Of a stretch of DNA of 64,000 nt, positions 1 through 64,000 are shown piece by piece. A program made the position numbers and the translations under genes. Where the stretch lies: the NCBI GenBank assembly GCA_963771175.1, contig CAVYSY010000011.1, forward strand, positions 96,001 through 160,000. Direction: 5' to 3'. This stretch comes from an uncultured delta proteobacterium. Lineage in GTDB: Bacteria > Myxococcota > Myxococcia > Myxococcales > Myxococcaceae. The notes below the pieces were generated by a model. The model saw nothing but the letters and a program-made list of their open reading frames with translations, did not search any database and was not told the DNA's origin. Each line of letters starts with the position of its first letter. Position 1 is the first letter of the stretch.

Positions 1-683
1 GCATTGTCGAAGCCGCGGAGGGTGCGCGCGCGCTCCATGGCCTGTCCGTCGAAGGCGCCGGGGAAGCGGCGGAGCTTCTCGCGTGCCTTGCGCTTGAGGG
101 TGCGCAGGAAGCGCTCGCGGTAGAGGAGCTGGAAGGGGCCGGGCCCATCGAGCGTGTCCGCGCAGGCGCCCAGGTCGTAGGGCGCGCTCATGGCGGCGGC
201 GGCGTCCACGGGCGAGTTGTCCCCTGTCTCCTCCATCAGCCGCAGCAGCACGTTGGCGCCGAGCGAGAAGCCCACCGCGTAGAGGGGGCCGGTGATGCGC
301 GCGCGCAGGTGCTTCATCACCGAGAGCGCGTCGCCGATGTCTCCCGAGTGGTAGGAGCGGGCGAGCCGATTGGGCTCACCGCTGCAGGAGCGGAAGTTGA
401 TGGCGGTGGCGCCCCAGCCGCGCTCGGCGGCGCCGCGGAGGATGGCGGTGATGTAGCCGGAGCGCGAGGAGCCCTCCAGGCCGTGGAGGGACACCACGTG
501 GGGGGCGCCCGGAGGGCCATCGAAGGAGTCGAGGTCGACGAAGTCTCCGTCGGGCAGCTCCCAGCGCTCGCGCTTCAGGGAGGGGACGTGCGTGGGGCGC
601 ACGAGCGTGGCGTAGATGGTCTGCGCGTGAGGCGAGGCGAGGCCGTGCGCGGGAGCGAAGGGCTCGGTGGAGAGGAAGGGCAC
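1..683 (-). CDS. YheT-family alpha/beta hydrolase (3' end runs off the window)
   Basis: Not in ORF track. Manual translation from GTG at 683 gives MPFLSTEPFAPAHGLASPHAQTIYATLVRP...LHGLEGSS...RSYHSGDIGD...AVGFSLGANVLL, which are YheT/ABHD motifs with a GxSxG nucleophile. Confidence 0.85.
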   Translation of the reverse strand, partial: MPFLSTEPFAPAHGLASPHAQTIYATLVRPTHVPSLKRERWELPDGDFVDLDSFDGPPGAPHVVSLHGLEGSSRSGYITAILRGAAERGWGATAINFRSCSGEPNRLARSYHSGDIGDALSVMKHLRARITGPLYAVGFSLGANVLLRLMEETGDNSPVDAAAAMSAPYDLGACADTLDGPGPFQLLYRERFLRTLKRKAREKLRRFPGAFDGQAMERARTLRGFDN

Positions 684-696
684 GGGCCGGGGGATA

Positions 697-987
697 TCAC
701 CCGCGGCGGGCCTTTCGCATGGAGGAACAGCCCTGCTGGCGGACGGCGTCGGCCTCGGCCGTCAGTCCGAAGAGGGCGAGGTACTTCCGGACGCGCTCCT
801 CGAGCGTGGGGGCCTCGATGAGGTGGCAGACGTCATCGGCCTGGTAGTCGCGGCAGACCTGGGGCCGCCGGTCATACACCCCGCACAGGTTGTCGGCGGT
901 GAGGTGGGGGCAGCGCAGGCCGAGGGGCTTGTCGAGGGCGGCGATGTCGGGCGCCACGCAGCAGGCGCCACAGCGGGTGCATTCCAT
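697..987 (-). CDS. YkgJ-family (CxxCxxCC) cysteine-cluster protein
   Basis: MECTRCGACC...CPHL...CGVYDRRPQVCRDY motif; ATG at 987. Confidence 0.85.
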   Translation of the reverse strand: MECTRCGACCVAPDIAALDKPLGLRCPHLTADNLCGVYDRRPQVCRDYQADDVCHLIEAPTLEERVRKYLALFGLTAEADAVRQQGCSSMRKARRG

Positions 988-1006
988 GGGAGGGAGCCTC
1001 ACCGTC

Positions 1007-2140
1007 TCACGGCGAGCGCGCTATGTCGCTCACGGTGCCGAGGTTGCTCACCTGGAGGGAGGCCGACTGGCCGTTCTTCCAGGAGAGGAACTCGGCCTCC
1101 GTCTTGGGCTCGAGCTCGTGGGTCTGCACGCCGTCGTCCTCGTACTGGATGCGGACGAGGTACTTCTCCTCGCGGCGCAGCCGATCCACCCGGCCCATGG
1201 GGAGCTCGGGCCAGCGTGGGGCACTGTCGTTGCCGGACTGCTGGCGGACATCCACTTCCTTCCAGGCGTAGGTGTCGTAGGTGCAGCTCAGGTCGTAGAC
1301 GGGCTCGGAGCGGTAGCGCGTCTGGGTATGGCAGTCCTCATAGGACTCGTCGCAGTACTTGGGGACGTCCTCGCAGACCTCCTTCATGTAGCCGTTGCCC
1401 AGCTGCTGGCGCGTGCACTTCTCCTCGGTGCCGCACTGCTCCTTGCGTGTCTTCGTCTCGCACACGCGCTCGGTGCCGTCGGCCACCTGACGGGTGCCGC
1501 GCTGGCGGCGGGTGCAGTCGCGGATGTTCTCCACGCCGGGCACCTCGCCCTGGCCATTCACGGGCATGCGCGGCGAGGTGGTGGACAGCTCGTCGCGCCA
1601 GCCCGTCTTGCTCACGCGCTGGAAGGACTCGCGGTGCACGGTGCGAGTCCACTCGGTGGCGACCACCTTCCCGGTGACGTCGTGGGTGCGCGTGCCCCAG
1701 ACGCAGCACATGAAGACGGAGAGGAGGCCCATGCCCAGGTAGAGCCACTTGCGACGGGAGCTCTTCGGCGCGGGAGGCGGCGGCGGGGGAGGCGCGTCGG
1801 AGGGCTCGGGCTCGGCGGCGAGGGCGCGCGAGGTGTCGGAGCGCTCGGCGCGGCAGTGGCGGCAGATGGGCGTGTCGCCGCGGTTGGAGGCGCCGCAGTA
1901 GTCGCAGAACCAGTCCGCGCCCGCGTCGGAGGCGGAGAGGGCCTTCTCATCGGTGACGCCCTCGCGCAGGGACTTGCCGGTGGCGGCGTCGACGTCACCG
2001 AACTCGAACTCGGACTCCTTGCCGGTCTCCTCGCGCGGGTTGTTGCAGGAGGGGCAGTTGCGAAGTCGGGCGGGGATGTCCCGGGTATCGCAGGAGGTGC
2101 AGTTCCAGGAGCCCTCGATGATGCGGGTGCGCTTGGCCAT
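1007..2140 (-). CDS. Membrane protein with two N-terminal zinc ribbons (RanBP2-like), a Pro linker, one TM helix and a Cys-rich extracytoplasmic domain
   Basis: WNCTSC..CPSC and WFCDYCGASN-x6-CRHC; poly-Pro; hydrophobic WLYLGMGLLSVFMCCVW; eight Cys in the C-terminal part. Confidence 0.75.
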   Translation of the reverse strand: MAKRTRIIEGSWNCTSCDTRDIPARLRNCPSCNNPREETGKESEFEFGDVDAATGKSLREGVTDEKALSASDAGADWFCDYCGASNRGDTPICRHCRAERSDTSRALAAEPEPSDAPPPPPPPAPKSSRRKWLYLGMGLLSVFMCCVWGTRTHDVTGKVVATEWTRTVHRESFQRVSKTGWRDELSTTSPRMPVNGQGEVPGVENIRDCTRRQRGTRQVADGTERVCETKTRKEQCGTEEKCTRQQLGNGYMKEVCEDVPKYCDESYEDCHTQTRYRSEPVYDLSCTYDTYAWKEVDVRQQSGNDSAPRWPELPMGRVDRLRREEKYLVRIQYEDDGVQTHELEPKTEAEFLSWKNGQSASLQVSNLGTVSDIARSP

Positions 2141-2161
2141 GCGCCCCATCCTAGCGGGTCC

Positions 2162-3115
2162 TCAGACCCAGAGCCCACGCGGCACCGGCGGGAGGGGGGA
2201 CGCGGGCAGGTCCGGGCGGAGGGGCCGCACCATGGGCAAGGAGCCCTGCCGGGCCACGCGGGTGGCGCCCTCCACGAGCGGCAGCAGCGGGGCGAGGCCG
2301 GGCTCCTCCCAGAGCACCACGCGGGAGAGGCCAGAGCGCGAGGCCTCGCGCCGGGCGGCATCGAGGAGCGCGGTGGCCTCCGCGGGCGAGCGGGCATCGA
2401 ACATCAGCACCGTCAGCTCGGCGCTCCGGCCCACGAGTCCCCAGAGGGCGGTGGAGTCGCCCACGGCGGCGCCACACGACGTGGGAAGCGAGCAGCCGAG
2501 GTGCTCGACGTAGATGCGCCCGCGCTCCAGGTGCCAGTCAATCTGCGCTGGCGTGGGCCAGAAGAAGAAGGGGGCGTCGGGGCGGCGCATTCGGGCGAGG
2601 CCCCGGGCCATGTCGGCCTCCCCCAGGAGCACGTCCACGGACTCGCCGGGCTCACCGGGAGCGGGGGAGAGGTGCCAGTCCCAGGCGGGGAGCTCCCGGT
2701 AGCCCGAGCGCGCGTAGATGCGGGGGCCCACGTCGGAGAAGAGGAGGGCGGCGTGCGCACGAGGCTGGCGTTCCAGCTCGGCGGCGAGCAGGTCCATCAA
2801 CCGGGTGGCGTACCCGTGGCCCCGGAGGCGCTCCTCGGTGAAGACGCTGGCGATGGCGAAGCTGTCGCCAGGGAGGAGGGTGCCGTCGGGAGCGCGCAGG
2901 AAGCTGTCGGTGCGGAACGTCTCGCAGGAGGCGAGCACGACGCCATCCCCGGCGCACAGCAGCCAGGTGCGCATGTCCGCGCGGGCCCACGGGTGGGAGC
3001 GCAGGCGCCGCTCCCGGGCGGAGTAGCCCTCGACGGTGAGGAGCGGGCCCCACTCCGCGTAGGTGAGCGCATCGCGCTGGGCCTTCTGTTCGTCGCTGGC
3101 GGGAACGAGGTGCAT
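2162..3115 (-). CDS. GNAT N-acetyltransferase (LYC1-like)
   Basis: IASVFTEERLRGHGYAT acetyl-CoA motif A; LASCETF and LLFSDVGPRIYARSGY. Confidence 0.8.
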   Translation of the reverse strand: MHLVPASDEQKAQRDALTYAEWGPLLTVEGYSARERRLRSHPWARADMRTWLLCAGDGVVLASCETFRTDSFLRAPDGTLLPGDSFAIASVFTEERLRGHGYATRLMDLLAAELERQPRAHAALLFSDVGPRIYARSGYRELPAWDWHLSPAPGEPGESVDVLLGEADMARGLARMRRPDAPFFFWPTPAQIDWHLERGRIYVEHLGCSLPTSCGAAVGDSTALWGLVGRSAELTVLMFDARSPAEATALLDAARREASRSGLSRVVLWEEPGLAPLLPLVEGATRVARQGSLPMVRPLRPDLPASPLPPVPRGLWV

Positions 3116-3127
3116 GGACGTGGCCCC

Positions 3128-3165
3128 AAAAGAAAAGCGGCGCCGGGGGTGAGCCTCGGCGCCGC
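3128..3165 (-). terminator. Rho-independent terminator of the act/cox operon
   Basis: Minus strand reads GCGGCGCCGAGG-CTCA-CCCCCGGCGCCGC then TTTTCTTTT, 25 bp after the subunit IV stop. Confidence 0.8.
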
Positions 3166-3189
3166 GGGAACGTCAGGGATACGCGCTTG

Positions 3190-3615
3190 CTACGGGTGGG
3201 TATCCGGCGCCTTCATCCCGCCGCCGTAGCGGCCGGACTGCTGGATATGCACCGGCCACTCCGTCGGGGTCGAGCCCGACGGCAGACCGGGCCGGAAGCG
3301 GGTGCCGAGGTCGAAGAGCGAGAAGCACAGCAGCAGCACCACGAACAGCAGGGAGGTGCCGAACACCAGCCGGCTGGCACCCTTATGCTCGGACAGGTGC
3401 ATGAAGTAGAGCGCCACCAGACCGCCCTTCACCGAGGCAATCACCAGGGCGAGCGCGAGCCCCCATGTCGGCAGGTGCATGCGACCGGTGAGCACCGTGA
3501 CGACGGTGAGCACCATCAGCACGCCCCAGATCAGGACGTACTTGCCCGGTCCGGAGTGGCGCTCCTCGCGCATCTCCCGCTCTTCCTTGAACGACTCATT
3601 GGCCATCGCGGACAT
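3190..3615 (-). CDS. ctaF: Cytochrome c oxidase subunit IV (caa3-type)
   Basis: Three TM helices with ASVKGGLVALYFMHL; last gene of the cox operon. Confidence 0.85.
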   Translation of the reverse strand: MSAMANESFKEEREMREERHSGPGKYVLIWGVLMVLTVVTVLTGRMHLPTWGLALALVIASVKGGLVALYFMHLSEHKGASRLVFGTSLLFVVLLLCFSLFDLGTRFRPGLPSGSTPTEWPVHIQQSGRYGGGMKAPDTHP

Positions 3616-3630
3616 GTGCGGAGGGCTCCC

Positions 3631-4282
3631 TTAGATGAGGTACAGCATGGGGAAGAGGAAGATCCACACCAGGTCCACGAGGTGCCAGTACATGCTGCCC
3701 AGCTCGACCGCGGTGTAGTTGTGGTAGCTGAACTCGTTCCTCATCGCCTTGGTGGTCACCCACGCCAGGATCGCCATCCCGATGATGACGTGGAAGGCGT
3801 GCAGGCCGGTCGAAAGGAAGTAGACGGTGAAGTACAGCGACACGCCGGGGAGCTGGATGCCCTGGTAGGTGTAGTACTGGCCGGGCAGCTGTCCCTCGTG
3901 GAACTTGTGGGCGTACTCGAAGTACTTGATGGCGAGGAAGCCCATGGCCATGAGGATGGTGAGCACGAACATCACCACCACCATCTTGTTCTTCGCCTCC
4001 TTCGCGTAGTGCACCGCCATGGCGGCGGTGAACGAGGAGGTGATGAGCACCAGGGTGTTGATGGTGCCCATCGTCAGGTCCAGGTGACGGCTGGCCGCGG
4101 CGAACGCATCCGGGAAGAGGAAGCGGTAGCTCGCGTAGCAGACGAACAGGCCCGCGAAGAGCAGGATTTCCGTGGCCAGGAACAGCCACATTCCGAGCCG
4201 CGCCGCGTGGTGCTGCACCTCGAGCGAGGCGAAGTGCGCCGCCACCTGCGGCATGGGAGGAGCGCCGGCCGTACCGGCGGAG

Positions 4283-4293
<11 letters not shown>
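3631..4293 (-). CDS. coxC: Cytochrome c oxidase subunit III
   Basis: GMWLFLATE, TGLHAFHV, YWHLVDLVWIFLFPMLYL. Confidence 0.95.
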
Positions 4294-5939
<1,646 letters not shown>

Positions 5940-5956
<17 letters not shown>

Positions 5957-6989
5957 AGACAGGTCCTTGAGAGGAAGCGCCCGTGCGGATGTCCGGGGTG
6001 CGCAAGGTCTTGATGTACTCGACGATGGCCGCCGTCTGGGGCCCCGTCAGCTTGCCCTGGAAGGTGGGCATGACGTTGGGGAAGCCCGCGGCGATGTGGG
6101 CTCCCGGGTCCATCATGGACTGGGTGATGTAGGCCTCGTCCACCCGCAGGCTCAAACCCTCCTGCGTGGTCTGCTGCTTGCCGTAGACACCCATGAAGGT
6201 GGGCCCGATGTGCGGCTCGCCATTGACGGTGTGGCACTTGAAGCAGCCCACCTCGGACGCCACCTTCTGGCCCTGCTCGGCCATTCGGGCGGTGTGGGGC
6301 ACCAGGCTCAGGTCCGCCAGCGCGTCCTGGCGGTTCTGCAGGTTGCCCTTGCGCTGCTCCTTCACCCACGCGTCCCACTCCTCGGGGGCGAGCACGACGA
6401 CCTCGCCCAGCATCTTGGAGTGCGACAGGCCACAGTACTCCGTGCACAGAATCTGGTACGTGCCCGGCTTGGTGGCCTCGAACCAGATCTGGTTGTAGCG
6501 GCCCGGCACCGCGTCAATCTTGATGCGGAAGGCCGGCACGAAGAAGGAGTGGATGACGTCGCGCGAGGTGACGAGCAGGCGCACCGGGCGGTTCGCCGGC
6601 ACGTGCAGCACGTTCACCCCGTTGGGGCCCTCCGGATAGGAGAACTTCCACATCCACTGCTTGCCCATGACGTAGACGTCCATCGCGTCCTTGGGCGGCG
6701 TGACGACGAACACGAAGTCCCGGAAGCCGATGACGAACCACGTCAGGAAGAAGATCAGCGGCAGCGAGACGAAGAGAAACTCCGCCTTCACCGACGGCAC
6801 CACGTATTCGGTAGTCTGAGCGGGCGTGCGCCGACGGTAGCGGAAGAAAAAGAAGACCGCTGCAGTGCCGACGGCGAACGACATGAGCATCGTCACGCCA
6901 ACGACGAAATAGTGCAGATGGTCCACTCGTTCCGCGAAGGTCGACGCGCGCTCCGGGAGGAACAGGATTTTGTTCATCAACTCGTTCAT
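5940..6989 (-). CDS. coxB: Cytochrome c oxidase subunit II with C-terminal cytochrome c (caa3)
   Basis: CuA ligands DVIHSF and CTEYCGLSHSKM; C-terminal CFKCH heme c motif. Confidence 0.95.
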
Positions 6990-7858
6990 GCTGCGGCGCC
7001 TTTCTTCAGCTCACGCCTCCAGTAGTAGGCGAGCATGGTCGCGAGCGCGCAGAACACCATGAGCGCGCCCAGCCGGAGGAATCCAAAGATGTAGAAGCCG
7101 TACCGCCGGGTGGCGGTGTCATACTTGAAGCACGTCAGAACGACACGATCGAAACTCGTGCCCACCCTGCCATTCGCCGCCTCCAGCAGGGCCAGCTTCA
7201 TGTCCTGAGGCCGGAAGGACGTCCCATAGAGGTAGCGCGACATGGCGCCCTCCGGGGTGACGACATGCACCACGGCGGGATGCACGTACTGCCGGGTGCT
7301 CGTATCGTAGGTGTACTTGAAGCCCACCGCGTCCGCGACCTGGCGGATGTTCTCCTCGGTCCCGGTGAGGAAGTGCCAGGGCGCCGTCTCCGGCTGACCC
7401 ATGGACTGGAGGTGACGCCGCCGCCGCTCGAGGCTCTGCGCCGGCGTGTCCTTCGGGTCGATGCTGATGGTGACCGCCTCGTAGTCCTTGCCCAGAGCCA
7501 ACCCCAGCTCGCGCATGGTGCGGATCTGCTCGTTGATGACGAGGTTACAGAGCAGCGGGCAGTTGTAATACACGAGCGTCAGCAGCACCGGCCTGGTCCG
7601 CGGCAGCACGTCGCGCAGGCGCACGGGCTTGCCGAAGGCGTCGGTGAACTGCGCCTCCAGCGGGACCAGCTCCCCGAGGTGCTCCACCACGTCCACGCCG
7701 CGGACCTGCGGCGGGGCGTCGGACTGCGCCTCGATGATGGCTCTGGGCGTCTTGCCCCCGCCCGGGAGGGCCTGGGCTGGCAGCCCGGCGACCAGTGCCA
7801 GGAGCAGCGCGGCCATCCCGGCGCGCGAGGTGAACGGAGAGGAGGGGTGGGTGTACAT
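6986..7858 (-). CDS. SCO-family copper chaperone
   Basis: YYNCPLLC (CxxxC), YVHPA His ligand, signal peptide and C-terminal TM; lies between act and cox genes. Confidence 0.9.
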   Translation of the reverse strand: MYTHPSSPFTSRAGMAALLLALVAGLPAQALPGGGKTPRAIIEAQSDAPPQVRGVDVVEHLGELVPLEAQFTDAFGKPVRLRDVLPRTRPVLLTLVYYNCPLLCNLVINEQIRTMRELGLALGKDYEAVTISIDPKDTPAQSLERRRRHLQSMGQPETAPWHFLTGTEENIRQVADAVGFKYTYDTSTRQYVHPAVVHVVTPEGAMSRYLYGTSFRPQDMKLALLEAANGRVGTSFDRVVLTCFKYDTATRRYGFYIFGFLRLGALMVFCALATMLAYYWRRELKKGAAA

Positions 7859-7881
7859 CGCGCTTCTTTTCTACCGCGGAA

Positions 7882-8370
7882 CTACTGCCGCTCGGGGGCC
7901 GGCTGCTGCGGCTCGTTGGTGGGGGGAGGGGGAGGGGCCTGCTCCTGCTGACGGGTGCTCGCCTGGGCGGCGATGACCTCGTCCATGGCGGCGGAGATGG
8001 TGGGCCGGGCCACCACGCCCGGCTCTCCCGCCCAGCCGTTCTGCAGCGCCTGCTCGTGGGAGCGGATCTTCTCCACGGCATGCGTGTCCACCTGGAACAT
8101 CCGCTGGTTCACGATGCCAATCTCATAGGCCGTCTTGTGGTCCTTGTCCGGCGTGATGAGGGCCGGGATGGGGGCGGGCCCCTCCGGCACCAGCTCGTTC
8201 GTCGTGGCGATCTGCAGCCGCCAGGCCCAGACTCCGCCGACGAAGAAGACGGCCAGGGCGATGACGCCCACCTGGACGACCTTCCCGGTGAGGATGTGGT
8301 CCTCTTCCGCGGCCACCCCATGCGCGCCACGGATGACGCGCGACTCGAGCTCCGACTCGGTCTTCTTCAT
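7882..8370 (-). CDS. actG: Alternative complex III small subunit (ActG-like)
   Basis: Single TM and position between actF and SCO; C-terminal GW...ISAAM resembles ActG. The assignment is mostly positional. Confidence 0.55.
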   Translation of the reverse strand: MKKTESELESRVIRGAHGVAAEEDHILTGKVVQVGVIALAVFFVGGVWAWRLQIATTNELVPEGPAPIPALITPDKDHKTAYEIGIVNQRMFQVDTHAVEKIRSHEQALQNGWAGEPGVVARPTISAAMDEVIAAQASTRQQEQAPPPPPTNEPQQPAPERQ

Positions 8371-9578
8371 GGCTGCACGTACCTCAGCGCCTCAGAGATG
8401 TAGGGGTCCTTCACCGGCAGCGTGTAGCGACCGCGCGCCAGGAAGATGGCTCCGGCCACCGACAGCCCGCCCACGCCCACGAAGGCCGTGAGGAGCGTCC
8501 AGTGGAACGAGGGGCCCTGCGGGGAGTACGCCGGCCAGATGAGCCAGTACAGGTCCACCGCGTGCATGGCGAGCAGGTAGACGGCCACCACCGCCAGCAG
8601 GCGCGGCTTGAGCTTCAGGTTGCGCGACAGCAGGGTGAAGAAGGGCACCGCGAAGCCCATGACGAAGAGCGCGATGGACAGCGGCCTCCAGGCGCCCTCG
8701 ATGCGCAGCTTGAACCAGCCGGCCTCCTCCGGGATGTTGGCGATCCAGATGAGGAGGAACTGGGAGAAGGCGATGTAGGCCCAGAAGGACGTGAAGGCCA
8801 GCATGAGCTTACCCAGGTTGTGGTAGTGCGCCGTCGTCACCAAGGTGCCGTACTCGTTCTTGCCCTGCGCGTTGACCGTGGCGACCGTCAGCACGCAGAA
8901 CGCCGCCAGGAAGCTGCCGGCGAAGTAATAGACGCCGAAGATGGTGGACTGCCAGAGCGGCGTGAGCGTCATCAGCCAGTCGAAACCAGCAAAAGTAATG
9001 GTCAGCGCAAGGAACGGCAGCGCCCCGGGGGAGAAGCGACGCTGCTTGACAGTCAGCTCCAGCGCGCCGCTGGTGTCCTGCTCGGTGCTCCATCCGCGCA
9101 GCCGGAACGCCACGAAGCTCCACACCGCGAAGTAGATGGCCTGACGGATGTAGAAGAAAGTCAGGTTGAGGTAGGGGTGCTTGTGGTGCAGGTGGTGCAG
9201 CTCCACCTCGGTGAACTTCACGCCCTCCGTGCCGGGGAACACCCAGGCGGCCGTGTCCACCCACGGGAAGATGTGCTTCGCCCCGAGGACGATGGGCAGC
9301 ACCAGGGGGATGAAGACGACCACGCTGACGCCCATGGTCTCCATGGAGCGGCGGACGACGGTGACCCACTTGGCCTTGGCCGTGTGGAAGATGGCCACCA
9401 TGATGATGGAGGCCACCGAGATACCCACCCAGTAGGTGAAGGCGAGCAGGTAGCTGAACAGCGCCGGCTGGGGAGCGGTGAAGAAGCCCACGAGGGTCAG
9501 CACCAGGCCAATGACGCCCACCGCTCCAGCGAGCGTCATCGTCTTCGCGCCGCCGTTGAAACGATCCACGGCAATCAT
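8367..9578 (-). CDS. actF: Alternative complex III membrane subunit ActF
   Basis: Start MIAVDRF at 9578; about 10 TM; FDWLMTLTPLWQSTIFG, HNLGKLMLAF, FSQFLLIWIANIPEE. Confidence 0.9.
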   Translation of the reverse strand: MIAVDRFNGGAKTMTLAGAVGVIGLVLTLVGFFTAPQPALFSYLLAFTYWVGISVASIIMVAIFHTAKAKWVTVVRRSMETMGVSVVVFIPLVLPIVLGAKHIFPWVDTAAWVFPGTEGVKFTEVELHHLHHKHPYLNLTFFYIRQAIYFAVWSFVAFRLRGWSTEQDTSGALELTVKQRRFSPGALPFLALTITFAGFDWLMTLTPLWQSTIFGVYYFAGSFLAAFCVLTVATVNAQGKNEYGTLVTTAHYHNLGKLMLAFTSFWAYIAFSQFLLIWIANIPEEAGWFKLRIEGAWRPLSIALFVMGFAVPFFTLLSRNLKLKPRLLAVVAVYLLAMHAVDLYWLIWPAYSPQGPSFHWTLLTAFVGVGGLSVAGAIFLARGRYTLPVKDPYISEALRYVQP

Positions 9579-10138
9579 CGGTTCTCCTGCGGAACAGGCT
9601 GCTGGCCGGCCACCTGAGAGGTGCGGGCACGCTGCAGCGCACGGACGTAGGCCACCACGGCCCACCGCTCCTGGATGTTGAGCTCGCCGGCGAAGGACGG
9701 CATCACGCCGTAGCCCTCGGTCATGGCGACGAAGAAGTGCCCGTCCGGCTTGTTGGCGATCTGCACCAGCGAGGGAGGCAGGCGCAGGGCCATGTTCTCC
9801 GCCACCACGCTGTTGCCGTCGCCGAGCCGGCCGTGGCACTGCGAGCAGATGATGTTGTACTGCTTCTGGCCTTCCTCGAGCACCTGACGGTTGAGCTCGA
9901 GCGGGATGGCGGTGACGAGCGCGCCGTTGACGCGACCCGTGGTGAGGCCGGGGTTGCCCACCGGGCGCTCACGCGGGACGGTGCCCTCGGGCGGGGTGCG
10001 CATGGCCTTGCCATCCGCCCAGAACTCGCTCGTCTCGTAGTACTCGTATTTGGCCTGTCCCTCCATGCGCTGGAGGAACTCGGACGAAACGTTGCAACCG
10101 ACCAGGGCGAGCCCGGCGGCGGGGATGAGCCACCTCAT
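9575..10138 (-). CDS. actE: Alternative complex III monoheme cytochrome c lipoprotein ActE
   Basis: Start MRWLIPAAGLALVGC (lipobox) at 10138; CSQCH heme motif; GYGVMPSF; ERWAVVAYVRALQ. Confidence 0.9.
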   Translation of the reverse strand: MRWLIPAAGLALVGCNVSSEFLQRMEGQAKYEYYETSEFWADGKAMRTPPEGTVPRERPVGNPGLTTGRVNGALVTAIPLELNRQVLEEGQKQYNIICSQCHGRLGDGNSVVAENMALRLPPSLVQIANKPDGHFFVAMTEGYGVMPSFAGELNIQERWAVVAYVRALQRARTSQVAGQQPVPQENR

Positions 10139-10689
10139 TCCTTCTCTCCGGTGACGACGGTCACATGGGTCGCGCCCAGTGCCTTGAGCTGGTCCGTGAT
10201 GTCTTCGGCCTTGGCGGTGGTGAGCGCCTTGGGGATGCTCAGCCAGTAGCCGTGCGTGGAGGCGCTGCGGAACTCCTCGCTCTCGAAGACCGGGTGGTAC
10301 GGCTGGGGCAGACGGCTGAGCCCCAGCAGACCGAAGAAGATGCCAAATGCCGTGAGCAGCACCGCGAGCTCGAAGGTGATGGGCACCCAGGCCGGCAGGC
10401 TGAACGTCGGACGACCACCGATGTTGAGCGGGTAGTCGATGGTGTTCATGTACGTCTGGAAGGCCAGCGCGGTGACGATGCCCGTCAGCGCGCCACCGAG
10501 GGCGATGAAGGGCACTCGCGAGGGCGGAAGACCCAGCGCCTCGGACCCGCCGTGCAGCGGGTAGGGCGAATAGGTGTCCATCCCCTCGTAGCCCTTCTCC
10601 CGCATCTGGCGGGTGGCATCCACCAGGGCGTCGGGAGTGGCGAACTCGGCGAGCACCCAGCTCTCCAGAACCTTGATTTCGGCGGACAT
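10135..10689 (-). CDS. actD: Alternative complex III subunit ActD (DUF3341)
   Basis: DTYSPYPLHG, DYPLNIGGRP, PITFELAVL. Confidence 0.9.
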   Translation of the reverse strand: MSAEIKVLESWVLAEFATPDALVDATRQMREKGYEGMDTYSPYPLHGGSEALGLPPSRVPFIALGGALTGIVTALAFQTYMNTIDYPLNIGGRPTFSLPAWVPITFELAVLLTAFGIFFGLLGLSRLPQPYHPVFESEEFRSASTHGYWLSIPKALTTAKAEDITDQLKALGATHVTVVTGEKE

Positions 10690-10692
10690 GGT

Positions 10693-12134
10693 TCAGTGCG
10701 CTCCGTGGGTAAGGGTCCCGGCGGCGGCCGTCTCGGCGCCGTGGCCGGCGTGGTGCGCGGCGTGCTTGAGCTCGAGCTGGAGCTCCTTCACCTCGCTCAC
10801 CGCGACAGCGGGGACGAACTTGAGGAAGAGCAGGAACAGCGTGCCGAACAGGCCCAGCGTGCCCACGTAGATGGACCAGTCCACCCAGGTCGGGCTGTAC
10901 AGGTCCCACGAGGAGGGCAGGAAGTCCTGCGTCAGCGACGTCACGATGATGATGAAGCGCTCGCACCACATGCCGATGTTCACCAGGATGGACGCCACCC
11001 ACATGATGGGGATGCTGGTCCGGCACTTCTTGAACCAGAAGATGTTCGGCGTGATGACGTTGCAGGCGATCATCAGCCAGTAGACCCCGGCGTACGGACC
11101 GCGCGCGCGGTTCACGTAGAAGGTCCAGATTTCGTACTCGCTGCCGGAGTACCAGGCGATGAAGTGCTCCATCAGGTACCCGTAGGACACGATGAGGCCC
11201 GTCGCCAGAATCACCTTGTTCATGTTCTCCAGGTGGCGGTCGGTGATGACGTCCCGGAGCTTGAGGTACTTGCGGGCGGGAACGATGAGCGTGATCACCA
11301 TCGCGAAGCCGCTGAACACGGCGCCGGCCACGAAGTAGGGCGGGAAGATGGTGGCGTGCCAGCCGGGGATGAGCGAGGTGGCGAAGTCGAAGGACACGAT
11401 CGTGTGCACGCTGACCACGAGCGGGGTGGAGATACCCGCCAGCAGCAGGTAGCCGATCTTGTAGTTGTGCCAGTGACGACCGGAGCCGCGCCAGCCGAGG
11501 GCGAAGAGGCCGTAGATGGTGCGCTGCAGCTTGCCCTTGGACGAGTCACGCAGGGCCGCCAGGTCCGGGATGAGACCCACGTACCAGAAGAGGGCGGACA
11601 CGGTGAGGTACGTGGAGATGGCGAACACGTCCCAGACGAGCGGCGAGCGGAACTGCGGCCAGGCGCCCAGGGTGCAGGGGTAGGGGAAGAGCCAGAAGGC
11701 GAACCAGGGACGGCCCGTGTGCAGCAGCGGGAAGAGACCCGCGCAGCACGACGGCGAAGAGCGTCATGGCCTCGGCGAAGCGGTTGATGCTCGTGCGCCA
11801 CTTCTGCTGGAAGAGCAGGAGGATGGCGGAGATGAGCGTACCGGCGTGACCGATACCGACCCACCAGACGAAGTTGATGATGTCGAAGGCCCAGCCGTTG
11901 GGCTGGTTGTTGCCCCACACGCCGATGCCGCTTGGCGAGCGTGTAGGTCACGCCCAGGACCAGCAGGCCGAGGGCGGACAGGGCCAGGCCGAACAGCATG
12001 AACCAGCCCTTACCGGGCTTGGCCCACACGTGGTCGAGCAGGGTCTCGTTGAGCGACTTGTCGTCGTGGTGCGGCGCGACGAGGGGCCGGGGCTCGAGCG
12101 GGTCGAGCGCGACGGCGTTAGCGGTCTCGGCCAT
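10693..12134 (-). CDS. actC: Alternative complex III quinol-binding subunit ActC (NrfD family); frameshifted near 11930 and 11745
   Basis: Fragments across frames: MAETANA..., [25 protein letters not shown]...[28 protein letters not shown]...[14 protein letters not shown]. Confidence 0.9.
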
Positions 12135-12137
12135 GGC

Positions 12138-15358
<3,221 letters not shown>

Positions 15359-15383
15359 GGGGGCGCCGGGGTGCTTCGGGGCT

Positions 15384-16043
15384 TCAGCGGTGGCACGTGG
15401 TGCAGCTCGTGCGCGAGTGGACGTCGTACTGTGGCCGACGCGAGCGTCTCGGCCGCCTCGGGGTCCTCGGGCGGCTGCCAGGTCATGCAGGTGATGACCT
15501 CGGCCGGACGCAGGTTCGGCTCCGGGTTGCGGTGGCAGTCCAGGCACCACTGCATGGTGAGCGGCGCGGTCTGCTCCACCGCGCGCCATCTGGTCCACGC
15601 GACCGTGGCAGGTGACGCAGCCGACGCCCTTGTTCACGTGGATGGAGTGGTTGAAGTAGACGAAGTCCGGCAGGTTGTGCACGCGGACCCAGGGAATGGG
15701 CTGGTCGGTGAAGAAGGCTTGCCGCACCAGCGTTAGGTACGGGCTCTTGTTCCACACCTGCGCGTGGCAGCTGACATGCACATGGTGGTGGATGGGATGC
15801 CGGCCGACGGGGAGTTCTCCACCGACCAGTGGCAGTAGCGGCAGTCGATCTGCTCGTCACCGGCGTGGTGGCGGTGATCGAACTGGATGGGCTGCTCGAC
15901 GGGGCGGAACTGATCGGTGACGAAGGGGCGAACGCACGTACGCCATCAGGCCGCCGATGGCGATGGCGGGGATCGCGAGAAGGGCCGCGGCAGACAGCCC
16001 GCGACACCGTGTTCGTCCAGCGTGGGAAGAGAGGACCGCTCAT
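15384..16043 (-). CDS. actA: Alternative complex III pentaheme cytochrome c ActA; frameshifted
   Basis: Five CxxCH motifs across frames (CRYCH, C..CH, CVTCH, CLDCH, CTTCHR-stop); PIPWVRVHNLPDFVYFNHSIH. Confidence 0.9.
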
Positions 16044-16170
16044 ACCAGGACCAGGGGGTAGTCAGTGGGCTCCGGAGGACGAAACCGGGAGGACGGTTCG
16101 GCCGGACCGGAGACGGCACAGGGAAACTGGAACAAGAAGCTCATACACGGCGTTGCTGAGGCAGCGACGA

Positions 16171-16188
16171 CTCCTGCCCTGGCAGGAG
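16171..16188. promoter_or_regulatory. Perfect inverted repeat upstream of the act operon (candidate operator)
   Basis: CTCCTGCC-CT-GGCAGGAG, about 130 bp upstream of the actA start. Confidence 0.3.
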
Positions 16189-16541
16189 ACATGCGGACAC
16201 GCCCGACCCCAACCGACTGAGAGTTGCCGTGGGCGGGGTCCCTCCTCATCCCGTCCCAACGCGGCGCGGGACCATCGAGCATCATTATCCAGGTGTCAAC
16301 CTTTCTGTGTCCGCGCGCGGCGAGATACCACGACCCGATGCGTTGTGGCGCGGGTGAAATTGTATCCGGATGATGTTCTCTTCTGGCAGGCGGTAGGGGG
16401 GATGAACCCGGCGGGGCTCAGGCGTCGTCCGGATCGCGCCAGTGCTCGCGGCGGCGCTTGGAGGCACTCACACCTGTTCAAATAGGAGGGCTCTCGTGCC
16501 ATGGGGGGGGGGCCGGGTGGAGACGTGCGAGGATGGGCCCC

Positions 16542-17345
16542 ATGAAGGGAAAGACGGTGGTCATTACTGGGGCCTCCTCGGGAATTGGCGAGGAGCTGGC
16601 GGTGGCGCTCGCGGCACGCGGGGCCCACGTGGTGCTCGCGGCGCGGGGCGAGGAGTTGCTGGCCCGGGTGAAGCAGCGGTGTGAGCAGGCCGGAGGCCGC
16701 GCGCTCGTGGTCCCCACGGACGTGAGCGACCCCGAGGCCTGCCGGAGAATGGTGGAGCGCTCCGTCGCGGAGTTCGGCGGCATCGATGCCCTCGTGAACA
16801 ACGCGGGACTGACGATGCGGGCCTGTTTCGAGGACGTGACGGACCTGTCCATCTTCGAGCGCCTCATGCGGGTGAACTACCTGGGCGCGGTCTACTGCAC
16901 GCACCATGCGCTCCCGTACCTGAAGTCGCGCCGGGGGCTCGTCGTCGCCGTCTCCTCCTTGACGGGGAAGAGTGGTGTGCCGGGCCGCAGCGGCTATGCC
17001 GCGACCAAGCACGCCATGCAGGGGTTCTTCGACTCGCTGCGCATCGAACTGCTGGGCAAGGGCGTGGACGTGCTCGTCGTGTCGCCCGGGTTCGTCGCCA
17101 CCGACATCCGCGCGCGGGCGGTGGGTGCTGACGGCAGCACGGGCCATGAGGGCATCGCCGAGGAGCAGGGCAACCGGATGATGGATGCGCGCACCTGCGC
17201 GAATCTCATCCTCCGGGCCATGGAGCGCCGCGAGCGCGAGGTGGTGATGATGCCCGCGGCGAAGCTGGTGCTGGCCCTCAAGGCCCTCGCACCGAGCGTG
17301 GTCGACCGCATCGCCTCTCGGATGATGAAGCAGGCGCGGCCCTGA
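16542..17345 (+). CDS. Short-chain dehydrogenase/reductase (SDR)
   Basis: TGASSGIG, NNAG, YAATK. Confidence 0.93.
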   Translation: MKGKTVVITGASSGIGEELAVALAARGAHVVLAARGEELLARVKQRCEQAGGRALVVPTDVSDPEACRRMVERSVAEFGGIDALVNNAGLTMRACFEDVTDLSIFERLMRVNYLGAVYCTHHALPYLKSRRGLVVAVSSLTGKSGVPGRSGYAATKHAMQGFFDSLRIELLGKGVDVLVVSPGFVATDIRARAVGADGSTGHEGIAEEQGNRMMDARTCANLILRAMERREREVVMMPAAKLVLALKALAPSVVDRIASRMMKQARP

Positions 17346-17368
17346 GCACCTGACAGCTCCCGCGTCGC

Positions 17369-17881
17369 TCAGGTCGGTGGGGCCCGGTAGGTGACCCGGG
17401 CAATGGTGTACTCGACGGCGCCGCGCGGGCGCTCGACCTGGACGGTCTCGCCGACCTCCCTGCCGAGGAGCGCCCGTGCCAGGGGCGACTCGACACTGAG
17501 GCGACCCTCCTTCACGTCCGCCTCGTCCGGGCCGACGATGCGGTACGTCGTCTCCGCGCCGTCCTCGTCCTCGAGCGTCACCCACGCGCCGAAATAGACG
17601 CGCCCCTCGTCCGGAGCCTCGGGGGACACCACCTTCACTTCGTCCAGGATGGCCGTCAGTTGCTGTACCCGGCGCGCACGCTCGCGGGCCCGCGCCTCGC
17701 CCTCCATTGCCGTGCCGCCCTCCTCTCGGGGGACGGGTGCCAGGAGCGCCGCGAGCTCCTCCTGCAGGGACCGGTAGCCCTCGGACGTGATGTAGCGCTT
17801 CTCGCCAGACGTCGAGCGGGGACGCGGCGGCAGCAGGGTCTCTTCCCCACCGCCATCCTCTTTCGTGAAGGCCTTCGACAC
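17369..17881 (-). CDS. GreA/GreB-family transcription elongation factor with a shortened coiled coil
   Basis: YITSEG, VYFGAWVTLED, YRIVGPDEAD, SVESPLARALLG. Confidence 0.85.
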   Translation of the reverse strand: MSKAFTKEDGGGEETLLPPRPRSTSGEKRYITSEGYRSLQEELAALLAPVPREEGGTAMEGEARARERARRVQQLTAILDEVKVVSPEAPDEGRVYFGAWVTLEDEDGAETTYRIVGPDEADVKEGRLSVESPLARALLGREVGETVQVERPRGAVEYTIARVTYRAPPT

Positions 17882-18046
17882 GCTGACATTTTAACAGCCA
17901 AGGCGCCTCCGGGGAGGCAACCCAGGCTGTCAGTTCCTGAGACTCTCTCCCACTCTCCTGGCTGCCCTCCGACCCGGGGATCGTGGAGATGCCGGACGCG
18001 GGAAGGATGCCGACGTTTCCCGGAAACGGACCTGGGAGGTGTGGGC

Positions 18047-18701
18047 ATGGCGAGGAAGACGTTGAACGGCATCCGGGTGGGCGTGTTGGCCGCGGACGGT
18101 TTCGAGCAGGTGGAACTCACCCTTCCCATGAAAGCGCTCCGCAGGCGGGGGGCCCAGGTCGACATCATCTCCCCTGCACGAGGGGAAGATCCGCGGGATG
18201 AACTTGATGTGGCCGGGCAAGAAGGTTCCGGTGGACGAGACGGTGGAGCGGGTGCGGCCCATGTCCTTCGACGCGCTCTTCATCCCCGGCGGTTTCGTCA
18301 ACCCTGACGCCCTCCGCCAGAGCGAGGAGGTGCTCGACTTCGTCCGTGAGTTCGAGCGGCTCGGCCGGCCCATCGCCACGCTCTGCCATGGGCCGTGGGT
18401 GCTCGTGTCCGCGGGGCTGGTGAAGGGGCGCAAGCTGGCCTCGTGGCCCGGCATCAAGGACGACGTCCGCAACGCGGGCGGGCAGTGGATGGACGAGCCC
18501 GGCGTGCGCGATGACCTGTGGTTCACCAGCCGTGGTCCGCATGACATGCGCCACTTCCTCAAGGGTATGGTGGAGCTCTTCGCCGAGCACGCCCCGCGCA
18601 ACCACCCGGTGGAGGCGCGCTCGCGCTGGGGCCGCTGGCTGGTCGCCGCCGTGCTGGGCATGGTGGTCATTCGCCCCCTGCGCACCGCCTTCGCGCGGTA
18701 G
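18047..18701 (+). CDS. PfpI/DJ-1 family type 1 glutamine amidotransferase-like protein; frameshift near 18170
   Basis: MARKTLNGIRVGVLAADGFEQVELTLP, then FDALFIPGGFVNPDALR and ATLCHGPW. Confidence 0.85.
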
Positions 18702-18748
18702 CTCTCCAGATTGGCAGGGCACGCCCCGGACGACTACCGTCCGCCCCC

Positions 18749-18907
18749 ATGCTGAAGATGACACGGCGGCGCCTCCTCGCCGCGGGGCTGGGCGGTGGCG
18801 CGCTGCTCCTGGTGGGAAGCGGCCTTCACCAGCGCGAGACGAACATGCTCGCCAAGGTGGACGGTGGGCGCGGGCTGGACATGTTGATTCAGTCCGCCCT
18901 GGGGTGA
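18749..18907 (+). CDS. Small 52-aa ORF with a twin-arginine (Tat) signal-like N-terminus, in frame with the downstream esterase
   Basis: Manual translation MLKMTRRRLLAAGLGGGALLLVGSGLHQRETNMLAKVDGGRGLDMLIQSALG-TGA; GC-ending codons; too short for the ORF track. Confidence 0.45.
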   Translation: MLKMTRRRLLAAGLGGGALLLVGSGLHQRETNMLAKVDGGRGLDMLIQSALG

Positions 18908-18910
18908 GCC

Positions 18911-19960
18911 ATGGACACGAGCACGCTGGAGAAGAGGGTCCTCGCCGAGGGCTCGCCGCTTATCGATGGAGAGGAGGTCACCTTCGTGTGGCGCGGGCGC
19001 AAGCCCGTGTTCGTGACGGGGGACTTCCGGGACTGGTCGGGTGAGCCCGTGCCCCTGCTCGAGGTGGCGCCGGGGTTGTGGACGCACTCCCTGAAGCTGC
19101 CGCGCGACACCTATGTGGAGTACGCGCTCCAGGACGCGAAGGGGGGGCGGGTGAGAGATCCGCTCAACTCGCGCCTCGTCCCCAACGGCTTCGGGGACTT
19201 CAACCACTACTTCCACATGCCCGAGTCTCGGCCCACGCCCCTCGCGTTGCGGCAGCGGGACGTGCCCCGGGGCACCGTCACCCGGCACCTGGTGGAGACG
19301 CAGGAGCTCTGCGTGGGGCGGGAGCGCGCGGTGCACCTCTACGCGCCGCCCACCTCCGAGCCCTGCCCGTTGGTGGTGGTATTCGACGGGCCCGACTACC
19401 AGCGGCGCGCGAAGTTGCCCACCCTGGTGGACAACCTCATCGCCCAGGGTCGCATCCGCCCCCTCGCGCTGGCGATGGTGGCCAACGGCAGCTCCGCGCG
19501 CACCGTCGAGTACTCCTGCAGCGAGGCCACCCTGGCTTTCCTGCTGTACCGGGTGCTGCCGCTCGCCCGCCAGGAGCTGCGCCTCGTGGATGAGAAGCGC
19601 GAGCCCGGCGCTCATGCCGTGCTCGGTGCCTCGCTGGGCGGGTTGATGTCCCTGTACGTGGGGCTGCGCGCGCCCGAGATCTTCGGCAATGTGCTCTCCC
19701 AGTCGGGCGCCTTCAGCCTGTGGAACCACGATTTCGTGGTGTTCGACCTCGCCCGCGCCGCTCCGTCCCGGCCACTCGACGTGTGGATGGACTGCGGCCA
19801 CTTCGAGGCGCTCACCGAGGGCAACCGGCGCATGCTCCCGGTGCTCCAGCAGTCCGGGCACCGGGCCGAGTACCGGGAGTACCACGGCGGCCACAACTAC
19901 TCCGCCTGGCGCGACCACGTGTGGCGCGGCCTGGAGTGGCTCTTCGGTCCCGAGCGCTGA
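18911..19960 (+). CDS. Fes/IroD-like esterase (alpha/beta hydrolase with N-terminal Ig-like domain)
   Basis: VFVTGDFRDW and RDPLN in the N-domain; VFDGPDY, GASLGG, SQSG, GGHN. Confidence 0.85.
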   Translation: MDTSTLEKRVLAEGSPLIDGEEVTFVWRGRKPVFVTGDFRDWSGEPVPLLEVAPGLWTHSLKLPRDTYVEYALQDAKGGRVRDPLNSRLVPNGFGDFNHYFHMPESRPTPLALRQRDVPRGTVTRHLVETQELCVGRERAVHLYAPPTSEPCPLVVVFDGPDYQRRAKLPTLVDNLIAQGRIRPLALAMVANGSSARTVEYSCSEATLAFLLYRVLPLARQELRLVDEKREPGAHAVLGASLGGLMSLYVGLRAPEIFGNVLSQSGAFSLWNHDFVVFDLARAAPSRPLDVWMDCGHFEALTEGNRRMLPVLQQSGHRAEYREYHGGHNYSAWRDHVWRGLEWLFGPER

Positions 19961-20108
19961 CTTCGAGGTGCTCGGATGTCAAGCGAGGGAGGAGTCGCTG
20001 CCCTGGGCCGTGGCCCCCTTTTCCGGCCGCGCCGGACGGGGGATAACGGAGGGCATCCCCCGAGGGCCGGAGTCTCGGCCCGCGAGGGGGCCTGCACAGA
20101 GGAACGTG

Positions 20109-21599
20109 ATGAACGCTCAGGAGCGCAAGGCGGCCTACCGCCAGCGCGCGGAGAAGGGCGAGGCGATCCCCGTCTCGGTCGTGCTCCCCGCAGACCTCGA
20201 CACCCCACTGTCCGTCTACCTCAAGCTCGGTGGTGCGCGCGGCTTCGTCCTCGAGTCCTGCCACGGCGGCGAGCGCTTCGGCCGCTACAGCCACGTCGGC
20301 AGCGCGCCCTCCGGCCGGCTCCGGCTCGACCGCAACGGCGCCACCCTCTGGCGCGGCGACCACTCGCGGCGTCTCGAGGGCAAGCCGCTCGACGTGCTGC
20401 GCTCCGTCTGGCGGGAGCACGCCGTCGCCACGCTCCCCGGCGAGCCTCCCTTCGTGGGCGGGCTGGTGGGCTACCTCGGCTACAACTGCATGTCCTGGTT
20501 CGAGCGCCACGTGCCCGACCGGCACGCCCCGGACATCTCCTTCCCCGACTCCGAGTGGCTGCTGTGCGAGGAGTTCGTCACCCACGACTCGCGCACCCAG
20601 ACGCTGCACGCCACCGCCATCGCCCGGCCGTCCCGCCACGGCAGCGTCGCCCAGGCCCTCGCGGACGCCGAGGCCCGTGCCGAGGCGCTCGTCGACCGCC
20701 TGCTGCGGCCGCTGCCCGTGGACGCCTACGTGCCCCATCCGCCCATGCGCGGCGAGGCGGAGGTCTCGGTGCACTGGGACCGCGCCGGCTACGAGGCCGC
20801 CGTGGAGCGCGTGAAGGAGTACATCCGCGCCGGTGACTGCATGCAGGTGGTGCTCGCCCGTCGCTTCGAGGCGCGTGGGGCGCCACCGCCGCTCTCGCTG
20901 TACCGGGCGCTGCGCCGCGTCAACCCCTCGCCGTACCTCTTCCACATCGAGCTGGGCGAGGCGCGCGCGCTGGTGGGCGCCTCGCCGGAGCTGCTGGTGC
21001 AGGTGCGCGACGGGGACGTCGTGGTGCGCCCCATCGCCGGCACCCGGCGCCGCGGCGCCACCGAGGCCGAGGACCTCGCGCTGGAGAAGGAGCTGCTCGC
21101 CGACGAGAAGGAGCGCGCCGAGCACATGATGCTGGTGGACCTCGGCCGCAACGACGTGGGCCGCGTGGCCGCTCCGGGCACGGTGCGCGTCGAGGACCTG
21201 ATGGTCATCGAGCGCTACAGCCACGTGATGCACATCGTCTCGCAGGTGCGCGGCAAGCTCGACGCGAAGTACGACGCGCTCGACGCGCTCGCCTGCACCT
21301 TCCCCGCGGGCACGGTGTCCGGGGCTCCGAAGATCCGCGCGATGCAGATCATCGACGAGCTGGAGCCGACCCGTCGCGGCCCCTACGCGGGCGCGGTGGG
21401 CTACCTGTCCTTCTGCGGCGCGCTGGACCTCGCCATCGCCCTGCGCACCTTCTTCATCGACGGGGACCGCACGATGTGGAAGGCGGGCGCGGGACTCGTG
21501 GCCGACTCGGTGCCCTCGAAGGAGGCGGATGAGACGGAGGCCAAGGCGCGGGCGCTCGCCATGGCCCTGAAGCAGGCGCGTGAGGGAGGTGTGCGGTGA
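20109..21599 (+). CDS. trpE: Anthranilate synthase component I
   Basis: [65 protein letters not shown] before ATG 20109. Confidence 0.95.
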
Positions 21600-22158
21600 T
21601 CCTCGTCATCGACAACTACGACTCGTTCACCTTCAACCTCGTGCAGCTCCTCTACACGCTGGGGGCCGAGGTGAAGGTGGCTCGCAACGATGAGATCGAC
21701 GCCGAGGGCGTGGCGCCTCGGGCGCGTCGCACCTGGTGGTGTCGCCGGGGCCGTGCACGCCGCACGAGGCCGGGGTGAGCATGGCGGCCATCCGCGGCGC
21801 GAAGGTGCCGGTGCTGGGCGTGTGCCTGGGCCACCAGTCCATCGGGGCCGTCTTCGGCGGCAAGGTGGTGCGCGCGCCGGAGCCGGTGCACGGCAAGACG
21901 GCCTCCATCCGCCACGAGGGCCGGAGCATCTTCGAGGGCATGCCCCCGGGCTTCCAGGCGGCGCGCTACCACTCGCTGGTGGTGGAGGCGGCCTCGCTGC
22001 CGGCGGAGCTGGAGGCCACGGCGTGGACGGCGGACGGGCTCATCATGGGGCTGCGGCACCGCGAGCGGCCCGTGGTGGGCGTGCAGTTCCACCCCGAGAG
22101 CGTGCTCACTCCCGAGGGCCCCCGGCTGGTGCGCAACTTCCTCGACGGCCGGCTGTAG
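21596..22158 (+). CDS. trpG: Anthranilate synthase component II; frameshift near 21718
   Basis: [17 protein letters not shown], then [27 protein letters not shown]; 4-bp overlap with trpE. Confidence 0.92.
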
Positions 22159-22188
22159 TCAGAGGGGCCTCGCAGTGAGGCCCCTGAC
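22158..22188. terminator. Hairpin between convergent trpG and FBP-domain gene
   Basis: GTCAGAGGGGCCTC-GCAGT-GAGGCCCCTGAC inverted repeat. Confidence 0.55.
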
Positions 22189-22193
22189 GCTGT

Positions 22194-22667
22194 TCAATCC
22201 TCCGGGACGGTCTCGATCTTCAGGGCCTCGCGCGCGAAGCGGAGCATGCGCTCCATCAGCGGCTGCATGAGCTCCCGCGGGTGCCGGCCGGACAGGTCCG
22301 CCGCCGTCTCCAGCTTCTCCTTGCAGCGCAGGTCGAGGCAGAGGTTGACGCCCACCCGGCGCTTCGAGTTCACATCCGTGGTGAGCATCCCGATCTCGTT
22401 CGTCGGGCCGTAGCTGTGGCACCAGTCGCACATATGGGACGCCACTCCGCCACCGCCCTGCGAGTCGCGGCGGAAGGCGATGCCCATGGGCCGCTTGCCG
22501 CCCGGCGAGGGCATCACCAGGAACACCCGGGTCCCCGCGGGCTCCACCCAGGTGAAGTAGTCGCGCACGAAGAGCGGGAACTTGATGCCCTCGGGCAGCT
22601 CGACTTTCTCGCGGTCCCTCGGGCGGAACGCGTGCAGGAGGTCTTTCTCCGTCTGTACCAGGAACAT
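22194..22667 (-). CDS. FBP (FusB-like) C-terminal treble-clef zinc-finger protein
   Basis: DYFTWVEP, MCDWCHS, VGVNLCLDLRC (CxxC...CxxxxC). Confidence 0.75.
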   Translation of the reverse strand: MFLVQTEKDLLHAFRPRDREKVELPEGIKFPLFVRDYFTWVEPAGTRVFLVMPSPGGKRPMGIAFRRDSQGGGGVASHMCDWCHSYGPTNEIGMLTTDVNSKRRVGVNLCLDLRCKEKLETAADLSGRHPRELMQPLMERMLRFAREALKIETVPED

Positions 22668-22858
22668 GGTCTTCTCCTCGTGCTGCCCTGTCTCCTGCCA
22701 GGGCGCCTGTGCATCCTCTTCATAAGAGCTCGAGCGGATCGGATGCACGCTCTTGGGGAGTACACGAGCGCTCGCAAGCTCGCCGACTGTGACATGACGT
22801 ATGGGTTATGGTTCGGTTCCACGCACCCGGCCGGGGGTGGGGGTCCGGAGTGTCCTTC

Positions 22859-24212
22859 ATGCTTCCTTTTCGCGGTTTCCCGGCGGAAGTGGTCGCCCTC
22901 CTCGCCGTCCTTCTCGGTTCATCCGCACTGGCTCAACAGTCGGCCTCGCTCGGAGTACGAGCGACCGCCAGATGCGATGGCTATCTCGTCACCTGGGCGG
23001 ATGCGGGGGGCACCAGCTCGTGGGGCGCGCTGCTGAATGCGTATGGCTCCCACCAAGCGAGTCGCTCTCTTCCCCTCCGTCCCAACGTGGCACCGACCGC
23101 CAATGGCAAGGGCTTCCTCGTCGTCTCCGAGAGCTCGTCGGGCCAGGCGAAGGCGCTCGCCGCGTTGCCGATGAGCGGCCTGGATCTGTCAGGGCCCAGC
23201 GAGCCCATCGTGGTCCAGCAGTTCGGCAGCTCCCTCTCCGAGTGGGCGGTCGCTGGTGGTTCGCGGGGAGACCTGTTGCTCTACCAGGGCGCCCTTGGGG
23301 AGGAGCCGCCGAGTCTCTACTTCTCGTGGAGGGCTCTCGACGGGACGGTCTCCACCGCGTCCAGTTTCGCTGGCGATTCCAACATCTTTCGCGCTGGGCC
23401 GGCCGCTGCCTTCAACGGCACCGACTTCCTCGTTGTCTGGGAGGAACGGCCCACCTTCGGCGGCACCTGCCAGGTCAAGGGCTCTCGGGCGGACTCACGG
23501 GGACATGCGATGGGTGCATTTGCCCTGGGCACGTGCGGGGGAACCTCCCGTACGTCGGCCGTGGCCTCTGACGGGAAGGACTTCCTGGTGACGTGGCGAG
23601 GAACGGACGGGCTCTACGCCGCTCGCCTTCTCGCGGACGGGACCGTGATGGAGCCGGGTGCGCAACGGCTGACGTCCGGTATGGCGGGCGCGGCACCGGG
23701 TCGCCCCGTGGTGACGTACGAAGGGCCGCACTACCTGGTGGCCTGGAGGGACGAGGCCGACGGCGTGGTGTACGGGACGCGCGTGGATTCCCAGAGCGGC
23801 ACCGTGGACCCGGTCCCCTTCCGACTGGAGGCCAGCACGGAGGCTCCGGCACTGGCCTCGAATGGAAACGGCCGCGTGCTGCTGGTGTATGTCTCGGACG
23901 GCAAGCCCGTGGCCTGCGTGGGTAGTTCCGAGGATTGGGCCGGTGGTCAGGCGAATTCCAGGCTCTGCTCAACCCTCGGGGCCGTCGCGCCCCCCTGAGA
24001 CAAGCAATGGTAACGGCGTGGGGACCGGGATTTGCGTCTACGGTAGGCCCGGGGATGGCGTGGACGCGGGGACCGGGGATGGCAACGACGGGGGGACCGA
24101 GGACGGCACCGGCTGTGGTTGCTCGGCGGCGGGTGCCTCCGCGGGCTCCACCGTCTTCGCGCTCCTCCTCCTGTCGATGGGTGCTCGCCGACGACCATCA
24201 AGGTCAAAATAG
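22859..24212 (+). CDS. Secreted beta-rich protein with a C-terminal MYXO-CTERM sorting signal; frameshift in the C6 run at 23990-23995
   Basis: Signal peptide MLPFRGFPAEVVALLAVLLGSSALA; repeated FLVVW/FLVTW/YLVAW blades; second frame ends GCGCSAAGASAGSTVFALLLLSMGARRRPSRSK. Confidence 0.7.
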
Positions 24213-24271
24213 AGGCATGGGCGCGTGTCGTGGGGCGACGGTGTGGGGCCCCCGGGGGAGGGCCCTGTCCG

Positions 24272-24862
24272 TCAGCCGCGCAGGTGCGTGGTGTCGTTCC
24301 AGAGATGGAGGACGGGCTGGTCCCCGCCGCTGTCGAAGCCGAGCACGCTGATGGAGGCGGTGTTCAGGGCGAAGAGGCGCCCCTCGGTGGGGGGCAGCCC
24401 CAGCCAGCGCGCGGCGAGCACCCGCAGCAGGTGGCCGTGGGCGAAAACGAGCACGTTGCCCTCCACGGAGCGGGCCTCGGCGACGACGCGGTCGGCGCGC
24501 GCGCCCACGTCTCGTGCCGTCTCGCCGCACGGCACGCCGTCCGTCCACAGCGTCCAGTTGGGGCTGGTGGCGCGGATTTCATCCTTCGTCTTGCCCTCGA
24601 AGGTGCCGTAGTCCCACTCCATCAGGTCCGCGCGCAGCTCGGCCACGTCACCGTAGCCGGCCAGGGCGCACGTCTCGCTCGCGCGGCTCAGGGGGCTCGT
24701 CCACACCGCGGCGAAGTCCCAGGCGCTCAGCGGAGTCCGGAGCACCGTGGCCATGCGGCGGCCCTCCTCCAACAACGGGATGTCCGTGCGTCCGGTGTGC
24801 TGGCCGCTGCGGCTCCACGCGGTTTCTCCATGGCGGACGAGGACGAGAGAGCGAGGCTTCAT
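24272..24862 (-). CDS. Histidine phosphatase (phosphoglycerate mutase family, acid-phosphatase-like)
   Basis: LVRHGETAWS, SPLSRA, EWDYG, FAHGHLLR. Confidence 0.9.
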   Translation of the reverse strand: MKPRSLVLVRHGETAWSRSGQHTGRTDIPLLEEGRRMATVLRTPLSAWDFAAVWTSPLSRASETCALAGYGDVAELRADLMEWDYGTFEGKTKDEIRATSPNWTLWTDGVPCGETARDVGARADRVVAEARSVEGNVLVFAHGHLLRVLAARWLGLPPTEGRLFALNTASISVLGFDSGGDQPVLHLWNDTTHLRG

Positions 24863-25023
24863 GGGGTTCCTCTTGGATCCGCGCACTCTGCCACCGGGGG
24901 AGGGCTCGGCGGAACACCCCCTGCCCGGGGTGCCTTACCTGTGGGCCTGGGTGCTCCTCCGCAACACCCCGTCTTACGGAGTGTTTCATGGCCCCCGCGG
25001 CCCTTGGGCTTCGAGGCGATTCG

Positions 25024-25056
25024 TGCGACACAACTGCGACACAACTGCGACACAAC
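25024..25056. repeat. Three perfect tandem copies of 11-bp TGCGACACAAC in a divergent promoter region
   Basis: Read directly: 25024-25034, 25035-25045, 25046-25056. Confidence 0.95.
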
Positions 25057-25130
25057 ATGGTGGAGGCTCGGGGTGCCGGACCCGACCCCCTCTCCCTGTG
25101 AGGGTTTTGCCTTTGGATTTCGACAGAGGG

Positions 25131-27575
25131 ATGGAGCGCTTCGCCTGGTTGTCGTACCGGAAGCCGGGTCGTGTGCTCGCATGTGTGCTGGTGGTGACGC
25201 TCCTCGCGGGCCTGCTCGCCTCGCGACTCGTCTTCCACGGTTCCTTCGTGGAGCTGCTGCCCGCGCATACCCAGGAGGTGCGAGAGCTGGAGGCCGTGTC
25301 CCATAAGGCGGGAGGGGACGGCTATCTGGTCCTGCGCGCCCGGGGAGCGAGCCCGGAGACCCTGCGCCGTTTCGCCCAGGAGCTGGCGCCGCGGCTGGAG
25401 GCGCTGGAGGAGGTCCGCTACGTCGAGTTCCGCTACGACACGCGCTTCTTCGAGGACCGCGCCCTGCTGCTGCTCTCCGCGGAGCAACTGCGTGCCCTGC
25501 GCGAGGACCTCGAGGGTGTGGTCCGGGCGGAGAAGCTCGCGGCCAACCCGCTCTACGTGTCCCTGGAGGACACCCCTCCGCCGTCGCTCGAGGAGCTCGC
25601 CCGCCGTCATGCGCCTCGCGCGGTCGTGCGCGAGTACTTGAGCTCGGCGGACGGCAGCGAGCTGTACCTGTTCGTGAAGCCCTCCGGCCTCGCCGGGGAC
25701 CTCGTCTTCGCCCAACGGCTGTTGACGCGGGTGCAGGCCACGAGCACGGAAGTGGCACGGGGCTTCCCGGGCGTGGAGACGGACGCCACGGGCGTGCACG
25801 TGCTCCGGCTCGAGGAGGACCGGCGGATGCGCCAGGACCTCACGCGCGCCTCGATGCTCTCGTGCGCCATCGCGGCGCTCATCGTCGTCCTGTCCTGCCG
25901 GCGCCTCTCCGCGCTCCTCGTGGTGTGCGCCCCCGTGGGCGTGGGGCTGCTCATCACCTTCGCGGTGGCGCAGCAGACCATCGGCTACCTCAACATCATC
26001 ACCGGCTTCCTCGTCGCCATCCTCATCGGCCTGGGCATCGAGTACGGCCTCCACCTGGTGCTGCGCTACTCCGAGGAGCGCCGCCAGCATCCCGCCGAGG
26101 AGGCGCTCCGGGAGACCATCCTGGGCACCTGGAAGGGCGCGCTGACGTCGGCCTGCACCAACGCCGCCGCCTTCTCCGCGCTCACGCTCGCCGAGTTCCA
26201 GGCCTTCGCCCAGTTCGGGTGGATCGCCGCCTCGGGCGTGATGCTCACGGTGCTGGCCACGTATCTGCTCGGCCCCGCGCTCCTCGCCCTGACCGAGCGG
26301 TTGCGGCCGCTGCGCGCGGAGGCCCCGCTGCCGGCCCGGCCCTACCGCGTGGCCCCGCGCCTGCCCCGGGCCGTGCTGGTGGGCATCGTCGTGGGGACCG
26401 GCGTGCTGGTGGCCTACTCCGCCTCGGTGGTGCGCTTTATCGGCTTCGAGCCCGACATGCGCAAGCTGCGCGGGGAGTTCGCCGCCACGAAGCTCGATGA
26501 TCGCATCATCTCCCAGCTCGGCCGGCGCCACGCGCCCACCGTCTTCCTCACCCAGGACGTCTCGGAGGCGGGCCGGCTCGCGGCCTCGTTGCGCGAGCTC
26601 GAGGCGCGCCATGGCGAGGCTCGGACGTTCGCGGAGATCGTCTCGCTGAGCGACTTCCTGCCGCGCACCGGCGGAGACGTCGAGGCGGAGCGGGCCGCGC
26701 TGCGTGCGTTCGTCGACCGGCTGCCCGAGAGCGCTCGGAGCTCGGAGCGGCTGCGCCCCGCGCTGAGCCGCCTGGAGACGATGCTGAATGCCCGTCCCTT
26801 CGGCGTGGAGGAGCTGCCCGCCGAGGTGCGCCGTCGCTTCACCGCGCTGGATGGAGAGGGCAACTTCGTGCTCGCCTTCAAGCGCGAGTCGCTCTCCGAC
26901 ACGGACGCGCTGCACCGCTTCGGCGAGCAGATGGGCGAGCTGCGCGAGCTGGCCCGTACCCAGGGGCTCCAGTTCCAGGTGCTCGACTCGAACCTCATCG
27001 CCTACCGCATCTTCGAGCTGGTGCGGAAGGATGGGCCCTGGCTGCTGCTCGCCGCCGGGCTCGCGGTGTTCGCGATGATGGTGATGAGCCTGCGCAGCTT
27101 CCGCCGGGCGGGGCTGGTGGCCGGGCCGCTGTACCTCGGGCTCGCCTGTCTGCCGGCGGCGATGCACCTCTACGGGCTGAAGCTCAACTTCATCAACGCG
27201 GTGGTGCTGCCCAACCTGCTGGCGATCGCCGTGGACAACGCGGTGCACCTCTACCACCGCTACCGCGAGGAGGGGCCGGGCTCACTGCCCCACGTGGTGC
27301 GCACCACGGGCGTCGCGGCGGTGGTGGCCACGCTGTCCAATGCGGCGGGCTACGGCGCGCTGCTCACGGCGCGCCACCCGGGGCTGCGCTCCATCGGGGA
27401 GATTGCCCTCCTGGGCGTCGCCTGTGCCTTCCTGGGCACGACGGTGCTGTTCCCGGCCATCCTCGCGCTGCTCGAGCGCCCTCAATCCGGCGCGCCGGGT
27501 GAGGACGTGGACGAGGGCCTGTCGTTGCCGCTCCCGGTGGAGACGGACGAGGAGGAGGCCCGGCGCTCCGCGTGA
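25131..27575 (+). CDS. MMPL/RND-family transporter (HpnN-like)
   Basis: Two RND halves; ILIGLGIEYGLHL and LLAIAVDNAVHLYHRY TM4/TM10 motifs; large periplasmic loops. Start may be slightly upstream. Confidence 0.88.
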   Translation: MERFAWLSYRKPGRVLACVLVVTLLAGLLASRLVFHGSFVELLPAHTQEVRELEAVSHKAGGDGYLVLRARGASPETLRRFAQELAPRLEALEEVRYVEFRYDTRFFEDRALLLLSAEQLRALREDLEGVVRAEKLAANPLYVSLEDTPPPSLEELARRHAPRAVVREYLSSADGSELYLFVKPSGLAGDLVFAQRLLTRVQATSTEVARGFPGVETDATGVHVLRLEEDRRMRQDLTRASMLSCAIAALIVVLSCRRLSALLVVCAPVGVGLLITFAVAQQTIGYLNIITGFLVAILIGLGIEYGLHLVLRYSEERRQHPAEEALRETILGTWKGALTSACTNAAAFSALTLAEFQAFAQFGWIAASGVMLTVLATYLLGPALLALTERLRPLRAEAPLPARPYRVAPRLPRAVLVGIVVGTGVLVAYSASVVRFIGFEPDMRKLRGEFAATKLDDRIISQLGRRHAPTVFLTQDVSEAGRLAASLRELEARHGEARTFAEIVSLSDFLPRTGGDVEAERAALRAFVDRLPESARSSERLRPALSRLETMLNARPFGVEELPAEVRRRFTALDGEGNFVLAFKRESLSDTDALHRFGEQMGELRELARTQGLQFQVLDSNLIAYRIFELVRKDGPWLLLAAGLAVFAMMVMSLRSFRRAGLVAGPLYLGLACLPAAMHLYGLKLNFINAVVLPNLLAIAVDNAVHLYHRYREEGPGSLPHVVRTTGVAAVVATLSNAAGYGALLTARHPGLRSIGEIALLGVACAFLGTTVLFPAILALLERPQSGAPGEDVDEGLSLPLPVETDEEEARRSA

Positions 27576-27606
27576 CGGCGGAGCGGTGGGGTGTTAGGTG
27601 TCACGC

Positions 27607-28237
27607 ATGAGCGAGCTCGTGACGATCAGGGTGTGGTCGGACTTCGTCTGACCGTGGTGCTACGTCGGCCTCGTGGAGGTCGAGAAGCTGAAGAAGGAGT
27701 ACGACGTCCAGGTGGACTGGCGTCCGTTCTTCCTGCGTCCGGAGACGCCGCCAGAGGGGCTCCCCCTGCCGGCCTACGTGCGCGAGCGGATGAAGGACCC
27801 GAACAACCCGCTCAAGCTGCCGGGCGGCCAGGGCCGGGTTGAAGATGGTGGAGCGCGAGATCATCCCCTCGACGCGCCGCGCCCACGAGGCGGCGGAGTT
27901 CGCGCGGGACGCACGGGCCGCTCGAGCCGTTCCAGGCGGCGCTGCTGCGGCGCTACTGGAGCGAGGGGCAGGACCTCTGGCAGTGGGACACGCTGCGAGG
28001 CGCGGCGCAGGAGGCGGGCCTGGACCCCGACGCGATGCAGCGCGCGGTGGAGCAGGGCCGCTACCGAACAGGTCGTCGAGGACGCCGTCCGCGAGGCGCG
28101 GGAGCTGGGCATCGCAGGCGGTGCCCACCTTCATCCTCGGGGATCGCTACGCCTTCCAGGGCGCCCAGGAGTACGGCGTCTTCCGCCAGGTGATGGAGCG
28201 GCTGGGCGTCAAGCCGCGCGCCGCGCGTCCGGGTTGA
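27607..28237 (+). CDS. DsbA/FrnE-family thiol oxidoreductase with in-frame TGA at the first active-site Cys (probable selenocysteine, UxxC); several downstream frameshifts
   Basis: ATG 27607: MSELVTIRVWSDFV-TGA(27649-51)-PWCYVGLVEVEKLKKEYDVQVDWRPFFLRP; later STRRAHEAAEFA and the VPTF..GAQ cis-Pro motif. Confidence 0.85.
27665..27683 (+). promoter_or_regulatory. Candidate bacterial SECIS hairpin
   Basis: TCGGCCTC-GTG-GAGGTCGA: 8-bp stem with one G-U pair and a loop starting with G, 21 nt after the in-frame UGA. A short lower stem GCT/AGC is possible. Confidence 0.6.
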
Positions 28238-28327
28238 CCGGGCGGCTGTAGGGGACCCCGTGGTGTGAATTTCCGCCCGCCCGGCAACTCGTTCGGGCGG
28301 CGCGGCGCTGGGGTATCCTGGGAGGCC

Positions 28328-28978
28328 ATGCTCTTCGGAAAGAAAGAGCCGCCCACGCGCTCGGAGCTCATCATCGAGGCCGATCGCGCTCGCTCCAAGG
28401 GCAAGCTCAAGAAGGCGATCGCCGGGTATCGCAAGGCGCTGGAACTGGAGCCGAAGGATCCGGCCGTCCACGTGAAGCTGGCGCCGTTGCTGGCTCGGGT
28501 GAACGAGAGCGAGGCCTCGCTCCAGAGCTTCCGTGCGGCGGCCCAAGGGCACCTGGACAAGGGGTTCACGGACAAGGCGCTGGCCGTCTACACGCAGGCG
28601 GCGGAGACGTTCCCGGCGCAGGTGAGCCTCTGGCAGCAGGTGGCTCAGATGAACATCGCGCGGGGGCGCCGCGCGGACGCGGTGAGGATGTTCCTGCGAG
28701 GTCGGATCCTCCTGAGCGGCAAGAACGAGCGCCGGGAGGCCATCGCCCTGCTGAAGGAAGCGCTCGCGCTGGAACCCACGCTCTTCGATCCGAGGCTGGA
28801 TCTGGCGCTGCTGCTGGCTCGGCAGAATCAGCCGGCCGAGGCGATGGCGTTGCTCGAACCGATGGCGAAGCAACTGAAGGGTCGACAGCTCCGGCAGGTG
28901 CGCTGGACGATGCTGCGTGTCTCTCCCGGCCTGGGCTCGGCGTGGCGGTGGCTGCGCGTCGCGCTGGCGAGAGGCTGA
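28328..28978 (+). CDS. Tetratricopeptide-repeat protein
   Basis: AIAGYRKALELEPKDP, AIALLKEALALEP; RBS GGAGG before ATG 28328. Confidence 0.8.
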   Translation: MLFGKKEPPTRSELIIEADRARSKGKLKKAIAGYRKALELEPKDPAVHVKLAPLLARVNESEASLQSFRAAAQGHLDKGFTDKALAVYTQAAETFPAQVSLWQQVAQMNIARGRRADAVRMFLRGRILLSGKNERREAIALLKEALALEPTLFDPRLDLALLLARQNQPAEAMALLEPMAKQLKGRQLRQVRWTMLRVSPGLGSAWRWLRVALARG

Positions 28979-28992
28979 GCGGACTCGGAAGC

Positions 28993-29024
28993 TCCCCTCG
29001 CCCTCTTGACAAGAGGGGAGGGGA
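28993..29024. terminator. Hairpin between convergent TPR gene and trpA
   Basis: TCCCCTCGCCCTCTT-GAC-AAGAGGGGAGGGGA. Confidence 0.6.
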
Positions 29025-29033
29025 ATCAACGGC

Positions 29034-29830
29034 TCAGCGCTTGAGGCCGCGCTTGATCTCCGCGCACACCTGGCGCGCCGCCGCGGGCCCATCGGCCTGG
29101 GCGGCGCGCACGATGGCGCTGCCCACCACCACGCCGTCCGCGTGGGCGGCCACCACCTGGGCCTGCTCGGCGGTGGAGATGCCGAAGCCCGCGACCACCG
29201 GCACCGGCGAGCGGCGCCGCACCAGCTCCAGCCGCTCGGACAGGTCGGCCGGCAGCTCCGCGCGCATGCCCGTCACGCCCGCCACCGACACGCAGTAGAC
29301 GAAGCCACGCGCGTCCTTCGCGATGGACTCCGCGCGCGCCGGCGGCGTGGTGGGCGCGCACAGGGGGATGAGGTCCACCCCTGCCGCGTCGAAGGCCTCG
29401 CGCAGCTCGCGCTCTCCTCGGGAGGCAGGTCCGGCAGGATGGTGCCCGACACGCCGGCTCCCGCGGCCAGCTTCGCGTAGCGCTCCTCGCCCATCGCCAT
29501 CACCACGTTGACGTACGTCATGATGACCAGCGGCGTCTGGGGGCAGCGCTGGCGCACCGCGGGCACCACCTCGTCGCAGCACGCGCTTCAGCGTGGCGCC
29601 GGCCTTCAGCGCCCGCTCGCTGGCGGCCTGGATGACGGGGCCGTCCGCGATGGGGTCGCTGAACGCGACGCCCACCTCCAGCACGTCCGCGCCGCCCTCC
29701 ACCATGGCGCGAACACGTCCACCGAGCGCGAGAGGTCCGGGGTCTCCCGCCATCGCGTAGCGCCACCAGCGCGCACTCGCCGCGCGGCCTGCGCCCGCGC
29801 GAACGCGGCCGCGAGCTCTCCGCGCGCCAT
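29034..29830 (-). CDS. trpA: Tryptophan synthase alpha chain; frameshifted
   Basis: [56 protein letters not shown]. Confidence 0.92.
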
Positions 29831-31051
29831 CACTGCACCTCCTGCTCGCCCGAAGGCGGGCGGGCATGCGCCGTGCTCGCGATGGTGGCCACGTCCTTGT
29901 CGCCGCGGCCCGAGCAGTTGATGACCAGGTGCTTGCCCTGGCCCCAGCTCTCGCGCCAGCTCGCCGGCGCGCGCGAAGGCGTGACAGGTCTCCAGCGCGG
30001 GCAGGATGCCCTCGGTGCGGCACACCTGGTAGAAGGCCTCGAGCGCCTCGTCGTCCGTGGCGGTGCGCACCTCCAGCCGCCCCGTCTTCGCCAGGTGCGC
30101 GAGCTCGGGACCCACGCCCGGGTAGTCCAGGCCCGCGCTGATGGAGTGCGCCTCCTGGATCTGCCCGTGCTCGTCCTGCAGCACCAGCGAGCGCGAGCCG
30201 TGCAGCACGCCCCGGCTGCCCAGCGTCAGCGAGGCGCCGTGCTCCGCGTGTGCAGGCCGTGGCCGCCGGCCTCCACGCCCACCAGCCGCACGCCCGCGTC
30301 CTCGATGAAGGGGTGCAGCACGCCGATGGCGTTCGAGCCGCCGCCGATGCACGCGACGATGGCGTCCGGCAGCCTGCCGAAGGCCGCCTGCGACTGCACG
30401 CGCAGCTCGTGGCCGATGACGGACTGGAAGTCGCGCACGATGGTGGGGTAGGGGTGCGGCCCCGCCGCGCTGCCGATGACGTAGTAGGTGTCCTGCGACG
30501 CTGGGCCACCCAGGTGCGCATGGCCTCGTTCATCGCGTCCTTGAGCGTGCGCGAGCCCGACTCCACCGCGTGCACCGTGGCCCCCAGCGCGCTCATGCGG
30601 AAGACGTTGAGCGCCTGGCGCTCCACGTCCAGCCGCGCCCATGTAGACCTCGCACGGGCAGGCCGAACAGGGCGCACGCGGTGGCGGTGGCCACGCCGTG
30701 CTGGCCCGCGCCCGTCTCCGCGATGATGCGCTTCTTGCCCATGCGCATCGCCAGCAGCACCTGGCCGATGGTGTTGTTGATTTTGTGCGCGCCCGTGTGC
30801 GCGAGGTCCTCGCGCTTGAGCCACACCTGCGGCGCCACCCCACAGCTCGGTGAGCCGGCGCGCGGGCGTCAGCGGCGTCTCGCGGCCCGACGAACTCGCG
30901 CAGCACCTGCGCCACCTGGGCCTGGAAGGCCGGGTCCCTACGGGCCTCGGCGTAGGCCTGCTCCAGCTCCTGCAGGGCCGGAACGAGCGTCTCGGGTACG
31001 TAGCGGCCGCCGTAAGGGCCCGAAGCGGCCAGGGGCGGTTTGCGTATTCAT
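29830..31051 (-). CDS. trpB: Tryptophan synthase beta chain; frameshifted
   Basis: [58 protein letters not shown]. Confidence 0.92.
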
Positions 31052-31060
31052 GGTCGTCCA

Positions 31061-31699
31061 TCACTCCCAGACGCAAGTGCTTCGCGGCGCGCACGAAGGC
31101 GCGCACCGCGTTCGCATTCTTGAGGCCCGGGGCTGACTCCACCCCGCTCGCCACGTCCACGCCGTAGGGCCGGGTGGCCCGCACGGCGGCTTCCAACGTT
31201 GGCCGGGGTGAGGCCACCGGCCACCAGCACCGGCAGCCCGCGTCGCGCGAGCCGCGCCACCAGCGACCAGTCGAAGCCCACGCCCCCGCCGCCGTAGCCC
31301 GGCGCCGCCCCGTCCAGCAGCAGCGCCGCCACGTCGCCCGCGCCCACGTAGGTGCGCGCCCGCTCCACGTCCCGGGCGCCGCGCACCCGCAGCGCCTTGA
31401 TGACGGGCACGCCGTACCCCGAGCAGGCCTCGGGCGGCTCGTCACCGTGGAGCTGCACCGCGGTCAGCCCGCACTCGCGCACGCGGTCGCGGATGAGGTC
31501 CGGCGACTCGTTGACGAACACGCCCACCACCGCGCCCAGCGGCGGGCGCGTGCGCGCCAGCAGCGCCGCCGTCTCCGGCGTCACACAGCGCGGCGAGCGC
31601 GAGTAGAAGTTGAGCCCCAGCGCGTCCGCGCCCGCGTCCCACGCCAGGCGCGCGTCCTCCACGCGGGTGACGCCGCAGATCTTCGACGCGAGCACTCAC
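31061..31699 (-). CDS. trpF: Phosphoribosylanthranilate isomerase; frameshifted near both ends
   Basis: [37 protein letters not shown]. Confidence 0.9.
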
Positions 31700-32494
31700 G
31701 GTTCACCCATGGGCGCGAGCAGCCGAGCCAGGGCTCGACCCGGCTCCGCGTCGCGCAGCAGGGACTCGCCCACCAGCACCGCGTCCGCTCCCGAGGCCCG
31801 TGCCGCCACGAAGTCCTCGCGTGTCTTGAGGCCGCTCTCCGCCACCAGCGCCTTCGCCCTGCTGCGCAGCGTGGGGATGACCTGCAGCGCGGTGGAGATG
31901 TCCGTGCGCAGCGTGGCCAGGTTGCGGTTGTTGATGCCCACCAACTCCGCGCCCGCCTTCAGTGCGCGCTCGGCGTGCTCCGCCGTGTGGGCTTCCACCA
32001 GCGCCGCCACCCGGCAGGCCTTCGCCGTCGCCACCATCTCCGCGAGCAGGCCCGTCCTCCAGCGCGTCCGCGATGAGCAGCACCGCATCCGCACCGAGGG
32101 CGGCGCTCTCCTCCACCTCTTGCGGTGCCACCAGGAAGTCCTTGCGCAGCACTGGCAGCGAGATGGCCGCGCGCACCTGGAGGAGGTCCTCGAGGCTGCC
32201 CCCGAAGTCCACGTCGTCCGTGAGCACGCTCACCGCGCTCGCTCCGGCCGCCTCGTACGCCCGCGCCACCGCCACGAGGTCCTGGTGCGGGAAGTCCCCG
32301 CCCGAGGGACTGCGGCGCTTCACCTCGGCGATGACGTTCACCGGCAGGCCGGCCCGGGGCTGCGTGAGGGCCGCCGTGAAGTCCCGGGAGGCGGGGCGGG
32401 GCGCTCGGGCCACCAGGGGCTTGCGCGCGGCGAGCTCCCGGCGCTTGCGCGCGAAGATGGCCGCGAGTTTGTCCCCCTCGCTCCCGGTGCTCAT
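31696..32494 (-). CDS. trpC: Indole-3-glycerol phosphate synthase; frameshift near 32050
   Basis: [37 protein letters not shown]. Confidence 0.92.
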
Positions 32495-33507
32495 GACGGG
32501 CGCCCCTTCACCAGGGCCCGCAGCCTGGCGGCGGCGGCGCCGGAGTCGATGGACTCCACCGACCGCAGCACGCCCTCGCGCAGGTCCGCCGCCTTGCCCA
32601 CCACCACGAGCGCCGCCGCGGCGTTCAGCAGCACCGCCGTGCGCACTCCAGAGCGCTCTCCGGCGAGCAGCGCATTGAAGCGCCGGGCGTTGTCTTCCAC
32701 GTCTCCGCCGACGATGGCCTCGGGAGGCACCCGCTCCAGCCCCGCGTCCTCCGGGTTGACGGAGAAGGTCCGCACCGAGCCGTCCTCGCGCAGCTCCGCC
32801 ACGTCCGATGCCGTGCACGGGGAGATTTCATCCAGCCCGTCGTGGCCGTGCACCACCCAGGCCCGCTTGCTGCCCAGCCGGGAGAGGACGCGCGCCGTCT
32901 GCTCCAGCCGCTCGCCCGCGAAGGTGCCGAGCAACTGGTAGCGCGCGCCCGCCGGGTTGGTCAGCGGGCCCAGCAGGTTGAACACCGTGTACAGGCCAAT
33001 CTCACGCCGTGCCGGCGCCACGTGCCGCATGGCGCTGTGGTGCGAGGGCGCGAAGAGGAAGCCCACGCCGTGCTCGTCCACGTCGCGTGTCACCTGCTCG
33101 TGGGGACGGTCCATGGGGAGGCCCAGCGCGGCCAGCACGTCCGAGCTGCCACACCGCGAGGACACCGCGCGGTTGCCGTGCTTGGCCACCGTCACTCCCG
33201 CGCCCGCGACCACGAAGGCCACGGCCGTGGAGATGTTGAAGGTGTGTGCGCCATCGCCACCCGTGCCGCAGGTGTCGAGCACCACCTCCGCCTTGGGGTG
33301 GATGCGCGTGGCGCAGGCTCGCATGGCCTCCGCCGCGCCGAGGATCTCCTCCTCGGTCTCACCCTTCATGCGCAACGCGACCGCGAAGGCGCCCACCTGA
33401 GCGGGCGTCGCTTCTCCCGCGAGCATCAGGCCCATGACGTGGGCCATCTCCTCGCGGTTCAGGTCACGCCGGCCCACTACCTTGCCCAGCGCTTCCTTGA
33501 GTGTCAT
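32491..33507 (-). CDS. trpD: Anthranilate phosphoribosyltransferase
   Basis: [33 protein letters not shown]. Confidence 0.95.
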
Positions 33508-33511
33508 GTGC

Positions 33512-34537
33512 CTACTCCAGTCGCGCCACGTCGCGGCCCAGGGCGGCGGCTACCGCGCGCACCTCGACCATCACCTTGTCGAACTCGGAGAAGTCCAGCG
33601 ACTGGGCGCCGTCGGACTTGGCCCGAGGCGGATCCGGATGCACCTCGACGATGAGGCCGTCAGCCCCCGCCGCGATGGCCGCCCGCATCATCGCCGGCAC
33701 CGCCTTGCGCACGCCCACGCCGTGGGACGGGTCCGCCCACACCGGCAGGTGGCTGAGCGCCTTGAGCATGGGGATGGCGTTCAGGTCGAGCGTGTTGCGC
33801 GTCATCGTCTCGAAGGTGCGGATGCCTCGCTCGCAGAGGATGACCTGGGTGTTGCCGCGGGCGACGACGTACTCGGCCGCCATCAGCAGTTCCTTGATGC
33901 TGGCGCTCAGGCCGCGCTTGAGCATGACGGGCTTGCGCAGCTCGCCCACCGCCTCCAGCAGCGAGAAGTTCTGCATGTTGCGCGCGCCGATCTGGATGAT
34001 GTCGGCCACCTCGGCCACCGCGTCCAGCGTGTCGGTGTCCTTGGCCTCGGTGATGACCCGCAGGCCCGTCTCCTTGCGCGCCTCGGCCAGGAGCTGCAGG
34101 CCGTCGTTCTTGAGGCCCTGGAACTCGTAGGGGCTGGTGCGGGGCTTGAAGGCGCCGCCGCGCAGCAGGGTGGCGCCTGACTTCTTCACCGCCTTGGCGG
34201 TGGAGACGATCTGCTCGTGCGACTCCACCGAGCAGGGGCCGGCGATGACGTGCACCGTCTTGCCTCCCAGCGCCAGGTCACCCAGACGGATGATGGAGTC
34301 CTCGGGCTTGACCTCGCGGCTCACCAGCTTGAAGGGCTGGGAGACGGGGACCGCGTCCGCCACGCCGGGCAGCACGCGGAAGGGCTCGGGCTCCACCGCG
34401 CCCGGGTTGCCGGTGATGCCGATGGCCGTCCGGGTCTCGCCGGGGATCGCGTGCGGTTGCCAGCCACGACGGCGGATCTCGTCGTTTACACGCTCGATGT
34501 CCTGGGCCGTCGCATCCGGTCGCATCACGATCAACAT
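33512..34537 (-). CDS. aroF: DAHP synthase, type I-beta with N-terminal regulatory domain
   Basis: [43 protein letters not shown]. Confidence 0.93.
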
Positions 34538-34736
34538 GGCTTATCGGTCTCCGAGGTATTCCGCCGCCGGGGAAGGGAAAAGGCGGTCGGTTTGAAGCAG
34601 TGCCTTGAGTAAGAAGAGCGGGGACACCGTGCAGGAAGAAAGGTGTCCACTTGTCCTCATATTCCCGACGAGTGTGGCTGGGCGGAGTCCGGGAATCAAT
34701 GTAGGACGGGAAATTTCGTAATTACGGAGCGCACGC

Positions 34737-35987
34737 TTGGCAGGTCCAAACGTCATCGTGGTGGGGGCGGGGCTGGCGGGGTTGACGTGCGCGCGGGTGC
34801 TCCAGCAGGCCCGGGTGAAGGCCTGGGTGCTGGAGGCGAGTGACGGAGTCGGCGGCCGGGTGCGCACCGACACGGTGGACGGCTTCCTGCTGGACCGCGG
34901 CTTCCAGGTGTTCCTCACGGCCTACCCGGAGCCACAGCGGTGGCTGGACTACAAGGCGCTCGACCTCCAGCGCTTCTTTCCGGGCGCGCTGGTGTGGCGG
35001 GCGGGGAAGCTGCACCAGGTGGCGGATCCGTTCCGACGGCCCCTCCAGGCGGCGGCGCACGCTTTCAACAAGGTGGGCTCGTTCTGGGACAAGTTGCACG
35101 TGCTGGACCTGCGCCAGCATGCGCTGTCGGGCACGGTGGAGGACGTGTTCCACCGGCCGCAGAAGACGTCGCTGAAGTACCTGCGCGACGTGGGCTTCTC
35201 CGAGGAGATGGTGGATGTCTTCTTCCGGCCCTTCTTCGGGGGTGTGTTCCTGGAGAAGGAGCTGCGCACCTCGAGCCGGATGCTGGAGTTCGTCTTCCGG
35301 ATGTTCGCCATGGGGGCCACGGCGGTGCCGGCGCGGGGCATGGGGACACTGGCGGCGCAGCTCGCCGCGAAGCTGCCGTCTGGCGCGTTGAGGACGAACG
35401 CGCCGGTGGAGGAGGTGTGGGGCCACCGGGTGCGGCTGGCGTCCGGTGAGACGCTGGAGGCCAGCGCGGTGGTGGTGGCCACGGACGCGCCCGCGGCGGA
35501 GGAATTGCTGCTCGGCATGCCACCGAGGGAGATGAACGCGGTGACGAACCTGTACTTCGCCGCGCCGGAGCCGCCGGTGCGAGGGCCCTACCTGGTGCTG
35601 AACGGGGAGGGGACGGGGCCGGTGAACAACCTCGCGGTGATGAGCGAGGTGGCGCCCGCGTACGCGCCGGAGGGGCAGGCCCTGGTATCGGTGTCGGTGC
35701 TGGAGATGGCGGAGGACTTGGAGGAACTGGAGGCGCGGGTGCGCGAGCAGCTCTCGGGATGGTTCGGCGAGGCGGTGGCGAGGTGGAGGCACCTGCGCAC
35801 CTATGTGATTCCCCACGCGCTGCCGACGCAGACGCCCGAGATGCTCGAGGAGCCGCATCGGCGGGTGCGGCTGTCGCCGGGGCTGTACGCCTGTGGGGAC
35901 TACCGGGAGAACGGCTCCATCGAGGGCGCCATGGTCTCGGGGCGGCGAGCGGCCGAGGCGCTGCTGCGGGACCGGGGCCTGGATTAG
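34737..35987 (+). CDS. FAD-dependent oxidoreductase (amine oxidase/protoporphyrinogen oxidase-like)
   Basis: GAGLAGL, EASDGVGGRVRT, DRGFQV, CGDY...GAMVSG; TTG start. Confidence 0.85.
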   Translation: MAGPNVIVVGAGLAGLTCARVLQQARVKAWVLEASDGVGGRVRTDTVDGFLLDRGFQVFLTAYPEPQRWLDYKALDLQRFFPGALVWRAGKLHQVADPFRRPLQAAAHAFNKVGSFWDKLHVLDLRQHALSGTVEDVFHRPQKTSLKYLRDVGFSEEMVDVFFRPFFGGVFLEKELRTSSRMLEFVFRMFAMGATAVPARGMGTLAAQLAAKLPSGALRTNAPVEEVWGHRVRLASGETLEASAVVVATDAPAAEELLLGMPPREMNAVTNLYFAAPEPPVRGPYLVLNGEGTGPVNNLAVMSEVAPAYAPEGQALVSVSVLEMAEDLEELEARVREQLSGWFGEAVARWRHLRTYVIPHALPTQTPEMLEEPHRRVRLSPGLYACGDYRENGSIEGAMVSGRRAAEALLRDRGLD

Positions 35988-35990
35988 CTC

Positions 35991-36621
35991 ATGACCTCCC
36001 CCAAGATTCATCACCCGGGCTGGCTCGTGGCCAGCGGAGTGGCCGCGCTCCTGTGGACCGCGTTGGTCCACGCGAACCCGCCGCGCTTCTTCCTGTGGGC
36101 CGCGCTCTTCTGTGCCGGCTGGAACGCGCTGTCGTGGAAGGCGATGGGCGAGCTGGGGCGGCTGCGGCTCATCCCGAGGCGTGAGGGCCTGCTGTGGGGC
36201 GTGGCTCTCGCGGGAGTGCTGTACGTGGGCTCTCGGGCGGTGCTGTGGGCGCTGTGCGGAGGCTTCTCGGAGTTCCTCTGCAAGCCGCTGATGGATGTCT
36301 ACGCGACGCTTCGGCACGGGCTCGGTGTGGGCGGGACTGGCCCTGGCGCTGGTGATTGCCCCGGCCGAGGAGTTGTTCTGGCGCGGCGTGGTGCAGCAGG
36401 TGCTGCGGCCGAGGCTCGGGAGGGTGGGGTGCGCGGTGGTGGCCGCGGTGCTGTCGAGCCTCTTGCTGCTCGCCTTCGGTGAGCCGCTGCTGGCGCTCGC
36501 GGCGTTCCCCACGTCACTGGCCTGGGGGCTGCTCGCCGAGTGGCGTCACAGCCTCGCCGCCGCGTGGGTGAGTCACTCCCTGTGGGACCTGCTCATCGTC
36601 ATCCTCCTGCCGGCCGTCTGA
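35991..36621 (+). CDS. CPBP/Abi (type II CAAX) intramembrane metalloprotease; frameshift near 36310
   Basis: APAEELFWRG and SHSLWD motifs; multiple TM helices. Confidence 0.8.
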
Positions 36622-37597
36622 GGTACGGCCCCAGTCGAGCCACCCAGCGCTCCTCCCGTGCGGCGAAACCGTGCCGCCGGGCCGCATGGGCCTCTTCCGC
36701 CGCCAGCGTGCGCCGCGCCGCCTCGTCGAAGGGAATGCTCGGCGGGTGGTGCGTCAGCTCGAAATAGCGCGCGTCACGCGGCAGCAGGTCCTGGGTGAGT
36801 CCCTCCACCAGCTCGCGTGCCACCGCGTAGTCCGCGCTCGTCACCAGCTTCAGCCACAGCGAGGACAGGCGCGGTGTCAGCACCGGGAACCGCACCATGA
36901 GGGGGCGCAGTCCTCGCAGCGCCGCGATGTGCTCCAGGATTTCCCGCCCGCTCAGCACCTCCGGGCCCGGGAGGTCGAACCACTCACCGTGCTCGAGCGG
37001 TATCTCCAAGGCGTCCACCAGTGCCCGCACTACGTCCTCCAGCGCGATGGGGCAGGTGCGTGAGCGCAGCCACGAGGGCAACACCATCGCGGGCAGGCGC
37101 AGCGCCAGGTCACGGCAGATGCGCCAGGACGTGGAACCCGGGCCGATGATCATCGACGCGCGCAGTTCCACCGTGGGCACGGGCCCCGCGCGCAGGATTT
37201 CGCCCACCGCGAGCCGGCTCGCCAGGTGGCGCGACGGTGTGCCACGCGGTGCCACCCCTCCGAGGTACACGAGGCGCTTCAGCCCCGCGCGTGCGGCCTC
37301 TTTCGCGAAGGACTCCGCGCTGCGGCGCTCTCGCTCGCGGTAGTCCTCGCCTTTGTCCCCCATGCTGTGGACGAGGTAGTACGCCGCGTCCATTCCCTCC
37401 AGCGCGGGGGCGAGTGTCTCCGGGCGGAGGAGATCGGCCTCCACCCACTCCTCTCGCCCGTTCCGAGGCGCCCGAGCGAGGTGGCGTGTGGTGGCTCGTA
37501 CCTCCAGCCCTCGGGCGAGCAGGGCAGGGCGTAGGGCTCGACCGATGAAGCCCGTGGCTCCCGTTACCAGCACCGTGCGCACCGAGTCGTCAGTCAT
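36599..37597 (-). CDS. NAD(P)H-binding atypical SDR (YbjT-like)
   Basis: TGATGFIG, AYYLVHSM, SRHLASR, ELRASMIIGPGS. Confidence 0.85.
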   Translation of the reverse strand: MTDDSVRTVLVTGATGFIGRALRPALLARGLEVRATTRHLARAPRNGREEWVEADLLRPETLAPALEGMDAAYYLVHSMGDKGEDYRERERRSAESFAKEAARAGLKRLVYLGGVAPRGTPSRHLASRLAVGEILRAGPVPTVELRASMIIGPGSTSWRICRDLALRLPAMVLPSWLRSRTCPIALEDVVRALVDALEIPLEHGEWFDLPGPEVLSGREILEHIAALRGLRPLMVRFPVLTPRLSSLWLKLVTSADYAVARELVEGLTQDLLPRDARYFELTHHPPSIPFDEAARRTLAAEEAHAARRHGFAAREERWVARLGPYLRRPAGG

Positions 37598-37645
37598 GAC
37601 GATCCTACGGTGTGCATGGCCGGGACGGATGGTAGGCCCGCTTGC

Positions 37646-38029
37646 TCAGCCCTGGTAGATCTGGATGAGGTTGCCGCAGGTGTCGTCGAACACGGCGATG
37701 GTGGTCGGCCCCATCTGCGTGGGCTCCGTGCGGAACGCCACGCCCAGCTTCTTCAGGCGTTCGTACTCCTTCTGGGTATCGTCCACGGCGAACGCCGTGA
37801 GCGGTATCCCCTGCTCATGAAGGGCCTTCTGGTAGACCTTCGAGGCGGGGTTCGCGTTCGGCTCCAGGAGCAACTCGACATCATCGTGCCCTTCGGGCGA
37901 GACGACGGTGAGCCACTTGAACTCCCCGACCGGTACGTCGTGCTTCTTCACGAAGCCCAGGACCTCCGTATAGAACTTGAGGGCCTTCTCCTGGTCGTCG
38001 ACCATGACGCTGCTGAGCTTGATCTTCAT
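37646..38029 (-). CDS. VOC/glyoxalase family protein
   Basis: VDDQEKALKFYTEVLGF...FDDTCGNLIQI. Confidence 0.9.
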   Translation of the reverse strand: MKIKLSSVMVDDQEKALKFYTEVLGFVKKHDVPVGEFKWLTVVSPEGHDDVELLLEPNANPASKVYQKALHEQGIPLTAFAVDDTQKEYERLKKLGVAFRTEPTQMGPTTIAVFDDTCGNLIQIYQG

Positions 38030-38127
38030 GGCGCGACGGTGGCAGCCCACGCGTCAAGCTGTCCAGCGAAGAACCGGGATGCCCCAAGTGCGATCCGCCG
38101 CGGCTGTCATGAGGTAAAAGGTCCGCC

Positions 38128-39861
38128 ATGATCCGCGAACTCCTCTCCCTCGCCGCCGCCGCGGTGCTCCTCGCGAGCCCGGCCGGCGCCGCCGAGAAGC
38201 AGCCCGAGACCTCCCGTATGCCCACTGCCCCCGAGCTCAAGCGCGCCACGGCCCGTTTCGCCCCCGTCGACATCCAGGCCGACGTCTCGAAGCTCCCCGA
38301 GAACGAGCGCCGGGCCCTCGCGAAGATGGTCCAGGCCGCGAAGCTCATGGACTCGCTCTTCCTGCGCCAGGTGTGGGCCGGCAACGAGACGCTCCTGCTC
38401 GACCTGCTGAAGGACAACTCCCCGCTCGGCCGGCGCGGCTGCACGCCTTCCTCCTCAACAAGGGCCCGTGGTCCCGGCTCGACCACAACGCGCCGTTCGT
38501 CCCCGGCGTCGCCGCCGAAGCCCGAGGCCGGCAACTTCTACCCGGCCGGCGCCACCAAGGCCGAGATCGAGGCCTGGGTGAAGTCGCTCCCCGAGGCGCA
38601 GCAGCGCGAGGCCACCGGCTTCTTCACCACCATCCGCCGCGACCCGGACGGCAAGCTCGTCGCCGTGCCCTACAGCGTCGAGTACCAGGGCGAGCTCGCG
38701 CGCGGCGGCGCGAGCTGCTGCGCGAGGCCGCGGCGCTCACCACGCAGCCGACGCTGAAGGCCTTCCTCGAGAAGCGCGCCGAGGCGCTTCCTCACCAACG
38801 ACTACTACGCGAGCGACGTGGCCTGGATGGAGCTCGACGCCAGCGTCGAGCCCACCATCGGGCCCTACGAGGTCTACGAGGACGAGTGGTTCAACTACAA
38901 GGCCGCCTTCGAGGCCTTCATCGCGCGTGCGCGACGACGCGGAGACGGCAGAAGCTCGCGAAGTTCAGCGGCGAGCTGCAGGAGCTCGAGAACACACCTG
39001 CCCATCGACCCGCAGCTGCGCAACCCGAAGCTCGGCGCGCTCGCGCCCATCCGCGTGGTCAACAGCATCTTCTCCTCGGGCGACGCCAACCGCGGCGTGC
39101 AGACCGCGGCCTTCAACCTGCCCAACGACGAGCGCGTCGGCGGCCGAGAAGGGCACCAAGCGCGTGATGCTCAAGAACGTCCAGGAGGCCAAGTTCAACC
39201 GAGGTGCTGATGCCCATCACCGCAGGTGGCGCTCGCCCCGACGGACCGCAAGGACGTCTCCTTCGACGCCTTCTTCACCCACATCCTCATGCACGAGCTG
39301 ATGCACGGCCTCGGGCCCCACAACATCACCGTGGAGCGGCAAGCAGACCACGGTGCGCCAGGCGCTCCAGGACGTCCTACCAGCGCCATCGAGGAGGCCA
39401 AGGCCGACATCTCCGGCCTCTGGGCCCTGCAGCACCTCGTGGACAAGGGCGTCATCGGCAAGGACCTGGAGCGCACCATGTACACCACGTTCCTGGCCTC
39501 GGCGTTCCGCTCCATCCGCTTCGGCATCAACGAGGCGCACGGCAAGGGCATGGCGCTGCAGCTCAACCACTTCCTCGACACCGGCGCGGTGGTGGTGAAC
39601 AAGGACGGCACCTTCGCCGTGGTGCCGGGGAAGATTCGCGAGTCCGTCACCTCCCTGACGAAGCAGCTCATGGAGCTGCAGGCCGCCGGCGACCGCGCCT
39701 CCGCCGAGTCGCTGCTCGCGAAGATGGGCGTGGTGCGTCCCGAGGTGAAGCGCGTGCTGGACAGGCTGGAGAAGGTCCCCGTGGACATCGAGCCGCGCTA
39801 CGTCACCGCCGAGAAGCTCGCGCTGGAGCTCGGCGGGGCCTCGGAGCCGGCGAAGAAGTAG
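38128..39861 (+). CDS. Secreted M49-family (dipeptidyl peptidase III-like) metallopeptidase; several frameshifts
   Basis: Signal peptide; NKGPWSRLD, IGPYEVYED, QTAAFNLPNDE, HELMHGLGP, EEAKADI. Confidence 0.85.
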
Positions 39862-39884
39862 GCGTGCGCGGCGGGGGGCGGGTG

Positions 39885-40662
39885 ATGAAGAAGATGGAGC
39901 GGATGCGGAGTCAGGTCCCTCGAGATCCCTGGGGTGTCCTCATCGCGCTGAGCATTCTCGGCGCGTGGGTGGGTCATTCTCGTCTGGCTTCTGGTGGGGG
40001 CCGACCTGTCGCTCGCCTCGCCGCTCACGTACTTCCACATCGCCCTGCAGGCGTACCTGTGTACCGGCCTGTTCATCACCGGCCATGACGCGATGCATGG
40101 CACGGTGAGCCGCCACCGGTGGGTGAACCAGAGCGTGGGCACGGTCGCCTGCTTCCTCTTCGCCGGGCTCTCCTACCGGCGGCTGGTGGTCAACCACCGC
40201 GCCCACCACATCGACCCCACCGGCCTGGACGACCCGGACTTCTCCACTCGCACCCAGTCCTTCTGGCCGTGGTTCGCCACCTTCATGTGGCGCTACACCA
40301 CCTGGACGCAGATCCTCGTGATGGCGGCCAAGTTCAACGTGTTGCAGTTCCTGGGCGTGGCGCAGTGGCGGATCGTGGCCTTCTGGGTGGCGCCCGCGCT
40401 GCTCGGCACGGTGCAGCTCTTCTTCTTCGGCACCTTCATGCCCCACCGGCGGCCGGACACCCCGGACATGGTGCCCCACCATGCGCGCTCCCTGCCGCGC
40501 AACCACCTGTGGGCCATGCTCTCCTGCTACTTCTTCGGCTACCACTGGGAGCACCACCAGTCGCCCTCCACTCCCTGGTGGCGGCTGTGGCGGATGCGGG
40601 ATGCCCGGGCCCTCGCCGAGCGGGAGCCCGCTGCCCGCCAGGTCTCCCCGCCCCCGCTGTAA
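39885..40662 (+). CDS. crtW: Beta-carotene ketolase CrtW-like (fatty-acid desaturase superfamily); frameshift near 39985
   Basis: TGLFITGHDAMHG, HRAHH, QLFFFGTFMPHR, SCYFFGYHWEHH..PWWRL: the CrtW His boxes. Confidence 0.8.
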
Positions 40663-40695
40663 CCGGAAATCCGCTTCCGGCGTTATGAAGGGACC

Positions 40696-41685
<990 letters not shown>

Positions 41686-41687
41686 CC

Positions 41688-42311
41688 ATGGCTTCCCCTC
41701 CGTACCCTTGGCTCAAGCAGGCCTTCCTCGTGGGCGGCCTCTCCCCGCTGGCCCTCCTCGCCCTGGGGTTCTGGCGGGACACCCTCGGCGCCAACCCGAT
41801 CGAGCGCGTGCTCAACCAGACGGGGATGCTCGCCCTCATCCTGCTGGTGGCCTCGCTCGCGTGTACGCCACTGAAGGTGGTGGCCGGGTGGACGTGGCCC
41901 ATGCGCCTGCGCAAGTTGCTGGGCCTGCTGGGCTTCGCCTACGCCGTGCTGCACTTCCTCACGTACACGGTGGTGGACCAGGGGCTGGACTTCCCCATCA
42001 TCCTCGAGGACATCGCCAAGCGGCCCTTCATCACCGTGGGCTTCCTCGCGCTGGTGCTGCTGGTTCCGCTGGCCGTCACCAGCACGAATCGCATGGTGCG
42101 CCGCCTGGGCTTTCCCGTCTGGCAGCGGTTGCACCGGCTGGCCTATGTGGCGGCCTCGCTGGGCGTGGTGCACTTCGTCTGGCGCGTGAAGAAGGACCTC
42201 ACCGAGCCGCTCGTGTATGGCGCGGTGCTGGCGCTGCTCTTCGCCGTCCGTCTCGTCGAGTCGCTGCGCAAGCGGCGGGCGCGAGCTGGGGCCGCCCTCC
42301 CGGTCTCCTGA
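41688..42311 (+). CDS. msrQ: Heme-binding membrane subunit MsrQ
   Basis: LGANP, RKLLGL...YAVLH, KRPFITVG, WQRLHRLAY; 2 bp after msrP. Confidence 0.93.
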   Translation: MASPPYPWLKQAFLVGGLSPLALLALGFWRDTLGANPIERVLNQTGMLALILLVASLACTPLKVVAGWTWPMRLRKLLGLLGFAYAVLHFLTYTVVDQGLDFPIILEDIAKRPFITVGFLALVLLVPLAVTSTNRMVRRLGFPVWQRLHRLAYVAASLGVVHFVWRVKKDLTEPLVYGAVLALLFAVRLVESLRKRRARAGAALPVS

Positions 42312-42379
42312 CGCCACCTGAGCGCTCGGCGTGCCCGCCTCCCTCACTCAGGGGAGGCGGCGCACCACCGGCTCGGGGA

Positions 42380-43054
42380 TCAGCCCTTCTTCGGGGGCGG
42401 GAGGATGGTGTCCACCAGCGTCATGAGCTGGGCGCAGCTCACCGGCTTGCGCACGAAGGCGTTGATGCCGGCCTTCTGGCCCTTGTTGCGGACCTCGGCG
42501 GCGTTCGCATCGCCCGTCATCATCAGGATGGGAATCTTGGACACCTTCATGTTGCGGTGGCCACGCACCGTCGCCGCGAAGTCCGCCCCGTTCATCCCGT
42601 CCATGTGGAAGTCGGTGAGGATGAGGTCCACCGGCTGCCCGTCCAGCACCTTCAGCGCCGCCTCGGCCGACTCGGCCTCGATGTACTCGAAGGAGCGCGC
42701 CATCAGGTAGATCTTCAGCAGCGTGCGGATGGAGCGGCTGTCATCCACCAGCAGCACGCGCTGCGCCTGCACCCCGGGCTCCGGACGCGCGAAGGGACGC
42801 GTCTCCGGAGCGGGGGGAGTGGAGGTGGCGTGGGCCGCGAAGGCCTTCGCCGTCTCGGAGCTGAGCCCGCCGAAGGGGCGTGCCGGCTCCGTGGGCTGGG
42901 CGGGCGTTCCGGTGACGGGGGTGATGGCGGGTCGAGCGCGCGCCGGTTCGGTGCCGGGGGCAGCAACGAACGGCCGCGTCGGCTCCGCTGGAGCCGCCGT
43001 GGAACGTGGCGATGTCGTCGCCGCTGCTTCGGGCACAACCGTTGCCGGCTTCAT
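42380..43054 (-). CDS. Response regulator: C-terminal receiver with a Pro/Ala/Thr-rich N-terminal extension
   Basis: VLLVDD, LTDFHMDGMNG, MMTG, FVRKP. Start uncertain. Confidence 0.8.
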   Translation of the reverse strand: MKPATVVPEAAATTSPRSTAAPAEPTRPFVAAPGTEPARARPAITPVTGTPAQPTEPARPFGGLSSETAKAFAAHATSTPPAPETRPFARPEPGVQAQRVLLVDDSRSIRTLLKIYLMARSFEYIEAESAEAALKVLDGQPVDLILTDFHMDGMNGADFAATVRGHRNMKVSKIPILMMTGDANAAEVRNKGQKAGINAFVRKPVSCAQLMTLVDTILPPPKKG

Positions 43055-43160
43055 TGGAGAGTCTCCCTGCACTGTCCCCCCTCCGCGTGCTACCGGAATA
43101 CCGAGATTCCGATATGTTGGCCGACGGACAGCATGAAGTCAAAGAGGAGCGGTGCGCGTA

Positions 43161-44411
43161 TCACGGCACTTCTAGCACGAAGGATTGGCTCTCCACGGAG
43201 GGCAGGCCGCGCTCGGTCGCCAGGAGAGGGGACAGCTCGTTGGGGACGCGCCACGTCTGGCCGGTGAACTGGACGAGCGTGAGGGCGTAGCGCCCCCGGG
43301 GCACGGACTGGAGCAGTACCGGGTTGCGCGGCTCTCGCGCGTCGAGCGCCCTGGGCAGCACCAGCACCCCCAGCGAAGGCACGGCCACGGGCTCCATGCG
43401 CGGGGTGCCGTCGGGCTTGCGGAGGGCATCCAGCAGCGCCGGATCGGGCGCCAGCCCCGCGGCGAGCACCACCTGGTCCGGCAGCCCGTCGCTCGTGCCG
43501 TCGGTCCGGGTGTAGTCCACGCCCTCGGAGTCGAGGAGGCCGTTGCGGTCGAGGTCATTCTCGTCGGCGAGCCTCTGCGTCTCGGTGAGCCCCTGGCCGT
43601 CCGTCAGTTTGCGCAGCACCACCTTCGGCCAGAGGTCCGGCTGGCCGTCGCCATTGGCGTCGTCGGGGACTCCGTTTCCGTCCTCGTCCACGTAGCGCAC
43701 GAGGAGGGCGGGAGAGCGCACGTCCACCACGCCCTCGCGCACCTGCAGGGGTCGCAGCTCCAGCCGCTTGGGGCCCGCCGCCGGGTCGAGGCGGGAGTCT
43801 CCCACCACCTGGAAGGCGGGCCGTTCGGGCACGGTGCTCGTCGAGTCGCTGAAGCTCACGGTGACGCCGGTGGTGGCCTGGAGGGCACCGTCCGGGCCCG
43901 CGGCCACCTCCACCAGGCGTGGGGCGCGGGTGATGGCGTCCACCGCGGCGCCGCCCACGTCTCCGGCGTTGGGCTCGCCGGTGACGCTGTACCAGGGGAT
44001 GAAGTCCGGGCCATGGCAGGGCTGCGCGCCCGAGCGGCACGTGTCCACGTCGATGAAGCCGCGCAGCAGGTAGCGCCCCGGAGCCACCAGGGTGAAGGTG
44101 AAGGGCGCGGTGAAGGGACCGGCGGTGCTCGTGTCCCCCAACGACGGGCCAAAGAGCTGCTCGGCGGGGATGACGGTGAAGGACAGCGGGCGACCCGAGC
44201 CCTGGGGCGGGGGCGGGCGCTCGGCGTCGTAGAGCAGGACGATGGCGTTGCCGCGGGCGCGGCTCTGCACCACCACGTTGCCCTCGATGCGCGAGAGCTG
44301 CTGGTTCTGCCGCCGGTCCGCGGTGGGCACCACGGGAGGAGGCTCGCAGCCGGTGGCGAGCATGGACGCGAGGGTCAGGCCCACCAGTGTCTTCTGGCAG
44401 GAGGAGCTCAT
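43161..44411 (-). CDS. Putative lipoprotein with Ca-binding DxDxNG-type motifs
   Basis: Lipobox LATGC; DEDGNGVPDDANGDGQPD and DLDRNGLLD; 4-bp overlap with the TonB-dependent receptor. Confidence 0.75.
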   Translation of the reverse strand: MSSSCQKTLVGLTLASMLATGCEPPPVVPTADRRQNQQLSRIEGNVVVQSRARGNAIVLLYDAERPPPPQGSGRPLSFTVIPAEQLFGPSLGDTSTAGPFTAPFTFTLVAPGRYLLRGFIDVDTCRSGAQPCHGPDFIPWYSVTGEPNAGDVGGAAVDAITRAPRLVEVAAGPDGALQATTGVTVSFSDSTSTVPERPAFQVVGDSRLDPAAGPKRLELRPLQVREGVVDVRSPALLVRYVDEDGNGVPDDANGDGQPDLWPKVVLRKLTDGQGLTETQRLADENDLDRNGLLDSEGVDYTRTDGTSDGLPDQVVLAAGLAPDPALLDALRKPDGTPRMEPVAVPSLGVLVLPRALDAREPRNPVLLQSVPRGRYALTLVQFTGQTWRVPNELSPLLATERGLPSVESQSFVLEVP

Positions 44412-46945
44412 GGAGTCACCGTCAGGATGGCGAGCACGCGGCGCTCGATGCGGTTGCCGAAGGGGTGCTGGTTGTGCGCGGGGCCCAGGTGCGAGCCCAC
44501 CAGCGCCACCGACACATGGTCCTTCACCGGCGAGTAGCCCACGCGGGCGTTGACGACGGCGTAGGCCGACAGCGGGTTGGCCAGGGGCTCGATACGGGTG
44601 GGGTCCTCCGCCGCGGGCTCACGCTCCACCCAGGTGGTGGCGGACGTCCAGGCCGCGTCCACGCTCAGCTCCAGCGCCGAGCGCGTGCGGTAGGTGACGC
44701 CGCCGAACAGCTTGAGCTGGGGCGCCTGGCTGCAGGGGCCGCACAGGCCCTCCTCGCCATCGGACGTCATCTGCTGGAAGGCCGCGGTGGCCTTGATGCC
44801 CAGGCCATCCACGGGCGCCAGGGACACGCCGGCCTCGGCGCCGCGTGCGGTGTAGACGGCCGCCTCGTTCTGGAAGACCGAGCGACCCAGCAGGTATGTG
44901 CCCGTGGCCGCGTCCCACGAGTCGCCCGCCGGCAGCGGCTGCACGGCGGACAGGTGGATGAGGTCCCTCACCGTGTTCTGGTAGAGGGCCACATCCCAGT
45001 CCATGCCGAGCTCGGGGGCCTCGCCGCGGTAGCCCAGCTCGAAGGCCAGCATCCGCTCGGCGCGCAGGGCCGTGTTGCCGGTGGAGAGCGCGCTGGCGCC
45101 GGTGACTCCGGGAATGGGGATGCGCACGCCCATGTAGCTTTCCAGGAACGTGGGCTCACGGAAGGCCGAGGCCGCGCTGGCGCGGAAGGCGTGCCCCTCG
45201 AAGGGCAGGAAGAGGGCGGACACGCGCGGCGAGTGGGCCAGGCCCGGCTTGCCACCATCGAGCAGCGGGTGCCGGTCCACGCGGTAGGAGGCCACCACGC
45301 GGAAGGGCTGGGCCAGGCGCCACTCGTCCTGGATGAAGGCCGCGGCGTGGAACTCCTGGCGCAGCGGGCCCAGGTAGTCCCAGGCCACGCGCTTGATGCG
45401 GCCCTCCACGCCCAGGTTCACCTGGTGCTCACCCAGCAACTGGAAGCCCTGGCTGAAGAGCGCCTCGCCATTGAAGACGTTGGAGGTGACGCGCGTGGCC
45501 AGTGAGCGCTGGCCCATCGCCTCGTACTGAGGACCCGCGTCCACGGACAGGTGGTTCCAGAAGGCCTTCACCTTCAGCGGCCCCAGCCCCGCGTCCGCCT
45601 TGGCGAAGGCGCTCACCCCGTCCAGGAAGTAGTTGCGGAGCACTCCCAGCGGGTAGATCTCCGTGTAGAAGCGGTTGATGCCGCCGGACAGGCCCAGCTC
45701 GGTGCCCGAGTCGAGCTGGTAGACGGTGGCGAGGCTGCCGCGCGCGCTGCGCAGGCCCAGTTCCTTCTCGGGGTCACCCACCGTCATGTCGGGCCGGTCG
45801 TCCGCGAAGTCGCGGCTCCACTTGTCGGCCTGCGAGTACGCCGCCGAGGCGCGATAGCGCAGCCCCCCCGCGCTCCCGTGGCTCACGAAGCTGCCACCCG
45901 CGGCGTTGCCGTTGCCAACGGAGGCCTGGAAGCGCGCGCGCGGACCGGTGCCCGGGGCCCGGGTGATGATGTTCACCACGCCCAGCATGGCGTTGGCGCC
46001 GTACAGCGCGCTGCCCGGGCCGCGGATGACCTCGATGCGCTCGATGTCGGCCATATCCACCGGCATGGATGACCAGAGCGTCATGCCCAGGAAGTCCTGG
46101 TACTCGGTGCGGCCGTCCACCAGCACCAGCACCTTGTTGGCGATGCGCTCGTTGAAGCCGCGCAGCGACACGTTGGCGCTGCCCTGCCCGAGCATCATCA
46201 CCTCGGCGCCCGGCACGCGGCGCAGCAGCTCCGGCAGCGTGGTGGCGCCGGAGAGGCGGATGTCCTCGGCGGTGATGACGGAGGTGGCGTTGGGCGCCTC
46301 CAGCGAGGACTGGGCGCGGCGGCTCGCCGTCACCACGCGCTCCTCGTAGGGCACCGCGCCCTCGTCCTCGTCGGACGAGGCGGCCACGCCCTCCGGGCCG
46401 GCGGCCTCGATGGCGGACGACGCGGGCTGCTGCGCGGACGCGGGCTGCGGCGTGGTGGGCAGGGACTCGGCGCGGGCGATGGCCTTCTCCAGCCGCTCCA
46501 CCAGCACCGCGAGCGTCCTGGCCGCGTCGGCACCGGGCGCCGCGGGCATGGGCGGCAGCACGGGCTTCTTCCCGGGCTCTGGCTCGGCCTGCTTCGTCGC
46601 CTCGGTGGCCTTCCGCGCCTCCTCCAGGCTCGCCAGTGCGGCCAGCACGGGCGCCGTGTCCGGCGGGTTGGTGGCGAGGTAGCGCTGGTAGGCGTCCATC
46701 GCCTCGTTCACACGGCCCGCGTCCTGGTAGGCGCGAGCGATGTTGTAGAGGACGTTGGGGTGCGGCTTGATGAGGTAGGCGGCATCCAGCTCGGCAATGC
46801 CCTGGTCGTACTTCCCCTGGGCAATGAGGCTCATGCCGTTACGAAAATGGCGGCGGGCCTCCAGCCGCGCGTCGCCGAGGGCAGTCCCCGCGTACAGCAC
46901 CAACGCGAGGGTGCTCGCTCGCTTCCAGGCGGTCGGGTTCATCAC
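44408..46945 (-). CDS. TonB-dependent receptor with N-terminal TPR domain
   Basis: Signal peptide; TPR (ARRHFRNG...PHPNVLYNIARAY); plug motifs VVTASR, LRRVPG, VLVDGR, IERIEVIRGPGSALYGANAMLGVVNIIT; beta-barrel. Confidence 0.9.
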   Translation of the reverse strand: MMNPTAWKRASTLALVLYAGTALGDARLEARRHFRNGMSLIAQGKYDQGIAELDAAYLIKPHPNVLYNIARAYQDAGRVNEAMDAYQRYLATNPPDTAPVLAALASLEEARKATEATKQAEPEPGKKPVLPPMPAAPGADAARTLAVLVERLEKAIARAESLPTTPQPASAQQPASSAIEAAGPEGVAASSDEDEGAVPYEERVVTASRRAQSSLEAPNATSVITAEDIRLSGATTLPELLRRVPGAEVMMLGQGSANVSLRGFNERIANKVLVLVDGRTEYQDFLGMTLWSSMPVDMADIERIEVIRGPGSALYGANAMLGVVNIITRAPGTGPRARFQASVGNGNAAGGSFVSHGSAGGLRYRASAAYSQADKWSRDFADDRPDMTVGDPEKELGLRSARGSLATVYQLDSGTELGLSGGINRFYTEIYPLGVLRNYFLDGVSAFAKADAGLGPLKVKAFWNHLSVDAGPQYEAMGQRSLATRVTSNVFNGEALFSQGFQLLGEHQVNLGVEGRIKRVAWDYLGPLRQEFHAAAFIQDEWRLAQPFRVVASYRVDRHPLLDGGKPGLAHSPRVSALFLPFEGHAFRASAASAFREPTFLESYMGVRIPIPGVTGASALSTGNTALRAERMLAFELGYRGEAPELGMDWDVALYQNTVRDLIHLSAVQPLPAGDSWDAATGTYLLGRSVFQNEAAVYTARGAEAGVSLAPVDGLGIKATAAFQQMTSDGEEGLCGPCSQAPQLKLFGGVTYRTRSALELSVDAAWTSATTWVEREPAAEDPTRIEPLANPLSAYAVVNARVGYSPVKDHVSVALVGSHLGPAHNQHPFGNRIERRVLAILTVTP

Positions 46946-46950
46946 GAGTC

Positions 46951-48585
<1,635 letters not shown>

Positions 48586-48817
48586 GAGCTCCCCCGCCGC
48601 CCGCCGGGTGGGCAGGGCGAAATGTGACCTTTCCCGTATGCTACCATCAGACCATCCAGCACCGAAAAGTCGGGGCGGCTGAAAGCGCGCGCCGAGAACC
48701 CCGACAATACGGCCCTGGCGGAGATTCGTCATGTGTTGGACGGGTTCACCGCCCGCGTCCTGGCGTGACGCGCTGCGTTGCCATGGCGCGCTGCGCGTCG
48801 ACGGGCCGCGCCAGGGC

Positions 48818-49972
48818 CTACTTGCTCTTGCCCGCGCGAGCCGCCTTGGCCTTCTCGAGCTTCTCCGCGCGGGCCGCCTTGGCCTTCTCGAGCTTCTCCG
48901 CGCGAGCCGCCTTGGCCTTCTCGAGCTTCTCCGCGAAGGCCGCCTTGGCGGCCTCCCGCTTCGCCCTGGCCTTCTCCTGCTTCTCCTCCCGAGCGGCCTT
49001 GGCGGCCTCCCGCTTCTCCTTGGCCTTCTCCAGCTTTTCCCTGAACTTCTCCTGCTTCACCTTGGCCTTCTCCAGCTGCACCACCACGCGCTGGAGTGAA
49101 CCCGCCTTCTTCTTGCACCCGGCGGCGACGGCTTTGAGCAAGGTCGGGCGGCCCTTCACCTGGATGGGGCCCTTCGCCAACTCGGGCACCTCGGTGAGCA
49201 GCTTCTCCGCCTCTTCTCCGCAGCGGACGAAGCGCTCGCGCGCGTCCGTGTACAGCGAGAGCCGTGCCTCCAGGTCACGCTCCCGCTTCGCCTTCTTCTC
49301 CAGCTCGGGTGCCTCCTGGCTCGCGCCGAGTGGCCCCGAGACGAACTCGATCACCCGCTGCGCCAGCCGGAGCCGTGTCTCCGCCTGGTTCAGGCGACGC
49401 TCGGTGCTTCGCGCGGAGGCCTCATAGTCCTCGCTCTTGGCCTCGAGCTCCTTGCCCGTCTTCAGCCGCTCCCGGGTGCGTTTGATGGCCTCTTGCACCG
49501 CCTCCACCTGCGCACGGCCCGCGTCCTTCTCGTCGAGTCCGTCGAGCGCCGTGGAGACCTCTGACATCGCCTGTACGACGTCGTCCCGCTGCTTCTCCAC
49601 GGCGGTCTCGAGCGTCTTCCGCTCGGCCTCCTCCCGGGACGTGCGCTCCCGCCGTGCGCGCTCCTCGCGAACCTTGGGAACGAGCGCCTGGAGCTCCGCG
49701 AGCTGCGAGCGGCACATCTCGGCCTCGGGAGAGAGGTCGACATCCGGGTGGGCGAGGACCTCCTTCGCCTTCGCGAGGATGGGCTCGGCGCGTTCCGGGT
49801 TCTGGTTGCGCAGTTCCTGCTCGGCCTCGTTGAGCAGCAGGGTGGCTTCGTCGGTCCGACTGTCTCCGTAGGCCTGGCGCTGCTGCTTGGTTCGGGGGCC
49901 GCAGGCGGTCACCACCACCGCGAGCAGGAGAACGGTCACCCAGGTTCGAGAGGTCGTACGTGCTGGAGTCAT
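48818..49972 (-). CDS. Putative coiled-coil lipoprotein with a C-terminal K/E/A repeat tail
   Basis: LLLAVVVTAC lipobox; helical E/K/R/A composition; EKLEKAKAARA repeats. Confidence 0.7.
   Translation of the reverse strand: MTPARTTSRTWVTVLLLAVVVTACGPRTKQQRQAYGDSRTDEATLLLNEAEQELRNQNPERAEPILAKAKEVLAHPDVDLSPEAEMCRSQLAELQALVPKVREERARRERTSREEAERKTLETAVEKQRDDVVQAMSEVSTALDGLDEKDAGRAQVEAVQEAIKRTRERLKTGKELEAKSEDYEASARSTERRLNQAETRLRLAQRVIEFVSGPLGASQEAPELEKKAKRERDLEARLSLYTDARERFVRCGEEAEKLLTEVPELAKGPIQVKGRPTLLKAVAAGCKKKAGSLQRVVVQLEKAKVKQEKFREKLEKAKEKREAAKAAREEKQEKARAKREAAKAAFAEKLEKAKAARAEKLEKAKAARAEKLEKAKAARAGKSK
48833..48931. repeat. Three near-perfect 33-bp tandem repeats (11 aa), degenerating toward about 49080
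   Basis: CGCGCGAGCCGCCTTGGCCTTCTCGAGCTTCTC at 48833, 48866 (one mismatch) and 48899. Confidence 0.9.
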
Positions 49973-50086
49973 GTGGGTCGCCATCCACCCCAAGTCGGGG
50001 CAGGGGAGAGCATGGTCCGAATGGACCACCGGAGGGAAGCCCGCCCTCGACCGCGAGTCCATGTCCGACCGCTTGAAGGCCCTGCT

Positions 50087-50455
50087 TCAGACGAGCGACT
50101 CGCCCACGATGCGCAGGAAGTCGTCGATGTCCAGCGGCTTGTGGACCAGTCGCACGCCCTCGGGAGGCCGGACCCGTGGATGAGCGGTGATCATCACCGC
50201 GCCCATGCCGCGCAGCCGCTCCTCGCGCGCCGCCTGCTCCAACATCCACCCGCCGCTCTGGCCGGGCAGCATGTAATCGGTGATGACGAGGTGGAAGGAC
50301 TCCGATCTCAATCGGTTCAGTCCCTCTTCCGCCGAACCGCTGCCGGCGACCGAATAGCCCTCGCTTTCCAGCAGGTCGGTCAGCCCTTCGCGGATGTCCT
50401 CGTTGTCCTCTACCAGGAGAATCTTCACGTTGTGTCCGGACGATACGGAGTCCAT
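50087..50455 (-). CDS. Single-domain response regulator (CheY-like)
   Basis: KILLVEDN, ITDYMLPG, MITA, HKP. It is the C-terminal part of ORF 50087..52144. Confidence 0.85.
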   Translation of the reverse strand: MDSVSSGHNVKILLVEDNEDIREGLTDLLESEGYSVAGSGSAEEGLNRLRSESFHLVITDYMLPGQSGGWMLEQAAREERLRGMGAVMITAHPRVRPPEGVRLVHKPLDIDDFLRIVGESLV

Positions 50456-50575
50456 CTCTCGGAGAACGGGAGTCTCCCGCGTCCGGCCACGTCCAGGAAG
50501 CCCTCTCGATGCCGGGGTCGCCGGGAGCTGTTGACTACCGTATTCCCGGACCCGGGGGCGTGACAGGATGGAGGC

Positions 50576-52315
50576 GTGTCGCTCGCCTGGCTCGCCCTGA
50601 TCGCCGCGCCGCTGCTGGTCGCGACCCCCACCGCGCCCGCCGAGGGCTACGAGGATGCGCTCGTGCAGTGGGGGCTGGCTCAGCACGGCCACCCGCTCGA
50701 GCCCGCCCCCGAGGGCAAGCGTCTGGAAGAGGTGCTGGTGGCCTCCGAGGACGTCGTCGCCCAGAGCGACCCGTACCCGTCGCTGCTCAACATCTTCCAC
50801 GCGCGCACCCGGGATGTGGTCGTCCGGCGCGAGGTGCTCCTGGAGCCGGGCAGGCCCTACGTGCCCGCGCTCGCGGAGGAGACGGCGCGCAACCTGCGCA
50901 AGCTGGGCATCTTCGCGGTGGTGCGCGTGCTGCCAGTGCGGGGCTCCACGCCGGACACGGTGTCGCTGCTGGTCATCACCAAGGACCTGTGGTCGCTGCG
51001 GCTCAACCAGGACGTCCAGTTGGTGGGGCCCCTGGTGCAGGCCCTGCGCCTGCAGGCCACCGAGCAGAACTTCCTCGGGCTCAACAAGAAGGTGGCGTTG
51101 GATTTCCTGCTGCGCCGGGACTCGCTGAGCCTCGGGCAGACGTACGTGGATTCCCGCCTGGGTGGTAGCCGCTGGTCCCTCAACGAGAACGCCAACCTCA
51201 TCCTCGGGCACGAGAACGGTGGGCTCGAGGGCACCCGGGGCAGTGTGCTGCTGTCGCGGCCCTTCTTCTCGCTCGATACGCCTTGGAGCGTCCAGGCGCA
51301 GGCGGTGTGGCGCGTGCAGCCCGTCCGCATCTTCCGTGGCGCCGAGGTGTGGGCGCTGCCGTACCCCGGTGGCGGGACGGTGCCTTATGTCTACGACGCT
51401 CGCGAGCTCAGCGGCAGCACGCTGTACCTGCGCTCCTGGGGCGCGCGGTACAAGCTGGACGCCGGAGGGGGGCTCGGCGCGTACCACCGGCGTTATGGGG
51501 CTCCGGCGGACTCCGCGCTGGACGAGGCCCAGCGCGCCTGGCTGCGTGACACCCTCCTGCCTCGCAGCGAGGACGCCACGTATGTCCTCGGCTATGCGCG
51601 CGTCTGGGAGACCCGCTACGAGGTGATGCGCGACGTGGACTCGTACGCCCTCTCCGAGGACTACCAGGTGGGGCACTACGTCACCGCCACGGCGCGCTAC
51701 GCGCCCGCGTTGCTGGCCTCCGCGGGGAACTTCGCCGAGGTGGGCCTCACCGGCCGCTACCGCATCCGCCTGGGCGATGCCCTCTCCTCGGTGGCCGCCG
51801 CCGCCTCCGTGCGCCGGGTGCTCGGTGGGGAAGGGCAGGGGCGGTGGGTCAACCGCCGCTGGGCCGCCGAGGTGCAGCAGGTGTCTCCGAAGGTGCTCGG
51901 CGGGCGCTTCGTGGTCCGCGGCCTGCTGGACGTGAACATCGACGACCTGAACGAGCGCGTGCTGCTGCTCGGTGGCGGCAATGGCCTGCGAGGCGCTCGG
52001 CCCGAGGCGTACTCGGGGAAGCGAGTGGCCCTGGTCAACGTGGAGTACCGCACCGCGCCCCTCGTCATCCACACGGTGCACCTGGGCGGCGTGCTGTTCT
52101 ACGACACGGGCTCGGCGTTCGATGAGCGCCCGAGCGTCGTCCACTCGGTGGGCCTGGGCCTGCGGCTGCTCTTCCCACAGTTCAACACCTACCCGTTCCG
52201 GCTCGACTTCGGGTACGTCATCAATGATGACCGGCCCGCGTTCTCCGGACGCTTCTCCTTCAGCGGCGGGCAGGTGACGGAGTTCCGGCCCGCGTTCCTC
52301 GATGCTCCGCTCTAG
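50576..52315 (+). CDS. Omp85 (BamA/TamA-like) outer membrane protein with one POTRA domain
   Basis: TRDVVVRREVLL...ETARNLRKLGIF POTRA; EQNFLG; LLGGGNGLRG; NVEYR; FYDTG; SVGLGLR; RLDFG. Confidence 0.8.
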   Translation: MSLAWLALIAAPLLVATPTAPAEGYEDALVQWGLAQHGHPLEPAPEGKRLEEVLVASEDVVAQSDPYPSLLNIFHARTRDVVVRREVLLEPGRPYVPALAEETARNLRKLGIFAVVRVLPVRGSTPDTVSLLVITKDLWSLRLNQDVQLVGPLVQALRLQATEQNFLGLNKKVALDFLLRRDSLSLGQTYVDSRLGGSRWSLNENANLILGHENGGLEGTRGSVLLSRPFFSLDTPWSVQAQAVWRVQPVRIFRGAEVWALPYPGGGTVPYVYDARELSGSTLYLRSWGARYKLDAGGGLGAYHRRYGAPADSALDEAQRAWLRDTLLPRSEDATYVLGYARVWETRYEVMRDVDSYALSEDYQVGHYVTATARYAPALLASAGNFAEVGLTGRYRIRLGDALSSVAAAASVRRVLGGEGQGRWVNRRWAAEVQQVSPKVLGGRFVVRGLLDVNIDDLNERVLLLGGGNGLRGARPEAYSGKRVALVNVEYRTAPLVIHTVHLGGVLFYDTGSAFDERPSVVHSVGLGLRLLFPQFNTYPFRLDFGYVINDDRPAFSGRFSFSGGQVTEFRPAFLDAPL

Positions 52316-53693
52316 ATTCCTTGCAGACCCCGCGAGGCTCGCCGCGCTGGGGGCGTTCCTCTCGGTGCTGGTGGCGGCGCTCGCGCGGGGCCGCGTCCAC
52401 CCGGATGAGGTCTTCCAGTTCCTGGAGCCGGCTCACGGGCTGGCCTTCGGCTACCGCGTGGTCGCCTGGGAGTGGGTGGAGGGCCTGCGCAATTGGGCGG
52501 TGCCCGGAGTGCTCGGGGGGCTGCTCGTGCTGTGCCGGGCCATCGGGCTCGAGCACCCGTGGGCGATGGCCGCGCTCGTGTGGTGCGTCTGCGCCGGAGT
52601 GCAGGCCGCGGGGACGCTGCTGCTGTTCCGGCTCGTGGAGGAGCGGGACGGTCGCGAGGCGGCGCTCCTGGCCGCGGGGGTCCACGCCACCTGGGGCGGG
52701 TTCCTCATCTATGCCGCGAGGCCACTCGGAGATGTGCTGAGCGTGGTGCCCCTGCTGGGCGCGCTGCTGTGGGCCCAGCGTGCTCGCGACCGGGGCGGGC
52801 TCTGGGATGGGCTGTGGAGTGGCGTGCTGCTGGGGCTGGCGTTCGTCATCCGCTATCCCTCGGCGGTCTTCGGCGTGCCCCTCGCCGTGAGCCTGCTGGG
52901 GGCCCGGCGCTGGCGCTCGCTCGCGGGCCTCGCGGTGGGGACGGGCGCGGTGCTGCTGGGGCTCGGGGTGCTCGACTGGCTCACCTGGGGAACGCCCTGG
53001 TTCTCCGGCTGGCGCTACTTCGACTTCAACATCGCCAGCGGCTCCTCGGCGTCTCAGTTCGGCCGGCAGCCGTGGTGGTGGTACGCGCCCATCTTCGCCG
53101 GCATGGCGCCCCTGCTGCTCGTCTGGCACTTCCTGCGAGGGCTGGCCCGGAGAGACCTGCTCGTGGGGGCCTTCGTCTTCTACCTCGGGGTGGTGAGCGC
53201 GCTCGGGCACAAGGAGGCGCGCTTCCTGGTGCCACTGCTGCCCCTCTTCGTCGCCCTCGCGGCCGGCCCCGCCGCGTACGACCTCTCCCGTCTGTCCGGC
53301 AGGAGCGGGGTGCCGAGACTCCTGGTGGGCCTGTACGTGCTCTCCTCCGTGGCGGCGGCCACCGTGCTGTTTCCGCTCGGGCTGCGCCAGGGCGTGATCG
53401 ATGCCACCGTCTCCGCGGGCAGGGACGCTTCACTCACCGGGTTCATCATCGCCGGCCCGCCCGAGTGGAACACCGGCGGTCGCTTCTACCTGCACCGGGA
53501 CGTGCCGCTGTTCGTGAGCGCCGGACGCCCCGAGGAGGAATTGCGCGAGCGGCTCGCGGATGCGCGATTCTCCCATGCGCTCGTGGATGGCAAGGCGGTG
53601 GACGAGGACGCTCTGCGCTCGGCCGGGTTCTGCCTCCAGCGGCGCTGGGGCTCGGTGGCGCTCTGGAAGCGCTGTCCGGCCCCGAGCCCCTAA
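52302..53693 (+). CDS. GT22-family (PIG-B/Alg9-like) polytopic mannosyltransferase
   Basis: HPDEVFQFLEPAH, WEW..GLR, FGRQPWWWY, HKEARFLVPLLP; many TM helices. Confidence 0.8.
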   Translation: MLRSRFLADPARLAALGAFLSVLVAALARGRVHPDEVFQFLEPAHGLAFGYRVVAWEWVEGLRNWAVPGVLGGLLVLCRAIGLEHPWAMAALVWCVCAGVQAAGTLLLFRLVEERDGREAALLAAGVHATWGGFLIYAARPLGDVLSVVPLLGALLWAQRARDRGGLWDGLWSGVLLGLAFVIRYPSAVFGVPLAVSLLGARRWRSLAGLAVGTGAVLLGLGVLDWLTWGTPWFSGWRYFDFNIASGSSASQFGRQPWWWYAPIFAGMAPLLLVWHFLRGLARRDLLVGAFVFYLGVVSALGHKEARFLVPLLPLFVALAAGPAAYDLSRLSGRSGVPRLLVGLYVLSSVAAATVLFPLGLRQGVIDATVSAGRDASLTGFIIAGPPEWNTGGRFYLHRDVPLFVSAGRPEEELRERLADARFSHALVDGKAVDEDALRSAGFCLQRRWGSVALWKRCPAPSP

Positions 53694-55504
53694 CCGTTGA
53701 TCTGATACTTCCGGGCGATCTCCGTCACCTCGCGGGTGACGGCCTGGAGCGTCTCGGTGGCCTGGAGCGTGGTGTCCAGCCGCTTCAGCGTCTCGTCCAT
53801 TCCGGACGAGATGTGGGCGATGGCGTTGAAGATGTGCGAGATGCCCGCGTTCTGCTGGTTCACCGCGGAGGCGATCTGCCGCACGGCCGCGGCGTTCTCC
53901 TGGATGATGAGCGACATCTCGCGCAGGTTGTTGCCCGAGGACTTCACCATCTCCAGGCCTCCCTCGACCTGTTTGGCTCCCTCCTCGCTCATGGAGACCA
54001 CGTCCCGGATGGCGGTGCCGATGTCCAGCAGGCTCTTGCGGATGAGGGCGTTCTCCCGGATGGTCTGGTCGGCCAGCTTGCGAATCTCACTGGCGACCAC
54101 GGCGAAGCCCGCGCCCTGGTCTCCGGCGCGCGCGGCCTCGATGGAGGCATTGAGCGCCAGCAGGTGGGACTGGTCGGCCAGGTCCTTCACCGTGACGGCG
54201 ATGCTGGCGATCTTCGTGGCGCTCTCCTGCAGCCGCAGCACCTTGCCGCGGATGCCGTTCACGAACTCGCGGATGGTGTTCAGCCCGGAGAGGGTCTGTT
54301 CGATGGCCTCTTCGCCGTAATGGCCGAGCTTCTCGGCGTGGCCGGCCACGCTCAGCACGCTCTCGGCCTTGTGGGACGCCAGCTCGGAGGTGGTGCGGAT
54401 CTCCTCAGAGGTGAGGTGGGCCTCCTGGAGCATGGCGGCCTGCTCGGTGAGGCTCTGGCGCTGCTGGTTGCTCGCGGAGCCGAGCGCCGTGCCCGCGGAG
54501 AGCAGCAGCCGGGAGGAGGCATGCAGGCGGGTGGGAATCTCCTGGAGCCGCTCCAGGACCGTGACCATGCCCGCGGCGAGGTCCCCAATCTCGTCGGTGG
54601 AGGCCCAGCGGGGAGGGAAGGGGGTGCCGTTGGCCAGCGCCTCGATGGCCTCCTGGAGCGCCGCCGTGGCCCGCACCTGTCGGCGTGCCAGCATCCAGGC
54701 GGAGATCGAGGGGACGAGGAGGATGAAGGCCCCCAGCGCCAACAAGGGGGGTCCCAGCGTCGAGAGCAGGGTGTCGCTGAAGCCCTGGAGCTTCGCGGTG
54801 AGCAGCTCGGCCTGGGCGGGGGTGAGGGTCGGGTCCGTGAGGATGGCCTTCACCTGCGAGTCGCGCACGTCGAGCGTCTGGATGAAGATGACCAGCCCCG
54901 TGAGCAGCAGGGTGCTCGCCAGGGAGGCGCCGAACGCGTAGGGCAGGTACCAGCGCTGCCTGGGCCAGAAGACTCCGTGGCCGCTGGCGCGCACGCGCAG
55001 GCGGTTGCGCTCCTCGAGCACGTAGGGCATCAGCAACTGCTCGAGCTTGATGCCCACGGGGATGGACAGCACCAGCCCGAAGGTGGCGGCGACGAGGAGA
55101 CCGAATCCCGCCATCAGGGGGTTCTTGTCGAACCAGAGCACCTGGGGGATGGCGAGGAGGACTCCGCCCGCGAGGGAGGTGACCTGGGTTCCCATGAAGG
55201 CGAGCTTCCAGGGCAGCATCTGCAGGCGGATGAGGCGCTCTCGTGGGGGCTCGTTGGGAACGGCGCGGAAGCCGCGTCGGAGCATCGTGGACAGGCCCAT
55301 CCAGGGCAGGAGGACGCCCGCCACCACGAAAGCGGGAGGCACCAGGAGGAGGAGGGGCCCGATGATGTCCTGTGCCGACAACCCGAGCGACAACCCGAGG
55401 AGGTAGGCCGCGATGGGCGTGGAGGGGGCGATCCACGACATCACGGTGAGGAGGGTCCGTCGGAGGAGCTGAGAGGGGACGGTCTGCGGGGGGGAGCCGT
55501 TCAT
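53690..55504 (-). CDS. Methyl-accepting chemotaxis protein
   Basis: Multi-TM N-terminus; HAMP (DEIGDLA); LLALNASIEAARAGDQGAGFAVVASEIRKLA hairpin. Confidence 0.92.
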   Translation of the reverse strand: MNGSPPQTVPSQLLRRTLLTVMSWIAPSTPIAAYLLGLSLGLSAQDIIGPLLLLVPPAFVVAGVLLPWMGLSTMLRRGFRAVPNEPPRERLIRLQMLPWKLAFMGTQVTSLAGGVLLAIPQVLWFDKNPLMAGFGLLVAATFGLVLSIPVGIKLEQLLMPYVLEERNRLRVRASGHGVFWPRQRWYLPYAFGASLASTLLLTGLVIFIQTLDVRDSQVKAILTDPTLTPAQAELLTAKLQGFSDTLLSTLGPPLLALGAFILLVPSISAWMLARRQVRATAALQEAIEALANGTPFPPRWASTDEIGDLAAGMVTVLERLQEIPTRLHASSRLLLSAGTALGSASNQQRQSLTEQAAMLQEAHLTSEEIRTTSELASHKAESVLSVAGHAEKLGHYGEEAIEQTLSGLNTIREFVNGIRGKVLRLQESATKIASIAVTVKDLADQSHLLALNASIEAARAGDQGAGFAVVASEIRKLADQTIRENALIRKSLLDIGTAIRDVVSMSEEGAKQVEGGLEMVKSSGNNLREMSLIIQENAAAVRQIASAVNQQNAGISHIFNAIAHISSGMDETLKRLDTTLQATETLQAVTREVTEIARKYQING

Positions 55505-55638
55505 GAGGCGTGGCCATTCTCCCAGAGGGAGGGGTGGCGGGGGGAACCACGGGGGGGGACAAGCGCGGCGCCTGCCTGGGTACTCGTCTGGCGAACAGAT
55601 GGTAGCGCGGCTCGGCCTCGAAGTGTGGGGCGCGAGCG

Positions 55639-56403
55639 CTAGGGAGGCACCGTTCCCAGCAGCTCCCGGAAGAGAACCTCCGCCACGTCCCGGAAGAGCT
55701 CCCCCGAGGCCAGGAGCCCACCGCAGTGGTGCGGCTCCCTCGCCAGTGTGAGTGCCACGCACTTTCCGAGTACCTCGTCCCAGAAGGATTCCGAGTCGGG
55801 TGGGAGGAGGTACTCCCGGATGATGTTTCGGGGCCAGGGCAGCACCGTCGTCGGATCCGCGTCGCTCAGGCTGGTGAAACAGTCCAGGTCCACGTCCAGC
55901 AGCACCCGCTCGGCCGCCTCCAGCACCTCGCGCACCGCGTCACCGGGCGCGGGCGAGCGGAAGGCCACCGCCGCCCGGTCCACCGTGGGCACCACCACCA
56001 GCCGGTGCGAGCGTCCCCGCGTGTCCACGTACACGTCCCCCGCGAACGTGCCCCGGGGCCGCCCCCGGGCGAGCACCAGCGCATCTCCCACGAGCCCCGC
56101 CTCCATCGCCGCCAGCACGTGGTCGTAGTTGCGCACGTCCAGCGCCCACCGCGCGTGCTCGTCCAGGGCCCTCAGCCCCGCCGAGCGGTCCGGCACCGCC
56201 TCGGGCGCCGCCGGCACCACCAGGTCCAGGTGCCGGTCCAGCGTCACCAGCAGCGCCGCCGGCCCGTCCTCCAGCGCGCAGGCCCATGCGGGCAGCGCCA
56301 GCCGGTGCGGGTCGAACACGTACGCGTCCGTGGGGCCCCGACCGCCGCCGAGCGACAGCCGGATGACGCCCGCGAGGCGGAGATGTCTCTGCGAATCATC
56401 CAT
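55639..56403 (-). CDS. UPF0489-like (arginase/deacetylase-fold) protein
   Basis: VFDPH, TLDRHLDL and LLDVDLDCF metal-binding motifs. Confidence 0.65.
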   Translation of the reverse strand: MDDSQRHLRLAGVIRLSLGGGRGPTDAYVFDPHRLALPAWACALEDGPAALLVTLDRHLDLVVPAAPEAVPDRSAGLRALDEHARWALDVRNYDHVLAAMEAGLVGDALVLARGRPRGTFAGDVYVDTRGRSHRLVVVPTVDRAAVAFRSPAPGDAVREVLEAAERVLLDVDLDCFTSLSDADPTTVLPWPRNIIREYLLPPDSESFWDEVLGKCVALTLAREPHHCGGLLASGELFRDVAEVLFRELLGTVPP

Positions 56404-56522
56404 CACCGGGAATATCCGTTCCCGCGCCGCACTTTGCGGGCCGCGCGCCGTCAGGAGTGTAGGCTGCGCGCGGCTCCTACCCAAGAAGGAGGCATCGCCC
56501 GTTTCACGGGCGCCCGTCCCGC

Positions 56523-58744
56523 ATGCGCATCCTGCTCGCCGCGCTCCTCGTCCTCGTGAGCGCCTCCGTCCTCGCCCAGCCGCAGCAGACCCCAGCCAAG
56601 ACCATGAACGCCTCGCAAGACGCCTTCCTGCGGGACTACGCGGAGACGCGCCGCTTCATGAGCGGACGTCCCGTCAGCCCCCGCACTCACCCCCGACGAG
56701 AAGACCGTCCTCTTCCTGCGCGGCCAGCCCCGCGCCCCCATCCAGACCCTCTTCGCCTTCGACGTGGCCACTGGTGAGACGAAGGAGGTCCTCACCCCCG
56801 AGGCCATCCTCAAGGGCACCGAGGAGACGCTCTCTCCCGAGGAGAAGGCCCGCCGCGAGCGCATGCGCGTGAGCGCCCGGGGCTTCACCAGCTACCAACT
56901 CTCCGAGGACGGCTCGCGCATCCTCGTGCCGCTCTCCGGCAAGCTCTACATCGTCGAGCGCGCCACCGGGAAGTCCACCGAGCTGAAGACGGGCGCGGGC
57001 GTCATCGACCCGCGCTTCTCCCCCGACGGCCAGCAGGTGGCCTACGTCCGGGACAACGACGTGTTCCGCATCGAGCTGGCCTCCAACAAGGAGCGCCGTG
57101 TCACCAGCGGCGGCTACGGAGGCGAAGACCCACGGCCTGGCCGAGTTCGTCGCGCAGGAGGAGATGAGCCGCTTCTCCGGCTGGTGGTGGAGCCCGGACG
57201 CGAAGTCCATCGCCTACACCGAGTCGGACACCTCGGGGGTGGAGAAGCTCTCCATCATCGACGTGATGCACCCCGAGCGCGGCGCCGAGGACTCCTCCTA
57301 CCCGCGTCCGGGCAAGGCCAACGCGAAGGTGCGCCTGGGCATCACTCCCGTCACCGGCGGGAAGACGGTCTGGGCGCAGTGGGACGCGGAGCAGTACCCG
57401 TACCTCGCCACCGTGGTGTGGCCGAAGAAGGGCCCCCTCACCGTGCTGGTGCAGAACCGCACGCAGACGGAGGAGAAGCTGCTCGCGGTGGACGTGGCCA
57501 CCGGCAAGACGCGCGAGCTGCTCACCGAGAAGGATGACGCCTGGCTGGAGCTGGAGCAGACCTTCCCCCTGTGGCTGGAGGATGGCGGCGGCTTCCTCTG
57601 GTACACCGAGCGCAATGGCGGCCCCGAGGTGGAGCTGCGCAACGCGGACGGCAGCCTCGCGCGCTCGCTGGTGAAGCCGGACGCGGGCTTCCGCAACCTC
57701 GCCCGCTACGTGGAGAAGGACCACACCGTCTACTTCGTGGGCGGCCCCATCCCCTCCGAGAGCTACCTGTGGCGCGTGAAGGACGGCGGGGCCCCGGAGC
57801 TGGTGCGCCCTGGCACCACCGGCCCGGCCGAGGAGGCGGGCACCGTCTCCAAGTCCGGCGGGCTGTTCGTCATCACCCACTCGAGCCCCACCTCCATGCC
57901 GCGCACCTACGTGGTGCGCGCGGACGGCACCCGCGTGGGCGAGCTGCCCTCGGTGGCGGTGGAGCCCTCCTTCACCCCCGTGGTGGAGTTCCGCGAGGTG
58001 GGCCCGCTGAAGTTCCAGTCCTCGCTGGTGCGCCCGCGCAACGCGAAGCCCGGCCAGAAGCTGCCCCTCGTCGTCGAGGTGTACGCCGGCCCCACCGTCA
58101 CCGTCGTCCACAAGAGCATGGCCCCCCACCTCCTCTCGCAGTGGATGGCGGACCAGGGCTTCCTCATCGTCCGCTTCGACGGCCGAGGCACCCCGCTGCG
58201 CGGCTCGAAGTGGCAGCGCGAGGTGCACCTGGACTTCTCCGGCGTGACGATTGAAGACCAGGCCGCCGCCGTCCAGGCGCTCGCCGCCGTGGTGCCCGAG
58301 GTGGACCTGCAGCGCGTGGGCATCGAGGGCTGGAGCTTCGGTGGCTACGCCTCCGCGCTCGCCGTCCTCAAGCGCCCGGACGTCTTCAAGGCCGCCGTGG
58401 CCGGCGCCCCGGTGGTGGACTGGCTCGACTACGACACCCACTACACCGAGCGCTACCTCGGCCTGCCCCAGCAGCACCCCGAGGCCTACGAGAAGAGCTC
58501 GCTGCTCACCTACGCCCAGGACACCGGCAAGCCGCTGCCTCCGCTGCTCCTCATCCACGGCACCGCGGACGACAACGTCTACTTCTTCCACACGCTCAAG
58601 CTGTCCGACGCGCTCTTCCGCGCCGGCAAGCACCATGAGTTGCTGCCCCTCAGCGGCCTCACCCACATGGTGCCGGATCCGCTCGTCACCCAGCGCCAGT
58701 ACGAGTGGGTGATGAACCACTTCAAGCGCAACCTGGCGAAGTAG
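56523..58744 (+). CDS. S9B dipeptidyl peptidase IV; frameshifts near 56685 and 57115
   Basis: Signal peptide; GLAEFVAQEEM, WWSPD, YPRPG, GWSFGG, YDTHYTERY, HGTADDNV. Confidence 0.92.
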
Positions 58745-58764
58745 CGGCAGGCGCCCGCAAAGAG

Positions 58765-58801
58765 AAAGGCCCGGCTCCCTCTGGGGAGACCGGGCCTTTT
58801 T
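58765..58801. terminator. Bidirectional intrinsic terminator between convergent DPP-IV and cold-shock genes
   Basis: AAAGGCCCGGCTCCC-TCT-GGGGAGACCGGGCCTTTTT. Confidence 0.85.
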
Positions 58802-58836
58802 CCGAGGCCACTATCCGTGAGGAGTGGCTCGGGACT

Positions 58837-59040
58837 TCAGGCGGCGCGAACGTTCTGCGCCTGCAGGCCCTTGGGGCCGCGGGCGACCTCGAACTCCACC
58901 TTCTGTCCCTCGGCGAGGGTCCGGAACCCATCCATGTTGATGGCGGTGTGGTGGCAGAACACGTCCTCGCCACCGCCGTCCTGCACGATGAATCCAAAGC
59001 CCTTCGCGTCGTTGAACCACTTCACGGTACCAGTCGCCAT
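58837..59040 (-). CDS. Cold-shock protein (CspA family)
   Basis: [18 protein letters not shown]...DVFCHH...GPKGLQA. Confidence 0.96.
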
Positions 59041-59185
59041 TGTGCTTCCTCGTCAAAAGCTGGCTTGTGGCCAGCTGATCTCCCGTCCCCCGACTGCCGG
59101 GTGACACGAGGAAGGGTAAGCGGGCAGCCGAGCGCCTGTCTAGCCGGCTGCCCTGTTTTTCCTGGGTGGTCCGTTTAACCGGTTT

Positions 59186-60396
59186 TCAAATTTCCAACAG
59201 GAGCCGAGTGGGGTCCTCGATGCAGTCCTTGATGCGAATGAGGAACTGCACCGCCTCGCGACCGTCGATGAGCCGGTGGTCGTAGGAGAGGGCGAGGTAC
59301 ATGATGGGGCGGATGACGACCTGGCCGTTGCGGGCCACGGGGCGCTCCACGATGTTGTGCATCCCCAGGATGCCCGTCTGCGGCGGGTTGAGGATGGGGG
59401 TGGAGAGCATCGAGCCGAAGATGCCGCCGTTGGTGATGGTGAAGGTGCCGCCCTGCAGCTCGGCGAGCGTGAGCTTGTCGTTGCGAGCGCGCACGCCGTA
59501 GTCGCCGATCTTCTTCTCCATGTCGGCCAGGGACAGGCGTGTCCGCGTCGCGGACGACGGGCACCACGAGGCCGCGCGAGCCGCTCACCGCCACGCCGAT
59601 GTCGTAGTAGTGCTTGAAGACGACGTCGTCGCCGTCGATCTCCGCGTTGACCTGGGGGAAGGCCTTGAGGGCCTCGACGGCCGCGCGCACGAAGAAGCTC
59701 ATGAAGCCGAGCTTGACGCCGTGCTTGGCCTGGAACTTCTCGTTGTACTGCTTGCGCAGGTCCATCACCGCGCCCATGTCCACCTCGTTGAAGGTGGTGA
59801 GGATGGCGGCGGTGGACTGGGCCTGGAGCGAGGCGCTCGGCGACGCGGCGGCGCAGCGGCGTCATCTTCACGCGCTCCTCGCGGTCGGCGCGCGGGCGCG
59901 GGCCGGAGGGAGCGGGGGCCGGAGCCGGAGCGCGCTGGGCGGGAGCCTCGGCCGGGCGGTTGAGCTGACCGAGCACGTCCTCCTTGGTGATGCGGCCGCC
60001 GGTGCCGGAGCCCTTGAGCTGGCCCACGTCCACCTTGTTCTCCTCGGCGATCTTCCGGGCGGTGGGCGTGATGCGCGCATCGGTCGCGGCGGACGCCGCG
60101 GCGACGGGGGCGGGAGCAGCGGCGGGAGCGGGAGTGGCCGTCGGAGCAGAGGCAGCGGCCCCGGCCTCGATGGTGCCCAGCACGTCGCCCACGCGCACCT
60201 TGTCGCCCTCCTGGAAGGCGATGGTGAGCAGGGCACCGCCGGCGGGAGAGGGCACGTCGACGGTGACCTTGTCGGTCTCGAGGACGACGAGCGGCTCGTC
60301 CGCGGTGACGGCGTCACCCTTCTTCTTGTTCCACTTTCCGACGACGGCTTCAGTGATGGACTCGCCCAGGGGCGGGACTTTCAGTTCAACGGCCAT
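59186..60396 (-). CDS. sucB: 2-oxoglutarate dehydrogenase E2 dihydrolipoamide succinyltransferase; frameshifts near 59830 and 59535
   Basis: Lipoyl ETDKV; E3-binding [36 protein letters not shown]. Confidence 0.95.
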
Positions 60397-63277
60397 TCTT
60401 GGTTCCTCGGAGGATGGCTTCCTCGACGATGAGCTGCTGCTCCAGGTTGTGCGTCTGGTAGAAGCCGGTAGCGGGGCTCGCGGCTTCCGCGCGCCCGATG
60501 TAGCCCACCTTCAGCGGGTTCTGGCCTCGGGCCGCGGCCAGGTCATGCAGGCGGGGGTACATGAAGTGCCAGGCGCCCGAGTTGCGAGGCTCCTCCTGGA
60601 CCCAGAGGAGCTCGGTGAGCTTCGGCATCTTCGCGACGAGGCCTGCCAGCTCGTCGACGGGGAAGGGGTAGAGCTGCTCCACGCGCACGATGGCGATGGA
60701 GTTGTCCTTGCGCTCGTCCCGGGCCTTGACCAGGTCGTAGTAGACCTTGCCGGTGCACAGCAGCAGGCGCGTCACGCCGGCCGGGTCCACCTTGTCGAGG
60801 ATGACCTCCTGGAAGGTGCCGGTGGCGAGCTCCTCCAGCTTGCTCGTCGCCTCGGGGCGGCGCAGCAGGCTCTTGGGCGACATGATGACGAGCGGCTTGC
60901 GCAGCGGGCGCAGCACCTGGCGACGCAGCAGGTGGAAGATCTGCGCGGGCGTGGTGGGGTAGACCACCTGGATGTTGTCCTCGGCGCACAGGTCGAGGAA
61001 GCGCTCCAGGCGGGCGCTGGAGTGCTCCGGACCCTGGCCCTCGTAGCCGTGCGGCAGGAGCAGCGTGATGCCGCTGAGCCGCCGCCACTTGGTCTCCGCC
61101 GCGGCGATGAACTGGTCGATGATGATTTGAGCGCCGTTGGCGAAGTCGCCGAACTGGGCCTCCCAGATGACGAGCCCGTCCGGCACGTCGAGGCTGTAGC
61201 CGTACTCGAAGCCCAGCACGCCCATCTCGGACAGGGGGCTGTTGATGACGTCGAAGCGAGCCCGGCCGGTGGAGAACTGGTTCAGCGGCGTGAACTTCTC
61301 ATTCGTCTTCACGTCGTGCAGCACGGCGTGGCGGTGGCTGAAGGTGCCGCGCTCGCAGTCCTGGCCGCTCAGGCGGATGGCGTAGCCCTCGGAGAGCAGC
61401 GTGGCGTAGGCCAGCGACTCGCCCTCGCTCCACTGCAGCTCCTCCGTCTGCAGCATGCCCTGGCGCTTCTTGAGCACCGTGCGCTCCACGTCGCGGTGGA
61501 CGTTGAAGCCCTCGGGCACCTCGGCCAGCCGCTTCAGGGCGCCGCGCAGCGTCTCCTTGTCCACCGCGGTGGACACCTGCGGCGCGCCCTTGTGCTGCCC
61601 GCCCTTGTAGGGCTTCCACAGGCCCTCCAGCGCGCTCGGCTCCTTGAACTGGCTCTCCGCGCGGGCGCGGGTGAGCGCCGCGTCGAACTCCTGCAGGCAG
61701 CGCTGCTTGAGGGCCTCGGACTCCTCCGCGGGGATGCGGCCCTTCTCCGCGAGCTGCTGCGCGTAGAGCGTCCGCACCGTCGGGTGCTTGCGGATGATGT
61801 CGTACATCTGTGGCTGCGTGAACGAGGGGTCATCGCCCTCGTTGTGGCCGTAGCGGCGGTAGCAGACGAGGTCGATGACCACGTCGCTCTTGAAGGTCTG
61901 CCGGTACTCGGCCACCAGGCGCGCCACGTGGATGCACGCCTCCGGATCATCCCCGTTCACGTGGAAGATGGGGACGTCCAGCATCTGCGCCAGCGCCGTG
62001 GAGTAGATGGAGCTGCGCGACTCCTCGGGGTCGGTGGTGAAGCCCACCTGGTTGTTGATGACCAGGTGCATCGTGCCGCCCGTCTCGTAGCCCTTGAGGC
62101 GCGCCATGTTGAGCGTCTCGGCCACCACGCCCTGGCCGATGAAGGCCGCGTCGCCGTGGATGAGCACCGGCATCACCTTGGTGCGCCCGGTGTCACCGCT
62201 GCGGTCCTGCTTGGCGCGAACGCGCCCCTCCACCACCGGGTCCACCGCCTCCAGGTGGCTGGGGTTGAAGGCCAGCGACAGGTGGATGTTCTGCCCGCCG
62301 CGCGTGGCGTGGTCCGAGCTGAAGCCCATGTGGTACTTCACGTCGCCGCGGCCCATGTGCTGCTTGGGGTCCTGCGGGCCCTCGAACTCGCTGAAGATCT
62401 GATCCGGCTTCTTGCCCAGGATGTTCGTCAGCACGTTGAGGCGGCCGCGGTGGGCCATGCCGATGACGACCTCCTTGAGGCCCATGTCACCGCCCACCTC
62501 GAGCACGGTGTCCATCATGGGCACCAGAGCCTCGCCGCCATCGAGCGCGAAGCGCTTGGCGCCGACGAACTTGGTGTGCAGGAAGTTCTCGAAGCCCTCG
62601 GCGTAGGACAGCTTGGTGAGGATGTGGCGCTGCTCGTCCACCGAGAAGTCCGTGCGGTTCTCGGTGTACTCCATGCGCCGCATCAGCCAGCGCCGCCGCT
62701 CGCTGTCGAGCATGTACATGAACTCGACGCCGATGGAGCCGGTGTACGTGCGGCGCAGCCGGACCATCAGCTCCTTGAGCTTCACCCGGGCCTCGGGGAA
62801 GACGCCGGCGCTCTCCACCATCTGCTCCTGCTCGGTGGAGGAGAAGTGCGCGTCGTCCACCAGGCCGATGTCCGCCATGTGCTCCAGCGGCGGGCGCGGG
62901 CGGCCCAGTGGATCCAGCTTCGCGCGCAGGTGGCCGCGCAGGCGGAAGGCCGAGATGGCCTGGTCCACCCGGGCCTGCAGCTTCATGTCCTGCTCGAAGG
63001 CCACCGTGGGCGCCGTCTGCGGGGCCAGCGCCACCGCGCCGCCGCTGCTCTCGGCCTTGGGGGCCTTGCCGCCCTTGCCCTCCTTGCCGGGTAGGACCGG
63101 CGCGGGTGGCTCGATGAGGGTCTTGTTGTAGATGGGTCGGCCGGCGCCGTCGTTGCGGTCGAACACCTCGCGCCAGCTCGGGTCCACGCTGGTCGGATCC
63201 TCGAGGTAGCGCGCGTAGAGCCCCTCGATGAAGTCGATGTTTCCGCCGGAGAGGTACGAGTCCTGGAAATTCGCCAT
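60386..63277 (-). CDS. sucA: 2-oxoglutarate dehydrogenase E1
   Basis: GMAHRGRLN, GDVKYH, HGDAAF, RYGHNE, LLPHGYEGQGPEHSS; ATG at 63277. Confidence 0.97.
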   Translation of the reverse strand: MANFQDSYLSGGNIDFIEGLYARYLEDPTSVDPSWREVFDRNDGAGRPIYNKTLIEPPAPVLPGKEGKGGKAPKAESSGGAVALAPQTAPTVAFEQDMKLQARVDQAISAFRLRGHLRAKLDPLGRPRPPLEHMADIGLVDDAHFSSTEQEQMVESAGVFPEARVKLKELMVRLRRTYTGSIGVEFMYMLDSERRRWLMRRMEYTENRTDFSVDEQRHILTKLSYAEGFENFLHTKFVGAKRFALDGGEALVPMMDTVLEVGGDMGLKEVVIGMAHRGRLNVLTNILGKKPDQIFSEFEGPQDPKQHMGRGDVKYHMGFSSDHATRGGQNIHLSLAFNPSHLEAVDPVVEGRVRAKQDRSGDTGRTKVMPVLIHGDAAFIGQGVVAETLNMARLKGYETGGTMHLVINNQVGFTTDPEESRSSIYSTALAQMLDVPIFHVNGDDPEACIHVARLVAEYRQTFKSDVVIDLVCYRRYGHNEGDDPSFTQPQMYDIIRKHPTVRTLYAQQLAEKGRIPAEESEALKQRCLQEFDAALTRARAESQFKEPSALEGLWKPYKGGQHKGAPQVSTAVDKETLRGALKRLAEVPEGFNVHRDVERTVLKKRQGMLQTEELQWSEGESLAYATLLSEGYAIRLSGQDCERGTFSHRHAVLHDVKTNEKFTPLNQFSTGRARFDVINSPLSEMGVLGFEYGYSLDVPDGLVIWEAQFGDFANGAQIIIDQFIAAAETKWRRLSGITLLLPHGYEGQGPEHSSARLERFLDLCAEDNIQVVYPTTPAQIFHLLRRQVLRPLRKPLVIMSPKSLLRRPEATSKLEELATGTFQEVILDKVDPAGVTRLLLCTGKVYYDLVKARDERKDNSIAIVRVEQLYPFPVDELAGLVAKMPKLTELLWVQEEPRNSGAWHFMYPRLHDLAAARGQNPLKVGYIGRAEAASPATGFYQTHNLEQQLIVEEAILRGTKNGR

Positions 63278-63767
63278 GGCGTGCTGTCTTTTACTGGAAG
63301 GCCGCCCCGTTGGGGGGTTTTCGGCGTAATTTGTTGAAAGGGGAGCCCTGGCTCCCAGTCTTTCGCCGCCGGGGTGAGCAGCAGGATTCATGCGCCATGT
63401 GAGCGCGCCTTCATCCCCTGTTTTTTCCGGGCCTCCGCACGAGCCAGGGCTCCTGCTTCCCCGTTGCAGGCAGGGCCCGTCGTCAGCGGGCCGCTGATGT
63501 AGTTAACGCGTTGCTCCCAAGGAGAAAAGGAGGCTCTTGGGACGCTGCCCCGCCCAGCGTGCGGGCATGCCGACCCTCGGAACGTCCCCGCCCTTCCAAT
63601 CGACTGGAAGTGATGTGGGGGGAGGTGCGGTGCTTCTGGTTGACGAGAAGTGGAGTCCCCTGGCCCGTCTGGCGGCGCGTCACCCGGTGACGGAGGGTGT
63701 CTACCTGCCCCGAGCGGGGAGTGGGCCCTGCGTGCGGCGGCCTTCCACCCCACCCACGTGGAGGCGG

Positions 63768-64000
63768 TCATGATGTGACCGGGCGGGGCGGGTCTCCTTT
63801 CTTGGGCGCGGTGTCGAACACCTTCGCCAGGTGCTCCAGCACGCGGAGCTTTCCCGGCGGCAGTCCGTGCAGGTTCGCCAGGAGGCGCCGCAACTCCGGA
63901 GACTCCTCCGGGGGAGCCTGGGGAGGGGGTACTTCCAGCGGGCCGAGGCCGAGGAGCGCGGTCGCGGAGACGTTCAGGACGGCGCACAGCTCCTGCAGCT
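63768..64000 (-). CDS. C-terminal part of a myxobacterial XRE-type helix-turn-helix regulator (5' end off the window)
   Basis: Manual translation ...LQELCAVLNVSATALLGLG...ESPELRRLLANLHGLPPGKLRVLEHLAKVF...-TGA at 63768. Confidence 0.6.
   Translation of the reverse strand, partial: LQELCAVLNVSATALLGLGPLEVPPPQAPPEESPELRRLLANLHGLPPGKLRVLEHLAKVFDTAPKKGDPPRPVTS

Follow-up and report, generated by a model that had tools for sequence, protein, structure and literature searches.

In the E. coli gene fdhF, the SECIS element is a hairpin located within the coding sequence directly after the UGA codon, and a G/U in its apical loop is presented to SelB; bacterial SECIS elements obey a distance rule of 16–37 nt from the UGA. 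A G in the apical loop is also given as a feature of the bacterial SECIS in a figure legend of the paper (PMC1088965) in which a selenoprotein family from the Sargasso Sea metagenome, in print since 2005, was named 'DsbA-like protein' (COG2761, with the motif UxxC). A DsbA-like selenoprotein is listed in Anaeromyxobacter dehalogenans and three other genomes (PMC1794560) and is counted in 41 organisms (PMC5029168), and the family appears as 'DsbA-like protein form 1, PF01323, UxxC' in a 2026 review (PMC13188914). The statement in the first-pass annotation of this DNA, that DsbA-like selenoproteins had been reported in other bacteria, agrees with the literature (PMC1088965, PMC1794560, PMC13188914). 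In the full-text literature on myxobacterial selenoproteins, no discussion of a DsbA-like gene in Myxococcaceae or Archangiaceae was found; per-organism lists may include it, and the species tables of PMC5029168 give selenoprotein numbers per organism only.

Here we describe a gene of this kind at positions 27607–28237 of the window (the whole stretch of DNA that was analysed, 64,000 nt in length). We consider it highly probable that the gene encodes a cytoplasmic FrnE-type protein of the DsbA family with selenocysteine (Sec) as the nucleophile of a UPWC motif, its UGA codon being recoded by means of a SECIS hairpin. Compared with the DsbA-like selenoproteins of form 1 (COG2761, PF01323, UxxC), the window gene has the same domain, the same UxxC motif with Sec as its first residue, and a downstream SECIS-like hairpin with a G in its loop. 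There is no difference in kind, and the gene represents an unannotated instance of the family in an aerobic Archangium-like soil myxobacterium.

Results and discussion

The gene and its in-frame TGA codon

The extent of the DsbA-like (FrnE-type) selenoprotein gene was defined from translations, Pfam matches and an alignment to seven intact relatives. It lies on the forward strand, on which all the other features of the gene described here are also located, and runs from the ATG at 27607–27609 to the stop codon TGA at 28235–28237. From the ATG, the peptide MSELVTIRVWSDFV is encoded, and codon 15 is the TGA at 27649–27651. This is followed by CCG TGG TGC TAC GTC GGC (PWCYVG), in frame with the GTG at 27673, which is the start of the ORF in the mechanical ORF list; the in-frame peptide after the TGA is PWCYVGLVEVEK. 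Sequence and translation thus reproduce what the first-pass annotation had read here, namely an ATG at 27607, the TGA, and PWCYVG continuing in frame.

The TGA is read as Sec (U15), the first residue of the putative UPWC redox motif. The predicted resolving Cys of UxxC (C18) is encoded by the TGC at 27658–27660, whose TG (columns 16–17) is invariant in the alignments of both the TGA forms and the Cys forms. Six nucleotides 5' of the ATG there is a Shine–Dalgarno-like AGGTG (27596–27600), which probably acts in ribosome binding; it is part of the upstream block GTGTTAGGT, which is kept in all eight aligned sequences of the Archangium group (alignment columns 3–10 invariant).

TGA and Cys forms among the relatives

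A profile search of genome contigs, with an alignment of 58 of the 99 database relatives described below as the query, returned 80 Myxococcota loci. Two of these end before the N-terminus, and the counts rest on the other 78. The codon homologous to 27649–27651 was TGA in 51 of the 78 loci and TGC or TGT in the remaining 27; neither TAA nor TAG was found at this codon in any of the 78. Judging by record titles, the 51 TGA loci come from 19 isolate genomes and 32 metagenome-assembled genomes, and include the complete chromosomes of Archangium gephyra SDU49, Corallococcus exercitus SDU142 and C. coralloides KYC2213. None of them contains a further in-frame stop codon from −30 to +540 nt, and peptide conservation extends to either side of the TGA (WSDFV-U-PWCYVG). 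Where the window reads SDFV-TGA-PWC, the 27 Cys loci read SDFV or SDYV, TGC or TGT, and PWC. The TGA does, as had been proposed from the window alone, take the place of the first (nucleophilic) Cys of CPWC, and the distribution of the two codons among the 78 loci is the standard comparative signature of a predicted selenoprotein gene with Cys homologues.

The Cys-form orthologues (CPWC), found in Myxococcus, Citreicoccus and some Corallococcus, are colinear with the TGA forms, encode proteins 75–80% identical to them, and occupy the same kind of locus; they differ in having TGC or TGT instead of TGA, and in that the hairpin described below is mostly eroded. In the Cys forms of Corallococcus praedator and C. 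terminator (loci L031 and L033), the full hairpin is still present, and judging from their sequences these two look like recent Sec-to-Cys conversions.

A quick maximum-likelihood tree of the 78 proteins was calculated after masking the column that holds Sec or Cys. At least eight changes between Sec and Cys are needed on this tree, at least five of which are forced by starred (well-supported) branches, compared with about 22.7 when the labels were shuffled. TGA forms are present in both main clades, accounting for 11 of the 21 rows in one and 40 of the 57 rows in the other.

The tree also drew attention to some labels. The loci L024 ('Comamonas sp. KCTC 72670') and L019 ('Proteobacteria bacterium') carry a Cys-form gene nested among Myxococcus sequences, so that their labels look wrong or their assemblies contaminated. 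Locus L020 (Corallococcus terminator BB12-2) groups with Myxococcus (L014, L021, L022), apart from the other C. terminator locus, L033.

It should be noted that P0002 (Archangium violaceum), the closest full-length database protein, shows Cys at position 15, and this was counted against the Sec reading. Two other full-length database proteins, P0003 and P0005, also have Cys at this position, and yet in all three the peptide encoded by the hairpin, GLVEVEKLKKEYDV, is the one typical of TGA forms. Either Cys was acquired very recently in these proteins, or the records themselves have U.

The SECIS-like hairpin

A SECIS-like hairpin was located at 27659–27688 from folds, pair counts and RNAalifold. 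It has a core 8-bp stem (27665–27672 with 27676–27683), a GUG loop (27673–27675), and an imperfect extension of four pairs outside the core. The core, UCGGCCUC-GUG-GAGGUCGA (27665–27683), is the predicted minimum-energy element in folds of both 62 nt and 121 nt, and the G of the loop lies 21 nt 3' of the UGA. The GTG at 27673–27675, which the ORF caller took as the start of a truncated gene, is the apical loop of this hairpin.

Taken on its own, the folding of the window sequence is within chance (z −1.02, with 36 of 200 shuffles as good, and z −1.71, with 9 of 200, in the two folds), and about 1.7% of the positions in the window have a similarly spaced 8-bp hairpin whose loop begins with G. 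What goes beyond chance is seen when the relatives are compared, not in the window sequence alone. For this comparison, 36 TGA-form sequences (35 of them distinct) and 25 Cys-form sequences were aligned from −6 to +53 relative to the codon. When pairs were counted for the structure given by the window's own fold, and hence derived from one of the sequences, 272 of the 280 core-stem cells (97%) were paired in the 35 TGA forms vs 147 of 200 (73.5%) in the 25 Cys forms, a contrast inflated by the kinship of the TGA forms with one another. For the whole 12-pair structure, the corresponding values were 92.4% and 76.7%. If the partner strand was slid, pairing in the TGA forms dropped to 33–48%, and none of 500 shuffles matched the observed value. 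As to the eight unpaired core cells in TGA forms, five merely widen the loop from 3 to 5 nt. The first base of the loop is G in all 36 TGA-form sequences, the second is U or G, and the RNAalifold consensus recovered the same helix independently.

Most stem pairs are invariant, and direct covariation is accordingly confined to two pairs. One is clear: at columns 27/37, C-G is replaced by U-A in six sequences, a synonymous Gly change (GGC to GGU) compensating a Val-to-Ile change. A similar compensatory change is found at columns 18/45 in three sequences. In addition, nucleotide diversity between +3 and +42 at codon positions 1/2/3 is 0.095/0.117/0.289 in the TGA forms vs 0.271/0.207/0.338 in the Cys forms, while upstream and further downstream the two groups are alike.

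The hairpin thus behaves as a SECIS would in these alignments, being preserved where the codon is TGA and decayed where it encodes Cys, and the description in the first-pass annotation of a SECIS-like hairpin, its G-first loop lying 21 nt beyond the UGA, has stood up to folding, to differential conservation and to the search for covariation. The distance to the loop, the invariant G (36/36) and the 97% pairing of the core stem all fit a bacterial SECIS. Like the SECIS of E. coli fdhF, the hairpin is intracoding, is placed directly 3' of the UGA, and has an apical G/U loop; unlike it, it has a loop of only 3 nt (5 nt in five sequences) of the type G[U/G]N, its sequence is unrelated, and its link to SelB is a predicted one. 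A search of the whole window against Rfam gave no family at gathering thresholds, and the region 27550–27800 gave only a chance match to Yfr1 (E 7.7).

A second 8-bp hairpin is present at 27636–27654, GGUCGGAC-UUC-GUCUGACC, with the UGA inside its 3' arm. It was discarded as a feature: it contains an internal mismatch in most TGA forms, and its arms are set by the WSDFV codons. Its cells are paired in 88 of 104 cases in TGA forms vs 81 of 128 in Cys forms, and it is probably a by-product of coding.

In the mechanism that we propose, the UGA at 27649–27651 would be recoded co-translationally as Sec rather than acting as a stop codon. The hairpin at 27659–27688 would serve as the SECIS, recruiting SelB with Sec-tRNA(Sec) to the ribosome, and the UGA would in this way be read as Sec.

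Selenocysteine machinery

No tRNA was detected by ARAGORN in the 64-kb window, and no tRNA-Sec in the first 60 of the 80 loci (L001–L060). Similarly, no Pfam match to the Sec pathway was obtained in the 52 stretches scanned, which cover part of the window. For related genera, the supplementary file 2 of PMC5029168 gives '+' for SelD, SelA and SelB alike in five Myxococcus entries, Corallococcus coralloides DSM 2259, Cystobacter fuscus DSM 2262 and Stigmatella aurantiaca, and file 3 of the same paper assigns one to three known selenoproteins to each of these entries (PMC5029168). In addition, one tRNA for selenocysteine is reported for Archangium gephyra DSM 2261 (PMC5441343). Judged by the gene itself, the Archangium-like source organism very probably uses selenocysteine.

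These data bear on whether the UGA might be read through without the Sec machinery, a suppressor or near-cognate tRNA inserting, for instance, Cys or Trp. The sequence of the gene alone is compatible with such a read-through, and the first-pass annotation had also allowed for Cys. However, the TGA forms in particular have kept a stem-loop at the distance of a SECIS, SelA, SelB and SelD are listed for related genera (PMC5029168) and a tRNA-Sec is reported for Archangium gephyra (PMC5441343), and the site is that of a redox Cys, which is a typical place for Sec (PMC1088965). Decoding by such a tRNA is therefore very unlikely, and incorporation of Sec remains the preferred reading. We infer the use of SelB and tRNA(Sec) in the source genome, the presence of selenium in the protein, and a thiol–disulfide substrate.

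Protein family and predicted fold

When the TGA is read through, the N-terminal 71 residues match the Pfam family DSBA (PF01323) over profile positions 1–57, with E 2e-13 and 51 bits (cut-off 25.6); a further piece, encoded by 27909–28067, matches the same family with E 1.2e-4. NCBIfam has no model at cut-off for the family, the sub-threshold match being NF041057 (43 bits vs 190). A family profile search led to FrnE of Deinococcus radiodurans (5cnw, E 6.5e-27).

An AlphaFold model was made, with the 58-sequence alignment, for P0002, the A. violaceum protein mentioned above. The mean pLDDT of the model was 93.6, and residue 15 was placed between a strand (5–11) and a helix (16–31), which is, in the model, the classic redox position of the thioredoxin fold. 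The best structural matches of the model are FrnE entries (5co3, TM 0.84, rmsd 2.9, 34% identity). In thioredoxin-fold oxidoreductases, a Pro loop in the cis conformation faces the redox motif. This conserved loop is present in the window protein as AVPTF (in frame 2), and all 58 aligned sequences have its V171 and P172 unchanged. A role in thiol–disulfide exchange, with Sec as the attacking residue, would be in keeping with these features.

Strand 1 of the model begins at residue 5, and the four residues that precede it leave therefore no room for a signal peptide, which suggests that the protein is cytoplasmic. In this it would differ from the periplasmic DsbA of the E. coli type, which carries an N-terminal export signal peptide. 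The full-length relatives are about 205–208 residues long and have Cys only at positions 15 and 18; the C-terminus of the window protein (...GVKPRAARPG) also contains no Cys. The closest solved structure, FrnE of D. radiodurans (PDB 5cnw, 5co3, 5xwh), has in common with the myxobacterial proteins the DsbA fold, the helical insertion and the N-terminal redox motif, but its redox motif contains Cys, not Sec, and its 260-residue chain extends into a C-terminal tail with Cys239 (from the entry title 'C239S mutant'), which the myxobacterial proteins do not have.

Frameshifts and assembly quality

As assembled, the gene is translated in the frame order 1, 2, 3, 1, 2, as a result of four single-base insertions. 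These are a T at 27818 (frame 1 to 2; column 230, a gap in 7/7 relatives), a C at 27910 (frame 2 to 3; alignment column 322), a base at 28064 that is ambiguous within 28064–28068 (frame 3 to 1; column 479), and a G at 28114 (frame 1 to 2; column 526), the last three being likewise unique to the window. Exactly these four insertions separate the window gene from the alignment of seven Archangium/Vitiosangium relatives, all of which lack them. The first-pass annotation had taken the other defects of the window for indels and had argued that the TGA was not the same kind of artefact; both statements hold, considering that the four insertions are confined to the window and the TGA is common to 51 other loci.

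The closest relative with shared context is locus L053, which is 92% identical to the window over 12.6 kb. With respect to L053, the window shows 30 single-base insertions and 11 single-base deletions. The insertions are clustered, 28 of the 30 being found within 27818–32048 (about one per 130 aligned bases) and two in the other ~8.9 kb. Within this stretch, L053 has intact trpA, trpB, trpF and trpC genes, which are in pieces in the window. Just upstream of the DsbA-like gene, a 2.9-kb MMPL gene is open throughout, with no in-frame stop, and contains two single-base gaps relative to L053 (24944 and 25073).

Given that the gene lies in a stretch so dense in errors, and that 27 of the 78 relatives have the Cys form, one might suppose that the TGA itself arose by faulty base calling or assembly, or as a new nonsense mutation, and that the true codon is TGC or TGT. 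This appears hardly credible, as the same TGA is found at the 51 other loci, including all nine Archangium/Vitiosangium loci nearest to the window in the tree, and as the defects of the window with respect to its relatives are insertions and deletions, whereas its TGA codon is identical to theirs.

If, on the other hand, the four insertions were real, the copy in the window would be a pseudogene: the lineage would have the Sec gene, and this strain would carry a truly inactivated copy of it. Such decay would fit with the fact that all four insertions are window-only. Nevertheless, we regard it as unlikely. The rate of about one single-base insertion per 130 bp runs on through trpA, trpB, trpF and trpC, which are whole in L053, and the MMPL gene upstream is open, its two single-base gaps notwithstanding; moreover, a poorly polished segment is likelier than the joint decay of five adjacent genes, four of which serve tryptophan synthesis. 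Most likely, the four frameshifts in the DsbA-like gene are local assembly errors and are outside the biology, and the stretch 27.8–32.0 kb should be marked as a low-quality part of the assembly.

Judging from frame changes in the GC3 plot (12900–16400, 21580–21700 and 59584–60386) and from truncated Pfam matches (an ActB-like Fe-S protein, trpG with the profile starting from position 42, and sucB from position 117), the window has indel defects in further places as well. The genes cut elsewhere in the window include trpG, sucB and a fatty-acid desaturase gene. A single gene at 38113–39861 (forward strand), with a zinc-protease-like motif (HELMHGLGPH), is interrupted by TGAs at 38755–38757 and 39208–39210. 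These two in-frame TGAs were considered as Sec codons and rejected, because reading through them gives frameshifted, nonsensical stretches of a broken gene and not redox motifs; they mark paired frameshifts. No Pfam match was obtained for the three pieces of this gene.

Genomic context

A conserved operon partner was sought in the loci of the relatives, and only the downstream TPR gene (28265–28978) was found in common, with L001, L003, L004 and L005. It is absent from L053; the corresponding stretch of the window, 28243–28993, which follows the DsbA-like gene, has no counterpart in that locus. Conversely, L053 contains between its MMPL and DsbA-like genes a 973-aa ORF with PD40 repeats (4298–7787 of L053), which is absent from the window (27589/27588).

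Annotation of the family in protein databases

A protein search with the N-terminal 71 residues as the query retrieved 99 relatives (clusters). CP[WFY]C is present near the N-terminus in 34 of them, and one is something else. The other 64 are without the N-terminus, and hence the active site; 56 of these begin at the residue corresponding to GTG 27673 or at the preceding codon, and eight further in. Such starts are typical of gene callers faced with a stop codon just upstream, and the expectation that standard annotation would truncate the gene was correct.

The same 56 database entries could be taken to indicate that GTG 27673 is the true start, and that the product is a DsbA-fold protein of about 186 residues without an active site. 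We find this extremely improbable. In all 51 TGA loci, the 22 codons upstream of the GTG show conservation at the protein level, and they are colinear with the N-terminus of the Cys forms; in the model, strand 1 and the first part of helix 1 are formed by them; and the GTG itself coincides with the loop of the hairpin. Translation from ATG 27607 through the UGA is the reading to be preferred.

Conclusions

Judged by its sequence, the window gene has every feature by which the DsbA-like form 1 family is recognized: the PF01323 domain, a UGA aligned with the first Cys of the homologues, conservation of this UGA with coding sequence on both sides, and a hairpin of the SECIS type. The proposal that this myxobacterium recodes UGA at the catalytic Cys is supported by the conservation of the TGA, by the pairing of Sec and Cys orthologues, by the differential conservation of the hairpin, and by the fold. 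The TGA is very probably a real Sec codon, but the family has already been described, so that the gene itself is ordinary.

The finding is mainly a matter of annotation and leaves the knowledge of selenoproteins unchanged. We recommend annotating the gene with ATG 27607 as its start and Sec at codon 15, rather than from GTG 27673 or, on account of the TGA, as a pseudogene. The same correction of the start is due for most of the relatives in public protein sets (64 of the 99 clusters).

The only part that might repay further study is the switching between Sec and Cys in Myxococcota. We suggest tentatively, as something quite possible though short of probable, that at least eight switches between Sec and Cys have taken place in the FrnE-like gene within this phylum, as sampled by 78 genomes, with fresh Cys converts keeping the SECIS and older ones being without it. 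If this is true, the switching has been hidden by truncated database entries, which make up 64 of the 99 found here. Repeated switching would then offer a natural time series of the decay of a SECIS located in a coding region, and would show when an aerobic soil predator prefers Sec over Cys.
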